A DNA stretch of 63,350 bases, counting the filler, from Reticulomyxa filosa (taxonomy: Eukaryota; Protista; Foraminifera), in the NCBI GenBank assembly GCA_000512085.1. It is 16 parts of 16 records of this genome, joined end to end, with 100 filler letters (N's around TTAATTAATTAA, not from the genome) between each part and the next. Parts side by side here need not be neighbours in the genome. Positions count along the whole stretch, not along the records: positions 27,025 to 33,797 come from ASPP01001162.1; 15 more parts are not named here. One strand, given 5' to 3'. Below, piece after piece: positions 1 to 63,350 of the stretch. The notes beneath the pieces are model-generated. The model had not been told where the DNA came from, made no database searches, and saw nothing but the letters and a program-made list of their open reading frames with translations. Every line of letters begins with the position of its first letter. Position 1 is the first letter of the stretch. The position numbers and the translations under genes were made by a program.

Positions 1-630
1 AACGGCCGAGACTTTCGTCAAGTCAAACAGAAGCCAAATATTCTAAAGAGAGCCATGATAAGAATTGGCCTTACTGAGCGACCGAACACACTTCCGATTC
101 ACGATATTGATGGTTACCGAACCCGAAGCTTCAAGATGGTGCAAAGTATTCCTGAAGGATACGCCACCCTTGCGGTAATTCGCGACCCAGCTGCCCGCTT
201 CCATTCCGCCTGGCGCAATAGGGTGGGAAAACATGTGCTGGATCGACATAATACTCGAGAAGATCTATTCAACGAGGGCCTCACGATCGATCCCGATTTT
301 GGAACATTCATCGATAACTTCGATGGATATTGTTCTGCAGCACGGCTAGCAAGGGTACATACGCTGCCATACTCATGGCATCTCGGCCCTGACATCTCGT
401 TCTATGATCACATATTTAAGATTGAAGAGATGGATCAGCTAGTTGCATTCTTGTCGAAAAAATCAAGTCAACCTGTCCGATTGCCACATGACAATATTGC
501 AGCCAATGATAAGAGATCAAACAAGATATCAAAATCACAAGCGGATAAGTTGGAGAAAATTCTCGCGCCCGATTATGAATGGCTCTCTGGCATTTACGAA
601 TTCGATAAGGGAGTTCATCGATTCTTGTAA
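1..630 (+). CDS. Bacterial-type sulfotransferase (Sulfotransfer_2 family), 5'-partial
   Basis: Frame is open from base 1. It carries a 3'-PB-like motif TLAVIRDPAARFHSAW, plus HTLPYSWHLG and YDHIFKIEEM. No introns or homopolymer tracts, and GC is higher than in the rest of the window. Confidence 0.75.
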   Translation, partial: NGRDFRQVKQKPNILKRAMIRIGLTERPNTLPIHDIDGYRTRSFKMVQSIPEGYATLAVIRDPAARFHSAWRNRVGKHVLDRHNTREDLFNEGLTIDPDFGTFIDNFDGYCSAARLARVHTLPYSWHLGPDISFYDHIFKIEEMDQLVAFLSKKSSQPVRLPHDNIAANDKRSNKISKSQADKLEKILAPDYEWLSGIYEFDKGVHRFL

Positions 631-647
631 CTGTGCTATTTCATTGA

Positions 648-1386
648 TCATCCGTATGGAACGATCATAGATTCTCGTCGGAGTATGAAGTTTCGTGCAT
701 TTCGAGTCAGATCTCGTAACCATTTCTGTTTTCTCTTCTTTTTTCTTAGTATTTGACCTTCTGGCTCGTTATAGCGAGCGGGCATAGAGTTGATGGCCCA
801 AGACTGTTCGGCCTGCCCTGCAATGGGTCTATCGCCTTGTACAACTGGCGCTGGTATCATTTGATATATGATCATGCTCGATGAAACAGATGATTTTGGA
901 TGGAAAAGAACAGCGTCAACAGGATCTATGAATATCTCTGTCTCTTTAAGTAGTTTTCTCGCAGCACTCTGAGATAGTACGTATCCTGCCGCTCCATAGT
1001 GCTTTGACTTCAGTCGGGCGAGAGATCTTGATCCCGCATTTAGCCGTCTCCGTTCAACAGAAACTCCGCCGCCCCATGTCTCCATTTTCACAATGTCGGC
1101 ATCGATGGGAACCCAGTTCTTCTCTATGTATTGACCAAGATCCGAGGCGATTAGCACATCATCCTCAAAGATCATTGCATGGGTCTGGCTCGAATTTGCA
1201 AGCTTCTTCCAAGCATTGCGGTGGCTGAGGAAGCAGGCGTAGGCGTTCGCACCTAATGGTCGCCCTGTGAATCCTGTGCCAATCTTTCTTATTGCCTCTT
1301 GCATTTCTGGTAGCGATCCATCAATCGCAGGAATTCGCTGGAACGGCGTACCTAGTCTTGAAAACTGTGATTCCATGTATTCGCGG
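648..1386 (-). CDS. Glycosyltransferase family 25 (LPS/LOS biosynthesis), 5'-partial
   Basis: Motifs FQRIPAIDG, CFLSHRNAW, AMIFEDDV, GAAGYVLSQSAARKLL, PVDAVLF and YQMIPAPVVQ. Frame is open to the contig edge (R-E-Y-M). Convergent with the sulfotransferase, 17 nt apart. Confidence 0.88.
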
Positions 1387-1486
1387 NNNNNNNNNNNNNN
1401 NNNNNNNNNNNNNNNNNNNNNNNNNNNNNNTTAATTAATTAANNNNNNNNNNNNNNNNNNNNNNNNNNNNNNNNNNNNNNNNNNNN
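1387..1486. other. Artificial contig-joining spacer (first of 15)
   Basis: N44-TTAATTAATTAA-N44, which gives stops in all six frames. Further copies start at 3396, 7523, 8721, 25516, 26925, 33798, 35552, 38006, 50757, 53924, 55625, 57527, 60269 and 61993. Confidence 0.98.
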
Positions 1487-1980
1487 ATGGATATCTCCAT
1501 TCAAACATGAACGTGAAATTTTGTTTGCAAAGTCTTATATAAATTCTTCTAAAGATGAAAAAACACATAAAGAAGAATATGCATGGAATGCAAAAGTAGA
1601 GAATGAAGATGAATATACACAAATGATATTATTGACATGGGTTTTATATGATCAGTATATCCAACAAACTATACAAATAAGTGCAATGTGGAATCATCAA
1701 ATTGATTTGAATCTTATTTATGTTGCACTCAATGGTTGTAGAAAAGATGCCAATCTAACAATACAATTATTGTTTGAATTTGAACAATGGATATTTCGAG
1801 ATAACAATAAGCCAAAAATACAAAGCAAAAATAAATGAATTTTTGGAAAGACGTTGTTGCAATCACAATGTCAATTTATTTTATGTATTTATTTCTGAAG
1901 AAATAGCTATTGAAATAGCTACATCATATACCGTTAATGATGGCTTGCCTTTCGTCGAAAAAGATAAAGCACAAAAATAA
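1487..1980 (+). pseudogene. Frameshifted 3' fragment of a lineage-specific hypothetical protein
   Basis: ORF 1521-1838 (...FEFEQWIFRDNNK) continues in another frame as QKYKAKINEFLERRCCNHNVNLF...PFVEKDKAQK*. The shift is near 1810. Confidence 0.45.
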
Positions 1981-2393
1981 AAATAAACAATCTAAAGTAA
2001 TTTCGCAATCTACGCAAGTTTGTTGTCCATGTATTTCCTCTTCCATTTACAAAGTAATGTATTTTTGTAATGAGAATAATAAAAAATTTTAATTTCTAAT
2101 CTTTGATTGAAAAAAATAAAGAATGTTGTGATTACTTCACAAAATACAACAATTCATTCAATTCATAAGTGTCGTCACTGTAAGCAGCATTTTAAAGTAT
2201 TACAACATCTAACAAATAACTCTGGTAGAAAGTAGCAACTTTCAAGTAAAAGAAATAAAAATTATTCAGTTGTAAAAATTTTTTTTTTCCAATAGAAAGG
2301 TGTCCTACGTACAAATAGCAAATAAAAAAATTATTTTTTCTAATTTTTTTTCCATCTCGAAAATGGTTTTTTTCAAATCTAATTCAAGTGTTT

Positions 2394-3330
2394 TTATTGT
2401 GTCTCTAGTTTACTAACTTTTACGTTTAATTGTTCGACTTTATCGCGAAGAAATAAATTCTCAGCTTTCAATTCATCAGCATCTTTTTTGTGTTTATTCG
2501 TTTGATTACATTTTTGATCCAATAAAGCAGTCTTTTCATTGTTTTCATATTCCAAATTTGCTATAATCGCCTTTAATTTTTCAATTTCTTTATCCTTCTC
2601 GTCAGATTTTTGTTGTTGTTTTTTTAAATAATTAATAATTTTTTCATTTCCCATTTGTATACTTTGTTCTTGTGTAACTATTTCTTGTATATGTTTCAAA
2701 GCTTGATTTTGTTCAATGTTGGAAATTTCTGAATATCATTCTTTTCCTTCCAAGTGCTTTTGTTGAATATTTAAAAATGTTGCATCAATAAGCTTACGAT
2801 TAATGTAATTATCCATTTGTTGCTTGAGTTTGTTTATTAGAATAACATCATTATTATGATATGCCTTTATTGTTGAAACTTTTCGCTGCTGTCTCGTATT
2901 TTTTTCGTAAGTATAAATGATTCGCGAAAAGTTCGACAATAGTATCTAAAACATGTACAATATATCTATTCATTTCTTGAACACGACATCTCAATTACCG
3001 CTTGTATAAATCCATTGAAGATATATTCACTACTTACCATCATCTAAAATTGTTGTTTTTTTCTTTAAGTAAATCTTTGATTGCTTGATGCATTTTCTTA
3101 TTATGACAATATCGACATATAATGTGTTTTTTGCAGTTACACTTTGAATATTGTATTGGAATGATTTAGTAGTTAAAATACAATTTCTATTTTATGCTAC
3201 ATTGATTTTCGATTCGTATTTCGTTATAAATGTTACTTTTATGTTGTCATGTTGATTTAAATCAACCAAAGCGTGTGAAATTTGTAGTGCAATATGTGGT
3301 ACATTTGCTAATCGAAGACTTTCACAGAAT
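2394..3330 (-). pseudogene. Degraded gene with C-terminal coiled coil and upstream Cys/His remnants
   Basis: Heptad-rich ORF 2394-2699 and broken ORF 2736-2939. Fragments such as ICRYCHN lie upstream, interrupted by stops. Confidence 0.3.
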
Positions 3331-3495
3331 AACTATTCAAAAACAACTTAATATTTTGTTTATTTAAAAAAAAATATCAACGTTAACACCTGACANNNNN
3401 NNNNNNNNNNNNNNNNNNNNNNNNNNNNNNNNNNNNNNNTTAATTAATTAANNNNNNNNNNNNNNNNNNNNNNNNNNNNNNNNNNNNNNNNNNNN

Positions 3496-3819
3496 TTGCT
3501 GGAATTGTTGTTGAGTCAAAAGAACCAATCGTATGTAGCAAGTATCAATGGATTGTTCAGGATCATCGAATAATGGAGCCAATTTGTCTTGTGATTGATA
3601 ATATCGCTTTAGTTTTTCTTTTGTTACATTCAAATCTTCATTTTCATTATCTTTTTTTACTGAAGCTTTGTTTGTATAAACCTTTTCATGTATTTCTTCG
3701 TTATTTTCTTTTGACCTTGAAGTTTCGTTCACTAGAATCCTTTCGCTTGTTTCTTTTCTTCTGCTTTGTTTTGCTCTTTGAGCAGCAATACTTTTCTCTC
3801 TTTTCCTAATGTTACCCAT
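3496..3819 (-). CDS. N-terminus of a putative NACHT/STAND NTPase family protein (truncated by contig end)
   Basis: MGN... start, then KEKLKRYYQSQDKLAPLFDDPEQSIDTCYIRLVLLTQQQFQQ, which is near-identical to 61488-61835 and resembles the YIxLAL segment that precedes NACHT P-loops. The P-loop itself is not in the contig. Confidence 0.5.
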
Positions 3820-5344
3820 GTTTGATTTTTTCGTGACAAAATTAAGATGTAGGGTTTTTTTAACTAAAACTTTTGTCAAGTTGGATTTTTACATGATTTT
3901 GCTGTTTTTGATTGGTGCTTCCACTTGAAGTTTATTTTAATTCATATCTGTAAACAATTGACTATTCGAAGAAAAATTATGAGAGAATGCTGTAGTTATG
4001 TTTTTCCCCCTTAATTTTAAATTATAAATGAAGTACAATTTGCTGTGCCTTTGAAAGAAAAAAAATCACGTTTTGCATCGAAGTACAGTTTTATTTATCA
4101 AGGTCATGTTTCTAACAAAGAATTACTTTTTACTCGTTGAGACCTAAGTTCGTGTTTGCGCCTTTTTTTTTTTGTAACTGAGATTCGAAACGAGACTTAC
4201 AGCAACAAGATTGGAAGCGTGTAAGAGAAAACGAGTTGCTTGAATGGAATGAAGTAACGGATGATGTTTTTTTTGGCAAACAATTGGTTGAGCAACTTTT
4301 CCTTTTTTAAAAAAGGGAACCAAGACTTTTTCTTTTGTTAATGTATGTTATAGTTTATCACCAGATAAACAAAAGATGGCCAAAAGAGATTTTTGGTAAA
4401 TTTTCCATTGAATTTTGAAACAATATATCACAGCACTCAGCACAAACTCAAAACAAAAAATTGTTTGCTTGATAAAATGCACACAATTTCAAACGCTCAA
4501 ACGCATTACATTTTCATATATTCAGCATAAAATCTTCAATTGTTATGAAAAACAACATTCATTTATTTTTTCTTTTTATTTTGGTCATCTCTTTCACCAC
4601 AGTTCAGATTTGAATACAAATTGGGAAAATCTATACTATATAGTCGATTGAATATAATGCCCTATACAAAAAAACGACCTTAAATGGTAGTCCTACTGAA
4701 AACGTAAGGAGATGACAAGTGCATTCGCAAGTGCTTAAAGTTGTACAAATATCTTTTTTGAAAAGGTTTCACACCTTGTTTATTATCACAAATCAAAGGG
4801 TACCTAATTAATTTTTGAGATAATCTCTTTTCTCATCTATCAAAAAAAAAGTGTAAAACAATTGTAATGTGCACAATGCATAAACACATAGATAAATATT
4901 GAAATGGCAGCAGTATTTGTGATTTCTCCAATTTCCAAACAAAAATAAATGAACATTTTTGCATGCCTAGTGGCACGAATACACTTATACTTGCTTTTGT
5001 TAAGAAGCATTGAATCATTTACTGATCCTCCTTTTTTCATTTTTATTTTTTAAAATTGGGAATTATTCTCTTTTTTTATCAATGCCTTAGAGAAGGTGTG
5101 ATTAACTTGAAAAGAATTGAAAGTAGAAAAACACTAACTTTTTGTCTTAGCAATGGTGAATGTATAAAACAAAGTACGACAAATTATGTTTCATAATCAA
5201 CTCCGTATTTCTACAAATCGTTTGTCACAAACTTTTTTGCTTTTATCTTAAGATTTGATTTACTTCCTTTTCACTTGTCCAGTAGTGGAGGGAGCACACT
5301 AGGAGAAAATACTGAATGAAGAACGTTGGTTATTCGACAGTAGT

Positions 5345-6890
5345 ATGAAATCCTCGTTTGTGTTGGTGGTACTAAGCGTATTAAACGCATTCTTGGTGGC
5401 ACCAAGTGCGAATAATGTTAATACTAGCATTGCAAGTGGGAACGTGGCGAGCGGGCAAATATTTGAATGTTACTACAACATTAGCACATCGATAATATCA
5501 TGGAATAAGTTGGTCAGCTGCATGTGGAAATTGACAACATCGAAATATGCTCAATATCTACAATTTAACGACTTGTCAAGAGTATCGGTGAGTCAAATTT
5601 TCGACAATGAGTCAGTGACATTAGAAAACGATATTATACGTATGCATCAAAGCAATACGATAATTACCACCAGCCCAAGAAAAGTTTATGTGACAAAACT
5701 ATTGTCCTAAATATACTTCCATCAACATCAAGTATCTAATCAATATTGTGCAAATTAACAATATACAGGTAAATAACAGTGATCGGAAGATTAAATGGAA
5801 AAAAAAAATGTGATAGCGTATTAGCGAATGGCGAAGTAAGATTGATAATAGCACGCCATCGTCAAATGAAGATTGCAAACTGTATAAAAGCCAGAAGCGA
5901 GTATTCATTTGAAACATTATTTGCGACCAACTATTCAACGTATAATGTCGTTGCGGGCACAAGACTAAACTACGAATACTATCGATTGTCGCGGCAAACT
6001 TGTCTTCCAACGTATCGCTGTTCAACCCAAGCGAACTCCAATCTCAAAGACGCATAAAGTCCAATGTCATATCCAAATGCTTGCTGTATAGTATTGTCCA
6101 AGACTACAATGTTAAGTTTTTTTACTTTTTTTTTTTTTTTTTTTTTGTAAAAACAACAAACAATTTGGATATATCATACGATAAAGCAGATACAAAAGTA
6201 TTTGCGATTATGCGAGATGTTGCTAAGTGGAACATTGGCAGACGATGATGGACAATTTGACACATTGACTGACAAGTTGAAATTGCTTGTACAAAGTGTG
6301 GCGGAAAGTACGTCGTTATCTCCAAATTCCGCAGGCCATACCTTTAATATGATTGAGGCGCTATCGGCGCAAATAAGATGAATATGGCATAACGCATCTG
6401 CAGGTCAGTCGTGATGCATATCATCTTTTTTTGCAAAGAAGTGCTCCTTTCGTAAAGGTGGCCTCCAATTACACTTACGCAACCAACGCAATATTCACAC
6501 TCATGGACACAAACAAACTCGCATTACAAACGCCATCATTTCCATACAGTGCCATTACTAATATCCAAACATTAATATCCAAACCTCGCGCAAATCTCTC
6601 GTGATAACATTATCAAAAATGCTCCATTAGTAGCATACAAAGCTCAAGTAGATATCTAATTAAAAATTTCTTCTGTGTCATATGATATTACCAAGTTATC
6701 TTTGTCCTTCTTTGTGTTGTTGCAATATTATATATTTTTTTTATTGTTGCTTGAGTATAGTGAGATCAGAGATTGGGCAATGCTGCGCAAATGGTTGTGG
6801 TAATTGGTAAAGAGCAAATGGCAATACACTTACTGTTGTGGCGCTCAATGCGGGTGGTGCATTGCAAGACCGGGCACTAGATAAGGTAAC
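5345..6890 (+). pseudogene. Fragmented gene for a secreted/surface protein
   Basis: Signal peptide MKSSFVLVVLSVLNAFLVA and several N-glycosylation sequons. Coding-like sequence continues in successive frames (5345-5710, 5779-6057, beyond 6170) with stops. Confidence 0.35.
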
Positions 6891-6974
6891 ATCTTTTTTT
6901 TGTTTGTGTTTAACTTATAACTATATATGTATATATGTTTGTTTCAACAGAATTACCTGATTTATTAGAAAAAA

Positions 6975-7275
6975 AAATATGGGGTAGAAACCATCCCCGT
7001 CTCCGAAAGGAGAATAACAGGTTTGTTTTATTATCTTTTTTTTTTGGTATGTTCAAATGCTTTATGCTTTGTAATATAGGTTCCTCCGTCAAGCAAAGAT
7101 TGTTCCATTAGTTTCCACCTACACAAAGACACAAAAAAAAAAAAAAAAAAAATAGGGGTTGAAATCCACACAGTCTCCGAAAGGAGTAATATAGGTTTGT
7201 TTATGTTTATGTTTATATAATCTTTTTTTACATAATGCTTTGTATTTGTAAAACAATAGGAATTCCCCCTCAAAG
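6975..7275 (+). repeat. Imperfect tandem duplication, period about 180 bp
   Basis: GGGGT(A/T)GAAA..GTCTCCGAAAGGAG..AGGTTTGTTT at ~6981 and ~7155, each followed by TGCTTTGTA...ATAGG. Confidence 0.7.
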
Positions 7276-8820
7276 AAAAAATAGTATATGTACATATCTT
7301 TATTTGTTCCAAAATTTCCCAAAAAAAAAAACAAAAAAATTTGAAGCGTTCACAACAGGAAAAAGAAAATTGAAATTGTGTTTGTATCAAGTTATTATAT
7401 ATATTTGTTTTTTTTAAAACACTAATAAATGATACCTTGCTTTTTTGTATATAGATGACCGTTGCACCGAAAAACGCTCGAACGTGTGTTATTTCTTAAA
7501 ATTGATTTTAGTGAGGGGAGGANNNNNNNNNNNNNNNNNNNNNNNNNNNNNNNNNNNNNNNNNNNNTTAATTAATTAANNNNNNNNNNNNNNNNNNNNNN
7601 NNNNNNNNNNNNNNNNNNNNNNAGGCAGCGCCACGATGTTCCTGAAGGCGCCGCCTGATCTAACTTTTTCTTTTTCGTTTTTTCCTTCATTTGTCTTTTT
7701 TTTTAAATTTGTTTTGATGCCCCTTATTTGCTTTGACACTAAGTTTTTTTTTAATGTGTTATTGACTCGTACAAATTTTACTTTTAGTTTTAGTTTTTCA
7801 TTTCATTTGATAGCTTATTTTTACAAATTTACTTATTGAAGAATTTATGTTATTCTTTGAATCATTCAATTTTTTTAATGAACTTTTTTTTTGTAAACTT
7901 TTTTCGTATTGTCGAAAAAACTTCATTTGTAAATTTTTTTCATTTATCCATTATACGCATATTTAGTTTGTTATTTTATATTTTGTTTTTTTATTAAATC
8001 AAACATACGATTCAAATAATCCATTTTTTAAAGTAATGCTGCAATAACTACATTTCAAAATTGTTACAGTATTCATGATCGCAACAGATGCTCAATACTA
8101 ACTGTCTACTTTTTTTTTGCTAATACATTTATTCATGTTCATTTTGATTTGTTTTCACATTTTTATTCAAGTCAAATTTTCATCAAATGAAATGTACGCA
8201 TGTGTTGTCTTCACTCAACTTTGAATTTTTATTATAGTCGGATTTCATTACATTTGTCACACTTTTTATAATATTTTTTAAAGAATAAAAATTATCTTAT
8301 TCACATTGAAAATTTATAAGTTTTGCCAGAAATTGGTTTTTTCAAATCTAAGATTGTATATTCAGTCAATTTCTTTCAAGATATTATTTGTGCAAGTTTT
8401 TCGTCTACCCAAAAATTAAATGGTCATTTGCAATGATGTAATGTGTTGTGTTGTAATTGTATTGAATATAAAGCATATGGAATTATAATGGCTGCAATTC
8501 GTGTTTCGTCGAATTACAGTATATTGCAAAAAAAACTGACATACCTAAACGGCACTATATGAAGAGAATCGATTTTCTCCATGAAAAATAAAAATTTAAA
8601 TCTAATTTTTTTTAAAAAATATCTACTAATCTTGTAATTTTTAAATATAAAATTGGTTTTATGATAAATTTTTTCTAGTTGATCAAAAATATGATTTTTT
8701 CAAATGATTTTTAAAAATTTNNNNNNNNNNNNNNNNNNNNNNNNNNNNNNNNNNNNNNNNNNNNTTAATTAATTAANNNNNNNNNNNNNNNNNNNNNNNN
8801 NNNNNNNNNNNNNNNNNNNN

Positions 8821-10364
8821 ATTTAAAAAAAAAAAAAAATTCTAAATAAATATATATATATATGTATATGTACATATACATTAATACGATATAAATAACC
8901 TCATCTTGACTTGCAATGGAAGAAGTGATTGGATCTTGAAACTTGGTTGCGCTCTGTTGTCTTTTAAACTCATTGTACAACGGTTTACCGGTTTTTGCTT
9001 GCTGTTGCGCATTGCCTTGTTCAGTGTTTGAATTGGCACTTGACACTCGCTCTTGAACTTGATTTTCTTCTTCTTCTTCTTGTAGATCATTGTCATTTCC
9101 TCCTTCTTCATTTTGTTTGTCAGTCGAATAGCTTTCCTTAATTTGTTGTAACCGTCGTTTCACAGTCGAACGAACTTTTCGTGACAATTTCAGACTATCT
9201 TCTTTTGCTCTTCGAAGCTTTTCTTCCAAAAGTCCTTCCGTTAAACTGCGATATACCAGCACCACGTGTCGAAACGTTGGTTCCTTTTGTTTTATTTTGA
9301 GGCTAAAAAAAAAACAAACAAACAAAAAAGATACCTGTAAAGTGACTCTAGACAAGAACCACCAAAGGACTCCAGCCATACCCTGCGACTTTGCCGTGGT
9401 ATACGTATCCACCAACGAAACTCTTTGCACATAGTCGTCATCGTTTTCTTCATTTACATTGTTGCTGTTGTGCTCGTTTACAATAGGACTGTTGTTGACG
9501 TCGGGCGGATTGTTGTCGGCTGTAAATAGCGCGGCTTGTAACAAGAGGAAGACCCGTTGCAACAATTGCTTGAAATATGACTGGATATCTGCACATATCA
9601 AGTTAATCTTGTGGTCCATGTACACGTTACTTTTGGTAATCATGCCGGTCCCACAGTGGTACAGTATAAAGTGGTTGTGGAAAGGGGGAGGGATTGGTAC
9701 ATCACGATACGGATTCAACCGCCGATGTTTTTCAAAAAAGTCTGTCAACAAATATGAATCCAATTTTGCCCAATCCACTGCGATTGGTAAATCAGATAGA
9801 TATACTGATGTTAATGCATTCCTTTTTTTTTTTTTTTTTTTTTTTGTTGGATAGTTTTACTGCACGTTCATCCCACTTTTTTTTTTTTTTTTTTAAATGT
9901 CATTTAGTCATATTTAAAAAATATATATTTCAACTGTGTAGTCTTCAAAAGTGACGGGAGTAAAATTCGAGTCATTCAATATATTAACAATATTCTCAAG
10001 CAGTCGATCTTGTCGTAATTGCAACTCCTTTTGGTTCGTTTGCGCTATTTCATCTGCTGCTTGTCGATTGAACCGGTCAAACGTCGAATAGCATTGCTTT
10101 ATCTCCTGTTTTCAATCATGTTATGTTTTTTTTAAAAAAAGGATACATTACAAAATTGCAAATTTTTTTAATACAAATACATTTTGTCCATACTTCAATT
10201 TGTGCCACGCGTTGTGCGTGAAAAAGCGCTTCAATAGACGAACACAGCTCCCGAAACTGACTTTTCTCTTCTTCCGTTTTCAAATTTTCTATTAACCAGG
10301 ATAACAGCACATTTTTACTTATGGAAAGGAATCTTTCTTTGACCAATCGCACTCGTTGAGACAT
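8821..10364 (-). CDS. TMEM143 / DUF3754 family protein, spliced, 3'-partial
   Basis: KERFLSISK, IEALFH, LPIAVDWAKLD, and SRVTLQ|EPTFRHVVLVYR after removing intron 9284-9334. Other introns are 10106-10193 and ~9822-9934; the latter is 1 nt out of phase as assembled. Confidence 0.72.
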
Positions 10365-10720
10365 TATCAGATTTTTTGATTTTTTTTTAAACGAGAAATA
10401 TAAAAAAGTTCAGAAAACGAGTTTTACAAAGCTGTCCTTGTTTAGTACTAAAACAATTTACTTAATTTTTTTTATTGTCAATGAGATCAACTCAACACAA
10501 TTGTAATTTTTTCTAATCCTAATAAGTGTAACTACACTTAGAGCTCCTTTTTTTTTTAGGACAAAATAAAAGTTATATATTTGTTGAATTATTTGAATAG
10601 TTTCAAAAGAAAGACTTTTTTAGTAGAGCTGAAGCATTATTTTCAGACAATTTCATTTGTAATTTATTCAAACCTCATCCTTAAAAAGGATTTGCAATTA
10701 CGGCTAGTACTTACAATTCC

Positions 10721-11494
10721 TCATTTTTTTTTTTGTTGTGGCTTTTCTCCATACAGCCGGTTTAATTCTTCGTTAGTACGAAAAGCCGACTCTAAAATAT
10801 GTTCACAAACGGATTCACATTGCTCGGACCACAAGTTTTTTTGACTGTGGTCATCTATTATTTTGCACTGATCGACGATTTCTGTCCGTTTTTATTTATT
10901 CATTTATTTATTTTTGCATTTTGCAAAACAAATAAAAAGGGTCTTTAAGCAATAAAAACAAAACTTCTCTTTTCGTCAGTTAAATCTTTTTTGCTTTCCA
11001 ACAATTTTTTGATGCTATAATTCCAAAACTTTGCTGGCGATGGTTGATCGAACGAAAATGAGCGAGAAAAATCGACCCAATATGAATACAATTTTACCCG
11101 AAGATTACCTCTTTCACGTGCATAGTACTTTGCCACATTTCGTGATTGATGTGCTATCTTTGCTCTATGTTGCACATATACACGCTATTTACAAGTCATA
11201 CCATGCACATATGTAATACCTTTTACAAATTGGAACGCCTTTTTGTTCTAAGAGACATCGGGGCAAAATCTTGTTGTACAAAGATCTCGTTTCATATTCA
11301 TTTAACCACGGGGAACGGGAACTGTGTCCATATTTTTTGCCGTACTCTTCTGTTGTTAGTGCCACGTAACATGTTTCGGTGTTGTCTTGGTCTAATGTTT
11401 CCACAAAGTCTTGCCTTTCACTGTAGTAATAGGGGCATAAAAGTAAGAATAAAACAATGACAAAAAGTAGAAGGAATACCTTCTTTTTATTCAT
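10721..11494 (-). CDS. Small type II membrane protein of unknown function (3 exons)
   Basis: MNKKK followed by a hydrophobic anchor. GT-AG introns 11165-11219 and 10882-10964 give a continuous frame to TGA at 10721-10723. Confidence 0.65.
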
Positions 11495-11847
11495 CCTGAT
11501 GGTTTTCACAATGAAAATTCCTTTCTAGCTGGTCTTCCCCTTTCGGTGCTTTTCTTTGTTGACTGACCAAACAGTGTCTAGCAATCAATAAATACAATTT
11601 CGTGAGACTACAATCGGTACTTAACACAAGCGTGGAGTCTTGTAATTTCGACTATCATCAAAAATAGACGTTTATTATATAAAAGGAAGGTAGCAAATTG
11701 TTGTGACGACTGTTACTTTTTTTGATGAAGACAGTTTACACAACTCAAACCAATTTTCTTAACCATTCAAACGCTATCACAAAACACAATTAGAAATGAC
11801 TTACAAAAGACCAAAAAAAAAAAAGGCAAAGCAAAACAAAAAGATCA

Positions 11848-12827
11848 CTAAAAGAAATCATTCAATTCATCATCAAGATCATTGCCATCATTTTCGTGTT
11901 GGTCAAATGCCAACTCGTCATTTGCAAAGCAGTAGCCAGTATCTTCTGAATCGACGTCTAATTCGAATGTTCCCTTCAAATGCGCGTTGTCTCCATTGCT
12001 GTTCAAGACATTGGGATCTAATTCTTGATCCTCATTAATGACCCCAATGTCACTTTGAGTATCCGATTCCACTTCAGCCAATGAAATATCCGGTTGTCTT
12101 CCCATGAAGCCGTCACTGGTATTAATATGGACGTCATTGACAATGGCATTGTCCACAACAATATTGGTATGACTATTTGCGAAATTCGACGAGCGCATTT
12201 GAGACATTTTGGATTTGCGATCGTGTCGATAGTCTCGAATATTTTGGATGGTTTCTGTCATTTTCCTGGACATGTTATCATTGGATTGTCCCAATTCGTG
12301 TATAAGCGCATCGCCTTTGGAATCCAATTCCATCGATACAAGACGTCCACGGGACTTGTTTTTGCCATAATACAAGTTCTGTGAGCCCTGTCGATTTTGT
12401 GTTCTTTGGCTCGTGTGTGTGCGTTGTCTTTGTTGTCGATACATCAGTCCCTGACTGGATCGTGACAATTCAGCTTCATGTCGCGCTTTGTTATCAACTT
12501 TTTCTTCTTCTTCTTCTTCTTCTTCTTCTTCTTCTTTGTCCTTCACTCCCTGATCTTCCTTTTCGTATTCTCGGGAAAGGCGGTGACTTTCATGTCCCAA
12601 GCCAGGCCGCTCCACTTCATTGTCACTTTGCAAAAGGTGTTTTTCTTTGTCGTCGAGAATGTCATCGATCACACCAAGGTATATATCTTTCTGACTACGT
12701 CGAACCGAGTGAGCAGGCGAAGGAGAAGGCAAGTGTCCTCGGTCCGACTCCTTGCGAATGGAAAGAGACACGACGGAGGCATTGCGTGATTTTGAGCCTT
12801 TGCGTTTCTGCAGCACCTCTTGTTCCA

Positions 12828-12873
<46 letters not shown>

Positions 12874-14274
12874 GAATGTGCGACTCCTTTCTTTATCTTT
12901 ATCTTTAATGGAGCTACTCTTATTGATACTGGCAGTACGTCGTCGTTTGTGATCTCTGTTCTCACTTTCACGTTTATCTCGGTTTATGTCCTTGCGTTGC
13001 TTTTTTGTTTCTCTTTTTTTCCTTCTTATCCTTCGATCCTCATCACTATCATTATCATTATCATTATCATTATCACTATCATTATCGTCATTGTCACTAC
13101 TGCCTCGAATAGTACTGGTCGCGTACGACAAGGTCTGCGTGACCGTGGTGGTCATCGTTTCCATCAATCCCAAAGTGTACTTCCACGCGTTGTTGAGCAA
13201 GTTCTGATCAAACACATCGCCGTCGTCGATCGGGATGTTGGAGCCACTGATGGTGGAAGAGGTTGGACGATGCATGTTCACTTTCAATTTTTTGGAGACG
13301 CGTTTGCCGGTCAGTTCTTTGATGTAGTTGCGCATGTTTTCCATTTCGTTGGAGAACTCCAACACCAACTGGAGTTTGGAGCGCATCAGTTCTTTGTACT
13401 GTTGCTTGAGAGCCTCCATTTCGCTCTTGTGTTCGTCCCACTCCGTCTGGGTGACGGGCATGTGCAAGGGGATTGTGGGATCGTCGCTGCGTGCCAAAAT
13501 GGTGCGCAAGTCGGTGTTGGCACGCGACAAACGATTGGTCAATGTGCGTTGATGTTTGTGCAGTGTTTCAATTTCCTTTTCCATCTTGGAAATGGTGGCA
13601 TTCGATTGCGTCTGCACATGTTCTTTGCTGGTTTGCAGCTGTTCGATTTTCTTTTCCAATTCCGGAACACGACTGATTACTTTGGTGAGACGCAGGATCT
13701 CTTCGATCTTGTTCCCATTGTCCAATTGTAGCTCCTTTAATTTATCGCTTTCGCTCCTTTTCAATCGGTCGTTTTGCACTTCCAATAGATGCAAGTCCTT
13801 TTTCAAATGGTTTGCCTCGATTGTCTTTTGGAGCACCACACTGTCATAGTGTTTCGTGGTCTTGTGCAGCTCCTGTCTTTGCTCAAATAGCTGCGCTTTG
13901 AACAAGCTCTCACTTGTATTTACTCCTCCCATTTTCATCAGCTCGTCACACTGCGCTTCGCTGCTCTCGAGGTTTTTCTTCGCTTTTGCAATTTCCATTT
14001 GCAAATGCTTCTTCTCCATTGCATGTTTTTGCTTCATATTTTCCATGTCCGTCTTGAATGTTATTTGCATCTCCAACAACTTGTCCATCTCTTCTTCTTC
14101 TTCTTCTTCTTCTTTCTTTTTTTCTTTCCGACATTGTGAACTTGAAAATGGACGATGACAATGCAGCAATGCTCTTCCTTTTGCCCACTGTTTCTTTGTC
14201 CGTCGGCAAGACCGATGTGGTAGTCACCAACTCGGAGGAGGAGAAAGAAGAGGAAGTAGGTATTGAATTGTTTC

Positions 14275-14319
<45 letters not shown>

Positions 14320-16299
14320 CATACTTGCCATCGTTAACATTGGCATTGGAATTGGTATTGCTATTGCTAATGGCGGATTGAACTTGTGAGCTGGACGATA
14401 CTTCGTTGAAACAAGCTTTGCGTAGCGAATCGCGCGTGGCTTCGAGTTCGGCTTTGATTTGGCTGAAATTGTGCTCGGTCAATTCAGTTTGAGTTTGAGT
14501 TCTTCAAAGCGCAACTGTTCGGCTTCGAGTTTTTTTTGAAGCGCAACGAGTTGTTCGTGCGGGACCATTTGGGAGTGAATCTGTTGTTGTGATCCCTTCA
14601 GCTCGTTCATCAAGTTGAGCGTGTCATGATAATTCTGCAAAGCATTTTTCATAAGCAGCTCGTCTCTTCTCCACGCGTCAAAGACCGAGTCCAAAAACTG
14701 TTTGAGCAATTGTTTGCCGGGGTTGGCTACGACTTTTTCCAAGTCTCGGACTGTCATGGACGAAATAGGGATTGGCAAGCATGTTGAAGAGTGTTCATCA
14801 TCATCATCATCATCATTATGGTTGTTATTGTTGTTGTGATAGTAATCACCAGCAACGTCTTCAGGCAATGGCAATTGGTGTTGCGTAATGTAATGTTCGA
14901 GACATTGCACACGTACTTGAGAGCGTTGGCACTCGGCCATGAGATCGCGAATGACATCCGAGATGATCACCTTCATGTGCTTATACCACTGCGCGAGTTG
15001 ATGTCGACTAATGTGTTCGGGCAGTTGAAGCGCCTCATGACTGAAGATGGAACACTGCAAGTCAAAGTCGAGATTGATGGTCAAATTGACATCCGTACCA
15101 CCACTTTGTGCGAGTTTGCGATTTTCCTTTAGCACGTGGCCCAAGTCGATCTTGAGTGCAATGAGCTGGTCCTTGCATTGCTCCAGCTCTTTCTGCGTAT
15201 CGACAAGCAAGCCATTTCGATTTTCTAGTTGCTTTTCAAAAGTGACTTGATGCTCTTTTATCGCGTATTCATACTTGGCGGTTGTCTCAAGTAACTTGGA
15301 TGTCATCTCTTCTTTTTCTTTGTGCGTCTGACTGGCTTGTTCGCGAATGCCTTCCATCTGGTTCGTCAAGTCCTCGCATTGTTTCACCACATTGTCGTAG
15401 TTCTCCGTCTTTGACTTCATTTGTCTAATCTCTTGCTCACGACGCTCCACAATACTTTGCATTTCCTTCACCGTATCCTCCAATTGCTTGCTGTAGTCGG
15501 TCATTTTTTCCAGCTCTTCCATCGCTCGTTTCAGATCCTTTTCTTGCTCTTCCAACTCCTTCACGTCAAACTTTTGCTTCAACTCTGTCAACTCGTTTCG
15601 CGTCGCTATACACAAATTCTCCAATCTCTCGCTCTCCATTTTCATCTCTGTCATTTGCTTCTCTTTGTCCTCCAATGTCTTATCCTTACTCTGCAATATC
15701 TTCTCATAGTCTTGCATCTTTTGTCGCAATATCGCAAGCTCGTTCTTATATTGTCCATCTTCTTCTCCTTCTTCTTCTTCTGAAGAGGATTTCAATCCCA
15801 ATCCTAACTTCTTCAGTAAACTTGGATTCACTTTATCTATTTCATCCGATCCTCGACTCTCTGGTGTCACCACCGCTGCTGCTGCTGCTCCATGCTTCTT
15901 CAATTCTTCCAATTGCTGCTCCAACTCTTTTCGCTCCTCTCTCTCCAACTTCAATTCTGTATTCAATTTCTTTATCATCTCACCCCACTGCTCACGCTCT
16001 CTGTAAAATTCCGCTTGTTGCTCCAGCTTCTTCTTACTGCTTATCCATTCGCCGTCTTTGTCATTGTCTTTGTCGTTGTTTCTGTCCTCCTTACTCGGGC
16101 CCTTCTCCTGTCTTGAACTTTTCTCTTCTTTCGATCTTTTTGTACTGACGCTCTCACTGTCCTTGTCCTTCTTTGACGAACGCACAGTCCCTTCATCTTG
16201 GCCAGAAAGCTTTCTTTTCGGATCAGTCTTTGACGCCAGTGTGCTGGCCTTCTTTTCACTGTCCTTTGAGGACTCTTGTACTTTCCTTTGCTTTGACAT
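11848..16299 (-). CDS. Large (~1480 aa) coiled-coil / low-complexity protein split by two 1-nt frameshifts
   Basis: ORFs 14479-16299, 13946-14482 and 11848-14169 abut with continuous coding composition. The frame is restored by +1 nt near 14485 and -1 A in the A7 run at 14117-14123. Long E/K/Q/L heptads plus poly-N, poly-E and poly-D tracts. Confidence 0.75.
12829..12873. repeat. (AAT)n microsatellite encoding poly-Asn
   Basis: Pure TTA run. Similar runs occur at ~14276-14318, 37483-37518 and 60224-60262, and (GAA)n runs at ~12502, 14090 and 31118. Confidence 0.95.
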
Positions 16300-16682
16300 A
16301 TACCAAATATTTGGATTATGTCCTTTTTTTAAAAAAACGCTTGGAACGCTTTAAAAAAAACACTTTACACTCTATTTTTTTTCTATTTCAAAAAAAAGCT
16401 AAAGTGAACAGCTTGATTTCATTAAAATTCGTTATTTTGCTGTGCAAAGAACCCTTGGCTCAAATTTATTATTTTGTAGATAATAACTCAATTTTTTCAT
16501 ATATCTTATTCGTTCTTAAATGTTTATCGCTATTTTTTCAAATAATCTCCAATGTAATCCATGACCCACATTTACCTTTTTGCCTTGGCCACATGCCAAC
16601 TTAGCCATAAAAGAATAAAAAATCATTTATCTTGCTTTTTTTGCTACTAATTTACATAAAATGCTTTCTAAGCACATAACAT

Positions 16683-17601
16683 AAATACGTGTTTGAAATT
16701 CAATGAATTTTTTGCAAGTTTTGATTTTTGATTTTTTGATATTGCATTGCTTGTCTCATTTGATATGCCTCAGCCCATTATAAAACCATTTTTTTCTTTT
16801 TTCAAAATAAAAAATAAAAAGTATCATGCATATAAGATGATAATGATATTTACGCATTTCGTTTATGTATGCATAAATCCAAAAAAAAATAAACATATAA
16901 AATAAAATTATATTGGTTCCAGCAATAGTTTTTTCTAAACCCACAATAATAAATTTAATTTTTTGAAATATAAATATATGGGGTGGTCACAAAAAATTAC
17001 ACATGCATAACACTTTTTAAAAAATCATTATCATATTTATAATTTGAAAAATTATTGCGTTTTCATATTTGAAAAAAGAAATTTAAGTTTTTTGTGTTCT
17101 GTAGAATTATAACGTATGAAATTCAAAGCATTGCTTAGCACAAAAAAATAAATAAATCTAAGTATATGTTCAACTACTTTATCAGATAATAAAGAAACTT
17201 TGATGATGAACAAAGCAGTTAATGTGAATTTACGTTAATTGCTTCAATCATTGCAAAAAGTTTTGCTGCTAGTACTTGTATCAACAATTTCAATCAAAGG
17301 GATCATTTATTCTAAATTGAAATTGCTCATTAACTTATTAGATTGCATTGTTTACATTGATAAATGATCATATTTGAAAAAATAATTGAATGATGATACA
17401 AATAGTTCAAACAAATCAATTGCGTCATTCAATCTCATTTTACAAACTGAGAATAATATAAATATGTGTTTGAAATTCAATTTATTTCTCGCAAGTTTTG
17501 ATTTTTGATGTTTTGATATCGCATTGCTTGTATGCCGTAACTCATTACAAAACTATTTTTTCTTTTTTCAAAATAAAAAATAAAAAGTATCATGCACATA
17601 A
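16683..17601 (+). repeat. Diverged ~150-bp direct repeat pair (16683-16835 and 17460-17601)
   Basis: Both copies share GTGTTTGAAATTCAAT...GCAAGTTTTGATTTTTGAT...GCATTGCTTGT...TTTTTTCAAAATAAAAAATAAAAAGTATCATGCA. Confidence 0.9.
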
Positions 17602-19958
17602 AAATATGTTCGTTTTTTCGTTTTGTAAAAAAAAATTTTATGGACGCTTCGATGTTATGGTGAAAGTGACTATTGTGTTGGGCTGTATTTAGTGTTGTAT
17701 TGAAGTAAATTAATCACATACGTACATGCAATTTAAAAAACAGTGGACTTTTTTTTGTTGGCTTTTTACTTTTAAAAATACGAATGAAAGATTAAACATG
17801 TAAACTTATGTGTTTTAATTTATACAATTATTATTACGTCTTTAAACGTTTTAGATTGAAAATAAGTAAATCCGAAATTTTTTTTTAAATTGGCGTGTGT
17901 CACGCTTTTAAAAAAACGTAATTTTTGTGTTGTAGTTAAAGAACTTATTAACGAATGTGAAGAATTTTTTAAAATTTTTTTATTTATTATCTATGTTTGT
18001 ACTTATTTCGAAATTTTGATCAATTTTATTTGTAAGAGTGAAGATTGATGCGTATAAATATGTACCCAAAATTTAAAAAAGTTATATTTATTTCTGATTT
18101 TTGGTATGCTATTCTTTCAGTCACTAGAGTTTAAGAAATATTAATAAAAATGTTGTTATTGACGTATATCAATGGCAAAAAGTTATTATTAATGCTTCTA
18201 AGAACTCTCAGTGTGTAGCAATCGGCCGACATTTTGCTTGCGACCGTTGGAGAAGGATGAATTTTTCATTTAGAAAGCCTCTCATTATATCATGTCGATT
18301 GCATCAATCTGAATAATCGGCCTTTCTTCATACATGTTGTGGTTAGCCCAACTTCTTTTGTTGAATCTTGTTCTGTACTTTTTCCGTGTTATTTTGTATT
18401 TTCCACTCGTTTTTCAAAAAAAAGAAACGTCCAGGCGTTTTGGCAGTCGAAAGAGGAAGTACAAAAATTGGGGCATTGTTAATTCAGCAACAGTTATAAT
18501 CCGATGCTAGCAAATTGAAAGCAGCAGAAGATAGAGATCAGTAAAGAACAACACAAATGTTTCCGGTCAATGACACATCAGACGTACTCAGCCCTTTAAA
18601 AAAATATAAGCATGGAAAATCAAAAAAGCTGCTTTCTTTTATTACAGAAGATCTCGGCAAAAAAGAAAACATTTTTTTACTCAATTCAAATTTTTGCTTG
18701 CGTCAAATATCCGTTTGAATTCAAAAAATGTAAGGCAAATTTACAATATTCCTTTGTTATATACGCTTTGAGCTTTCTTTAAGAAAATGTGCATCAACTC
18801 AGCATATTCTCATCACAATACAATAAATATAAAAAAAAGGTGACAACTAAAATACTACTTTTAAAATATCTACAGCTTTTTCCTCAATTTGTAACATTTC
18901 ATTCTTTGTTTAGATCGACCGTTAAAGTAGAGATCGTGCTGTTCAACTGTTCTCTGATCGAAACTTAATTAAACACAAAATTTGCCTAAATGTACGCCAA
19001 GTCTTTGCAAAGTAGCAAATAGTAAAAAGAGGAAAGATTGATCAAATGGTATTTGATGTAAGGAATCAATTTATCAATACCTTAAATTTGAAAAACAATT
19101 TTATACGTCAACTATGTACAATTTCATATATGTGCATACCCAAAACAGGCTTAAGCTTTTCTTCGCAAAAACATGCATTAAAAAACAAGTAAGTAAACCA
19201 TCTTTACGTGTGTACCAATAGGTATTAAATTTTTAACAATATGTCTTAGTTTTATCAATTGTATAAAAATTTTTTTTATCTCAATGGATAATTGTAATAA
19301 ACGTCTATTACAAGTCGGGTCGCTGACTGTTGTTCCCATAAAAATATAAAAACTAAAAATGCTGTTATTTACTATTATTCGCCTTCAAACCAAATTCAAA
19401 CGAGAAAGCTTACGATTTGTATTAATTTGTTTGTATTTTGTACAACTTAAGCAGGGCAATGGGAAGAAAAGCAAGCCAAGTAGCAAAAGAAGGCAAACTA
19501 GATAAAAACGTGAGTTGTTAGTATTTTTTTTTTTTGCGAGTCGGACTGAAACCAAAGGACGAGAAGAAACCACCTCAAAGCCCGGCCCTTTTTCCATTTC
19601 CAAAAGCAGAAAAAAAAGCATTTTTTTGAAAAGCGCGTGTTATCGAGCCAGCTCATTTGTTCAATTGAATTATTTTCGGTGACCTAAGTAAAATAATTCA
19701 AGAACACCAGTGTTAACACTTGAAGAGTGAGTACCTCTTTTTGTAAAGCAATACGATGCAGCCTCAAAGTCATCAAAGTTAATGTTTGCAATATTTCCTT
19801 GTGTGTCAATGGGACCCAAAACAAAACAGCTGAACACACAACAATGTCTATTTTTTCTTTCGTATTTACTTTTTTTTTTTTTTTTGTTGTAATTGTCTAT
19901 TACAACAACAATCAAAAAAAAAAAAAAAAATTGGGACAAAACAGAAAATTCTGTGACA

Positions 19959-22900
19959 ATGGAATCAATGATGAGTTTGGGGAATGTTCAAGCACAACAA
20001 ATATCGACTCGAGTGGGTGGGACGCCCTCGCAAACGACACTGCCGTCATTGATTCACGCAAGATCGTTATCATCCCCGTCGTTCACAGCGTCGTCATCGT
20101 TGTTATCATCGCAAGCGACGCCGGTGATATCGGTGATGCCACGGAGCAGTACCATCACGCCCATCACAGCGACGACAACGGTAAGCGCCACCGATCTGGG
20201 TACGTCAGCAACAGCACAAACGCCGAGTATGACATATATGGATTGGAAGAACCCCAGGCCTTCGACATCTTCGGCTGTCCACGACATGAGCAGTTTTCCG
20301 TCTTTTCTTCATCCTTCTCCCTCGACTGCTGTTGTCTATGGAAGTGGGCCTACATTGCAAAACAGTATACCCAGTACATATCCGCCATACCCAACACATG
20401 GTACCTATTCGATACCCATGTCCACAACCGCAACTGCTGGTATTGCCACAGGCATAAGCATACATACAAACACAGGCACGGGCCTAGGCATGGGATCGAC
20501 AATGTCAACAATGCCAAGGCATGTGTACACTGCCAATCCTTCTTCTTCTTCTTCTTCCTCTACGTCGGTAGTGATGACCAGCGTTCCGCAATCACTTTAT
20601 GCCCCCTCTGACCTGTCCCATCCCAACTACTCCATCGGGCATATCGGATATCCAAGTCATCCCTATCCGGTCTATCCCAACACTACTACTACTACTACGT
20701 ACACACCGCCTATCAATGTCAACCTCACCTCTTTTGCTGGAAGCGCTTCCTCCACAAGTTTTTTTTTTTTTTTTTTTTTATATGCCACATAATGCGTACA
20801 TTTCATTTGTATACTTTAACCAAACAAACAGATAGATATTTTTTTTAACCCATAAGACAAACACATTAATATATACATATATATGTATATAATATTAATG
20901 TACTTATTTATACGTACTGTGTTTCCTTTTATATACACACGCACCTAAACATAAAATATAAAAGTACATCCACTGGCGTTTCCTCAATTGACTGGGAACA
21001 TCGAAATGCGCAATCAAGAGATGATCGGCTACAGCAGAAAGGGTGGTGCAATGGGGAATAACAACAGTGGTTTGACAATGTCGTTGGGGACAGCTGGCTT
21101 GAGTGGATTCTCGTCGTCCGTCAGCAATGCATCCTATGCTCCCTATGGAAACGCACAGCATAGCTACATGTCCATCGGCCGTGGAGTGGTGGGTGGTGTA
21201 CCTTCCCAAGTGTTCTCCGTCGTGACGGGAATGAATGAACCACCTTTGAGAGAACACATTCCATTGTCGTTGGTGAAAGTGAATTGGAGTGCCGACCATG
21301 TTCAAAGTGGCAGCGGTGGTAGCTATCCGCAGTACATTGGAGATTACAATGTCGCTCATAGGATACGTGATGACGGAGGTTATTCAAATGCAGGTTCCTC
21401 TCTTCAGCCAAGTGCCCCTTCTCGAAAGCATCGGCCTACACCCGCGCCGACCATGCAAATCGCAAAAGCTATCGACGGTTTTCGTCGCGTGCCCGTATTA
21501 GGGCAACCCCCTCATACCAATCGTGTTAATGTCAGTGCCAGCACCGATCGCAAGAAAAAGGCATTGAGACCCTATCTGGTCAGAGCTCGGCGTATTTTGA
21601 GACTTACCAATGATTGTGTCATTTGCGGCATGGGACAAGGTTTCCATTTTTTTTTTTTTTTTTTTGTAATGTGTCCGTTACACACTTCTTTTTTTTTTAT
21701 GTTTGATGCGATAATTAGCTGTACCAGTTGTCGCTGAAGTGGTAGAACAACTAAAAAGAGAACGTGTTGCGATTGTTGCCAGTTTTGTATATATGTATTT
21801 TTTTCCTTTCGAAAATTTAATCAATTTTTTTTTCTTTTTACCATTATTAAGCATGATCTCGCTAACGTATACATGCCTTTTTTTTTTATGCTCGCATGGC
21901 AGCGGTAAAAACTGTATATTGTGCATATATTTGCACATGCTACACACAATAGGAGTGGAAACAGACTTGTCTGAATTTGACAGCGAATTGGAAGAACATC
22001 GACCTATCATTGAAGTCTATTTGAAGGGAGGATCGCACGGTCATGTATGTTAAACTAATAGGTTTTTTTATTTTTTAAATTTTTTTTTTGCGTACATTTC
22101 AATTGTCTGTGCGATGATCATTTTCGGGACAAAAAGTTGGTGTCAGATTTTCGAAGACGTAAAGTAATTGAAATATTTGAACTACATGACAATGAGTCGG
22201 TTGGTGCATTGTCGATTGCAATCATTGAAAAGGTATCTTCCTACAAATAAATTAATTGAATAGAGAGAAAGAGGATTAAGGCTAAAGTTGAAAAAAAAGC
22301 ACTTCTTGTGTTTCATTGTATGATGCGGGGGAGGATAGATGAATCTCGCTGACAAATTTTATGCTAATACCGATTTGCGCAAAGAAGCACAAAATTTCAT
22401 TGCAGAAAAAACAGCATTGAGTCTGCCAGGTTTGTTTTTATTTTTTCTCGTGTTTCGTTGAACTGGTGAAACACAGTACCAATTTTTTTAAAAAAGGGGT
22501 AGCAACAGAAAAAATATCTATTTTTTTATACATTATAGAATTCATCCAATACTGTTCGCTCTTGATTCATCCCTTGTTATTGGAATTTCATTTCAAGTGT
22601 GCTATATTTGCGTTGGGTGGAAAAGTAGATGTGCATGATGGACCTCTGCCGGCAGTACACTCAGAAACGGATGTCTCAGTGTTGGTCCCGGCGGTGATTG
22701 GACGTGAAAAATTGTCCAAACAAAGAGAGCACTTGTTTGAAAGTGACAGTGAAAAAGAAGATGATGACGATTTAGATGATGAATTATGGTTAGGAGATGA
22801 AGACGTATTTGATGGAGATGAACACAAAAATAATGGAAAAGCAGTCTCACAAAATAATGTTCCAAAAAAAAAAAACGATTCATTGGAGTTTGGAGACCTA

Positions 22901-23049
22901 AATTATCCATCGCCGACAACAATTCCACTAATAAATCAACACAAACTATAAAAGAGAAAGCTTTGCCTTCTGGATCCACTGTTGAAGACACAGATAGTAG
23001 TGTCAGTGGAAACGAAATGACAAAAGGTTTAGAACAGCTACAATTTTGA
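19959..23049 (+). CDS. Alba-domain protein with long S/T/P-rich N-terminus and degenerate EF-hand-like pair (multi-exon)
   Basis: Splicing introns 20758-20964, 21640-21718, 21782-21952 and three more gives NRVNVSAS..KKALRPYLVRARRIL..CVICGMGQAVPVVAEVVEQLKRERVAIVARVET..PIIEVYL, matching the eukaryotic Alba pattern. This is followed by VIEIFELHDNESVGALSI and LSLPEFIQY. Probable indel in the A12 run at ~22870. Confidence 0.7.
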
Positions 23050-24089
23050 TGAAAAAATAAGATAATAACATAAATGAACAGTAAAAAAATGAAAGCAAAG
23101 ACAAGGTTTTTTTGAAGAATGTTGTCTGTTGATTTTTTCTTTGTGTCAAGAAAAAGAAAAATAGGTTATTGTTTGCGATGATCTTTTCTTTTCTAAAAGT
23201 AACTACTTTGTCTCTTCTTTTTTTATTTGCTTGTTTCTTTTTTTTGTTTGTGTTTTTTATTAGTTTGAATTTTTTGGATTATTTAAATGAAACAGTTAAA
23301 ATGCATTGTTGATCTTTTTCATTTTTTGTGTATGTCTTGAGCTGTCGCCATGCCGAAAAGCAAATATGTGAAAAAATGTTTTTATTTTTGTTTGTTCTGT
23401 TTTCGTTTTGTTTTTGTTGTTTGTTTGTCTTTTTTTTTTTGAAGCGCAGTGAGTTTTGTTTCCATTTTGTAATTCTTTTTTTGTTTTTTAACAATCAAGT
23501 CTTTCGCCATTTGAACATTTTGCGGCCAAAATAATTCCATTCAGTTAAAAACGAGATATTTACAAAATTTAAATCAAAAAAGAATAACGCATTGTTGCTA
23601 ACTAAAAAAGTAAAGCCTCCATTCAAACTCTTTCAAATAAATTATTTTTTTGGGAAGTTGATTAGTGTAACTTCATTTGGTAATTGAACCAATCATGTTT
23701 AACTTTTATTTGGATAGTTTTCTCGTCCACCTTAGTTGTTTGGAGAAATATATCCTGTTGGTGTTACAAAAAGCCAAAGAACGATCACAAACAACAAAAA
23801 ATTAATTAAAGTAAGCACGAAATGGAAATGCATTTAGTAAAGAGAAAATACTCGCCGGAAAAAATATAAAGGATAAGACGAAAAAATATAAAGTTGTGGA
23901 ACAGCTGCGAAACCACAGCATCAAACAAAGAAAAGGTGATGAAAGTGGTTGATAATATTTACTCTTTTTCATCGTTGTTTTTTTTAAAATTTGTAAATGA
24001 TATATAAGTGAAAGAGTTGTGTAAGTGTCTAAATTGTCCAAAACAATACAATAAATTCGTACTGTTAACTTCAATTATCACAAATATTT

Positions 24090-25098
24090 TCAATCTAACT
24101 TTTGATCGGTCGTATTTTTATTGAAAAAACTTTTAGTTTCGGTATCACCTAAATTAAGGTGTTTAACTATGAAAGGATGAGATGCAATTTGAGTTAATTG
24201 CATTCTTTGCAAAGGATCTTTGACCAATAGTCGTAGCATTAAATCTCTCGCAAGTGGTGAAACATGAGATGGAAAGCGAAATTCTAATTTTTTTATTTTC
24301 TGTAACGTTTTTGCTTGGTCGTTGGTTTCGAACGGAGGATTACCACACACGAATTCGAACAACAACACACCCAATGCCCAAACGTCTACGGATGGATCAT
24401 GTTTTTTTTTCTCGACCATTTCTGGTGGCAAATAGTCCAACGTTCCACACCTTTTTTTGTAAAGTGTAAAACGAAAAAAACAGTAATTTGCTTGTAAATG
24501 TAAAAAAAATTGGGTGACAAAACAATTTCTTTTTCATCATTGCTTTTTTCTTTGTGTGTCATACACAAAACATAGTGGTGCGACGTGAGTCAGGTGCATG
24601 GACACTCCATCCAAAATCAGCTAATTTAATATTATCTTTATGATCTAATAACAAATTTTCAGGTTTGATATCTCGATGGATAATGTGTTTTTTATGACAA
24701 TATTGTAGGGCATACGATAAAGCGTTAATATATTTAGCACTCCTACGCTCATCAAACTTTTGTACAGCACGTAAATGATTGAATACCTCTCCTCCTGCAC
24801 AAAATTCTAACATTAAATATACACGTTGATGGTCATGAAAATAGCCATACAAACGTATGATATGCGGATGTCTTAAATTTGCTAATATTTCAATTTCTCT
24901 TCGTAGTTGATGCTCGACATTATGTTTGATGAGTGATTGTTTCCATAAGACCTTCAACGCAATGATAAAGTGAGACTGTCTTTCTCTAGCTAAATACACT
25001 TTCCCAAATTTACCACGTCCCAGGCGTTTTCCAATTTCAAAATCTTGCAAGCACCATTCTTTTTGCTTTCCTGGAGTGGAATTCCCAACCAAGGACAT
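24090..25098 (-). CDS. AURK: Aurora kinase, 295 aa, 2 exons
   Basis: [43 protein letters not shown], and [16 protein letters not shown]|[12 protein letters not shown] after removing intron 24451-24571. Confidence 0.96.
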
Positions 25099-25615
25099 TT
25101 TTCAATCTTTTTTACAAACACCAGGGTTAAGAAAATAAAGAAAAAAGAGAATGCTCCTTTTGAAAAATTCATCAAAAAATTTTTCAGTACAAATAAAATT
25201 GAAATTGGCTGCAAAAAGATATCAATTAAAAAATAATAATTCAAAATCAAGAAAATTTGATGCCATAAAAAGTTTACTTACAAAAAAAATTTAAGCATAA
25301 TTTTATCTGTTTTAAACGTTCCAAAAAAAAAGTTAGTTGTTTATGAAACTCTAGTTACGTAGGCGTATTTATAAAAAGACAAAATTATTACTGAACTTGA
25401 TTTGTAAACATTTTTTTAATAATTTTTGGATAATAAACAAAAGACAAACGGTTTTGACATTCTAATTAAAAAACTTATATCTGAATGTTAGACATGAATT
25501 TAAAGCTTTTAGAATNNNNNNNNNNNNNNNNNNNNNNNNNNNNNNNNNNNNNNNNNNNNTTAATTAATTAANNNNNNNNNNNNNNNNNNNNNNNNNNNNN
25601 NNNNNNNNNNNNNNN

Positions 25616-26924
25616 TTTTTTTTAAAAAAAAAGAATTAACCCTCAGGCGTAACACCGACTGCAAAAGCCCCCAATCCCATGGTCATCATGCAAAAGGTGA
25701 GAAGCATTTCTCCCGCGCGGGTGTTCCACTTCCTTGCGGCTTTGATATGTACAGCGACCAGGGAATACGTGCGCGTGGACCTGGAGCGCGACCTGTCGGT
25801 CTGCTTGAACTCCACCAATATCTTCTGCAGCGCCCATTCGGACAGCACGCTAAACTGCGGGTCCAATGAACAGAACACCCGTTCTCTGGGAAACGGAAGC
25901 AATCGACACGACGTGTTTTCCAATTCCGCTTTAAAATAAGCCGTAAAATCTTGGCACTTTTTTTTTTTTTTAAAAAAAAATAAAAAAAAGATGATTATTT
26001 ATAAAAACTTAAAAAAGATTGCCATTGATATAATTCATTATATAAAGATACATATATACATATACATATATATATATAAATATATATATATGTATATATG
26101 TATATCCCCCCCTCCCTTTTTTTTTCAAAACATCAAAAGGAAAGTTTTCCAATTCCATTTCCTCCGCAAAGATGACATCAGCTTCGTAGCGACATTTAAC
26201 CCACTGGCCATGATTGGGGTCGAATCCGAGCAGTTGGATGAACCTTTCATCGCCAGGCTTCCACGAGGAGCGAAGCTGCGAGTTGTTCGTGGCATTTCTT
26301 ATTTCATATTTGGGGTCTTTTTTTTATTCAAGTTTTTTAAAAGTTCAAACATTCAAAAAATTTTAATGTTTGAACTTTTACCCCTTTTTTTTCCCCCTCT
26401 TTTTTCTTCTTCTTAAAGTTCAATTTTTTTTTTTTTTTTTAAAAAAAAAGGGGGGAAGGCATATACATATACATATATATGTATACATATATATATATTT
26501 ATATATATATTTATATATGTGTGTATATGTCAGATTTGCGAAACGGTGCTCTTCGAATTGAAGGACTTCGACAGCATTAGTGAACTCGACCCTCGGAATC
26601 CAACGGGGATACCAATGCTTGGGCTGGTTGAGTCTCTGAGTTTCTCGAATTGCGTTTTGATAGTCGCGATACTCTTCCTTGGTCGCCAGCCACGTCAGAT
26701 AGTAGTGAAAGCGACAGCGAAATGTCTCTTGCGTCGTGTTGATGTCGCAGATGCGCTTGATTTTGCACTCCCAAAACACCAAACGCAAGTTCACTTCTTG
26801 CAAAGCCATTCTTCGCGACTCGCTCAGACTATCTCCCACTCCTGCTGCAATTGTTGCCAGAGTTTCTTTTGGGTCTGCTTCCGTTGCTTTTGGGGATAAA
26901 TTGTTCAATTTCTTTTTATATACA
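25616..26924 (-). CDS. Cys-less (Pro-loop) pentameric ligand-gated ion channel, internal fragment
   Basis: DINTTQETFRCRFHYYLTW, WIPRVEFTN, EMELENFPFD|CQDF, VLSEW, and KAARKW before M1. Introns 26317-26544 and 25957-26131 keep the frame. Confidence 0.85.
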
Positions 26925-27124
26925 NNNNNNNNNNNNNNNNNNNNNNNNNNNNNNNNNNNNNNNNNNNNTTAATTAATTAANNNNNNNNNNNNNNNNNNNN
27001 NNNNNNNNNNNNNNNNNNNNNNNNTATATGTATATATATATGTATATGTATATATATATGTATATGTATATATCATATATATTTATGTATCGCCGATACA
27101 TAAATATGAAATAAACAAATATAG

Positions 27125-28543
27125 ACATTACCCGGTGTGCTGCATACTGTATTTCGCAGTAAAAACGCAGAAGTGATCGATAGTGGCTGTCGCTGCGTTG
27201 CAACGTTGATTCGACTGAGCGCAGATCGTCTTCTGAAATGGCAAAATGACGAAAATAGCACGACAAACGGCGGAATGATTCCAGACATACTAAAAATGAT
27301 TGAGAAAATATTACATCCCAGTTTGGCGTGTGGCGACAGTGGAATATTAAAAATAGGAACTTTGTTGAACGAGTTAATATTAAAACTCGGTAAGCATTTG
27401 AATGAAAAGATATTAACCCAATTACTTGTACTTGTCATTCAGCGATTGCACATGGCTTATTTGACTGAGTTGAAACAGCACTTACTCATTGTGTTGCTGC
27501 GATTGGTGTTACTTTACGACAAAAACGTCATTACTTTTTTGTCCAAACACAACAACGGGTATTTGACTGTTCCCGTCTTTGACAAAAAAAGCCTGCTCAG
27601 TACCAACCGAAGCGAGGAAAAAGAGAAAGAAAACGTATCACAACAACAATATACTCAAATTGCGACCCTATCTTTTGTTATGAATGCATGGTGTGAACAT
27701 CATCCCGTGCTCATGTATCCTTATTATATCAAAATCAGTTTGGCAGCCATGTGTAAGCTGTTGCAAATCAAAGTGGAGTGTCTCTACGACATTACCACCA
27801 ATGGCTACCAACTTGACATGGAAAATACTCGACGCACTAGAAGTCAAGGCGCAGGTTACAAAGAAGGAAAAACAGTGGACTCTACAGACACTGGCGGGGA
27901 GAAAAGTAAAAGAGAACAGAGGAGGGAGAGAGAGACAGAACAAAAATTGTTTCAATCTAAATAAACTGTCAATAAAAAAAAAAAAACAGTTCCCTTTTCC
28001 AAAATGCCATTACTAGCAAAATTTCTTCAATTGATCGTACATACTGCAATGGATGACACGGTTTCGCAAGACCCTTTTGGTGATCCGAAAGATCTCGCTG
28101 AAGATGAATACGAAGATGACGAAGACGAATGGGACGAATTCAATGATGTCGAAGACGATGTCGGTAGCACTGGTCCATCTTCGATGGCTAATAAATCACA
28201 TCAATCCCGCGATTCTCGTAAGCCGAATAAAAATTCAGATCACAACAAAGAAAATGACGACGATGACGAAGAATGGATGCCCACTCGGGAAGACTTTCAA
28301 ACCTATAAAAAAGATGCAATTGACAACATGGATGCAATGTTGTATGGATCAACTCCATATAACCAAGAAATTACTGAATGTCCAGAAGCGCTCGATGATC
28401 CATTATATCAAATTAATGTACAATCACATATCACGACTTTCCTCCAAGGTTTTGCAGCCAATGACTCGCAGACGTTCAATAAATTAGTAAAAGAATTAAA
28501 TACTATTGATCAAACTCATTTGAAAAAAATGTTGCAACAATAG
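27125..28543 (+). CDS. IPO9: Importin-9-like protein, C-terminal part
   Basis: Helical repeats, then RRTRSQGA|VPFSKMPLLAKFLQLI (intron 27855-27989), an acidic loop and DDPLYQINVQSHITTFL, as in the importin-9/Kap114 C-terminus. Confidence 0.8.
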
Positions 28544-28912
28544 CTGAAGAGAGAAGCACAAATGCTTACTATTGAGTGGTTTTGTAATGTTTTTGTTTTT
28601 ACTCTTGTTCATGATTGGGGGTTTTTTAAAAATTTGGAAACTATTTATCAAAAGAAGTTGATTTTTATTTATTTATTTTTTTCTTTCAAGGTACAACATT
28701 TTCACACGTAGAATGTCATCAAGTTTCAAAACTTCTAATTATACTTTTTTCAATGCTTGAGCGTAATATGCGTGGATAATTACAGTTAGAACAAATCTGT
28801 GGATTTTCTTTGCTATACACAAGCTCTCACATTGTTTATTCGTTTCATCGGATATCTTGAACGAGACAATTTTTAACCTTTAAAAAACCTGCAATCCTTT
28901 TAATAATAATAA

Positions 28913-31118
28913 ATGGCTTCGAAAACTCCGAGACAACTGAAAAAATCTAAATCAACATTTGGACGAGCAGAAAAAGCAGGAGAAAATGGAGAAGAGAAGG
29001 ATAAAAAAAGTGTAATGTTGAAATTGAAAACGAAAAGCGTAGCAAATGTGGAAGAGAAGAAAGAAAGCAAAAAAAAGAAACCGGATGAAAACAAGACAAA
29101 AAAAGAGAGGAAGAAACCAGTAATGGAGGACCCCAAAAAAGTGATGGGATCAAGAGGACGATCTCCACAGCCGCCTTTGAAAGGCAAAAAAGGAGAATCA
29201 AAAGAAAAAAAATCCACAAAAAAGCCGGGAGATAAGTTGGGATTGAACGCACTGTTGCAAATGCTGAGTCAATGTGAAGACCCATGGGATATGCGCCTAT
29301 TCAAAAAGTTGTTATTTGAATACTTTCGAAACGAAGTAACATTTAACGACCACACACAAATGACAGTAGCAGCCAAATTGAGTTCAGAATGGGTGCAAAA
29401 GGTGTCTTTGCAGATCCAAAACACAGAGGAGTACAAACGACTTACCCCCGAAAATAAAGCCAAATTGGCACAAACTTTGCAATCGTATATTTTGAATGAC
29501 TTGTGGAATCACGAAGAAAATATGAAAGCAATTAAAATGTTAACGGATAAAGACTACGTGCAGCCATTGGAAGAATACATTGGCTTGGGTTAAACTATAA
29601 CATATCCTCGCTTTGCTTCATCCACTCATTCGTTTTGTTTATTTTTAGTTTTTTGTCTGCCCCTTTGTTTATTTACAGAGGACATCAACTATGCAGAAGA
29701 CTTTGGAGATTTAAATGAAAATGACTTTGAGATCGAGCCTGGAGCTGTCCATCAGCTGTTGGAAAGGTTGGAAGATGACGTTGTGGCTCCTGTTTTGTCT
29801 GCTTATGACAACGGATTTTTTGACAATTGCATGAAACGATCCAAAAGAAGGGCGTTTGAATTGGACTTTGCTGGATGTTATTTTATATTTATATGTGCAT
29901 ATGTATATATATATTTATTTTTTTTTTTTTTGAAGTAAAAAAAAATAAATTTGGTCTGAACTTTTTTTGTGGTTGTAATCTATTTGTCGTGTTCCTTCCC
30001 ATGTGAAGATGAAAAGATGGATGACGACGAATTAATTTCGGGCGCTCAAGAATTGGAAGCAGCAATCAAAGGCAAAGGCAAAAGTGAAGAGCACGGCGAC
30101 GGCTTGGAATTGGCCGACGTCGCGGCAACGCTCGCAATGGATTTAACAATGGACTGGACTGAAGGAGATGATGACGACGACAGCGAAAATGAACAAAAGC
30201 GAAGCTCATGGGCAAGCAAACTGAGTTTGGAAGATGGATCCATAGACGGCAAAGATAGCTATCTAACGAAAAACAAAAATGACGATGCTGCATTAGACGC
30301 GCTGATCAAAATACCAGTTTTTCCGAAAAGTGGAAACTCACGCGATCAATTGGATCGTCCTCGACGTAGTGTGCTGCAGCTTATGTCAATGGACGAAAAG
30401 AAGACTGTGACACCCACAGAAAAGATTGATGAACAGGATGACGACAATGACGACATTGGATTGGACAACGTCGATATGATGGATTCTGGCATGGATCCAG
30501 AAATCGAGTTGAATTTGGGCATTAATTTGGGTATCAATGCAAAGTCTGCGTCCTCGTCCAATCTCGATGCCAGAAAGGCCATTTTCGAAGATAAGAAATT
30601 GGATGTCCCACCCAAAAAATCCCTCTGGGATCCGCCCACTCTCGAAACAAACGACGACGAAGAGGAAGAGCATACACATGAGGAAGACGAACACGAAGCA
30701 CATCCTGAAGAAGATGACATTGAAGAAGATATCAGTGCCGTGATCACGCCTCAAGGCAAAATCACCTGGAAAGACCAACTTGTCGATGCAGAGGCTGAAG
30801 CCGAAATTGAAATAAATGACGACGAACCCGAGATTTCTCTCAAAAAACAAGACGATCTATTGGAAGACGAAGAATTCGTAGAAGACATGGAACTGGAGTC
30901 TGTACGGGTCAGAAAGGACATTGGAAAAGGACTGAGAATCGAAGTGGACGCTGACGCCGATGCAGAAGCAGAGGCTGATGCTGATATTGAAGCAGAGGCG
31001 GAAATGGAAGTGGAGCCAGATGATATCATCGAACATGAGATGCCAGAAGAGGAAGAAGAGGCTGTTGAGGAAGAAGAAGCTGTGGAGGAGGAAGAGGCTG
31101 TTGAAGAAGAGGCCGTGG

Positions 31119-31149
<31 letters not shown>

Positions 31150-33424
31150 GAAAAAGAAGGAAGACACATTTGAGAAATTGGGTTGGAATGAAACACACTA
31201 TTATCGAAATCATTACCGTGTATTGAATAGACGATTTAAAGATGCACGATATCGACCAGTGGGATGGAAATGTATATTCCATCATCGACATGGAGATGAA
31301 AAGAATTTTAATAAAAGTTTTGTAACAGAAGAAATGCCAATAATAGCATATGAAGAATCATATGGAAAAAATTTATGGTGGTTTAGTGCAAAAATGGATA
31401 TGTATGGAGGATATAAAAGAAAAGGATTACAAGATTATCAAATAAAAATGGAAGATGAAATGAGTGAAGATAATGATAAAATAAATGATAATCATAATAA
31501 TAATAAATATCAAATAAAAGATATACAATTACCTACATTTGTATATGATTTACGTGATATTGAAAAATATTATTGGTTTCCTTTTTTAAATGATGAATCA
31601 CATGGTGTAAAAAATAATGAACAAAAAGAAGCAGAAAATTATTTTGCAGAAAATGAATCAATAGATAATGAAACAAATGGTGATGAATTTAATAATATAA
31701 AATGGTATACATATCGTATTCGTATATGGAAATATTTAGGACCAAAAAGAAGAATGGAAAATGAGAAAGCATTTGATCGTTGGTATGGTAGTGTAGATGA
31801 TGAAAATTGGGGATTAATGATAGATCATATATATTTAAGAAATGCAGTAATAACACAAAAAGCAACAAAAGGATTTGTAATGAAATATCATATATGGAGA
31901 AAAGATTATGATGAAAGAACATTTGGTGGTTATGATAGTGGTTATGAAGAATTTAAAGATGATTATAAACCATTTAAAGAAGAAATGGATTTTACATATG
32001 ATAATACATATAATAAAAGAGCTAATGATGAATTAGAACATGTAATGGAACATTTTAATAGTGAAGATACACGTATTTTACCATATACATTAAATGATAA
32101 AGGAAGTATATGTGCATTAAGTTTAGATGATATAGAAGAAACAGATGTATTTATAATAGGTTGTCCAGATATACAAACACAAGAATGGTATCGTGATTGT
32201 AGAATACAAATAGATACATTTGTTCCAGAATTAATGAATTTATCAATAATATCAAAACAAGATATACGTTGTGAAAGAGAAGATTATGGTGATGTAAGAG
32301 GACGTCCAAGAGTAAGAGATGATATGATAATAAATAAATGTAATCCAGTTATAGAATATGCATATGGTAATTGTAAAAATGATAAAACAATGCAAGTTAA
32401 ATTTTATCGTAAATCTGGTGAATGGTATCCTATGCAATGTGAACATCAAATTCGTGTACCTTTATTTTATAATACATATATAACTAATATGCAAAAATTT
32501 GAAGATCCAGAAGATAGTGATTATAGTGCTAGAATGGATTATGAATGGGGATTTGATAGTGATTATGCTAAACAAAGAATTGGTAAAGCACCTTGGTTAC
32601 ATTGTAGTGCTTTATTTTTTAATAATTTTGCTTATAATCATTTTGGTATGAATTTAGGTATGAGAAAATCTATTTATGCTATGACATATGAAATGGATAA
32701 TAATTGGATTGGTGAATGGGATGATAAAGATAAAGATGAATGGACTATTTGTTTTGGTTTTACATATCCTATGGCACAATTAAATCCTTCTTATCTTATT
32801 TATAAAAAAGATACTTTTGAAGTTAAAATAGCACCTAAAATTATTTCTGAAAATAAAGATCTTAAAGATAAACCAGAATTTAGAGAAGAACGTCTTCAAA
32901 TTAAACTTAAACATATTGGTAGTAAAGATACTATACTTCTTGATACTGTACTTCGTAGTGAACAAGATTTTTCACATAATAATACTAATGAAGATGAATA
33001 TTTTGTTATTACACATCCACAAACTAATGATACTATTATGAAAAGTTGGCCTAAATGCTTTTGGCAAAATTCTCATATTGTTTTTATTACTAAACTTTTA
33101 GATGGTACTTGTAATGTTTATCTTGATGGAATCTTAGTTAATTCTTGTTCTATTCGTAGAAAATCTAAAATTAAATCTGAATGTCTTGGTGAAGAAGAAT
33201 GTTGGAGATTTGGTCATGGTATTCGTGGTGATAATACTGATAATATTGATTTTGCTTTTCATGGATATTTATTTGATCTTCTTCTTCTTCCTATTTCTCT
33301 TCCTCCTTTTGATCTTCAAGGTCTATTTCGTTTTTATTTGGCTAGAAGACATCTTCATTTATTATATTTGGAAGATTTTTGGTCTCGTCGTTATTCTGAT
33401 GGCTCTTCTTCTCTTCCTTTTTAA
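28913..33424 (+). CDS. Large (~1430 aa) unknown protein: Lys-rich N-terminus, acidic linker, aromatic-rich globular region, C-terminal LamG/ConA-like domain
   Basis: Introns 29589-29678 and 29877-30008 join ORF 28913-29593 to 29969-33424 in phase. The C-terminal WQNSHIVFITK..TCNVYLDG..WRFG..FHGYLFDL resembles LamG-like jelly rolls. Confidence 0.7.
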
Positions 33425-33897
33425 AATTTCAATGTTTCACCTTTTTTTTTTTTTCGACAAGTTCATCAAGCTTATCTATTGCATTCTTTTTTTTTTGTAA
33501 ATTGTGTTGATTTGCTCTTTTCTTCAACTTATCGTGCTGTCTTCTTGAAATTTCAGATTGATCTTTTGCATTTCGACTAATCAGTGCGGAAATTTAAAAA
33601 AACTATCAATTATTTCAATATAGGGCTTCAAATTTTTATTGAAAACGAAAACAATTTTTTTTTTCAATTAAAACATCATCAAAACGTATGTCAATTAATT
33701 TTTTTATAATAATTTTTGAAAAAAAAATTATCTATCACGATATTCTCTAACGAGAAGCAGCCCCCCAGGTTCGCCCTCCCCGACCCAAGCCAACTGCNNN
33801 NNNNNNNNNNNNNNNNNNNNNNNNNNNNNNNNNNNNNNNNNTTAATTAATTAANNNNNNNNNNNNNNNNNNNNNNNNNNNNNNNNNNNNNNNNNNNN

Positions 33898-35551
33898 AAT
33901 TCTGTAATTAATTGTTCATATAATTTTCTTATTTTTGGTGGGGTATATCACCTAATACACGATTAGCTAATATTTCTAATGTAGATAATAAATATTTCTT
34001 GTAATAATTTTTCCATATTATTATGATTTTCTTGATTAGTATCTTTACTTAATTTTTTAAAATTATTATCTACTATTTCTGACCAGCGAATTTGTGTAGC
34101 TAATAATGCTACTTGTGCTGGATATCTTCCTATCCATGCAAAATATGCTTCTATATCATCTGGTGATGCTAATGTAAATCTCATTTGATATTCTACTTGT
34201 TTGTATTCTTTCTGATTTATTTACATCAATAGATTGTTTAAATATAACCACCAAGTATAATTGATTCATTTTCTGGATGTAAACGTATTTGTGCTATACC
34301 AGTAAATATTTTAGCTAAATGACGATTAATAGCTTTAGGATCTTTTGAACTACCTATTATTTCTAATAACAATACAATAAAATCTAGAAATATTCATTTA
34401 ATGCTTTTTGTATAGTATTTAATGTATATTTTGATTAGTTTCTAACATTTGTAATAAATTTTTTTTCTGCAGTTACCCAATGATCTTGTTTTATACCACG
34501 CAATTAATTGTCAAAGCCTTTACATTTTTGATACATATAACCTAATAATTTTTGTACATCTGCACTATTATTAAAAACACCTTGTAAATATAAACCCATC
34601 TTCTTTTTGAACATCTACCATAACATCAAATATAGCTTGTGTGCAGCATTTAATTTTTCATTCCATGTAAAACCTTTTCTTTCAAATGCTTTATAAAAAG
34701 GTGATTGTTTCATAGACATAACATTAGTTAATGCTTCTCCAACATCTTCTCTTAATTCTGTCCAATTTTTAACTAAAGGACATTTACCTTTATAATCAAC
34801 TAATTCAAAAAATGTTTTATTCCATTTTTCATTTATTTCATTTAAAAAATTTTCTACATTACTTTTACCACGTGCTACAATAACTAATATCTGCAATAGG
34901 TTTTAGCAAATTTTAATAAATCTATATTCCATATATCTTCTAAATTTAAACCATTAGGTTCTACTACATTTGTATTATTATTCTTTTTTAAATTTAATAC
35001 TTTATCTACTTCATTCCAATATTTTTGTCTTAATACACCACAACACCACAAGATAAATCACCAAATATATTTTTATTCATTTTTTGTTTATTTTTTAATG
35101 TTGATACAAATTTATTATATGCTTGATATTATCTTATTTCTCTTAATGTTTTACCTAATACTTTAGTATCCATACCAATAAATTTTTGTTTACCAATATT
35201 ATCTAATTCATCTTGTCTATCAGATAATACTTTATGTACTTCTTTTGATTCTATTAATCCTTTACGTATAGTATCTAACATTCTTTCTATTTCCATTTCT
35301 TCATCATTTTGTGCTACTTCTATTACTACACGCATAGCTTTTTTAGCATTTTTAACATCTGCACGTGTAAATAATAATGTACGAAATGCATTAATTAAAT
35401 TGTTCTTGTTGTTTATTATCTGATTATATTAAATTTACTTTGTATTAATGAAAATATTCTCATATCATTTGCTGTTGCTATTTTATGTAATAATCTACCA
35501 TCCATAGCATTATTTCTTGCACCTTCTAATGCAAATCTTAATATACCTTTT
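33898..35551 (-). pseudogene. DYNC1H1: Decayed cytoplasmic dynein heavy chain fragment (tail/linker region)
   Basis: ENFLNEINEKW..ELVDYKGKCPLVKNW..SMKQSPFYKAFE..WNEKLN, YLQGVF, IQKALNE, RHLAKIFTGI, and WIGRYPAQVALLATQIRWSE. Multiple frameshifts and internal deletions. Confidence 0.88.
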
Positions 35552-35651
35552 NNNNNNNNNNNNNNNNNNNNNNNNNNNNNNNNNNNNNNNNNNNNTTAAT
35601 TAATTAANNNNNNNNNNNNNNNNNNNNNNNNNNNNNNNNNNNNNNNNNNNN

Positions 35652-35692
<41 letters not shown>

Positions 35693-37481
35693 GTATTAAC
35701 TCGAAAAGACTCTGTTTCGTATCTTATCATCTCATACTTGTCAAACTTTTCGGATGATTTCCATTTCTTATACACTGCTCCTAAAGCGCCGTTTTGAATT
35801 TTATTCACAGTATTTTTGATAGTACGTGAATCCATATTTGCTTTACGCTTTTCCTGACTTGCCACGTAGTGACTTTGCAAAATGAACAGTGCGTGATAAA
35901 ACAAAAAGATACTGATAAACAGGCCGATCCATGTGTAATTGGTAATGACATGAATGTGAGGAGCAAGGGCATTTTGGACAAAAATAGCAACGACGTATAA
36001 ATAACTACAGAAAAAGTATTTGTTCATATACGTGAGAACGGGTGTTTTGGGGACTTCAACAAACATCAAAGCCAGTAAAAGACCAAGAACAATTTGCAAT
36101 CGAGACGCAACATCGTCACTAGGTATTGCAAAAGTGGTCAATGATAATGCGCACACTCCAGAAGTTAAGAATACGTAGTTAATCAGCACTGGTCGGAAAT
36201 CACGAGCACATTTCAACAAAATACAAACTTCAGAGGCTTCAGAGGCTTTAGAGGCTTCAGAGGAGGAGGAGGAGGAGGAAGAGGAGGAGGAGGAGGAGGA
36301 GGAGGAGGAGGAGGATAGATCTAACCAAAACTCAGTCATCAAATTTTGAACTTTGAAAGTACCCAAAGAAGCTACTTCGCTGGAAATTTGAATAAAACGT
36401 TCATTTTTGCTATCCATGTTCCACCTCGCTGGTAAAAGCGTATCAAAATTGCCTGGCTTGATTCTCAAAGGAATGTCCTGATAATCGAAGGGATAATTTT
36501 CCAATTCAAATGGCTCATCAATGGTGCATTCGATTTCATATTTGATTGTATTGAAAAGGCCAAATGCTGGTATATTCATATCCAAACCAAAAGATGGTAC
36601 ATCTCCTTCAATTTCCCATGACTGTGCTTCATTGGCAGTGCAGCTTGCAGTGAGCTTATGCATAATGTTAGTTCCAACAAACTCTTTAATTCCTAAATAA
36701 AAGCCGGCATGTCTCAACGATGATATTTTAAATCGAGCGCCATCTATGCTTCGAGATATTTCCCAAATTTGAGATCGTGAACGAGGCCTTTTTTCCTTAT
36801 TGGCGCAGTTGCCAAATCCATTACAAGTCAGATACAATTTTTTGCCTCCGTTTGATCCATTTTCCGCATTTCCAATTGCTTGATTTTCCTCACTTGATGT
36901 TTTCTCTACGTATTCAAGCATCACGCCCATGTCCAGTGCACGTACTGTAAACGTAAGTGCTTTGTTCTTGCTCACTTTCTTGGCAATGATTTGCGGCTTT
37001 AGTTTTCCTGGAGACATCACTAATGACACCCTCTTATTCCAAAAGGTCGTAAACAGTTGAATTTTTTTCCCGTCCAAAGTTTTGGCAATATTTTCATACT
37101 TATGTAATTGGTCAACGAATTCATCGTCAAACAAATGTCTCACATTTACTGCTCGCGCTTTGTCTATAACTACGCTTGCCACATTTCGGGCTGTCGTAAT
37201 CTCCAGCTCGGGCTTGAATGTAGGCTCGTATTCCTCTTGTCTGTCCGATGTCTGTGAATATCGCAAATAATCCTCTTGTTCAAATAACCATTGCAATCGA
37301 ATTTGGAATTTGATTTTGCACTCTGCCCTTGCTTCTTCCAATTTTTCTTGAATATCCAAATGTATTATTTGCAGACTCATATAACATAATCTCGATATCA
37401 CCTCCATGGATTTGCTTGGTATTCGATTGACCTATTTTTCATTTTTTCATTTTTTTTTTTTTTTTTAAAACAAATAATAAT

Positions 37482-37521
<40 letters not shown>

Positions 37522-38005
37522 CTTTAAACAAACCATGGTCAAACGTGCATTCCTTGGGTCCTTCTTTTTTCTTCCATCCTTTCGGAAGCTCAATGACATT
37601 TTCATAAGTGAACAACGAAAGTAACCACTACCAAATGATCTCGTCTGCATTTCCTGCGTAACGTTGATATCTTTGATCACCACTTCTGAATCGGGCATTT
37701 TTTGCAGCCACTTTACTTGAACATAGCAATATTCGCACAATATAAGATGCTGCTCTACATTTAAATTGTCGTCACTATTTCTGTCGCAAGTGAAATACGT
37801 CTTTGCTTCTGCTAGTTGACGCGAGCACGAGTAGCAAACTACATTTTCCATTTGTTGTTTTTCATCCATTTCATCTTTTATTTGTGAGGCTTGTCGTGTT
37901 ATTTCATCGTCGTTAATCGTTTCTTCTTGTGCTTGAGTTTGTTTATATTTTTTTATTTTCGTGCAAAAGATATCATATCTCCAAAAAAAAAAAAAAACCA
38001 AACTA
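35652..38005 (-). CDS. Cys-less pentameric ligand-gated channel with N-terminal Cys-rich module and a large extracellular-domain insertion (partial)
   Basis: KIKFQIRLQW, PTFKPELEIT, EPFELENYPFDYQDI, LKCARD, four TM helices with DVASRLQIVLGLLLA and VPKTPVLTYMNKY. Intron 37432-37533 joins the upstream exon carrying CYSC..C..H..CEYC. Confidence 0.85.
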
Positions 38006-38105
38006 NNNNNNNNNNNNNNNNNNNNNNNNNNNNNNNNNNNNNNNNNNNNTTAATTAATTAANNNNNNNNNNNNNNNNNNNNNNNNNNNNNNNNNNNNNNN
38101 NNNNN

Positions 38106-38304
38106 AACAATATATCAATCTTTTTAACTCACAAACGGAATACAAATATTGATAGCCAGATTGTTCGATATTAATACCAGACTCGTACAAAGGAGTCAAA
38201 TCCAAAGTACGCCCGCTAATGTCGGACCAGTAACACACCGTTTGGGAACGGGAAAGTTTCAATACACCAGAAAAGGTGAAAAACCAGATAACCAGCATAT
38301 ACAT
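38106..38304 (-). CDS. Secreted/membrane protein with start of an MRH (mannose-6-phosphate receptor homology)-like domain, 3'-partial
   Basis: Signal peptide, then C..SGRTLDLTPL...GYQYLYSVC, which resembles the DLxPL..YxxxVC pattern of MRH/ATG27 domains. Confidence 0.5.
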
Positions 38305-38761
38305 GTTCAACTTTTTATTCTTTTTTCAAGATTTTAAAATTGGTTCACTTGAATTAGCTGTTAGTTTTTGGTCTTCATACCGAAGATATAAGCCAGTATC
38401 TGCAACTTAATTCATCAACTTGCTTTCACTCAGTCGCCAAATAATTTCAACAAGAAATACATCTACCTTCATATTTGAAAAAATGTTAATACGAATATTT
38501 TGAGGATATGAAATTAACAAAAGTGAAAATTGGTCTTTTTGGTTAGATAATCCAATCACAAACAGATCAGACGATTTTGAGAAGGGAAAAAAAGACTGCA
38601 AAAAGCATTTGAAATTTGAGAGAACAAGAAACTTTTAAATCAAAGAAAACAGTCTGATTTTTGATTAAAACAAGTGCAAAAAAAAACCTAAATCGAGAGT
38701 GGAAATGGTAACATAGCACCATAAAAACTTTTATTTATATGAGGTGGAAAAAAAAAATCTC

Positions 38762-40992
38762 TCACCACAATTCCTGGACATATTTGCCTGATTTCAACCA
38801 AGTGTTTATATCCACGTGCTTTTGGTGTGAATCAATGACCTCTTGAAACACAGCACGAACAGCCTTGCCCATGGCAGGTTGACCACAAACAAAAACTTGT
38901 GCATTTTTGTTGATGAGCAGATCATATAAAGCATCTGAGTTTTCTTTGATTAAATCTTGAACATAAACTTTGTGGCTTTTCTCACGACTAAAAGCAACTT
39001 TGAGTTGTTTGAGACATCCTCCATTGGCATGTAAGGATGATTCTAAAAACTCTTTGTAAACATAGTCTCGGTCGGGATAGCGACATCCAAAGAACAGCCA
39101 CCAATCGGCAAAAGTGCCTTCTTGAATGGTGTATTGTCCAGAGGAAATCAAGTGATTTCCCTCCTGCAAAAACCCGCGAAAGGGGGCAATGCCAGCACCA
39201 ACACCAACCATAATGACAGGTATTTTGGGCAAAGGCAAGCGGAAGGAAGAGGGTTGAACAAATATTTGCATGGCATCATTGACTTTGCTTTGGCGTAAGT
39301 AGTTGCTTGTAACCCCAATAAAAGTCAAATCTTCGGAGTCGGCCAATTGCATTTCCATTTTGGCGGTGATTGCAATACGATTGGGTTGAGCCTTATTGCT
39401 GCTCGCAATGGTATAATAGCGTGGTTGCAATGGGCGAAGTATTTCAACGGTAGTGGCCAAGTCAATAGCAACGCTGGGGAAGGCTCGAAGTAATGAGACA
39501 AAGTTCCAAATTGTGGGTTGATCCGTGGCAAGCGTTTTGGAAGCCATGTCTTGCAATTGAGCTTTTTCGCGTTCATCCAAAGCAAATTGGGCCATAACCT
39601 GAAGCGTCTGTCGCTTTGGAATGCCATTGATATCCAGATACCACAACAGCAAATTGCGAATAGAAACGATGCTAGGAATGGCAATATTCAAAGGTTCTTG
39701 ATTTTTATTGCGAATGCGGATGACGTCATCAGGATTTGCGCGCAGCCTTTGGCACAGAAATTGAACCGCTTTCAGATCATTTTTCGGGACAATTCCCAAA
39801 TTGTCTGCCGTTTTGTAATTGAAATGCAGACCATTGCTCGACTTCAATTGAGTGATATCAAACTCGACATGCAGGGTGGACCCGTCGTCAGCGCGCGGTC
39901 TGGCCTCGTGGATGTCCGTGATCAAAGCCTTCGTGACCTGTTCCATCCAATGATGACGACGATAGGGCAGCAGTAAATTGGGATTGATGCGTACATCCTC
40001 CGCATAGCAATTCTTAAACTTGGCCTTGGTCTCGGACACAACGCTACGTAGCTCGGCCTCGCTAAACGGGTTATGAATACGCAAAGCCATCTGTCCATAC
40101 AACCAATGCGTATCATAATCTCTGTCAAATGTGGCCCATTGTGTGTTATTCTTTTCTTTTCCCTCGTCATTATCATGCTTCTCTTCCTCTTTCTTCTTCG
40201 TCATCATCATCTCCTCTTGGTCGGTGCTCACGGAAAAAATTTGCAAACTATTGACAAAAGTTTGAAGGTCTGCTGACGATTCATCCACAGAAATTCCCAG
40301 ATATTTCATTGTCAAAATTGGCCACAAAACTTGCTTCCAATCATTGAATTGATCTTCGATTGATCCCTTATCGTCATCTCCAACTCCTCGGTCCAATAGA
40401 CGATGTCCTCCCAACTTGTGCAATTCATAGTCAAACTGCTTCCCCATTTCGTTAAAAAATTCGTATTGCGAATTCCCTAAACCGAATACTGCAAATTCGA
40501 TTTGCTGCAACTCTCCTTCCATACGCTCGTCGCTTATCAGCCATTGATAAAACTCTTGCGCGTTGTCGGTGGGCTCGCCTTCGCCATATGTCGCCACCAA
40601 AAATATCACCAACTTTTCATTCGTGATCTCGCTCAGGTCGTAGTCTTCCAAGTCCACCACTGTCGCTTTGAACCCAAATTTCTTCGCCTCTTTGCTCATG
40701 TCGCATGCAAACCCTTCTGCGGTCCCGCTTTGGCTGCCGAAAAATATCTTCATTGGAAATCCTTTGTCTTTTTCCTCACTCTTACCTTCCTCCTTTTTTC
40801 TTTCTCTTTTTCTTTCCCTTTCTCCTTTTCTTTCTCTTTTTCTGCTTCTTTCCATTTTTCCTTGTCCTTTTCTTGTCCTAATGTCCCTCTTGTTGTTGCA
40901 TTGTTTTGCAAGTCATCAGGTTTGAACAAGTATTTATACAGAATATAGGAGGAGACTACTATTATTACTGCTGTCAACAGAAACGCAAACAT
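38762..40992 (-). CDS. POR: NADPH-cytochrome P450 reductase with N-terminal membrane anchor
   Basis: FGSQSGTAEGFA, ATYGEGEPTDNA, FGLGNSQYEFFN, PRYYTIASS, GVGAGIAPFRGF, FFGCR, AFSRE, YVQD, and a C-terminal ELW. The TM-anchor ORF (ATG 40992) joins through a 1-nt indel in an A-rich tract near 40797. Confidence 0.92.
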
Positions 40993-41253
40993 GGATAAAT
41001 TGTGGATGAAATTTTGCCCCCCTTTCGGAATTTTCAAACCTTGCCAGCTAACTTTTGTATTGCTCTTGGGATTTTAGTATGAAGAACTTTAAGAGGAGAA
41101 TAAATAAACAAATTTTTGTGTCCTCTTGAAGAGTGTGAAACACACAGACAAAATTTTTCACATTGAAAAAAAAATTGAATATAGGAAAGTATAGTAAGAA
41201 ACACAAACCAAAAAGAAAAAAATATTAAAAAGAAAAAAGTTTAGTTTGTTTTA

Positions 41254-43226
41254 TTAAGATTTGCGCTTTCTTGCGACACGTGGAACATTTTGGTAGTTTC
41301 GATTGAGATTGGAAGATTGGTCCGTGGCATGTCGCGCGAATTTGGGATAAAAGAAATATCCCAGAATAAGGGCAGTGGCAACACCAATTCCAACATACCA
41401 CAAATACTGCCGAAAGAGACCATCTTGCTTGCGAGAGTTTGGGTTTTGATTATTGTTGTGTGAGGAGCGTTTTGAGGAAGGAGGATGATTGGATACATCA
41501 GTCTGATGAAGATGACCATCGGTGGAATGTGTGTCGTGTTTTTCCTCAACAGAAGAAGAAGCAGGAGGAGGAGGAGGAGAAGCAGAGGAAGCAAAGCTAA
41601 TAGTATTGTTTGGATTATTATACGTGGAATGACCAGCAGTGGCAGACACATGAGCATTTGCCGTCGATGGATTGTCATATTGCAATTTGGATTTGAGATT
41701 GGGCAAGTGTGCGGTATTGCCGGTATTGGGATGACCAGAGTCGGACAAGATGCGAAGAATGGAAGGATCGTTTTGATCGTGGACGAACGAGTCATTGGCA
41801 GAGGTTGGACGAGATGGGTCGTTTGGAGTATTTGGGACAGGTGGATGAGTAATGACAGTATGTGTGCTATCCTCACTCTCTTCGTTGCTTTCCATACTCT
41901 CTGATCGAACCTTGTTCTTCTTCTTCTTCTTTGATGTCGTTTTCATCTCGTCAGTCTCAACATCTTTGTCTTGGGAAGAAGATGAAAGGGGCGCTGTGGT
42001 CATGGACTCTTTTTTTTTTAGTGACATGGTCGAACTATTTTTGACTTGGTCATTTGCATTTGCATTTGCATTTGCATTTACATTTACATTGCTATTGGAA
42101 TTGGGATTTGTGTTTGGATTTTGATTTTGCAATTGTGACTGTGACTGTGATTGTGATTGTGATTGTAAATGTGATTTTGTTGCAGATTCGAGAGCCATAT
42201 CTTCGTCAATATCCATGCTCGCATGCTGGTTGTCCATGTCAATACCCATCATGTCGCTGTCAATATCCATATCCAATCCCATTTTTTGGATATCTGCAAT
42301 CAGGTTCTTTTTATAGGAGGGGTCCAATTCATAATGCATTTTGAAGGATTGGTTGTCTTGGTAAATCCTCAATCCCGTATCACTTCGGTTCATATTGCCA
42401 CTCAAAGTCCCCGACTCCGAATGCACAGAATCTTCCAGAGATTCCGTGTCACTTGGACGTCGTGAATATACTGTGTCTGTGTTTATGTTTGCAATTGTAT
42501 TTGCGTTTCCATCTGTATTTCCATCTGTATTTCCATCTGTATTTGCATTTGCGCTTATCTCATCCATCTTTCTTGTCTCGTCGTTTTTGCGTGATTCTTT
42601 CTTGTTCTTTCTTCTCCTCTTTTCATTCGAACCTTTATCTTTATTTTCTTCCTCTTCTTCATCATCATCTTCTTCTTCTTCTTCTTCTTCTTGCTCTATG
42701 ACTTGCTCTTGTTCTTGTCCTTGTTCTTCTCCCTCTTTTTTTTCCTCTTCTTTTTCCATTTTCTCTTCGTTGTCTTCTTTCTCATATGCATATTCGATTT
42801 TGCTTTGGCTTCCCAGTTCCTCAACCTCATCTACTATGCGAACGGACATATCGTCGTTTACATTTTCATTTTCGTCGTCTTCTTCTTGCTCATCTTTAGC
42901 CTCGTTCTCACTCTCATCCCCATTTTCATTGTTGCTCGACTTGCCCTCGCTTATTTTTTCCAAATTTATGTCCTCCAACAGCGCTGTCGCTTTTTTTCCA
43001 TGCTGCAATGAACTGCGACGTCCGCTTGGCTTCAATTTCAATTGCGCTTTCATCGGTTTCAATGTTATTGTTGTTGCTGTTGTTTTTTCCTCACTTTTTG
43101 CTGCAATGTGGCCATCTCCATTCGCTTTTTTACACACAAGTTTTTTTTTTTACTTTTAACATTTAATATAATTTTTAAAACCTTCTCGCCCTACTAACCT
43201 GCTTCAATTTTTATATTTGGGTCCAT
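41254..43226 (-). CDS. Low-complexity, probably tail-anchored membrane protein
   Basis: Short first exon MDPNIKIEA and intron 43125-43198. The body is acidic and N/S-rich, likely disordered. A single TM (YLWYVGIGVATALILGYFFY) is followed by a short basic tail. Confidence 0.7.
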
Positions 43227-43549
43227 CTACAACTCAAAAGGACAATTAATCACCAAAAAAGAGTTAACAAATATAAGAACTTTTTGGTAGATTTCGTCAA
43301 AGGAACATTATGAGCCGAATGTTTTTTTCCCCGAATGCGTTTCCCCCTTTCGGGGTTCTTTGCTTTGTTTTGTTTTTAACATGTCATTATGTTTTGAATC
43401 GTGTATAAAAAAGACCGAAGCTGACAATGCAGATTTGGATCGAAAAGCACATTCCAAGTACAGAATGTTTGACACGACACCGACTCAATTGAAATGAACA
43501 CTTCTGTACACTTAGGACCAAGAAAAACTAAAACCAACAAAAGATGTAT

Positions 43550-46500
43550 TTACATGGTTGAATCGGCACGATTCAAAGTATGTCCAGTTTTGGTACCCGA
43601 TTTTCCACTTCTGGAAGCGTTGTTGGTTGATAAATCGCTTCCAGCCATGTTTGAACTGTCTGTGCTGGACATGTTGGAATCTTCCGAATTTTGGTCTTTG
43701 CCTTTGGTCTTGACTTCTTCTCCATGGAACCATATCATGTAATACTTGCGCCAAAATATGAAACCCAGCACTGCTTCCAATGCAATCCATGAAGCAATTC
43801 CTCCCAGTACTTGTTTTGCCTCAGGAGGCACCGAATTGATGACACTGATAGGGACCATAAACAACATGATGAGTGCCAATGTATAAATGGCAGCTCCCAA
43901 CCAAAAGGACTCATTGAAATTTTTGGGGACATCTCTTACACCAACGGCCAATCGAACAAGCCACAAAAGAAGGATCACTCCGCAAGCCAAGCTAATTGTC
44001 AAAAAGATGTTATTCAGAGAGCAGTATTCTTTGTTGGTGCCATCGGATTCAACTTGCCATTCAGTCCAGTTGGATTGTACAAACGTCCATGCCAGCAAAT
44101 ATCCCAGTATGACCAGAGAGGGCAGAACAAGGAATAAAAGGAACAATCGTGTGGTAGTGAAGTTGAATCGTTGGAATTTCTTCTTGGCAGTGTAGAATAT
44201 CATATAGATGCGCCAAGTCTTGCCAGTGATGGGTGCCATGATGAAGATAAAAGAGAAATGTAACAGCCATACCATTAACTGACAGGGTGCATCTTGTGGC
44301 ATGAAAGGCAGCAAAATGATGGAAACACTCAGCAACAAACATCCGAATAAGATAATTACCAAAAACGGAGGAGTGGCACCTCGGATAATAGGTGACTCAC
44401 GATACCACCACATGAGGAGAGCAGTGGTGATCACAGAGAATATGCCGACAATACCAACGGCGGAGTTGATAGCAATTGTCCACAACTGAGGAGTATACAC
44501 ATGGTTGGAATACCTTGCCGTTACACTTTGGTTGAATGAATATGGTTGAGTGTAAATATCAAGTGTCAAATCCAATTTTTTGTTATTGTGGCGAATGCTG
44601 TCTCCTGGCGTGATGAAAAATTCCAAGGAAGCGGTTCCTTTCGAAAATGTGTCTTCATATCTGCCCGTCAATTTTACATCTGCTCCTGAAATCGAGACCG
44701 ATAACACCGTGGTTTGCTCCAATTGCGTCACGATTTGTCCATAGGCATCGAGCAATATGCCTTGAATTTTTACTTTTTGCTTTTGATTGAGACCTTTGCT
44801 AAGATCGGTACCATAGGTCAACTTCAATTTCTGTGGTCCTGTGCCTGTGTCACTTCCGAATGCAGCACCATTGTTTTGGTATTGACAATTGCTACTATTG
44901 GAACCACAAACAGGACATTTGCCTTGCTCGTCTATGTAGATTGCTCCACCACTGTATTGTGCCTTGTTCTCTTGGAATTGCACATAGAAAAAATCAAAGG
45001 AAGGACAGCTTTGTAACCACAAGCCACCGCCATTGTCTGCATTGTTTTTCACAAAGGTCGAATTGAGCAACTGGATTAAAGGAACATCACATCCCATTCC
45101 TCCACCCGATTTGGCGGAATTTTGCGAAAATGTGGACGCGCTATCTTGTATCCAGCCTTGAAGAACGTGGATACCTCCGCCCTCCATATTTGCATTGTTT
45201 GAATCGAAATTGTTTGAATTCAATTCAATACTTCCCATTTGCACGTACACAGCGCCTCCATTCATATTGGCCTGGTTTTTGGACAGAGAATTGGAAGACA
45301 GCATCAACAGAGGACTCGCCGACCATTCAAAAAAGTTTGAGCTCGCGGAGGAGGTAAGTGCAATAGCGCCTCCATTGTCGGCAGAATTGTTATCGAGGGT
45401 GGAGTTTAACAGCGTAACGTTCATTCCCCACAACGGTGCATGCGTAAGGAAGATTCCTCCACCAGTGGTAGCTGCATCGTTGTTTGCAAACGTGCATTGC
45501 TCCAACAAAATATTGCCTCCGGTTATCGTTAAGCCTCCACCTGAGCTTCCCGCGATATTTTCAGAAAGCGTGACATTCAATAAATAGTGAAATCCACTGG
45601 ACACATCAATCATTATGCCTGCACCTGTTTGCGATGCACTGTTGTTCACAATCCTTGAATCATTCATTTCAAATCTGCATCCATGGATGTAAAGTCCTCC
45701 TCCTTGCTGGGCCGAGTTGGTGGTGATCACCGTCCTTGAAATGTAATTGGGCTTTGCTGCACAAATAAAGTAACCATCCCCGTCAAACAAAAAGCCTCCA
45801 TTCGATTTTGCAATATTATCCTGGGCCAAGGTGTTCTCGATATTGTAATTTCCTTTGTCAATAAATATGGCTCCACCTTGGGCAGATGCAAAGTTTTGTT
45901 GGAATGTGCAATTACTCAAAAACAATCGGAAAGCAGGAGCATAAAATCCAATGGCTCCTCCTTGATCCGCATGGTTTTCCTGGAACGTGCAGTTGGTAAA
46001 GACCACGTCTCCGTAGTTGTGAAAGGTAGCCCCGCCAAGCTTGTCACCACTGTTGCGATAGAACAGGCTATTCTGTATTGTCAATGCACTTGCTGACGAA
46101 CTCAACGCTCCTCCTCCAAAAGGTCTTATTATTTCATATTGTGTGAACATGTTACAACTCATCAAAAACAAAGCAACAAAAAAATAGCATATAAACATAT
46201 ATGTATAAATTACAAACCCGTGGTTTCCAGAAAAGATTGAGTTAGTAATTATTGCAGCACCCACTTCCAAGTGGACACCAGCCCCATAGTTGATTGCCGA
46301 ATCACTCATGAAATTAGAATTCAAGATGGAACTCGAAATCATAACCGAGTTCACTACATACAAAAACAAAGCTCCGACAGACACTCCGAGAGTGTTGGTG
46401 GAATTGACGTGAGTCAAGTCAGCGGTATTGGTCCAAGTAACGATCATACAGCCACCAATGGCATATGTATCAGCGCAAGTAAACCCATCCACGGTTAGAA

Positions 46501-49048
46501 CCCCACTGTTTTCCATAACTAGACACGCCGCAAAACCGCTGGACACATTTTGGCAGAGTATGTTTTGGAGATTAAGTGATGAAATAAAGAGTGCCTCTAC
46601 ACAAGCAGTAGCAAGGGCAAAGGAATTTTTGCACGTGACGCTGTCCGAGCTCACATAAGAAATGCCATTGGCATAAAAGCACGACGACTCAAAGTTGTAA
46701 ACAGTATCACAAGTAATGCTTTGGGAAGTGAGCGTTTGGCCACCGGCGGCGAATATCGACATCTGGGAGTCGATCGCATTATCAATTGATATATCATTGA
46801 GTATAGCCGAATAAAAAGAGAGCACATATACACAGCCAGCGACTTTCCCGGTCGTGTCCGTACAAGTAATATGCTGCACGTCAATGGAAGTGATGGTATA
46901 CGTATACGTATATACGCAGCCCGAAAAAAGAGAAGCCGAGGTTTGATAGCATCCCACATTGGAGATCGTAACGCCATAGTTATACCTAGATCCGACACAA
47001 GCGCTTTCCCCGCCGCTCGTGCCTTCGCAATAGACAGTATCTACCGTTACATAATTAACTTGTTCGGTCCATATGCATGCGGACACATTTCCTCTGATCG
47101 TAGTACAGGTAAGGCCATAAGCGTACACTTGACCTCCATACGCGGCAGCAATTGGCGAGTAATGTGCTGTGAAGCGTCCACTCATTTCAATATCGGATAT
47201 ATGCATAGTATCGAAGTATTGCACATCGAGTGCTTTTTCCACAGACGAACTACCATTCCAGACTACGTTTGAAGCATACAGTAATTGTATATTGCGAAAG
47301 CAAAAAGTAGATTGGTCACAAGATAAAATGGGAGATCCTGAAACAAACGTCAAGCTACTTTGCAGAGACGTGTTAGTCAACTCCACAGCCCAGCCATAGG
47401 TATAGAAATCGCTTCCGCCGATCAGGTGCACAAAGGATATTCCATTGTTGATTGTGTGGACTTGATCAATGGTCAACCGCCCATTCTGAGAAAGAGGGGA
47501 ATTGATCCACACTCCATGCGTCTCCGAGCGTTTCGCAAAAGTAAGCAAGATACGAGACAGCCCCAACTGCACAAGGCCTGGGTTGTACGTGTTATTGAAC
47601 ATGGACAAGTCCAAGGTAATCAGTTGGCCAATTCGCGGATCGGTATCACTTTTCGCCACGCTGACATTCAAATCCTGCACTTGGACCGCGACGTTGATGT
47701 TGAGTTGACCGACGTACAAATGCACCAATATGCTGTTTTGCGCAAAGACGCGACATTGCGACGGCCTGTCACAACCGACTGTGACACTGGTATTGCGATT
47801 GGTATACCATATGTACTGAGCATTGGACATGTTCCAATCCGTGGCAAAATACACCAAAGACGTGGCATTGACGGAGGTCCAAATGGCCTTTTCGACAGCG
47901 TCTTCAAAGCTCGTGGTCTGATAGATGAAAGAAAAGGAGGAGTTATAATACGCATCAATGGAATTAAAGACCAGAAATTTCTCGACATTTGTCACATTAG
48001 TAATGAGTTGTGTCCACGTGACAGTTGACATGTCCAAATACTGCAAATCACTCGAGCGGCCGTCATTGTTGGAAATGCCACCAAACATCCACAAAATGTT
48101 CTTTTTGAAAATGCTGGCCGATTGTGCCAAGGGTACATACAAACGTGGCCCAAAGCCAGCAACGGACAGTGTGGTGAGATTGTACACTTCACTATTGATC
48201 ACGTTAATGGCACAACGATACAACTCATCAGCTTGCAGACATCCTCCAATAATCAAAATATGCTCCTCTTCATTTGCATCCGGCATTGCAAAAACACCGG
48301 TGCCGAATCTCGGGATTTGCAACTGGGCTTGAAGCACCGCTTCTCCGGTCGAACGATCCACTGACCATATATCCGATAAAGGCTGGCTGGTTACATAGTC
48401 CAATCCTCCAAACATCAAAATCTTATTCGTTGATGCGCTCCACACACACGATCCGTAAAATGCAAATGACGATAACGATATTTCCTCGGTTACATTCGAC
48501 CATGTCTCGTCCATCGTGTTATATTCCAAACATCTTGAATAGTGCTCGCCGCTTTCCTTCACGCCCAAAATGTTCACAAAGATCGCCGATCCTCCGTCCG
48601 AACACAATGTCACTCCTTTGACTGTTGCCCATGCGATACTTGTCTCTTGTGCTATCTCTGTCCTCGCGGTTACGTTGTATATATGCCATGTTATATCTTG
48701 ACTCCCTCCTACTTTCAGGTAGTAAATCGCATCTCCAATTGCTACGCTCTTGTGTTCTAACATCACGTTATCCACTTGGTTTGCTGTACTCCCGTTCACT
48801 GTCGTTGCTTGACTGTGCTTCGCCAATTCCACGTCCGTTATATCGAATTCAATGAATTTATCATTCACATCATCGCTTTGTCCAGACTCGCCGCCTATCA
48901 TCACAATCTTTTCATTACTTGCCTCGTATGCGATCATCGCACCGTACAACCAGTACGACAACGCGTCTTCCGTCAAGTTAAATTGTGCTATTGTCGCTTT
49001 TGAAGGAGCGAGAACAGCTAACGCTGTTGCCAATGCTAGCAAAAACAT
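43550..49048 (-). CDS. Giant class C (7tm_3) GPCR-like receptor with Kelch propeller and Pmp-like parallel beta-helix ectodomain
   Basis: Signal peptide, Kelch GG motifs (MIGG, MFGG, IIGG) and many FxxN..GGAI repeats. The 7TM carries SPIIRGATPPF, GKTWRIYMIF and VRDVPKNFNES. In-frame 93-nt intron at 46125-46217. Confidence 0.88.
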   Translation of the reverse strand: MFLLALATALAVLAPSKATIAQFNLTEDALSYWLYGAMIAYEASNEKIVMIGGESGQSDDVNDKFIEFDITDVELAKHSQATTVNGSTANQVDNVMLEHKSVAIGDAIYYLKVGGSQDITWHIYNVTARTEIAQETSIAWATVKGVTLCSDGGSAIFVNILGVKESGEHYSRCLEYNTMDETWSNVTEEISLSSFAFYGSCVWSASTNKILMFGGLDYVTSQPLSDIWSVDRSTGEAVLQAQLQIPRFGTGVFAMPDANEEEHILIIGGCLQADELYRCAINVINSEVYNLTTLSVAGFGPRLYVPLAQSASIFKKNILWMFGGISNNDGRSSDLQYLDMSTVTWTQLITNVTNVEKFLVFNSIDAYYNSSFSFIYQTTSFEDAVEKAIWTSVNATSLVYFATDWNMSNAQYIWYTNRNTSVTVGCDRPSQCRVFAQNSILVHLYVGQLNINVAVQVQDLNVSVAKSDTDPRIGQLITLDLSMFNNTYNPGLVQLGLSRILLTFAKRSETHGVWINSPLSQNGRLTIDQVHTINNGISFVHLIGGSDFYTYGWAVELTNTSLQSSLTFVSGSPILSCDQSTFCFRNIQLLYASNVVWNGSSSVEKALDVQYFDTMHISDIEMSGRFTAHYSPIAAAYGGQVYAYGLTCTTIRGNVSACIWTEQVNYVTVDTVYCEGTSGGESACVGSRYNYGVTISNVGCYQTSASLFSGCVYTYTYTITSIDVQHITCTDTTGKVAGCVYVLSFYSAILNDISIDNAIDSQMSIFAAGGQTLTSQSITCDTVYNFESSCFYANGISYVSSDSVTCKNSFALATACVEALFISSLNLQNILCQNVSSGFAACLVMENSGVLTVDGFTCADTYAIGGCMIVTWTNTADLTHVNSTNTLGVSVGALFLYVVNSVMISSSILNSNFMSDSAINYGAGVHLEVGAAIITNSIFSGNHGFVIYTYMFICYFFVALFLMSCNMFTQYEIIRPFGGGALSSSASALTIQNSLFYRNSGDKLGGATFHNYGDVVFTNCTFQENHADQGGAIGFYAPAFRLFLSNCTFQQNFASAQGGAIFIDKGNYNIENTLAQDNIAKSNGGFLFDGDGYFICAAKPNYISRTVITTNSAQQGGGLYIHGCRFEMNDSRIVNNSASQTGAGIMIDVSSGFHYLLNVTLSENIAGSSGGGLTITGGNILLEQCTFANNDAATTGGGIFLTHAPLWGMNVTLLNSTLDNNSADNGGAIALTSSASSNFFEWSASPLLMLSSNSLSKNQANMNGGAVYVQMGSIELNSNNFDSNNANMEGGGIHVLQGWIQDSASTFSQNSAKSGGGMGCDVPLIQLLNSTFVKNNADNGGGLWLQSCPSFDFFYVQFQENKAQYSGGAIYIDEQGKCPVCGSNSSNCQYQNNGAAFGSDTGTGPQKLKLTYGTDLSKGLNQKQKVKIQGILLDAYGQIVTQLEQTTVLSVSISGADVKLTGRYEDTFSKGTASLEFFITPGDSIRHNNKKLDLTLDIYTQPYSFNQSVTARYSNHVYTPQLWTIAINSAVGIVGIFSVITTALLMWWYRESPIIRGATPPFLVIILFGCLLLSVSIILLPFMPQDAPCQLMVWLLHFSFIFIMAPITGKTWRIYMIFYTAKKKFQRFNFTTTRLFLLFLVLPSLVILGYLLAWTFVQSNWTEWQVESDGTNKEYCSLNNIFLTISLACGVILLLWLVRLAVGVRDVPKNFNESFWLGAAIYTLALIMLFMVPISVINSVPPEAKQVLGGIASWIALEAVLGFIFWRKYYMIWFHGEEVKTKGKDQNSEDSNMSSTDSSNMAGSDLSTNNASRSGKSGTKTGHTLNRADSTM

Positions 49049-50856
49049 AGTCCTCAACTGATACGATATTTCAAAAGTTTGTACGTATTTAAAAAAAATT
49101 TAAAAAGTGAACCCTGATTCTTTTTAGTCGCTCTTAACGCTTTTTTCAGTTAACGGCTACACGCTTCGTTTTTTACGCATGCCTTTTTTTTTGAAGAGGA
49201 AGGAGATAGATTTACTTACTAAATAAAAAGCGAAATTAAAAAAAATGAGCAAATATGATTTAGATGACGATATCGATAGCAAAGTACATATAAATTACAA
49301 ACTAGTAATTGTAAATACAAGTAGCTTTGTAAGCATGATTTAACTGCAATTTTGTCAAAATAAAAAAAATGTATTGATTTGGTGTTTTGTATCCACTATT
49401 AAAATAAAAATATATATGAACAATATCCAAGTAGATACTATATTGCAATATTATGTCATAATACAAACATTCAGTTCTATGTACTGGCAGTTACGATCCA
49501 ATGTGCTATTGTTTCAACATTTCAAATATCTTCTAATTGTTGTGATTCAGTCACCGTCGTGTATGTAATATAAAATATGCACAAAAAAAAAATCAAACTA
49601 AAATCAACAACTACAACATTGTAATTTATTCAAGAAAAATTAAAATTTATTTGAAATGTAAATATATGTTATCGAGTTTACTAAAAAAAATAAAAACAGT
49701 TTTGAATGAAGATCGTAATTTTTTTCATATTTTCAAAATATTTAATAAAAACAAGCATACTTTTGTGTAAACTATTTATAGACATATAATTCATTTTACA
49801 ATAATTTAAATTAATCATTGTGGGACGTCTGCTGATAGTGGTACACTAACTGTAATACGAGAGGTGTTTACTAAGAAAAGAATAGTGATTTCGTAAAACG
49901 AAAGAAATTGAAATAATAAAACAAGATAACAAAAGAAAAGCAAGAAAGTAAGAAGTAAGTTTTTTGAGTAAGTTTAACCTACATTGACGTTCAGATATTT
50001 ATAATAGGGACTTGCTCTACATTCCCCCCTCTTTGTCCCATCTGGACAACATAAGTATGCTTGATCGTCTGTTACATTGCATATGTCGATAATGTGTTTG
50101 TTTATTTTGTTCATTATCTTTTTACGTTCTATGACTACCACCACTTCTTCCACATTATTCAATGGTTCCAACGGTGGAAGTGACTTGTTTAATGGTTCCA
50201 ACGATTGAGGTGATATTGATCGGAGCATTTATTGGAGTTGTGTTAGGAAGATGTTGGTATCTTTACATTGACAAAACTTTTTTAAAAAATTTTGCTTATT
50301 TACCTTTTTTCAATAATCTGAAATTTTTTCTTTTCATTATTTTGAAAACATAAAAACTGTCTTCACAATGTCACAATTAATAAAAAAAAAACAATCTACA
50401 AATTTAGTAAATTTTAAAAGCCGAAGAATTGATTTTGGTCAATGTTTATTTTTCCAAAAAATTAAAATTTTTTCAAAGTGCAAGAAAATTGCTCCCGAAC
50501 TTTCGCAATTTTTTTATTTACTCACAGTTTCAGATTTTGATCTATTCAAAAAACAAAAACAAGCAATGTTTAACAAGAAAAAAAAAAAAAGACAAAAAAG
50601 ACAAAAAATAGATCAGACAAAAATTTGATATCCCCACATTGACTACAAGCTCCAGGTGGTTTCTGGCCAAACAATTTTGAATTGTTTTTTAGCATCACCT
50701 GACCATGCGCAATGTGAAAATTTATTCTTAAAAAAAAATAAATTTTTGCTCATATTNNNNNNNNNNNNNNNNNNNNNNNNNNNNNNNNNNNNNNNNNNNN
50801 TTAATTAATTAANNNNNNNNNNNNNNNNNNNNNNNNNNNNNNNNNNNNNNNNNNNN

Positions 50857-53300
50857 TGGCTCCATCTATTTTTCAAAAGGAGAATTTCTGTGATTGGAAG
50901 TTTCTCAATACACATTGGTTTATTCCAAAATGGGAATTTATCGCTATCCACTTTTAGGACTCCAACTTCTTTGCATGAATGTAGGCTCTGGATAATGTCG
51001 ATAATTTTCCGAACAACAAAATCTTTCTCCTGGTTTAATATCATGATTTCTTTGCCAAATTTGAAATCCTAAAGTCATGTTGTGATCAGGAAATTTATTT
51101 GATCAACAAATACACTTATGATATAGCTTCACTTCTTCTTGTTGACGTCGTAATTTTAATGGAGGAATTTGTGATAAAATGTTTACCGTATTGTATGAAG
51201 TGGAGTTCATGACTCCAAGAATTCTGCACATGGTCGATCTTTGAATTTTGTCAAGATGACGCTTATGTGAATTTGCTGCACCATTCCAGAGTGCACTAGC
51301 ATATTCCAAAGAAAGTCTAATTATGGCTTTGTATAATATGTTATAAACAGATAAATTGGGCGAATTCCCTTATAAGAGCACAGAAATGTTAAATAACTAA
51401 GTTTCCTGTCTACCTTTCCATACCATAATTAATATGACTTTGATACGTAAATTTGTAGTCCATAATTAATCACAAGTACTTCACATGTTCTGCTTCTTGG
51501 ATTGTAGTGTTATTTAATGTTAATTGCATTTTTGAAAATTTTGTTTTATTTTTCATTCTGAAAGTGATGGATTGGGTCTTATCTGGAGCCATAAGCATTT
51601 TCCATCTGTAGACCCACAGAGATACGCCTTCTAGACTTTGTTTGCAATAAATTCAGTTGTTTGTTCATTTACTGTTGATCAATGATATAAATTGAGTTCC
51701 ACAATGCGACGTCATCTGCAAACATACCGCAATGAATTGGATCTTGTACTACTTCAGTGATATCATTGATATACAGAAGAAACAACAATGGAGATAATGC
51801 CGAATCTTGTGGAACACCAGTATCAAATTCTTTTTCACTGGAACTGACACCATTTAGTACAACTTGACCGACTCTATCTTTTAAGAAACTATCGAGCCAC
51901 CAGTACATCCTTCAATTGATTCCAAATTCTTTTTGCATCTTGTAACGCAATTCATCTCTACAAAAACTATCATAATCAGATGAAATGTCGAGAAGTTACC
52001 AACACTGGAAAGCAATGCAATTGGACTGTAATTTTTGCATATGGTGTGATCTCGATCTGGTTTTGGAATAGGAACAATATTGGCACGTTTCCACAGCCTA
52101 GAAACATATCCAATTTTGAAACTCCAATCGAAAAGTAATAACATAGAGTCAATCATTGGTTGCCATCCTTTTTTTAACATCTGTTGTGTATGTCATCAGG
52201 ACCTTGTGGCTTGTATGCCGAAATGTATCTCAATGCCTCAATAATTTCTTCTTCTGTTATTGTTACTTGGTGATATTCCAAATTTTGATCACAATTATTT
52301 ATTTCATTTTTTTTTCATTTCAATTGCAGATGCAATTACATCCTCTACATACTGATAATGTTCTTTTATTTCTTCTGAAAAGTTTGGAGGCTGTGGCGGT
52401 TGTGCAAACCATGATATTAATAATTCTGCTTTTTCATTGTCTGTTTGGCTCCATAACCTAATGTAATGAATTTATTTTGATGGGATGCAAATGATCTTTG
52501 AGTTGCATGTAAATATCATCTGCACAAAATACATGTTCTTCATGTTTCAATGCAGAATTGATTATACAAATTCTGGAATTGATCACTATTGATGATTCTG
52601 TTCTTTTTCTTCAACCGAAAACATTACTGAAGGAGACATATGTGTGGTCGAACTGCATGAAGATTTTGCTCCAGCAGTTGGGTTTTTGAATAAAAACCGT
52701 TGGCATTATTTTGGGAAATGATCAACTCATTCATTGATCAAATTCCATGTCACTGGTTTTTTTACTGATGTTTTCTTTTTTGTTTTGCAGAGGCTGAAGT
52801 AATGGGGCTAATAGTCGGAATGAATTTGAAAGTTATTTCACAATTAAACAAAGATCGGCGATTTCCTTCTGTAATTGGGAAATTTCGTTGATATTGTTGT
52901 TGTTTTGATTATTGTCCTTATGTTTGTTTTGAATCTGATTTTGGCTTTTGCTTATCCTATTGATCAAATCTTTTTTGTTATTTGTTCTAGAGCCATTGGA
53001 CTTTGGAGCCTCAACTTTTCTTGTTGGCTCTGACTCCTTATTTTTTGATAATATTTGAATATTGTTTGGTTTTTGCACAGTTTTATTTTCAGTCAGATTC
53101 ACTTTTTGTTCTTTCTTCAAGATGAAAAGTTTTTCTTACTTTTTCATTTTGATTCTATTGTTTTTGACTTACATTTTACGATAGTTTTCACTTGGATCAC
53201 AATCATAATCCGATTGCGTGCTCGCCATTTCAATAACCACAATATTGTAGTGTTCCAGATAAGTTCTTGATATCTATTAATTTTTCATGCATACAGACAT
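50857..53300 (-). mobile_element. Degenerate non-LTR (LINE-like) retrotransposon
   Basis: RT motifs WKRANIVPIPKP..NYSPIALLSSVG, GVPQDSALSPLLFLLYINDI and FADDVALW, plus thumb LEYASALW..LDKIQR..RILG. Many stops and frameshifts. A basic Asn/Lys-rich ORF1-like remnant lies at 52833-53120; the upstream boundary is uncertain. Confidence 0.88.
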
Positions 53301-53478
53301 AACACTACAAAGTAAGACAATTATACTTCCACCAAATTTTGATGTTTTTATGATTGTATTTTCAGGTAAGTAGTGATCATTGTATCTTCTAATTATGAAT
53401 CTTTCAATAAATACATTTTAAATTAATTTTTCTTTCATAATGGAAAAGCACTTTTTCAAATAATCGAATGTCAATTAC

Positions 53479-53923
53479 TTGTACTTCTTTGCAAAACAAC
53501 ACAATGCAGAAGCAGAACAACGTACACAACAATTGAACGATGTTGAAGTCACTGAAATAACTGCTGCTTTCATCCAAGTAAATCTCAGGAAAGAACAAAA
53601 TTGTTCCGAAATGAAAGTGGAGTTCCCAGAAACATACTGGAACAGGAACGAAACGGTATTAAATGCAGAAGTGCCCACATTTGATCTGGAATATAGGTCA
53701 AAAATCGGTAACATAGGTTCTGTTGAGACAAACACAATGAGACGGAAAGTTGAACCAATAAGCACGCGTCTGATCGATTCAGAAGAAAATGTTGATAACA
53801 AGAAATCGAAAAATATTTCAACAGGGTTGGCATTAGAAGCAGCCAACAGATTTATATTAATTTTTGGAGGCAGTCGAGGTAAATTCCCGGAATGGAGGAG
53901 ACAATTATTAAAATGGAAAACGA
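53479..53923 (+). CDS. Hypothetical ORF, possibly a retrotransposon Gag N-terminal fragment
   Basis: Open to the contig edge. It ends in FILIFGGSRGKFPEWRRQL, loosely like the IPxFxG...W Gag motif. Confidence 0.25.
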
Positions 53924-54057
53924 NNNNNNNNNNNNNNNNNNNNNNNNNNNNNNNNNNNNNNNNNNNNTTAATTAATTAANNNNNNNNNNNNNNNNNNNNN
54001 NNNNNNNNNNNNNNNNNNNNNNNAAAAAAAAAAAAAAAGATGGTTAAACACCATTAA

Positions 54058-55590
54058 TTACACTTGAGTGTTGATTTGGTAGCCTTGAATTTCTGCTTGC
54101 TGTACACGTAAATCAATATGTGCTCTCAATAGATCATTGATTTGCTTGCCCTATTGTTCATTGCATCATTCACATACATACATTATGTGTTATTACAAAG
54201 GACACATAAAAAAAAGAAAGCATGGAATTATACACAAAATATTACCAGCATGGTTGCAAATTGATATTTCTTTTGTGTCATCAAAGTACCAGCGACAAAC
54301 AAAAAGGCATTGGAACGGAATCCATACGTTAAAATTTCTTCCATTTTGTACTTTTCCATGATTTTGTTATTATAAGGATCAACAAAGATGACACCGTTTT
54401 CACTGATTCCCAAAACGAGATCATCTTGTTCTTGTGATTTAGTTTTTTTTAATCGAGACACACGAACAGCACGGAAAAAGCAATTTCCAAAGTATTGCGG
54501 TGAAGCCTCTTTGCGCAACAGCTCTAAATATTTTCTATATGCATCAGGCTTATCCAAATGCTTATGTGCAGTGTGTAATTTCAACACTTTGCTTTCGGCT
54601 TCTTCAGGACGATACTTTCGTAAGTAAGTATAGGGTATATAATTTTCGACTTCCGCATTCATGACACCGGTGATATAAAAGTTGTCATCTTTCAACCCGT
54701 GGTTGGCTTGCAATTGAATCGCTGCCAACTGGAACGCATGCTCTTCACTCAATGGATACAACCCGTGCAACACATGCCATGCAGCCGTCACAAAAGCCAC
54801 TTTCCATTCTTGACGGGAATATGAAGTTTCTTGTGCCTTTGAAAATAGCTTGCATTTGTAAACAAATGCCACTTTGCGATCTTTTTTTTTTTTACTGCGT
54901 TTCCACGATGACACAACATCCATTATACGTTCACTCATTTCCAATTCTCGATCCATTGGCACTGTATGGTTACGTATATTGTATAAATATATATACATAC
55001 ATATATACATATACATATATATATATAGTGTCATTAATACTATGTCGATTGTAACACAAAACTGTTTTGTAAATCGTTAATCTTTTGTTCTCGCTCCATT
55101 TTATCTCTTTTTTCGTAAATATCTTTATCCCATCCAGGCCTTGGCTGCTCACATTCAAACAGACCAAATGATTCGGGATGTTTCATTCGATATGTGTCCG
55201 CCATTGCTTTTTGGACTTGCGACGCTCTTGTTTGGGAGGTGACTAACAGCGTTCGATGGGAATTATCCAAAAATTGGACTTTAATACTAATCGGACCACG
55301 CACTTCAATACGTTTTATTTCATCTGGCATTGGCTGCACACGACGCTGTGTAGCTTCCATTGTTCGATCCAAGGCCTTCAATGCAAATGTCGCAGCTTCA
55401 CCGACATTCCCTGCCTCTTTGGTTTGTTGGTACAAATAGCATGCCAAATAGTTGGCAAACTCATCGCTGGGTGGGAATATGCTTGCACAAATGCACATCA
55501 ATTTCCACGACTGCTGTAATGACTCCCTATTGTAAACACACAATTTATTATTTGCTTACAAAAGTTTACTTCTTATTCGTCGAGCCGAGC
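54058..55590 (-). CDS. MyTH4-FERM tail (unconventional myosin or kinesin), 5'-partial, spliced
   Basis: SWKLMCICASIFPPSDEFANYL and RRVQPMPDEI (MyTH4). Then KVQFLDNS, FGLFE, GLYPLSEEHAFQLAAIQLQ, YFGNCFF and LVLGISENGV (FERM). The last exon ends at TAA 54058. Confidence 0.88.
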
Positions 55591-55942
55591 CGAGACAATA
55601 ACCAAAAAAAAACAAAAAAAAAAANNNNNNNNNNNNNNNNNNNNNNNNNNNNNNNNNNNNNNNNNNNNTTAATTAATTAANNNNNNNNNNNNNNNNNNNN
55701 NNNNNNNNNNNNNNNNNNNNNNNNAAAAAAAAGTTATTAAAAAATCAATATCATATTTAAAAACTACAAGACTTGTAGATATTTTTAAAAAAAAAAATTA
55801 GGTCTAAATGTTAATTTTTCATTGATAAAATCAATTATCATCATAATATATGTTTTAGGCGTTCAGTTTTCTTTGCAACCTACTGTACAAATTGCAATCA
55901 TTATTTTCATGAAATTGATAATGCTGATTTGGTAATATATTT

Positions 55943-56094
55943 TGCAATATGTTTAGCAAATTTTAATACATCTATATTCTATACATCTTCTAAAGTTAAA
56001 CCATTAGATTCTACCATATTTGTATTTTTTTAATACTTTATCTAATTCATTCCAATGTCTTTGTCTTAATACATCACACCAAATATATTTTTAT
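55943..56094 (-). pseudogene. Second short relic of the same dynein heavy chain segment
   Basis: Aligns by eye with 34892-35077: TTTAGCAAATTTTAATA.ATCTATATTC.ATA.ATCTTCTAAA.TTAAACCATTAG.TTCTAC...TTCATTCCAAT...TTGTCTTAATACA...CACCAAATATATTTTTAT. Confidence 0.85.
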
Positions 56095-57626
56095 ATATAC
56101 TTTGTGTTTCTGATCTCTCATTTGATTATTGGCTCCATATCATCGAATGATAACATAAAAAGTTGGAATGATTTCTATAGCAGCAATTTGAAATACAGTC
56201 GAATCACTTCAATTAAGTAGTACTATCTTTTGCTATTAATTATTTTGTCATTATATAAATACTCTGGAAATACTATTCAAATATCGTTATATATGCACAT
56301 TCAAAACTTTTTGAGTAGTCTTCGGATATCTGACTTTTAGTTTTCTTTGGAGCGCCTCTATCTTTTTCATAACAGTTTCTAAACAAAAAGTCAATTTAAA
56401 CAAATCATCACATTGAAAAATTTAGCAAGATTAAAATAAAAAAAAGTTCAACATTTTTTATTCCAAAAATACAATATTGTATTCATTAAAACACAAATAA
56501 ATCCAATTTTTAAAGGATGAAAAAATTCTTTTTTCATAATAACAAAATTTCATCAGTTCCATCGCGTCGCGTCAGAGTATCAATCAAAAAAAAGGTTTGT
56601 TTGCAAAACATGAAAAAAAATATACATCAGTTTTTATCTTTAACCAATTCATTTTTTTTCTTGGAAAAAAAAATCTTAGATGTAATACGGAATCAATCTA
56701 CAAAATCATCATAATCTCTTTTATAAAGTTTTAATCTTTGTCTATTTAATGTATTAGTCATTGCCAATTGAAATAACTTTTCAAAAATGTTTTTTGAAAC
56801 TCTTTTATATTTCTGAAATAAAATAGAATGTATAACAATTTTGAAAAAGAACAATGAAAGATTTGCAAGAGTTTGAGTAAATTATCAATATTTACGACAG
56901 CATTAAACTTGTAAGGATGCATAATGTGTACTTGATAATTCTTTTAAACTAATAAAGAATTGTCTACATAGAATAAGAAAATTATTTTGAATGTTTTCTT
57001 TTTTTGTGAACATTTTTTTTTCATTCATGGGAGTTCCAACGTCATCATTATCATCATCGTCATATCATCATTAGAACACATGTATATGATTTTTTTGTTG
57101 CAGTTCTTAAGCCACTACCTATTTGTTGTATCATGGCGCTTAACATTGGTTGATGGGTCCGTGGCAAAAGGTGTCATTGTGCGTTGTCATTCTTTAAGTT
57201 CACGTAAGTTGTGAGAAATCTTTTATTACGTACGCTTTTTCATTTTTTTACTTTTGTAGAGAAAATGACGCACAAAGTAAGTGTATATGAAGGGGAGTGA
57301 GTGATGATATAAAAAGAATTAGTCGACATATTAATGCAAATTTTCTGTTTTATGTCTATCATTAAGGTTGATTATGGTTGTGAACAAATGGGCAAAGTAA
57401 CAGCGACATTGAACTCATTGCGTACCCCTTTGGACATGTTCATATGATCAAACAAGCACGATATGCACAAAGTAAGATCTTCAGAAGATATCTAGTAATA
57501 CATAGAAAATTTTTTGAAGCTTTGAANNNNNNNNNNNNNNNNNNNNNNNNNNNNNNNNNNNNNNNNNNNNTTAATTAATTAANNNNNNNNNNNNNNNNNN
57601 NNNNNNNNNNNNNNNNNNNNNNNNNN

Positions 57627-57664
<38 letters not shown>

Positions 57665-57777
57665 TGTCATTGTGTATCTCTAAATCTAAAATGCAAAGAT
57701 GAACGTAGTATGAACTTTGGAGAAAGTGAAAAGACTTTTGATGGAATGATGCAACGAATCCAGAAAAATTTTGGAGT

Positions 57778-58296
57778 GTGTTCAACAGCTACTTTGAATA
57801 TCCGACTGCTAAAGAGTGCATGGCATTGTTGGCGAAACCCATGGAATGCACGCTACCGATTCCACCTTTGCCGATGATGAACCACGCACATAACACCGGC
57901 CACAAAGATCTGCTCGACGATTCATCGAATCACAATCCGGAAATTGATCACATTTTAGATCAATGCGGAATCAAACAGTCAATCATCCACAGCAACGTGA
58001 TACACTTGCAAGAGCATAGCATGTGTCAACGTGTGCTCAGTATACATTTGCCGGAGGATCTAAAAGAGTGGTGGTTTGATCGTCCCGATGATTATGCACA
58101 TCACCCATCCATGGATGATAATATCGAAATATTTGACCCTTTGTTACATTACGACAGCAACAAGATGTCCCGTCCAATCCCAAGTTTACTGATGTGGAGA
58201 GTGTGCTCCGAAATTAAATCCATGAATGCTTCTTTGCGGACGACTTACAAGGCCCAAAAAATGACTTTAATCCAACACGATCTTTATTTTTTTTGA
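57778..58296 (+). CDS. Terminal exon of a hypothetical protein
   Basis: 172-codon ORF with coding-like GC, preceded by a (TA)n intron-like tract. No recognised motif. Confidence 0.5.
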   Translation: MFNSYFEYPTAKECMALLAKPMECTLPIPPLPMMNHAHNTGHKDLLDDSSNHNPEIDHILDQCGIKQSIIHSNVIHLQEHSMCQRVLSIHLPEDLKEWWFDRPDDYAHHPSMDDNIEIFDPLLHYDSNKMSRPIPSLLMWRVCSEIKSMNASLRTTYKAQKMTLIQHDLYFF

Positions 58297-58630
58297 GCAT
58301 TAAAAAAAAAAAAATTGTTCAAATTATTTTTCAATAAACAAGCCTTGTTGATAATTTTTTAAAAAGAATTTCTTTCAATGGATATGATTTGATTTTCAAT
58401 TTAAAAAAATAATCAATACAACTTCCCTTATGAAAAAAAGTTATGCAAGTTAGTTAATATGCCGAAAGGAAAATATTTGTTTGTAAACAATTGCAATTCA
58501 CCAACGCAAAAAAAATACTCTTTAGTATAATAGTTTGAATATAGCGCAAGACGAACTCACAAATTGATAAAACATTTTATTCCTGCGAGCAGAAAAAATA
58601 AAAAATAAAATAAACAATAAAAAAATATTT

Positions 58631-60198
58631 TTAAGATTGATTGTTTTGAATACGATATTGATGTAATCTTGGGAACAATGGTCGTATATGTTTGAAAATA
58701 ATTTCATACTTGACGACTTTTTTTTCTGGTGGACAATCACCAATTACCTAAGACAAGCCAAGACACCAAAGATTGTATCTTTGTTTCATTTTAATGAGAA
58801 AAAAAAAGCTATAACTGGTTGTATGATCGAGCAAATTTGTCTGAATTCATTGACATAATCTTCATATTTTTGATACAACAATGGCACATCCAAGTTGAAA
58901 AACGCATCATATAGCGATATATCCCAAATGGATTGATCTCTTTCTTTTGTCGACGTGTTTTCTCTATTTTTGAGCCATTGGATCATTGCCAATTTCAAAT
59001 TTTTTGTTTTGATATGTCCGAGTATAATTCTCATTTGTTTTCCAAGTTCCTTAAAGCATGAAGGAAGTATTTAATATACACACACATATACATATATATA
59101 TGCATATATATATATATAAATATACAACTCGTCAAGATTACCAAAAAAAAAAAAACTTCATCATCAAGAGGGTATTTGGTAAGTCCTGAATCGATAATAG
59201 GTGTAATTCGAAGTTTATTCCAATCCGATTCTTGCAAAAGCCAATTATAATCCAATTTTCTCTGAGCAAAGTACCACAAAAGATTCCAGTATTCGTCTGG
59301 ATGATGCAATCGTAAATTTTCGCAATCTTCCAAGCGTTGACGAAATTTGCTAACAATGATTTCCATCGATCTCCTCAAATACAAAGGCGAGAGATAGGTA
59401 ACGTTGAAATCTAATGGGACTTGTTTTTCCGTTGACGTTTCTGTGGCCATGCATTGGATGTGAATTTTGGGAACCAAAGTGTTCAAGTTGCAAGCATTGC
59501 AATTTATTTCAGTTGAAAGAAAGTCCTCAGGCCAATTGGCCATTACTTGCGCGTCAGAAAGAATATATCCACAATGGCATTGCTGTCGAGTGTCTATTTT
59601 AATACTACTGTAATTAATCTGTAGTGTTGTCTTTTCACGTGCTTTTTCTTGTTCTTGTTGTTCTTGTTGTTCTTCTTGTTCTTCTTTCGTTTCGATAATG
59701 TCAACATTGGAATGGTCAAGGCTCGGTGTCAATGGATTTAAAGGGGACAGAGCAGGTAACGACAGATGGGTTTGAATTTTTGCATATTTCTTATTCAAAT
59801 TTGTATTTGTATTTAAATGTATGTTTGTGTTTTTGTCGTCATCTTGTTCGTGTTTCTCATCAGCGATAAAGTTACTTTGCACCTTTGCAAAGTCTTGTGG
59901 AGAGGTTTCTTTGGCCTCGTCGAGAAGCGGGAAAGGACTGCCTCTGTTTCGACCAGGCTTGATTAGGACCATGGAGTAGCTTCTCGAATTCGGAGTCAAA
60001 AACGTCGGACTCGACATGCTGGCCCTTTGAAACTCGGACACGCCTCGCAAAGAGCGTCCTCGATTGCCATCCCACACTTTGGCCTGCAGAGAGTTGGGCG
60101 TGCCGCTGCTCGCCATGGCGTTGGTGTAGGCCCCGTATGTGGCTTGTGAGGGTTGAATTCCTTGACTCTTCAGCAACTTGAATAGTTTTTTGGCTTCC
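58631..60198 (-). CDS. DENND4/Crag-like Rab GEF, C-terminal part with PPR-like motif
   Basis: PPR-like EAKKLFKLLKSQGIQPSQATYGAY, then CHCGYILSDAQVMANW..CNAC..VPKI, VTYLSPLYLRRSME and HPDEYWNLLWYF. Two further introns lead to TAA at 58631. Confidence 0.75.
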
Positions 60199-60222
60199 TA
60201 TGTGAGTTTATTCATATTCATA

Positions 60223-60265
<43 letters not shown>

Positions 60266-60368
60266 AATNNNNNNNNNNNNNNNNNNNNNNNNNNNNNNNN
60301 NNNNNNNNNNNNTTAATTAATTAANNNNNNNNNNNNNNNNNNNNNNNNNNNNNNNNNNNNNNNNNNNN

Positions 60369-60554
60369 CGCACAGCCTTTGTCCGAAACAAGTGATATTT
60401 CGTACGTCTGTGTTGGGTCTTCTTTTCTTTCGGCATTATTTTCTGTTATTTTCAACTCGTTTTTCTTTTGTGTTAAGTTATGCACAAACATCAGCTGGGT
60501 AATGAGCATGAAGAATAACGCTACTAAAATTGTTGGCCATCCCAATTCAGACAT
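60369..60554 (-). CDS. N-terminus of a type II membrane protein, 3'-partial
   Basis: ATG after an AT-rich upstream region, a hydrophobic anchor and a stem. Runs into the gap. Confidence 0.45.
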
Positions 60555-61487
60555 TATTCTCAGTCAAAAAAGGATACTTTCAAAATCGCAGAAACAAAAC
60601 TTGTTCAAAACTCGTAAAAACTAATTTTAATCCCAGAGCTTCAAAAATATATATTTTAATAAAGGAATTGAAAATTTTCTGATTAAAAATGAGATTAATA
60701 ATCATGATTTTTTAAATTTAGGTCTAAAAAGTTGTGTTAAAAGATATAACGTGAGTATATTACAAAGTTAGCCACTTTGATACTGTTTCAAGAAAATTTA
60801 AATCAAGCAGTGATTTCATTGCTTTTGTGATCACTGTAGTTCAAAAAAAATTGAACTATACAAAAATATTTCCCTTTCGATCATAAAATATCATAAGATT
60901 ATAATGCACCCAATATACTTGTCTTGTGTTTCTAGAAAAGAATACTTTACCACCAGCTACATCATTTTCACTTTTCAAAAAAAGGGCAAAAAAAGGCGTT
61001 ATAATTATTGTTAAGCGTTAGTTACGTTCTATGATATCTTTTGGGGGTGATTAATGAATTTCAGCAAATTGTTTTCAATTACGTTATGTAAATTTGTTCT
61101 GTTGACGTATTTTGTTTATGTCACATATTTTTGGCGACGTAATAGATAAATACTTTAAAGAAGTAAAGGTCTCAAATTGAATAAAAAAATAATTTTTGCA
61201 TCAACTAGAGGAATGATCATAACAAACAAAACTGTCTTGATACAATCCAGCTTTTTCTTTCAAAGGAGTAACAAATCGGAGTATTTTATTCGTAATTCAA
61301 AAAAAAAATTGTGATACTTGTCAATATTTTTTCTGACAGCTTATTGTTGAAAAACTTGTAAGATACGTTGAAATTGTACAAAAAATCCACTTAACAAAAA
61401 AAACTCTACAAGCTTAAACAAAAACTCTAAAAAACTTTAAACAAGTCTTCAGCAAAAATTTTCAACGTTTCAGAGAAAAAAGTCCCC

Positions 61488-61850
61488 ATGGGCGGCCAAA
61501 TAGGAGCAGAAGAAAACCTTCTTGCACAAACTGCAAGTATTAACGAAGAAAAAAATGACAATGGTAAAGCACAAAGTGAAAGCGGACAATTAAATTCAAT
61601 CAAACAAAAATTGAAGCGATACCACCAATCACAAGATAAATTGGCTCCATTATTTGGTGATCCTGAACAATCCATTGACACGTGCTACATTCGATTGGCT
61701 CTTTTGACCCAACAACAATTCCAGCAACAAAAAGACAAAATGATTAACAATCAAAAAAAAAAGGAAAAGATAAAAAATATGATGGTTATAAAGAAGAAAA
61801 TGGAAAATGGCCAAATTCATTGGATTATTCATTAATCTATGGAAATCAAA
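61488..61850 (+). pseudogene. Truncated paralog of the putative NACHT-family N-terminus
   Basis: KQKLKRYHQSQDKLAPLFGDPEQSIDTCYIRLALLTQQQFQQ. A frameshift in the A run at ~61755 continues as ENGKWPNSLDYSLIYGNQT, and no P-loop follows before the (TG)n tract at the contig end. Confidence 0.55.
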
Positions 61851-63350
61851 CTGTGAAAGCCAAAATCATCGATCAAACAACCAAGGATCAGCGAATATTA
61901 CTTTATGTCATCGTAATCAGGCAGTAATGTCCTGAGAGCCTTTTGTAACCCAAAAGTGTGAGTTTTGAAAAAGGCGTGTGTGTGTGTGTGTGNNNNNNNN
62001 NNNNNNNNNNNNNNNNNNNNNNNNNNNNNNNNNNNNTTAATTAATTAANNNNNNNNNNNNNNNNNNNNNNNNNNNNNNNNNNNNNNNNNNNNCAGCGTCT
62101 TTTAGGGATTGCATTGTGTCTATCCTTTTCATTCACATTTATCTCCTTTCTTCTCTCAATAGTTTTACATTTCTTATACGATTCATCACCGCTTGTCATA
62201 TTTCTTGACATAACTCATATATCACCAATACTATTCGTCGATCTTTTTTTCTGTTCTCCTTTCTTTAAGCTAATCTTTTTCTTCTTCCTCTTTCTCTTGC
62301 TTTCATTCCAACTCTAAAGTATACCATTCTACAGTGAAAAGATCAATATTTACAATGTTTTGATTAAGACATTATTACACAACTGAAAATATGATATACA
62401 AATAACATATACCTTGAAATAGGGTATGTTGTCTTTGTCATCTTCTGTGGTCACTCTAGCAAGGTTATATTTTAAGGTCAGCAATGTAATTGTGGATATG
62501 CCAATAGATACATTTGTGAAGCCGATCCAAATATTATTGAGCACGATCCGAATTTTTTGGGTTTTCTGGACGTTATTAAATGCACTTGTACTTGCACCTT
62601 TTTCCAGAGGAATTACGCATTTACTTGATAACGACGACATGTAATAGATTGGAAGCCGTGTTCACAAATCGATTATCTATGTTCAGTATTTGATTGTTCT
62701 TTAATGCAATTTGAAGAGGATGCAATTTGCGCACACTATTATCGGAGGGGGGGGGTCATGTGGCTCATAAACAGTGTCAATATCATCTGCCACTGAGAAT
62801 AAGACGTTCGATGCTCCCAATTCGGCCAAACATGGTCAGTAACGGAATATATATATTATATACAGACTCTGCTCTGAATATAAATTATTAATCCCTAACG
62901 CCTTCACTTGGATAACATTTTTTGTTTCAAATCTATATATGTATTTACAGAAATAACACATTAATTGGAGACTATTGGGGAAAAAAAAAAAGAAAGATAA
63001 CTATTTGTTTTAAATTCACTTCAACTGGCTGGCCTTCTTTTTTTTTTTTTTGATAGAGAGACTCGAACATGAGTAATTTGGCTTATATGAAATCTTGACA
63101 AAATTGGCAGTCCCAGAAATGGCTTGAAATTACAGTTTGTTATTTGCCACCTTTTTTCTACAGCGAATATCCAGATGAATCTTTGGATCAATTGAACTTG
63201 ATGATGCTAAATAAGGATATAGAAATATCATTGTAATTATTGTCATCAGCACATTTTGATTGATGAATTGGAAGTTTCCATTCAATAGCTTGTTTATCAC
63301 AACATCTGATTAATTCATTTAAACTATATTATTATCATCTCAACTCAATT

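What the first reader, a model, noticed from the sequence alone, without database searches (positions are those of the whole stretch)
31310..33424. A ~2-kb GC3-null domain with an A-to-T codon-ending gradient inside an intact exon
Seen: the first ~1.1 kb of this exon uses GAC/GAG/ATC/GCC freely, like the other intact genes here. After the (GAA)n tract and a ~150-nt transition zone, G/C-ending synonymous codons vanish; reading ~580 codons from 31310 to 33055 by eye I found one (GAG near 31763). The frame stays open and is rich in TGG and CAA. Endings are A on the left (ATA, GGA, ACA, GCA, TTA) and T on the right (ATT, GGT, ACT, GCT, CTT), crossing over near 32400-32560. The domain is bracketed by (GAA)n on the left and CTT-rich sequence on the right, so it is inverted-symmetric. 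Equally long exons (11848-16299, 43550-49048) show none of this. Inference: a positionally defined, strand-asymmetric mutational or chromatin domain overlies a selected gene. Candidates are heavy cytosine modification/deamination, a replication initiation or termination zone, or a low-GC centromere-like unit.
Basis: partly seen in the sequence, partly recalled or inferred. Interest (0 to 1): 0.85.

Follow-up and report, generated by a model that had tools for sequence, protein, structure and literature searches.

The report
Foraminifer gene half written without G/C-ending codons
In a gene of the freshwater foraminifer Reticulomyxa filosa, the conserved 750-codon half uses almost only A- or T-ending codons (first A, then T), while the rest of the same reading frame and the neighbouring genes use mixed codons. 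Related organisms share the pattern, so it is real, is being maintained, and bears on why foraminifera have such extreme codon bias.

Summary
The piece is a whole contig of the Reticulomyxa filosa draft genome. In ORF 29969-33424, GC3 is about 40-47% up to a Glu-rich repeat (31049-31164). It then falls through a roughly 150-nt border zone to 6 G/C-ending codons out of 663 (1 of about 548 between 31310 and 33055). A-endings (about 78%) give way to T-endings (75-95%) at about 32396.

It is not an assembly chimera. RNA-derived contigs from three other organisms and studies carry the AT-rich part at 93-99% identity. One of them runs from mixed codons into the null zone within unique sequence.

The null zone coincides with the only conserved protein module; its single distant homologue uses ordinary codons. 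It ends at the stop codon, and the 3' flank has 28-30% GC. CpG-containing CGT/CGA codons are kept. The skew change is purine to pyrimidine, not the replication type. Differences between relatives are mostly A<->T. So deamination, a replication origin and a centromere-like unit are not supported.

Best reading: a third-position-specific, actively maintained "extreme-AT codon dialect". This dialect is known species-wide in other foraminifera, but here it is confined to one gene module. The cause of the A-to-T switch is unresolved. How common such modules are in the genome could not be tested.

The parts
27125..28543 (+). Neighbouring gene 1 (NCBI: hypothetical protein RFI_01126, partial, Reticulomyxa filosa). 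Two exons, intron 27852-27986. Mixed codon usage (GC3 0.26-0.43).
   Evidence: identity and name. joint 27851^27987 GT..AG in run X3. for GC3.
28913..29871 (+). Neighbouring gene 2, or the 5' exons of the same gene. Exon 1 is 28913-29587, the intron is 90 nt, and exon 2 runs from 29678. Mixed codon usage (GC3 0.22-0.32). A GT at about 29872 and an AG at 30007-30008 would join it in frame to the long ORF; this is read from the sequence and is not shown by RNA.
   Evidence: spliced joint 29587^29678 in run X1.. Exon 2 resembles the ORF upstream of the homologue in L002 (z = 7.2).
30017..31048 (+). Acidic, low-complexity N-terminal part of the 1135-aa ORF (35% D+E). Mixed codons (GC3 0.38-0.47). 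No homologue found.
   Evidence: Not aligned to P0001.
31049..31164 (+). Glu-rich tandem repeat, (GAGGAAGAAGAGGCTGTG)n then (GAA)n, with mixed codon endings. An in-frame ATG lies at 31040. This is the left bracket of the domain.
   Evidence: The X1 contig covers it from 31088, with no listed difference up to 31161.
31160..31309 (+). Border zone. Homology with P0001 begins here. GC3 is 16% in the window and about 35% in relative X1.
31310..32395 (+). R1: the GC3-null, A-ending half (ATA 27:3 over ATT, ACA 15:0, GCA 10:1, TTA only for Leu). Purine fraction 0.64.
32360..32408 (.). Support interval of the A-to-T codon-ending change point (best estimate 32396). It lies in a poorly conserved linker about 60 codons upstream of the best-conserved C-terminal block.
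32396..33421 (+). R2: the GC3-null, T-ending half (ATT, ACT, GCT, CCT, TCT, GGT; Leu CTT 18 against TTA 10). Purine fraction 0.48. Five G/C-ending codons reappear in the last 120 codons. This is the best-conserved protein block; a LamG/ConA-like fold is only a lead.
33268..33319 (+). CTT/TCT/CCT-rich tract encoding DLLLLPISLPPFDL, imperfectly complementary to the (GAA)n tract. These residues align with conserved residues of P0001.
   Evidence: I1-I8, I20..
33422..33424 (+). TAA stop codon. The third-position G/C depletion ends here.
33425..33797 (.). 3' flank. T-rich on the + strand (A-T skew -0.37 to 33600), but 28-30% G+C, so not GC-null. No Rfam match and no long ORF.

Best explanation
The region is the conserved C-terminal module (about 754 codons, 31160-33421) of a lineage-restricted protein gene of the foraminifer Reticulomyxa filosa. 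The module is written in the extreme A/T-ending synonymous-codon 'dialect' described species-wide for at least 11 other foraminiferal genera. Here the dialect is confined to one module of one ORF, and every other coding sequence on the contig uses mixed codons.

Shown:
- The depletion of G/C is specific to codon third positions (plus the first position of Leu in the left half).
- It starts where protein homology starts and ends at the stop codon.
- It is shared by relatives at up to 7% DNA divergence.
- Its left border lies at a different place in a relative.

Inferred: the null state is actively maintained. G/C-ending codons are removed, either by selection on synonymous codons or by a biased conversion-like process that tracks the coding unit. 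A<->T changes at the same sites pass freely.

On top of this sits a regional purine-to-pyrimidine change of the coding strand at about 32.4 kb (A-endings to T-endings). It does not depend on local sequence context. Its cause is not established. Candidates are a junction of two sub-modules with different histories, or a transcript-end or antisense-related asymmetry.
For: Source and reality. The contig is ASPP01001162.1 of GCA_000512085.1, which is R. filosa. The AT-rich part is present in assemblies of three other organisms and studies. X1 has a 2391-nt contig covering 31088-33425 at about 95% identity. X3 has pieces at 95-99%. X6 has a 1634-nt contig at about 93%. X1 and X3 also show GT..AG-spliced joints of genes 1 and 2, so they are RNA-derived and come from kin of this genome.

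Third-position specificity. G/C-ending codons are 6 of 663, against 28-30% G+C in the adjacent 3' flank and GC12 of about 35-38%. CTT is preferred over TTA in the right half, so the rule there is 'T at position 3', not 'minimise GC'.

Coincidence with the protein module. The single homologue among 1.84 billion representatives (P0001, E = 9e-6; BLASTP 5e-19) aligns from the first codons of the zone to the C-terminus and not to the acidic part. Its own gene has GC3 of about 50% and no A/T switch.

Maintenance. 63 of 108 window-X6 differences are A<->T (A>T 42, T>A 21), and at most 21 are A/T to G/C at any codon position. A<->T is also the largest class in X3. Differences from X1 run at 11% in 31162-31517 but about 2.9% in the core, against about 8% in gene 2.

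Labile border. In X1, GC3 is 20/57 in 31160-31339 and 5/53 in 31340-31519. The window has 9/57 and 0/54.

Fit to the published foraminiferal pattern (PMC11980380). Species medians of GC4 go down to 2.3%. UTRs stay at 25-45% GC. Silent-site GC is higher near both CDS ends, as seen here at 31160-31310 and in the last 120 codons. 3' UTRs prefer T.

The A/T choice is regional. It is independent of the next base and of local composition at positions 1-2.
Against: Only one locus was seen. I could not sample other R. filosa contigs, so I cannot say whether such modules are common, unique, or the rule.

Translational selection normally acts on whole genes and on all genes of a genome. It does not explain a border inside an ORF unless the module is translated on its own (there is an in-frame ATG at 31040), which is untested.

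The published work reports that in foraminifera with intermediate GC4, highly expressed genes are richer in GC4, not poorer.

Amino-acid composition is also AT-shifted: FYMINK residues are 37%, against 27% in the homologue. That points to a mutational component.

The right half violates the positive A-T silent-site skew reported for all foraminifera, and neither half matches all the published codon preferences (ATA instead of ATT on the left; CCT and ACT instead of CCA and ACA on the right).

Continuity of 30017-31045 with the module is shown only by this assembly's open frame, not by reads. The substitution classes come from a summary table of assembled contigs, not from polarised alignments.
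Confidence: 0.5

Rival explanations
1. A regional mutational domain. A stretch of about 2.3 kb has very strong AT-biased mutation, or lacks GC-biased gene conversion (as in the 5'-to-3' GC3 decline of grass genes). It drives every unconstrained site to A/T. Purifying selection on the protein keeps positions 1-2, and a strand asymmetry (transcription or replication) sets A against T.
For: Amino-acid composition is shifted to AT-rich codons (FYMINK 37%, against 27% in P0001). Synonymous first positions of Leu are all T in the left half. The left border is graded and sits at a different place in relative X1, as a spreading or retreating process would give. Purine content falls at all three codon positions towards the 3' end and continues into the flank.
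Against: The adjacent non-coding flank has 28-30% G+C against 0.9% at third positions, so the depletion stops within a few bases of the stop codon. CTT is preferred over TTA on the right, and CGT/CGA persist. Skews of 0.6-0.9 at silent sites are far above known replication or transcription asymmetries (my knowledge). GC skew moves opposite to the replication signature. Silent differences between relatives are A<->T rather than the transitions expected from ordinary mutation.
Confidence: 0.2
2. Foreign or mosaic origin. The module, or each of its two halves, came by transfer, introgression or gene conversion from a genome or paralogue that uses the extreme-AT dialect throughout, for example another monothalamid foraminifer. 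It was fused behind a resident acidic region. The A-ending and T-ending halves are two donor tracts.
For: The codon dialect equals that of whole genomes of other foraminifera, including early-diverging monothalamids. The borders are sharp. The step-like A/T change at 32360-32408 lies in a poorly conserved linker. The A>T differences in all three relatives (42:21, 12:5, 17:12) would fit different mosaic break points.
Against: The exon upstream (gene 2, exon 2) resembles the ORF upstream of the homologue in L002, so the neighbourhood looks inherited rather than newly assembled. The null state is kept in lineages up to 7% diverged with no sign of amelioration in the core, so maintenance is needed in any case. 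No donor-like sequence was found in protein, viral or metagenome searches.
Confidence: 0.15
3. Artefact. The contig is a mis-join at the GAA/GAG repeat between an R. filosa gene and a gene of a co-cultured AT-biased eukaryote.
For: R. filosa cannot be grown free of other eukaryotes (PMC3079666). The assembly is very fragmented, with N50 of 3.6 kb. The junction lies at a low-complexity repeat. No laid contig covers 30000-31000.
Against: An independent contig of a related organism (X1) runs from the mixed-codon repeat, through a stretch with GC3 of about 35%, into the null zone within unique sequence. X1 and X3 carry both the AT module and the mixed-codon neighbours, at similar identities. The frame stays open across the junction for 1151 codons.
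Confidence: 0.05
4. One reading: cytosine modification or deamination (RIP-like), a replication origin or terminus, or a centromere-like low-GC unit.
For: There is a sign change of A-T skew, low GC, and inverted-symmetric brackets.
Against: CpG is kept in 21 Arg codons, and CA and TG are not depleted. TGG and CAA are intact. Transversion-requiring codons dominate. GC skew changes in the wrong direction for replication. The sequence is an expressed, conserved CDS without satellite repeats.
Confidence: 0.05

Closest known systems
[quoted passage not shown]
   Same: G/C at silent sites is near zero (species medians down to 2.3%). UTRs are much less biased (25-45% GC). Silent-site GC is higher near both CDS ends. 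3' UTRs are T-preferring. The authors conclude that neutral substitution bias alone is insufficient.
   Different: There it is a property of whole transcriptomes of a species. Here it is confined to one module of one ORF, next to mixed-codon sequence in cis. GC3 here (0.2-0.9%) is below even the most biased species median. The right half has T>A, against the A>T silent-site skew reported for all foraminifera. R. filosa itself was not analysed in that paper.
Intragenic 5'-to-3' GC3 decline in grasses and other plants, attributed to GC-biased gene conversion near gene starts (e.g. PMC4316631, seen only as title and abstract; otherwise my knowledge)
   Same: GC3 is higher in the 5' part of a transcription unit than in the 3' part.
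   Different: The plant gradients are gradual and genome-wide, never reach zero, and have no A/T switch.
Strand-specific codon usage around replication origins (e.g. Borrelia; skew N-domains in mammals) - my knowledge
   Same: There is a sign change of A-T skew along the DNA at silent sites.
   Different: The replication signature enriches G and T together. Here G-C skew falls while T-A rises. The magnitude is far larger, and the scale is 1 kb rather than tens of kb or more.
RIP and AT-isochores in fungi - my knowledge
   Same: These are sharp-edged AT-rich blocks next to normal DNA.
   Different: RIP gives transitions only, depletes CpA/TpG, destroys reading frames and affects non-coding DNA equally. 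None of this is seen here.
Codon autocorrelation / tRNA re-use within genes (Cannarozzi et al. 2010) - my knowledge
   Same: There are long runs of the same synonymous codon (22 TTA in a row).
   Different: All amino-acid families switch at the same place, which a per-tRNA effect does not predict.

Membership tests
Extreme-AT codon usage of foraminifera (PMC11980380) | G+C at silent or fourfold sites below 15% (extreme taxa 2-4%) | tested here: met
   6/663 G/C-ending codons in 31310-33421, and 15/711 over the whole module.
Extreme-AT codon usage of foraminifera (PMC11980380) | UTR or flank G+C much higher than silent-site G+C | tested here: met
   The 3' flank has 28-30% G+C. UTR limits are not mapped.
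Extreme-AT codon usage of foraminifera (PMC11980380) | Silent-site GC raised near both CDS ends | tested here: met
   9/57 G/C-ending codons in 31160-31339, and 5 in the last 120 codons, against 1 of about 548 between them.
Extreme-AT codon usage of foraminifera (PMC11980380) | Positive A-T skew at silent sites; ATT>ATA, CCA>CCT, ACA>ACT | tested here: inconclusive
   The left half has A>T with CCA and ACA as expected, but ATA 27:3 over ATT. The right half has T>A, with ATT as expected but CCT and ACT.
Extreme-AT codon usage of foraminifera (PMC11980380) | Property of the whole transcriptome of the species | tested here: not met
   Gene 1, gene 2 and the 5' third of the same ORF have GC3 of 0.22-0.47. 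Only this contig could be examined.
Replication origin/terminus skew switch | G-C and T-A skews change sign together, in coding and non-coding DNA | tested here: not met
   A-T skew goes from +0.22 to -0.11 to -0.37, while G-C skew falls from +0.45 to +0.15 to -0.12. This is a purine-to-pyrimidine shift.
Cytosine deamination / RIP-like hypermutation | CpG or CpA/TpG depletion, transitions only, no regard for reading frame | tested here: not met
   There are 21 CGT/CGA codons. CA observed/expected is 1.58 and 0.82, and TG is 1.5 and 1.23. The frame is intact. ATA, ACA and GCA dominance needs transversions.
Centromere-like low-GC unit | Non-coding, repeat-based or gene-free AT-rich core | tested here: not met
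   It is an open, conserved CDS present in spliced RNA-derived assemblies, with no satellite. CENH3 binding is not testable here.
LamG / concanavalin A-like domain (C-terminal block of the protein) | Match to Laminin_G profiles or a jelly-roll fold | tested here: inconclusive
   Pfam gives no match at E <= 1. PDB sequence search gives nothing. The AlphaFold model has pLDDT of 32 and is unusable. The only lead is an Atlas feature similarity of 0.89 to Laminin_G_3 clusters.

The most novel reading that the evidence does not exclude
Reticulomyxa and its kin carry cis-delimited 'codon-dialect' domains. A locally acting mechanism that tracks a coding unit (for example transcript-guided or conversion-based) purges G/C from third positions of chosen modules, and its border migrates over evolutionary time. 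The unexplained extreme AT bias of whole foraminiferal transcriptomes would then be the genome-wide end state of this local process, rather than the result of a global mutation bias or tRNA pool.
Probability: 0.2. Interest if true: 0.85.

Novelty: new variant of a known kind. Interest (0 to 1): 0.62.

Why it matters
[quoted passage not shown] It was studied only as a between-species trait.

Here the extreme dialect and the ordinary one sit side by side in one reading frame. They share the same nucleus, tRNA pool and replication and repair background. That arrangement excludes genome-wide causes for this case and gives a natural within-gene control.

The border that differs between relatives, and the restriction of silent changes to A<->T, are directly measurable. 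They turn the question into one that comparative and population data can answer.

If the locus proves unique, it is a curiosity of one orphan gene. If modules like it are frequent in the 40,000 R. filosa genes, it points to a new kind of local control of synonymous composition.

Tried and rejected
Homologues. The word-indexed protein search of the module and of its C-terminal block found nothing. The search with the gene 1 ORF returned only the R. filosa protein itself, so other R. filosa contigs could not be sampled. The exhaustive HMMER search found one distant homologue only. The window's protein is not in the clustered collection.

Fetching DNA of relatives. A metagenome scan with protein patterns and one with a degenerate 53-nt pattern found nothing. 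The viral-contig scan found nothing, so there is no support for a viral origin.

Annotation. Pfam, PDB and Rfam gave no matches. The structure model is unusable (pLDDT 32), so no fold search was run.

RNA-structure idea. I asked whether segregating A and U lowers folding, or whether the GAA/CTT brackets close a loop. Native local and global folding energies do not differ from synonymous-codon shuffles (z = 1.4; -394.9 against -393.4 +/- 8.3 kcal/mol). No support.

Context ideas. The A/T choice does not depend on the next base or on local composition at positions 1-2.

Other items. No long ORF lies on the other strand or in another frame, so dual coding is not supported. BLASTP of gene 2 exon 2 against the ORF upstream in L002 gave nothing, although Smith-Waterman with shuffles gives z = 7.2; I treat this as moderate support. 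Raw RNA reads of run X10, which carries the same species label as X1, laid almost nothing, so that label is probably a host or a generic label. I did not build or search a joined spliced product; exons were searched apart, by reference.
Full report
**What the piece is.** The 6773 bases (window 27025-33797) are the whole of contig ASPP01001162.1 of assembly GCA_000512085.1. A paper names that assembly as Reticulomyxa filosa (PMC6783311). NCBI calls the first gene product 'hypothetical protein RFI_01126, partial [Reticulomyxa filosa]'. R. filosa is a naked freshwater foraminifer. Its draft genome is very fragmented (50,809 scaffolds, N50 3.6 kb, mean intron 87 nt; PMC13746701).

NCBI annotates three genes on the + strand:
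- 27125-28543 (444 aa)
- 28913-29938 (311 aa)
- 30017-33424 (1135 aa, single exon)

**The observation.** I counted codons in the frame of ORF 29969-33424.
- From 30017 to 31159, third positions are A 34%, C 23%, G 21%, T 22%.
- A Glu-rich tandem repeat, (GAGGAAGAAGAGGCTGTG)n followed by (GAA)n, occupies 31049-31164.
- G/C-ending codons then thin out: 9 of 57 degenerate codons in 31160-31339.
- Against the lowest GC3 seen in neighbouring coding sequence (0.22), the binomial tail is 10^-60. Even against 3% it is 10^-3.6.

At sites where A and T are both synonymous, the T share is 0.16, 0.26 and 0.24 in three bins left of 32396, and 0.75, 0.78 and 0.95 right of it. The log-likelihood ratio is 53. 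The best step is at 32396 (support 32360-32408), but a sigmoid up to about 300 nt wide fits as well. Every codon family changes together:

| Left half | Right half |
|---|---|
| ATA | ATT |
| ACA | ACT |
| GCA | GCT |
| CCA | CCT |
| TCA | TCT |
| GGA | GGT |
| TTA (22 in a row) | mostly CTT |

It is better described as a step followed by a further rise than as a smooth gradient.

- X1 has a 2391-nt contig covering 31088-33425 at about 95% identity, with 21 further bases that continue the Glu-repeat.
- X3 has five pieces between 31419 and 33225 at 95-99%.
- X6 has a 1634-nt contig covering 31682-33270 at about 93%.
- X1 also carries exon 1 joined to exon 2 of gene 2 (29587^29678, GT..AG, 90 nt skipped). 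X3 carries the spliced joint of gene 1 (27851^27987). These assemblies are therefore RNA-derived and come from kin of this genome, and the AT-rich part is transcribed there.
- Raw RNA reads of X10, which carries the same species label as X1, laid almost nothing. That label is probably a host or a generic label.

I entered the 40 differences that the tool listed for 31162-31517, all but one of them X1's, into the window sequence. X1 then has 20 of 57 G/C-ending codons in 31160-31339 and 5 of 53 in 31340-31519. The window has 9 of 57 and 0 of 54. So an independent contig passes from ordinary to null codon usage inside unique sequence, which a mis-join at the repeat cannot explain. What no laid contig shows is the continuity of 30017-31045 with the module. 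That rests on this assembly and on the 1151-codon open frame.

**What the null zone encodes.** Pfam finds nothing in any product of the piece beyond one sub-threshold match (DUF285, E 0.0065, below the curated cut-off) to the second-exon ORF of gene 1. An exhaustive HMMER search of 1.84 billion representatives with the 754-aa zone found a single protein: P0001, 975 aa, E = 9e-6, with pairwise BLASTP 5e-19. It comes from a 4-kb transcript-like contig of JGI sample 3300017273 (L002). I could not name the organism.

The alignment runs from the first codons of the zone (DTF...) to the C-terminus. Its conserved blocks include LPTFV, KWYxYRxRxWK, FFxNF, LYKKDxFEV, SHxV...YLDG and FHGY. It does not include the acidic part. 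The null zone is therefore the conserved module of the protein, and its left edge is the edge of homology.

P0001's own gene has GC3 near 50% and no A/T change along its length. Of the 40 listed differences in the first 120 codons of the module, all but one of them X1's, 22 are synonymous and 18 fall in non-synonymous codon changes, as expected under purifying selection on the protein. A LamG/ConA-like fold for the C-terminal block is only a lead: Atlas feature similarity is 0.89, the structure model failed at pLDDT 32, and PDB gave no match.

- *Deamination or RIP-like mutation.* The zone keeps 21 CGT/CGA codons. CA and TG are not depleted, and TGG and CAA are intact. The dominance of ATA, ACA, GCA, CCA and GTA on the left cannot arise by transitions from ordinary codon usage. 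Not supported.
- *Replication origin or terminus.* A-T skew goes from +0.22 (left half) to -0.11 (right half) to -0.37 (flank). Over the same stretch G-C skew falls from +0.45 to +0.15 to -0.12, and purine content goes from 0.64 to 0.48 to 0.35. That is a purine-to-pyrimidine change, not the joint G and T enrichment of leading strands. Its size at silent sites is far above known replication asymmetries (my knowledge). Not supported.
- *Centromere-like unit.* This is an open, conserved, transcribed CDS without satellite repeats. Not supported.

More generally, a regional mutational or chromatin domain should treat non-coding DNA alike. Yet the 3' flank has 28-30% G+C next to third positions with 0.9%. 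The depletion ends at the stop codon. On the right, CTT is preferred over TTA, so the rule there is 'T in position 3', not 'as little GC as possible'.

**Evidence that the state is maintained.** Between the window and X6, 63 of 108 listed differences are A<->T transversions (A>T 42, T>A 21). At most 21 are A/T-to-G/C at any codon position. A<->T is also the largest class in X3 (17 of 39). Silent sites therefore do change, but almost only within the A/T alphabet.

Divergence from X1 is 39 differences in the 356 nt at the border (11%), about 56 in the remaining 1908 nt (2.9%), and 60 in 737 nt of gene 2 (8%). Silent sites in the core thus evolve more slowly than in the neighbouring gene. I infer that G/C-ending codons are removed, by selection on synonymous codons or by a biased conversion-like process. 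These numbers come from a summary of assembled contigs, not from polarised alignments.

**Comparison with what is known.** Cote-L'Heureux et al. (mBio 2025, PMC11980380) report the following:
- Per-species median GC at fourfold sites in foraminifera ranges from 2.3% to 76%.
- Eleven genera, including early-diverging monothalamids, lie below 15%.
- UTRs stay at 25-45% GC, so substitution bias is insufficient as an explanation.
- In AT-biased taxa, silent-site GC is higher near both CDS ends.
- 5' UTRs prefer A and C, and 3' UTRs prefer T and G.
- Silent sites show A>T in all foraminifera.

The module here behaves like a whole CDS of such an AT-biased species. GC3 is near zero, it is raised at both ends, and the 3' flank is T-rich at 28% GC.

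What differs:
- The trait is not species-wide here. Gene 1 (GC3 0.26-0.43), gene 2 (0.22-0.32) and the 5' third of the same ORF (0.38-0.47) use mixed codons.
- GC3 is lower than any reported species median.
- The right half has T>A.
- Neither half fits all the published preferences (ATA on the left; CCT and ACT on the right).
- R. filosa was not analysed in that paper.

I found no paper describing compositional mosaics within R. filosa genes. The genome paper itself is not held.

**The A-to-T change.** The choice does not depend on the following base: about 78% A on the left and about 85% T on the right, whatever the next base. It also does not depend on local composition at positions 1-2 (log-likelihood -146 to -171, against -120 for side alone). 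So it is regional.

Folding the RNA gives no sign that separating A from U lowers structure, or that the GAA/CTT brackets matter. Local MFE has z = 1.4 against synonymous-codon shuffles, and global MFE is -394.9 against -393.4 +/- 8.3. No long ORF on either strand overlaps the region.

The change point lies in a poorly conserved linker about 60 codons before the best-conserved block. In all three relatives, A>T differences outnumber T>A. Both facts would fit a mosaic of two tracts with different histories, or a break point that moves. An asymmetry tied to the transcript's 3' end or to antisense transcription is equally open. I could not test either, and the cause stays unexplained.

**Verdict.** The finding is real, strong and not an assembly artefact as far as the available data reach.

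The best-supported reading (about 0.5) is a third-position-specific, actively maintained extreme-AT codon dialect confined to the conserved module of a mosaic gene, with an evolutionarily labile left border.

| Rival | Confidence |
|---|---|
| Regional mutational domain | 0.2 |
| Mosaic or foreign origin | 0.15 |
| Chimera | 0.05 |

The largest gap is that I could not look at any other R. filosa contig, so the frequency of such modules is unknown. It decides between 'curiosity of one orphan gene' and 'a local mechanism behind foraminiferal codon bias'.

I built no joined spliced product. Exons were searched separately, by reference.

Noticed in passing
window 29678-29871 and 30009-30016; L002:353-817: Gene 2 and the long ORF may be one gene. 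A GT after ...GCTGGAT (about 29872) and the AG at 30007-30008 would join exon 2 in frame to the ORF (…AG|Y|EKMDDDE…). Exon 2 (INYAEDFGDL…VVAPVLSAYDNGFF) resembles the ORF that lies upstream of the homologue P0001 on contig L002 (Smith-Waterman z = 7.2 against shuffles; BLASTP reported nothing). No RNA evidence for the joint was obtained.
   Followed up: partly
L002:255-300 and L002:1040-1085: On the homologue's contig, a motif of about 45 nt (…GATTTGTTGATCAATGMCGAGACKTAAACGGATACAT…) occurs twice, once before each of the two larger ORFs. It may be a repeated regulatory or processing element.
   Followed up: no
window 33757-33797: The last 41 bases or so of the contig are abruptly GC-rich (…gcagccccccaggttcgccctccccgacccaagccaactgc), unlike everything before. 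This may be an assembly-end artefact or a junction with unrelated sequence.
   Followed up: no
window 33429-33527 (- strand): A short K/E-rich open frame on the minus strand (…LKKRANQHNLQKKKNAIDKLDELVEKKKKVKH*) ends 5 nt from the stop of the long ORF. If it is the last exon of a convergent gene, its transcript could overlap the T-ending half in antisense. Its codons have mixed endings (8 of 32 G/C).
   Followed up: no
window 27025-27090: There is a (TATATG)n / (TATATGTATATATATATG)n microsatellite at the contig start. Similar TA-rich runs occur in the putative intron 29878-29922.
   Followed up: no
window 31470-31517 and run X6 loose end at 31682: The Asn/Asp-rich low-complexity stretch (ATA/AAT repeats) carries small indels in X1 and X3. 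In X6, an (AAT)n run replaces the sequence upstream of 31682. Microsatellite-type length variation therefore occurs inside the null zone.
   Followed up: no
runs X1-X9: Contigs 93-99% identical to this R. filosa gene turn up in small runs labelled as four different organisms in four studies. Large RNA-seq runs with the same label as X1 lack the gene. Reticulomyxa-like amoebae may be unrecognised passengers in samples of other, perhaps freshwater, organisms.
   Followed up: no
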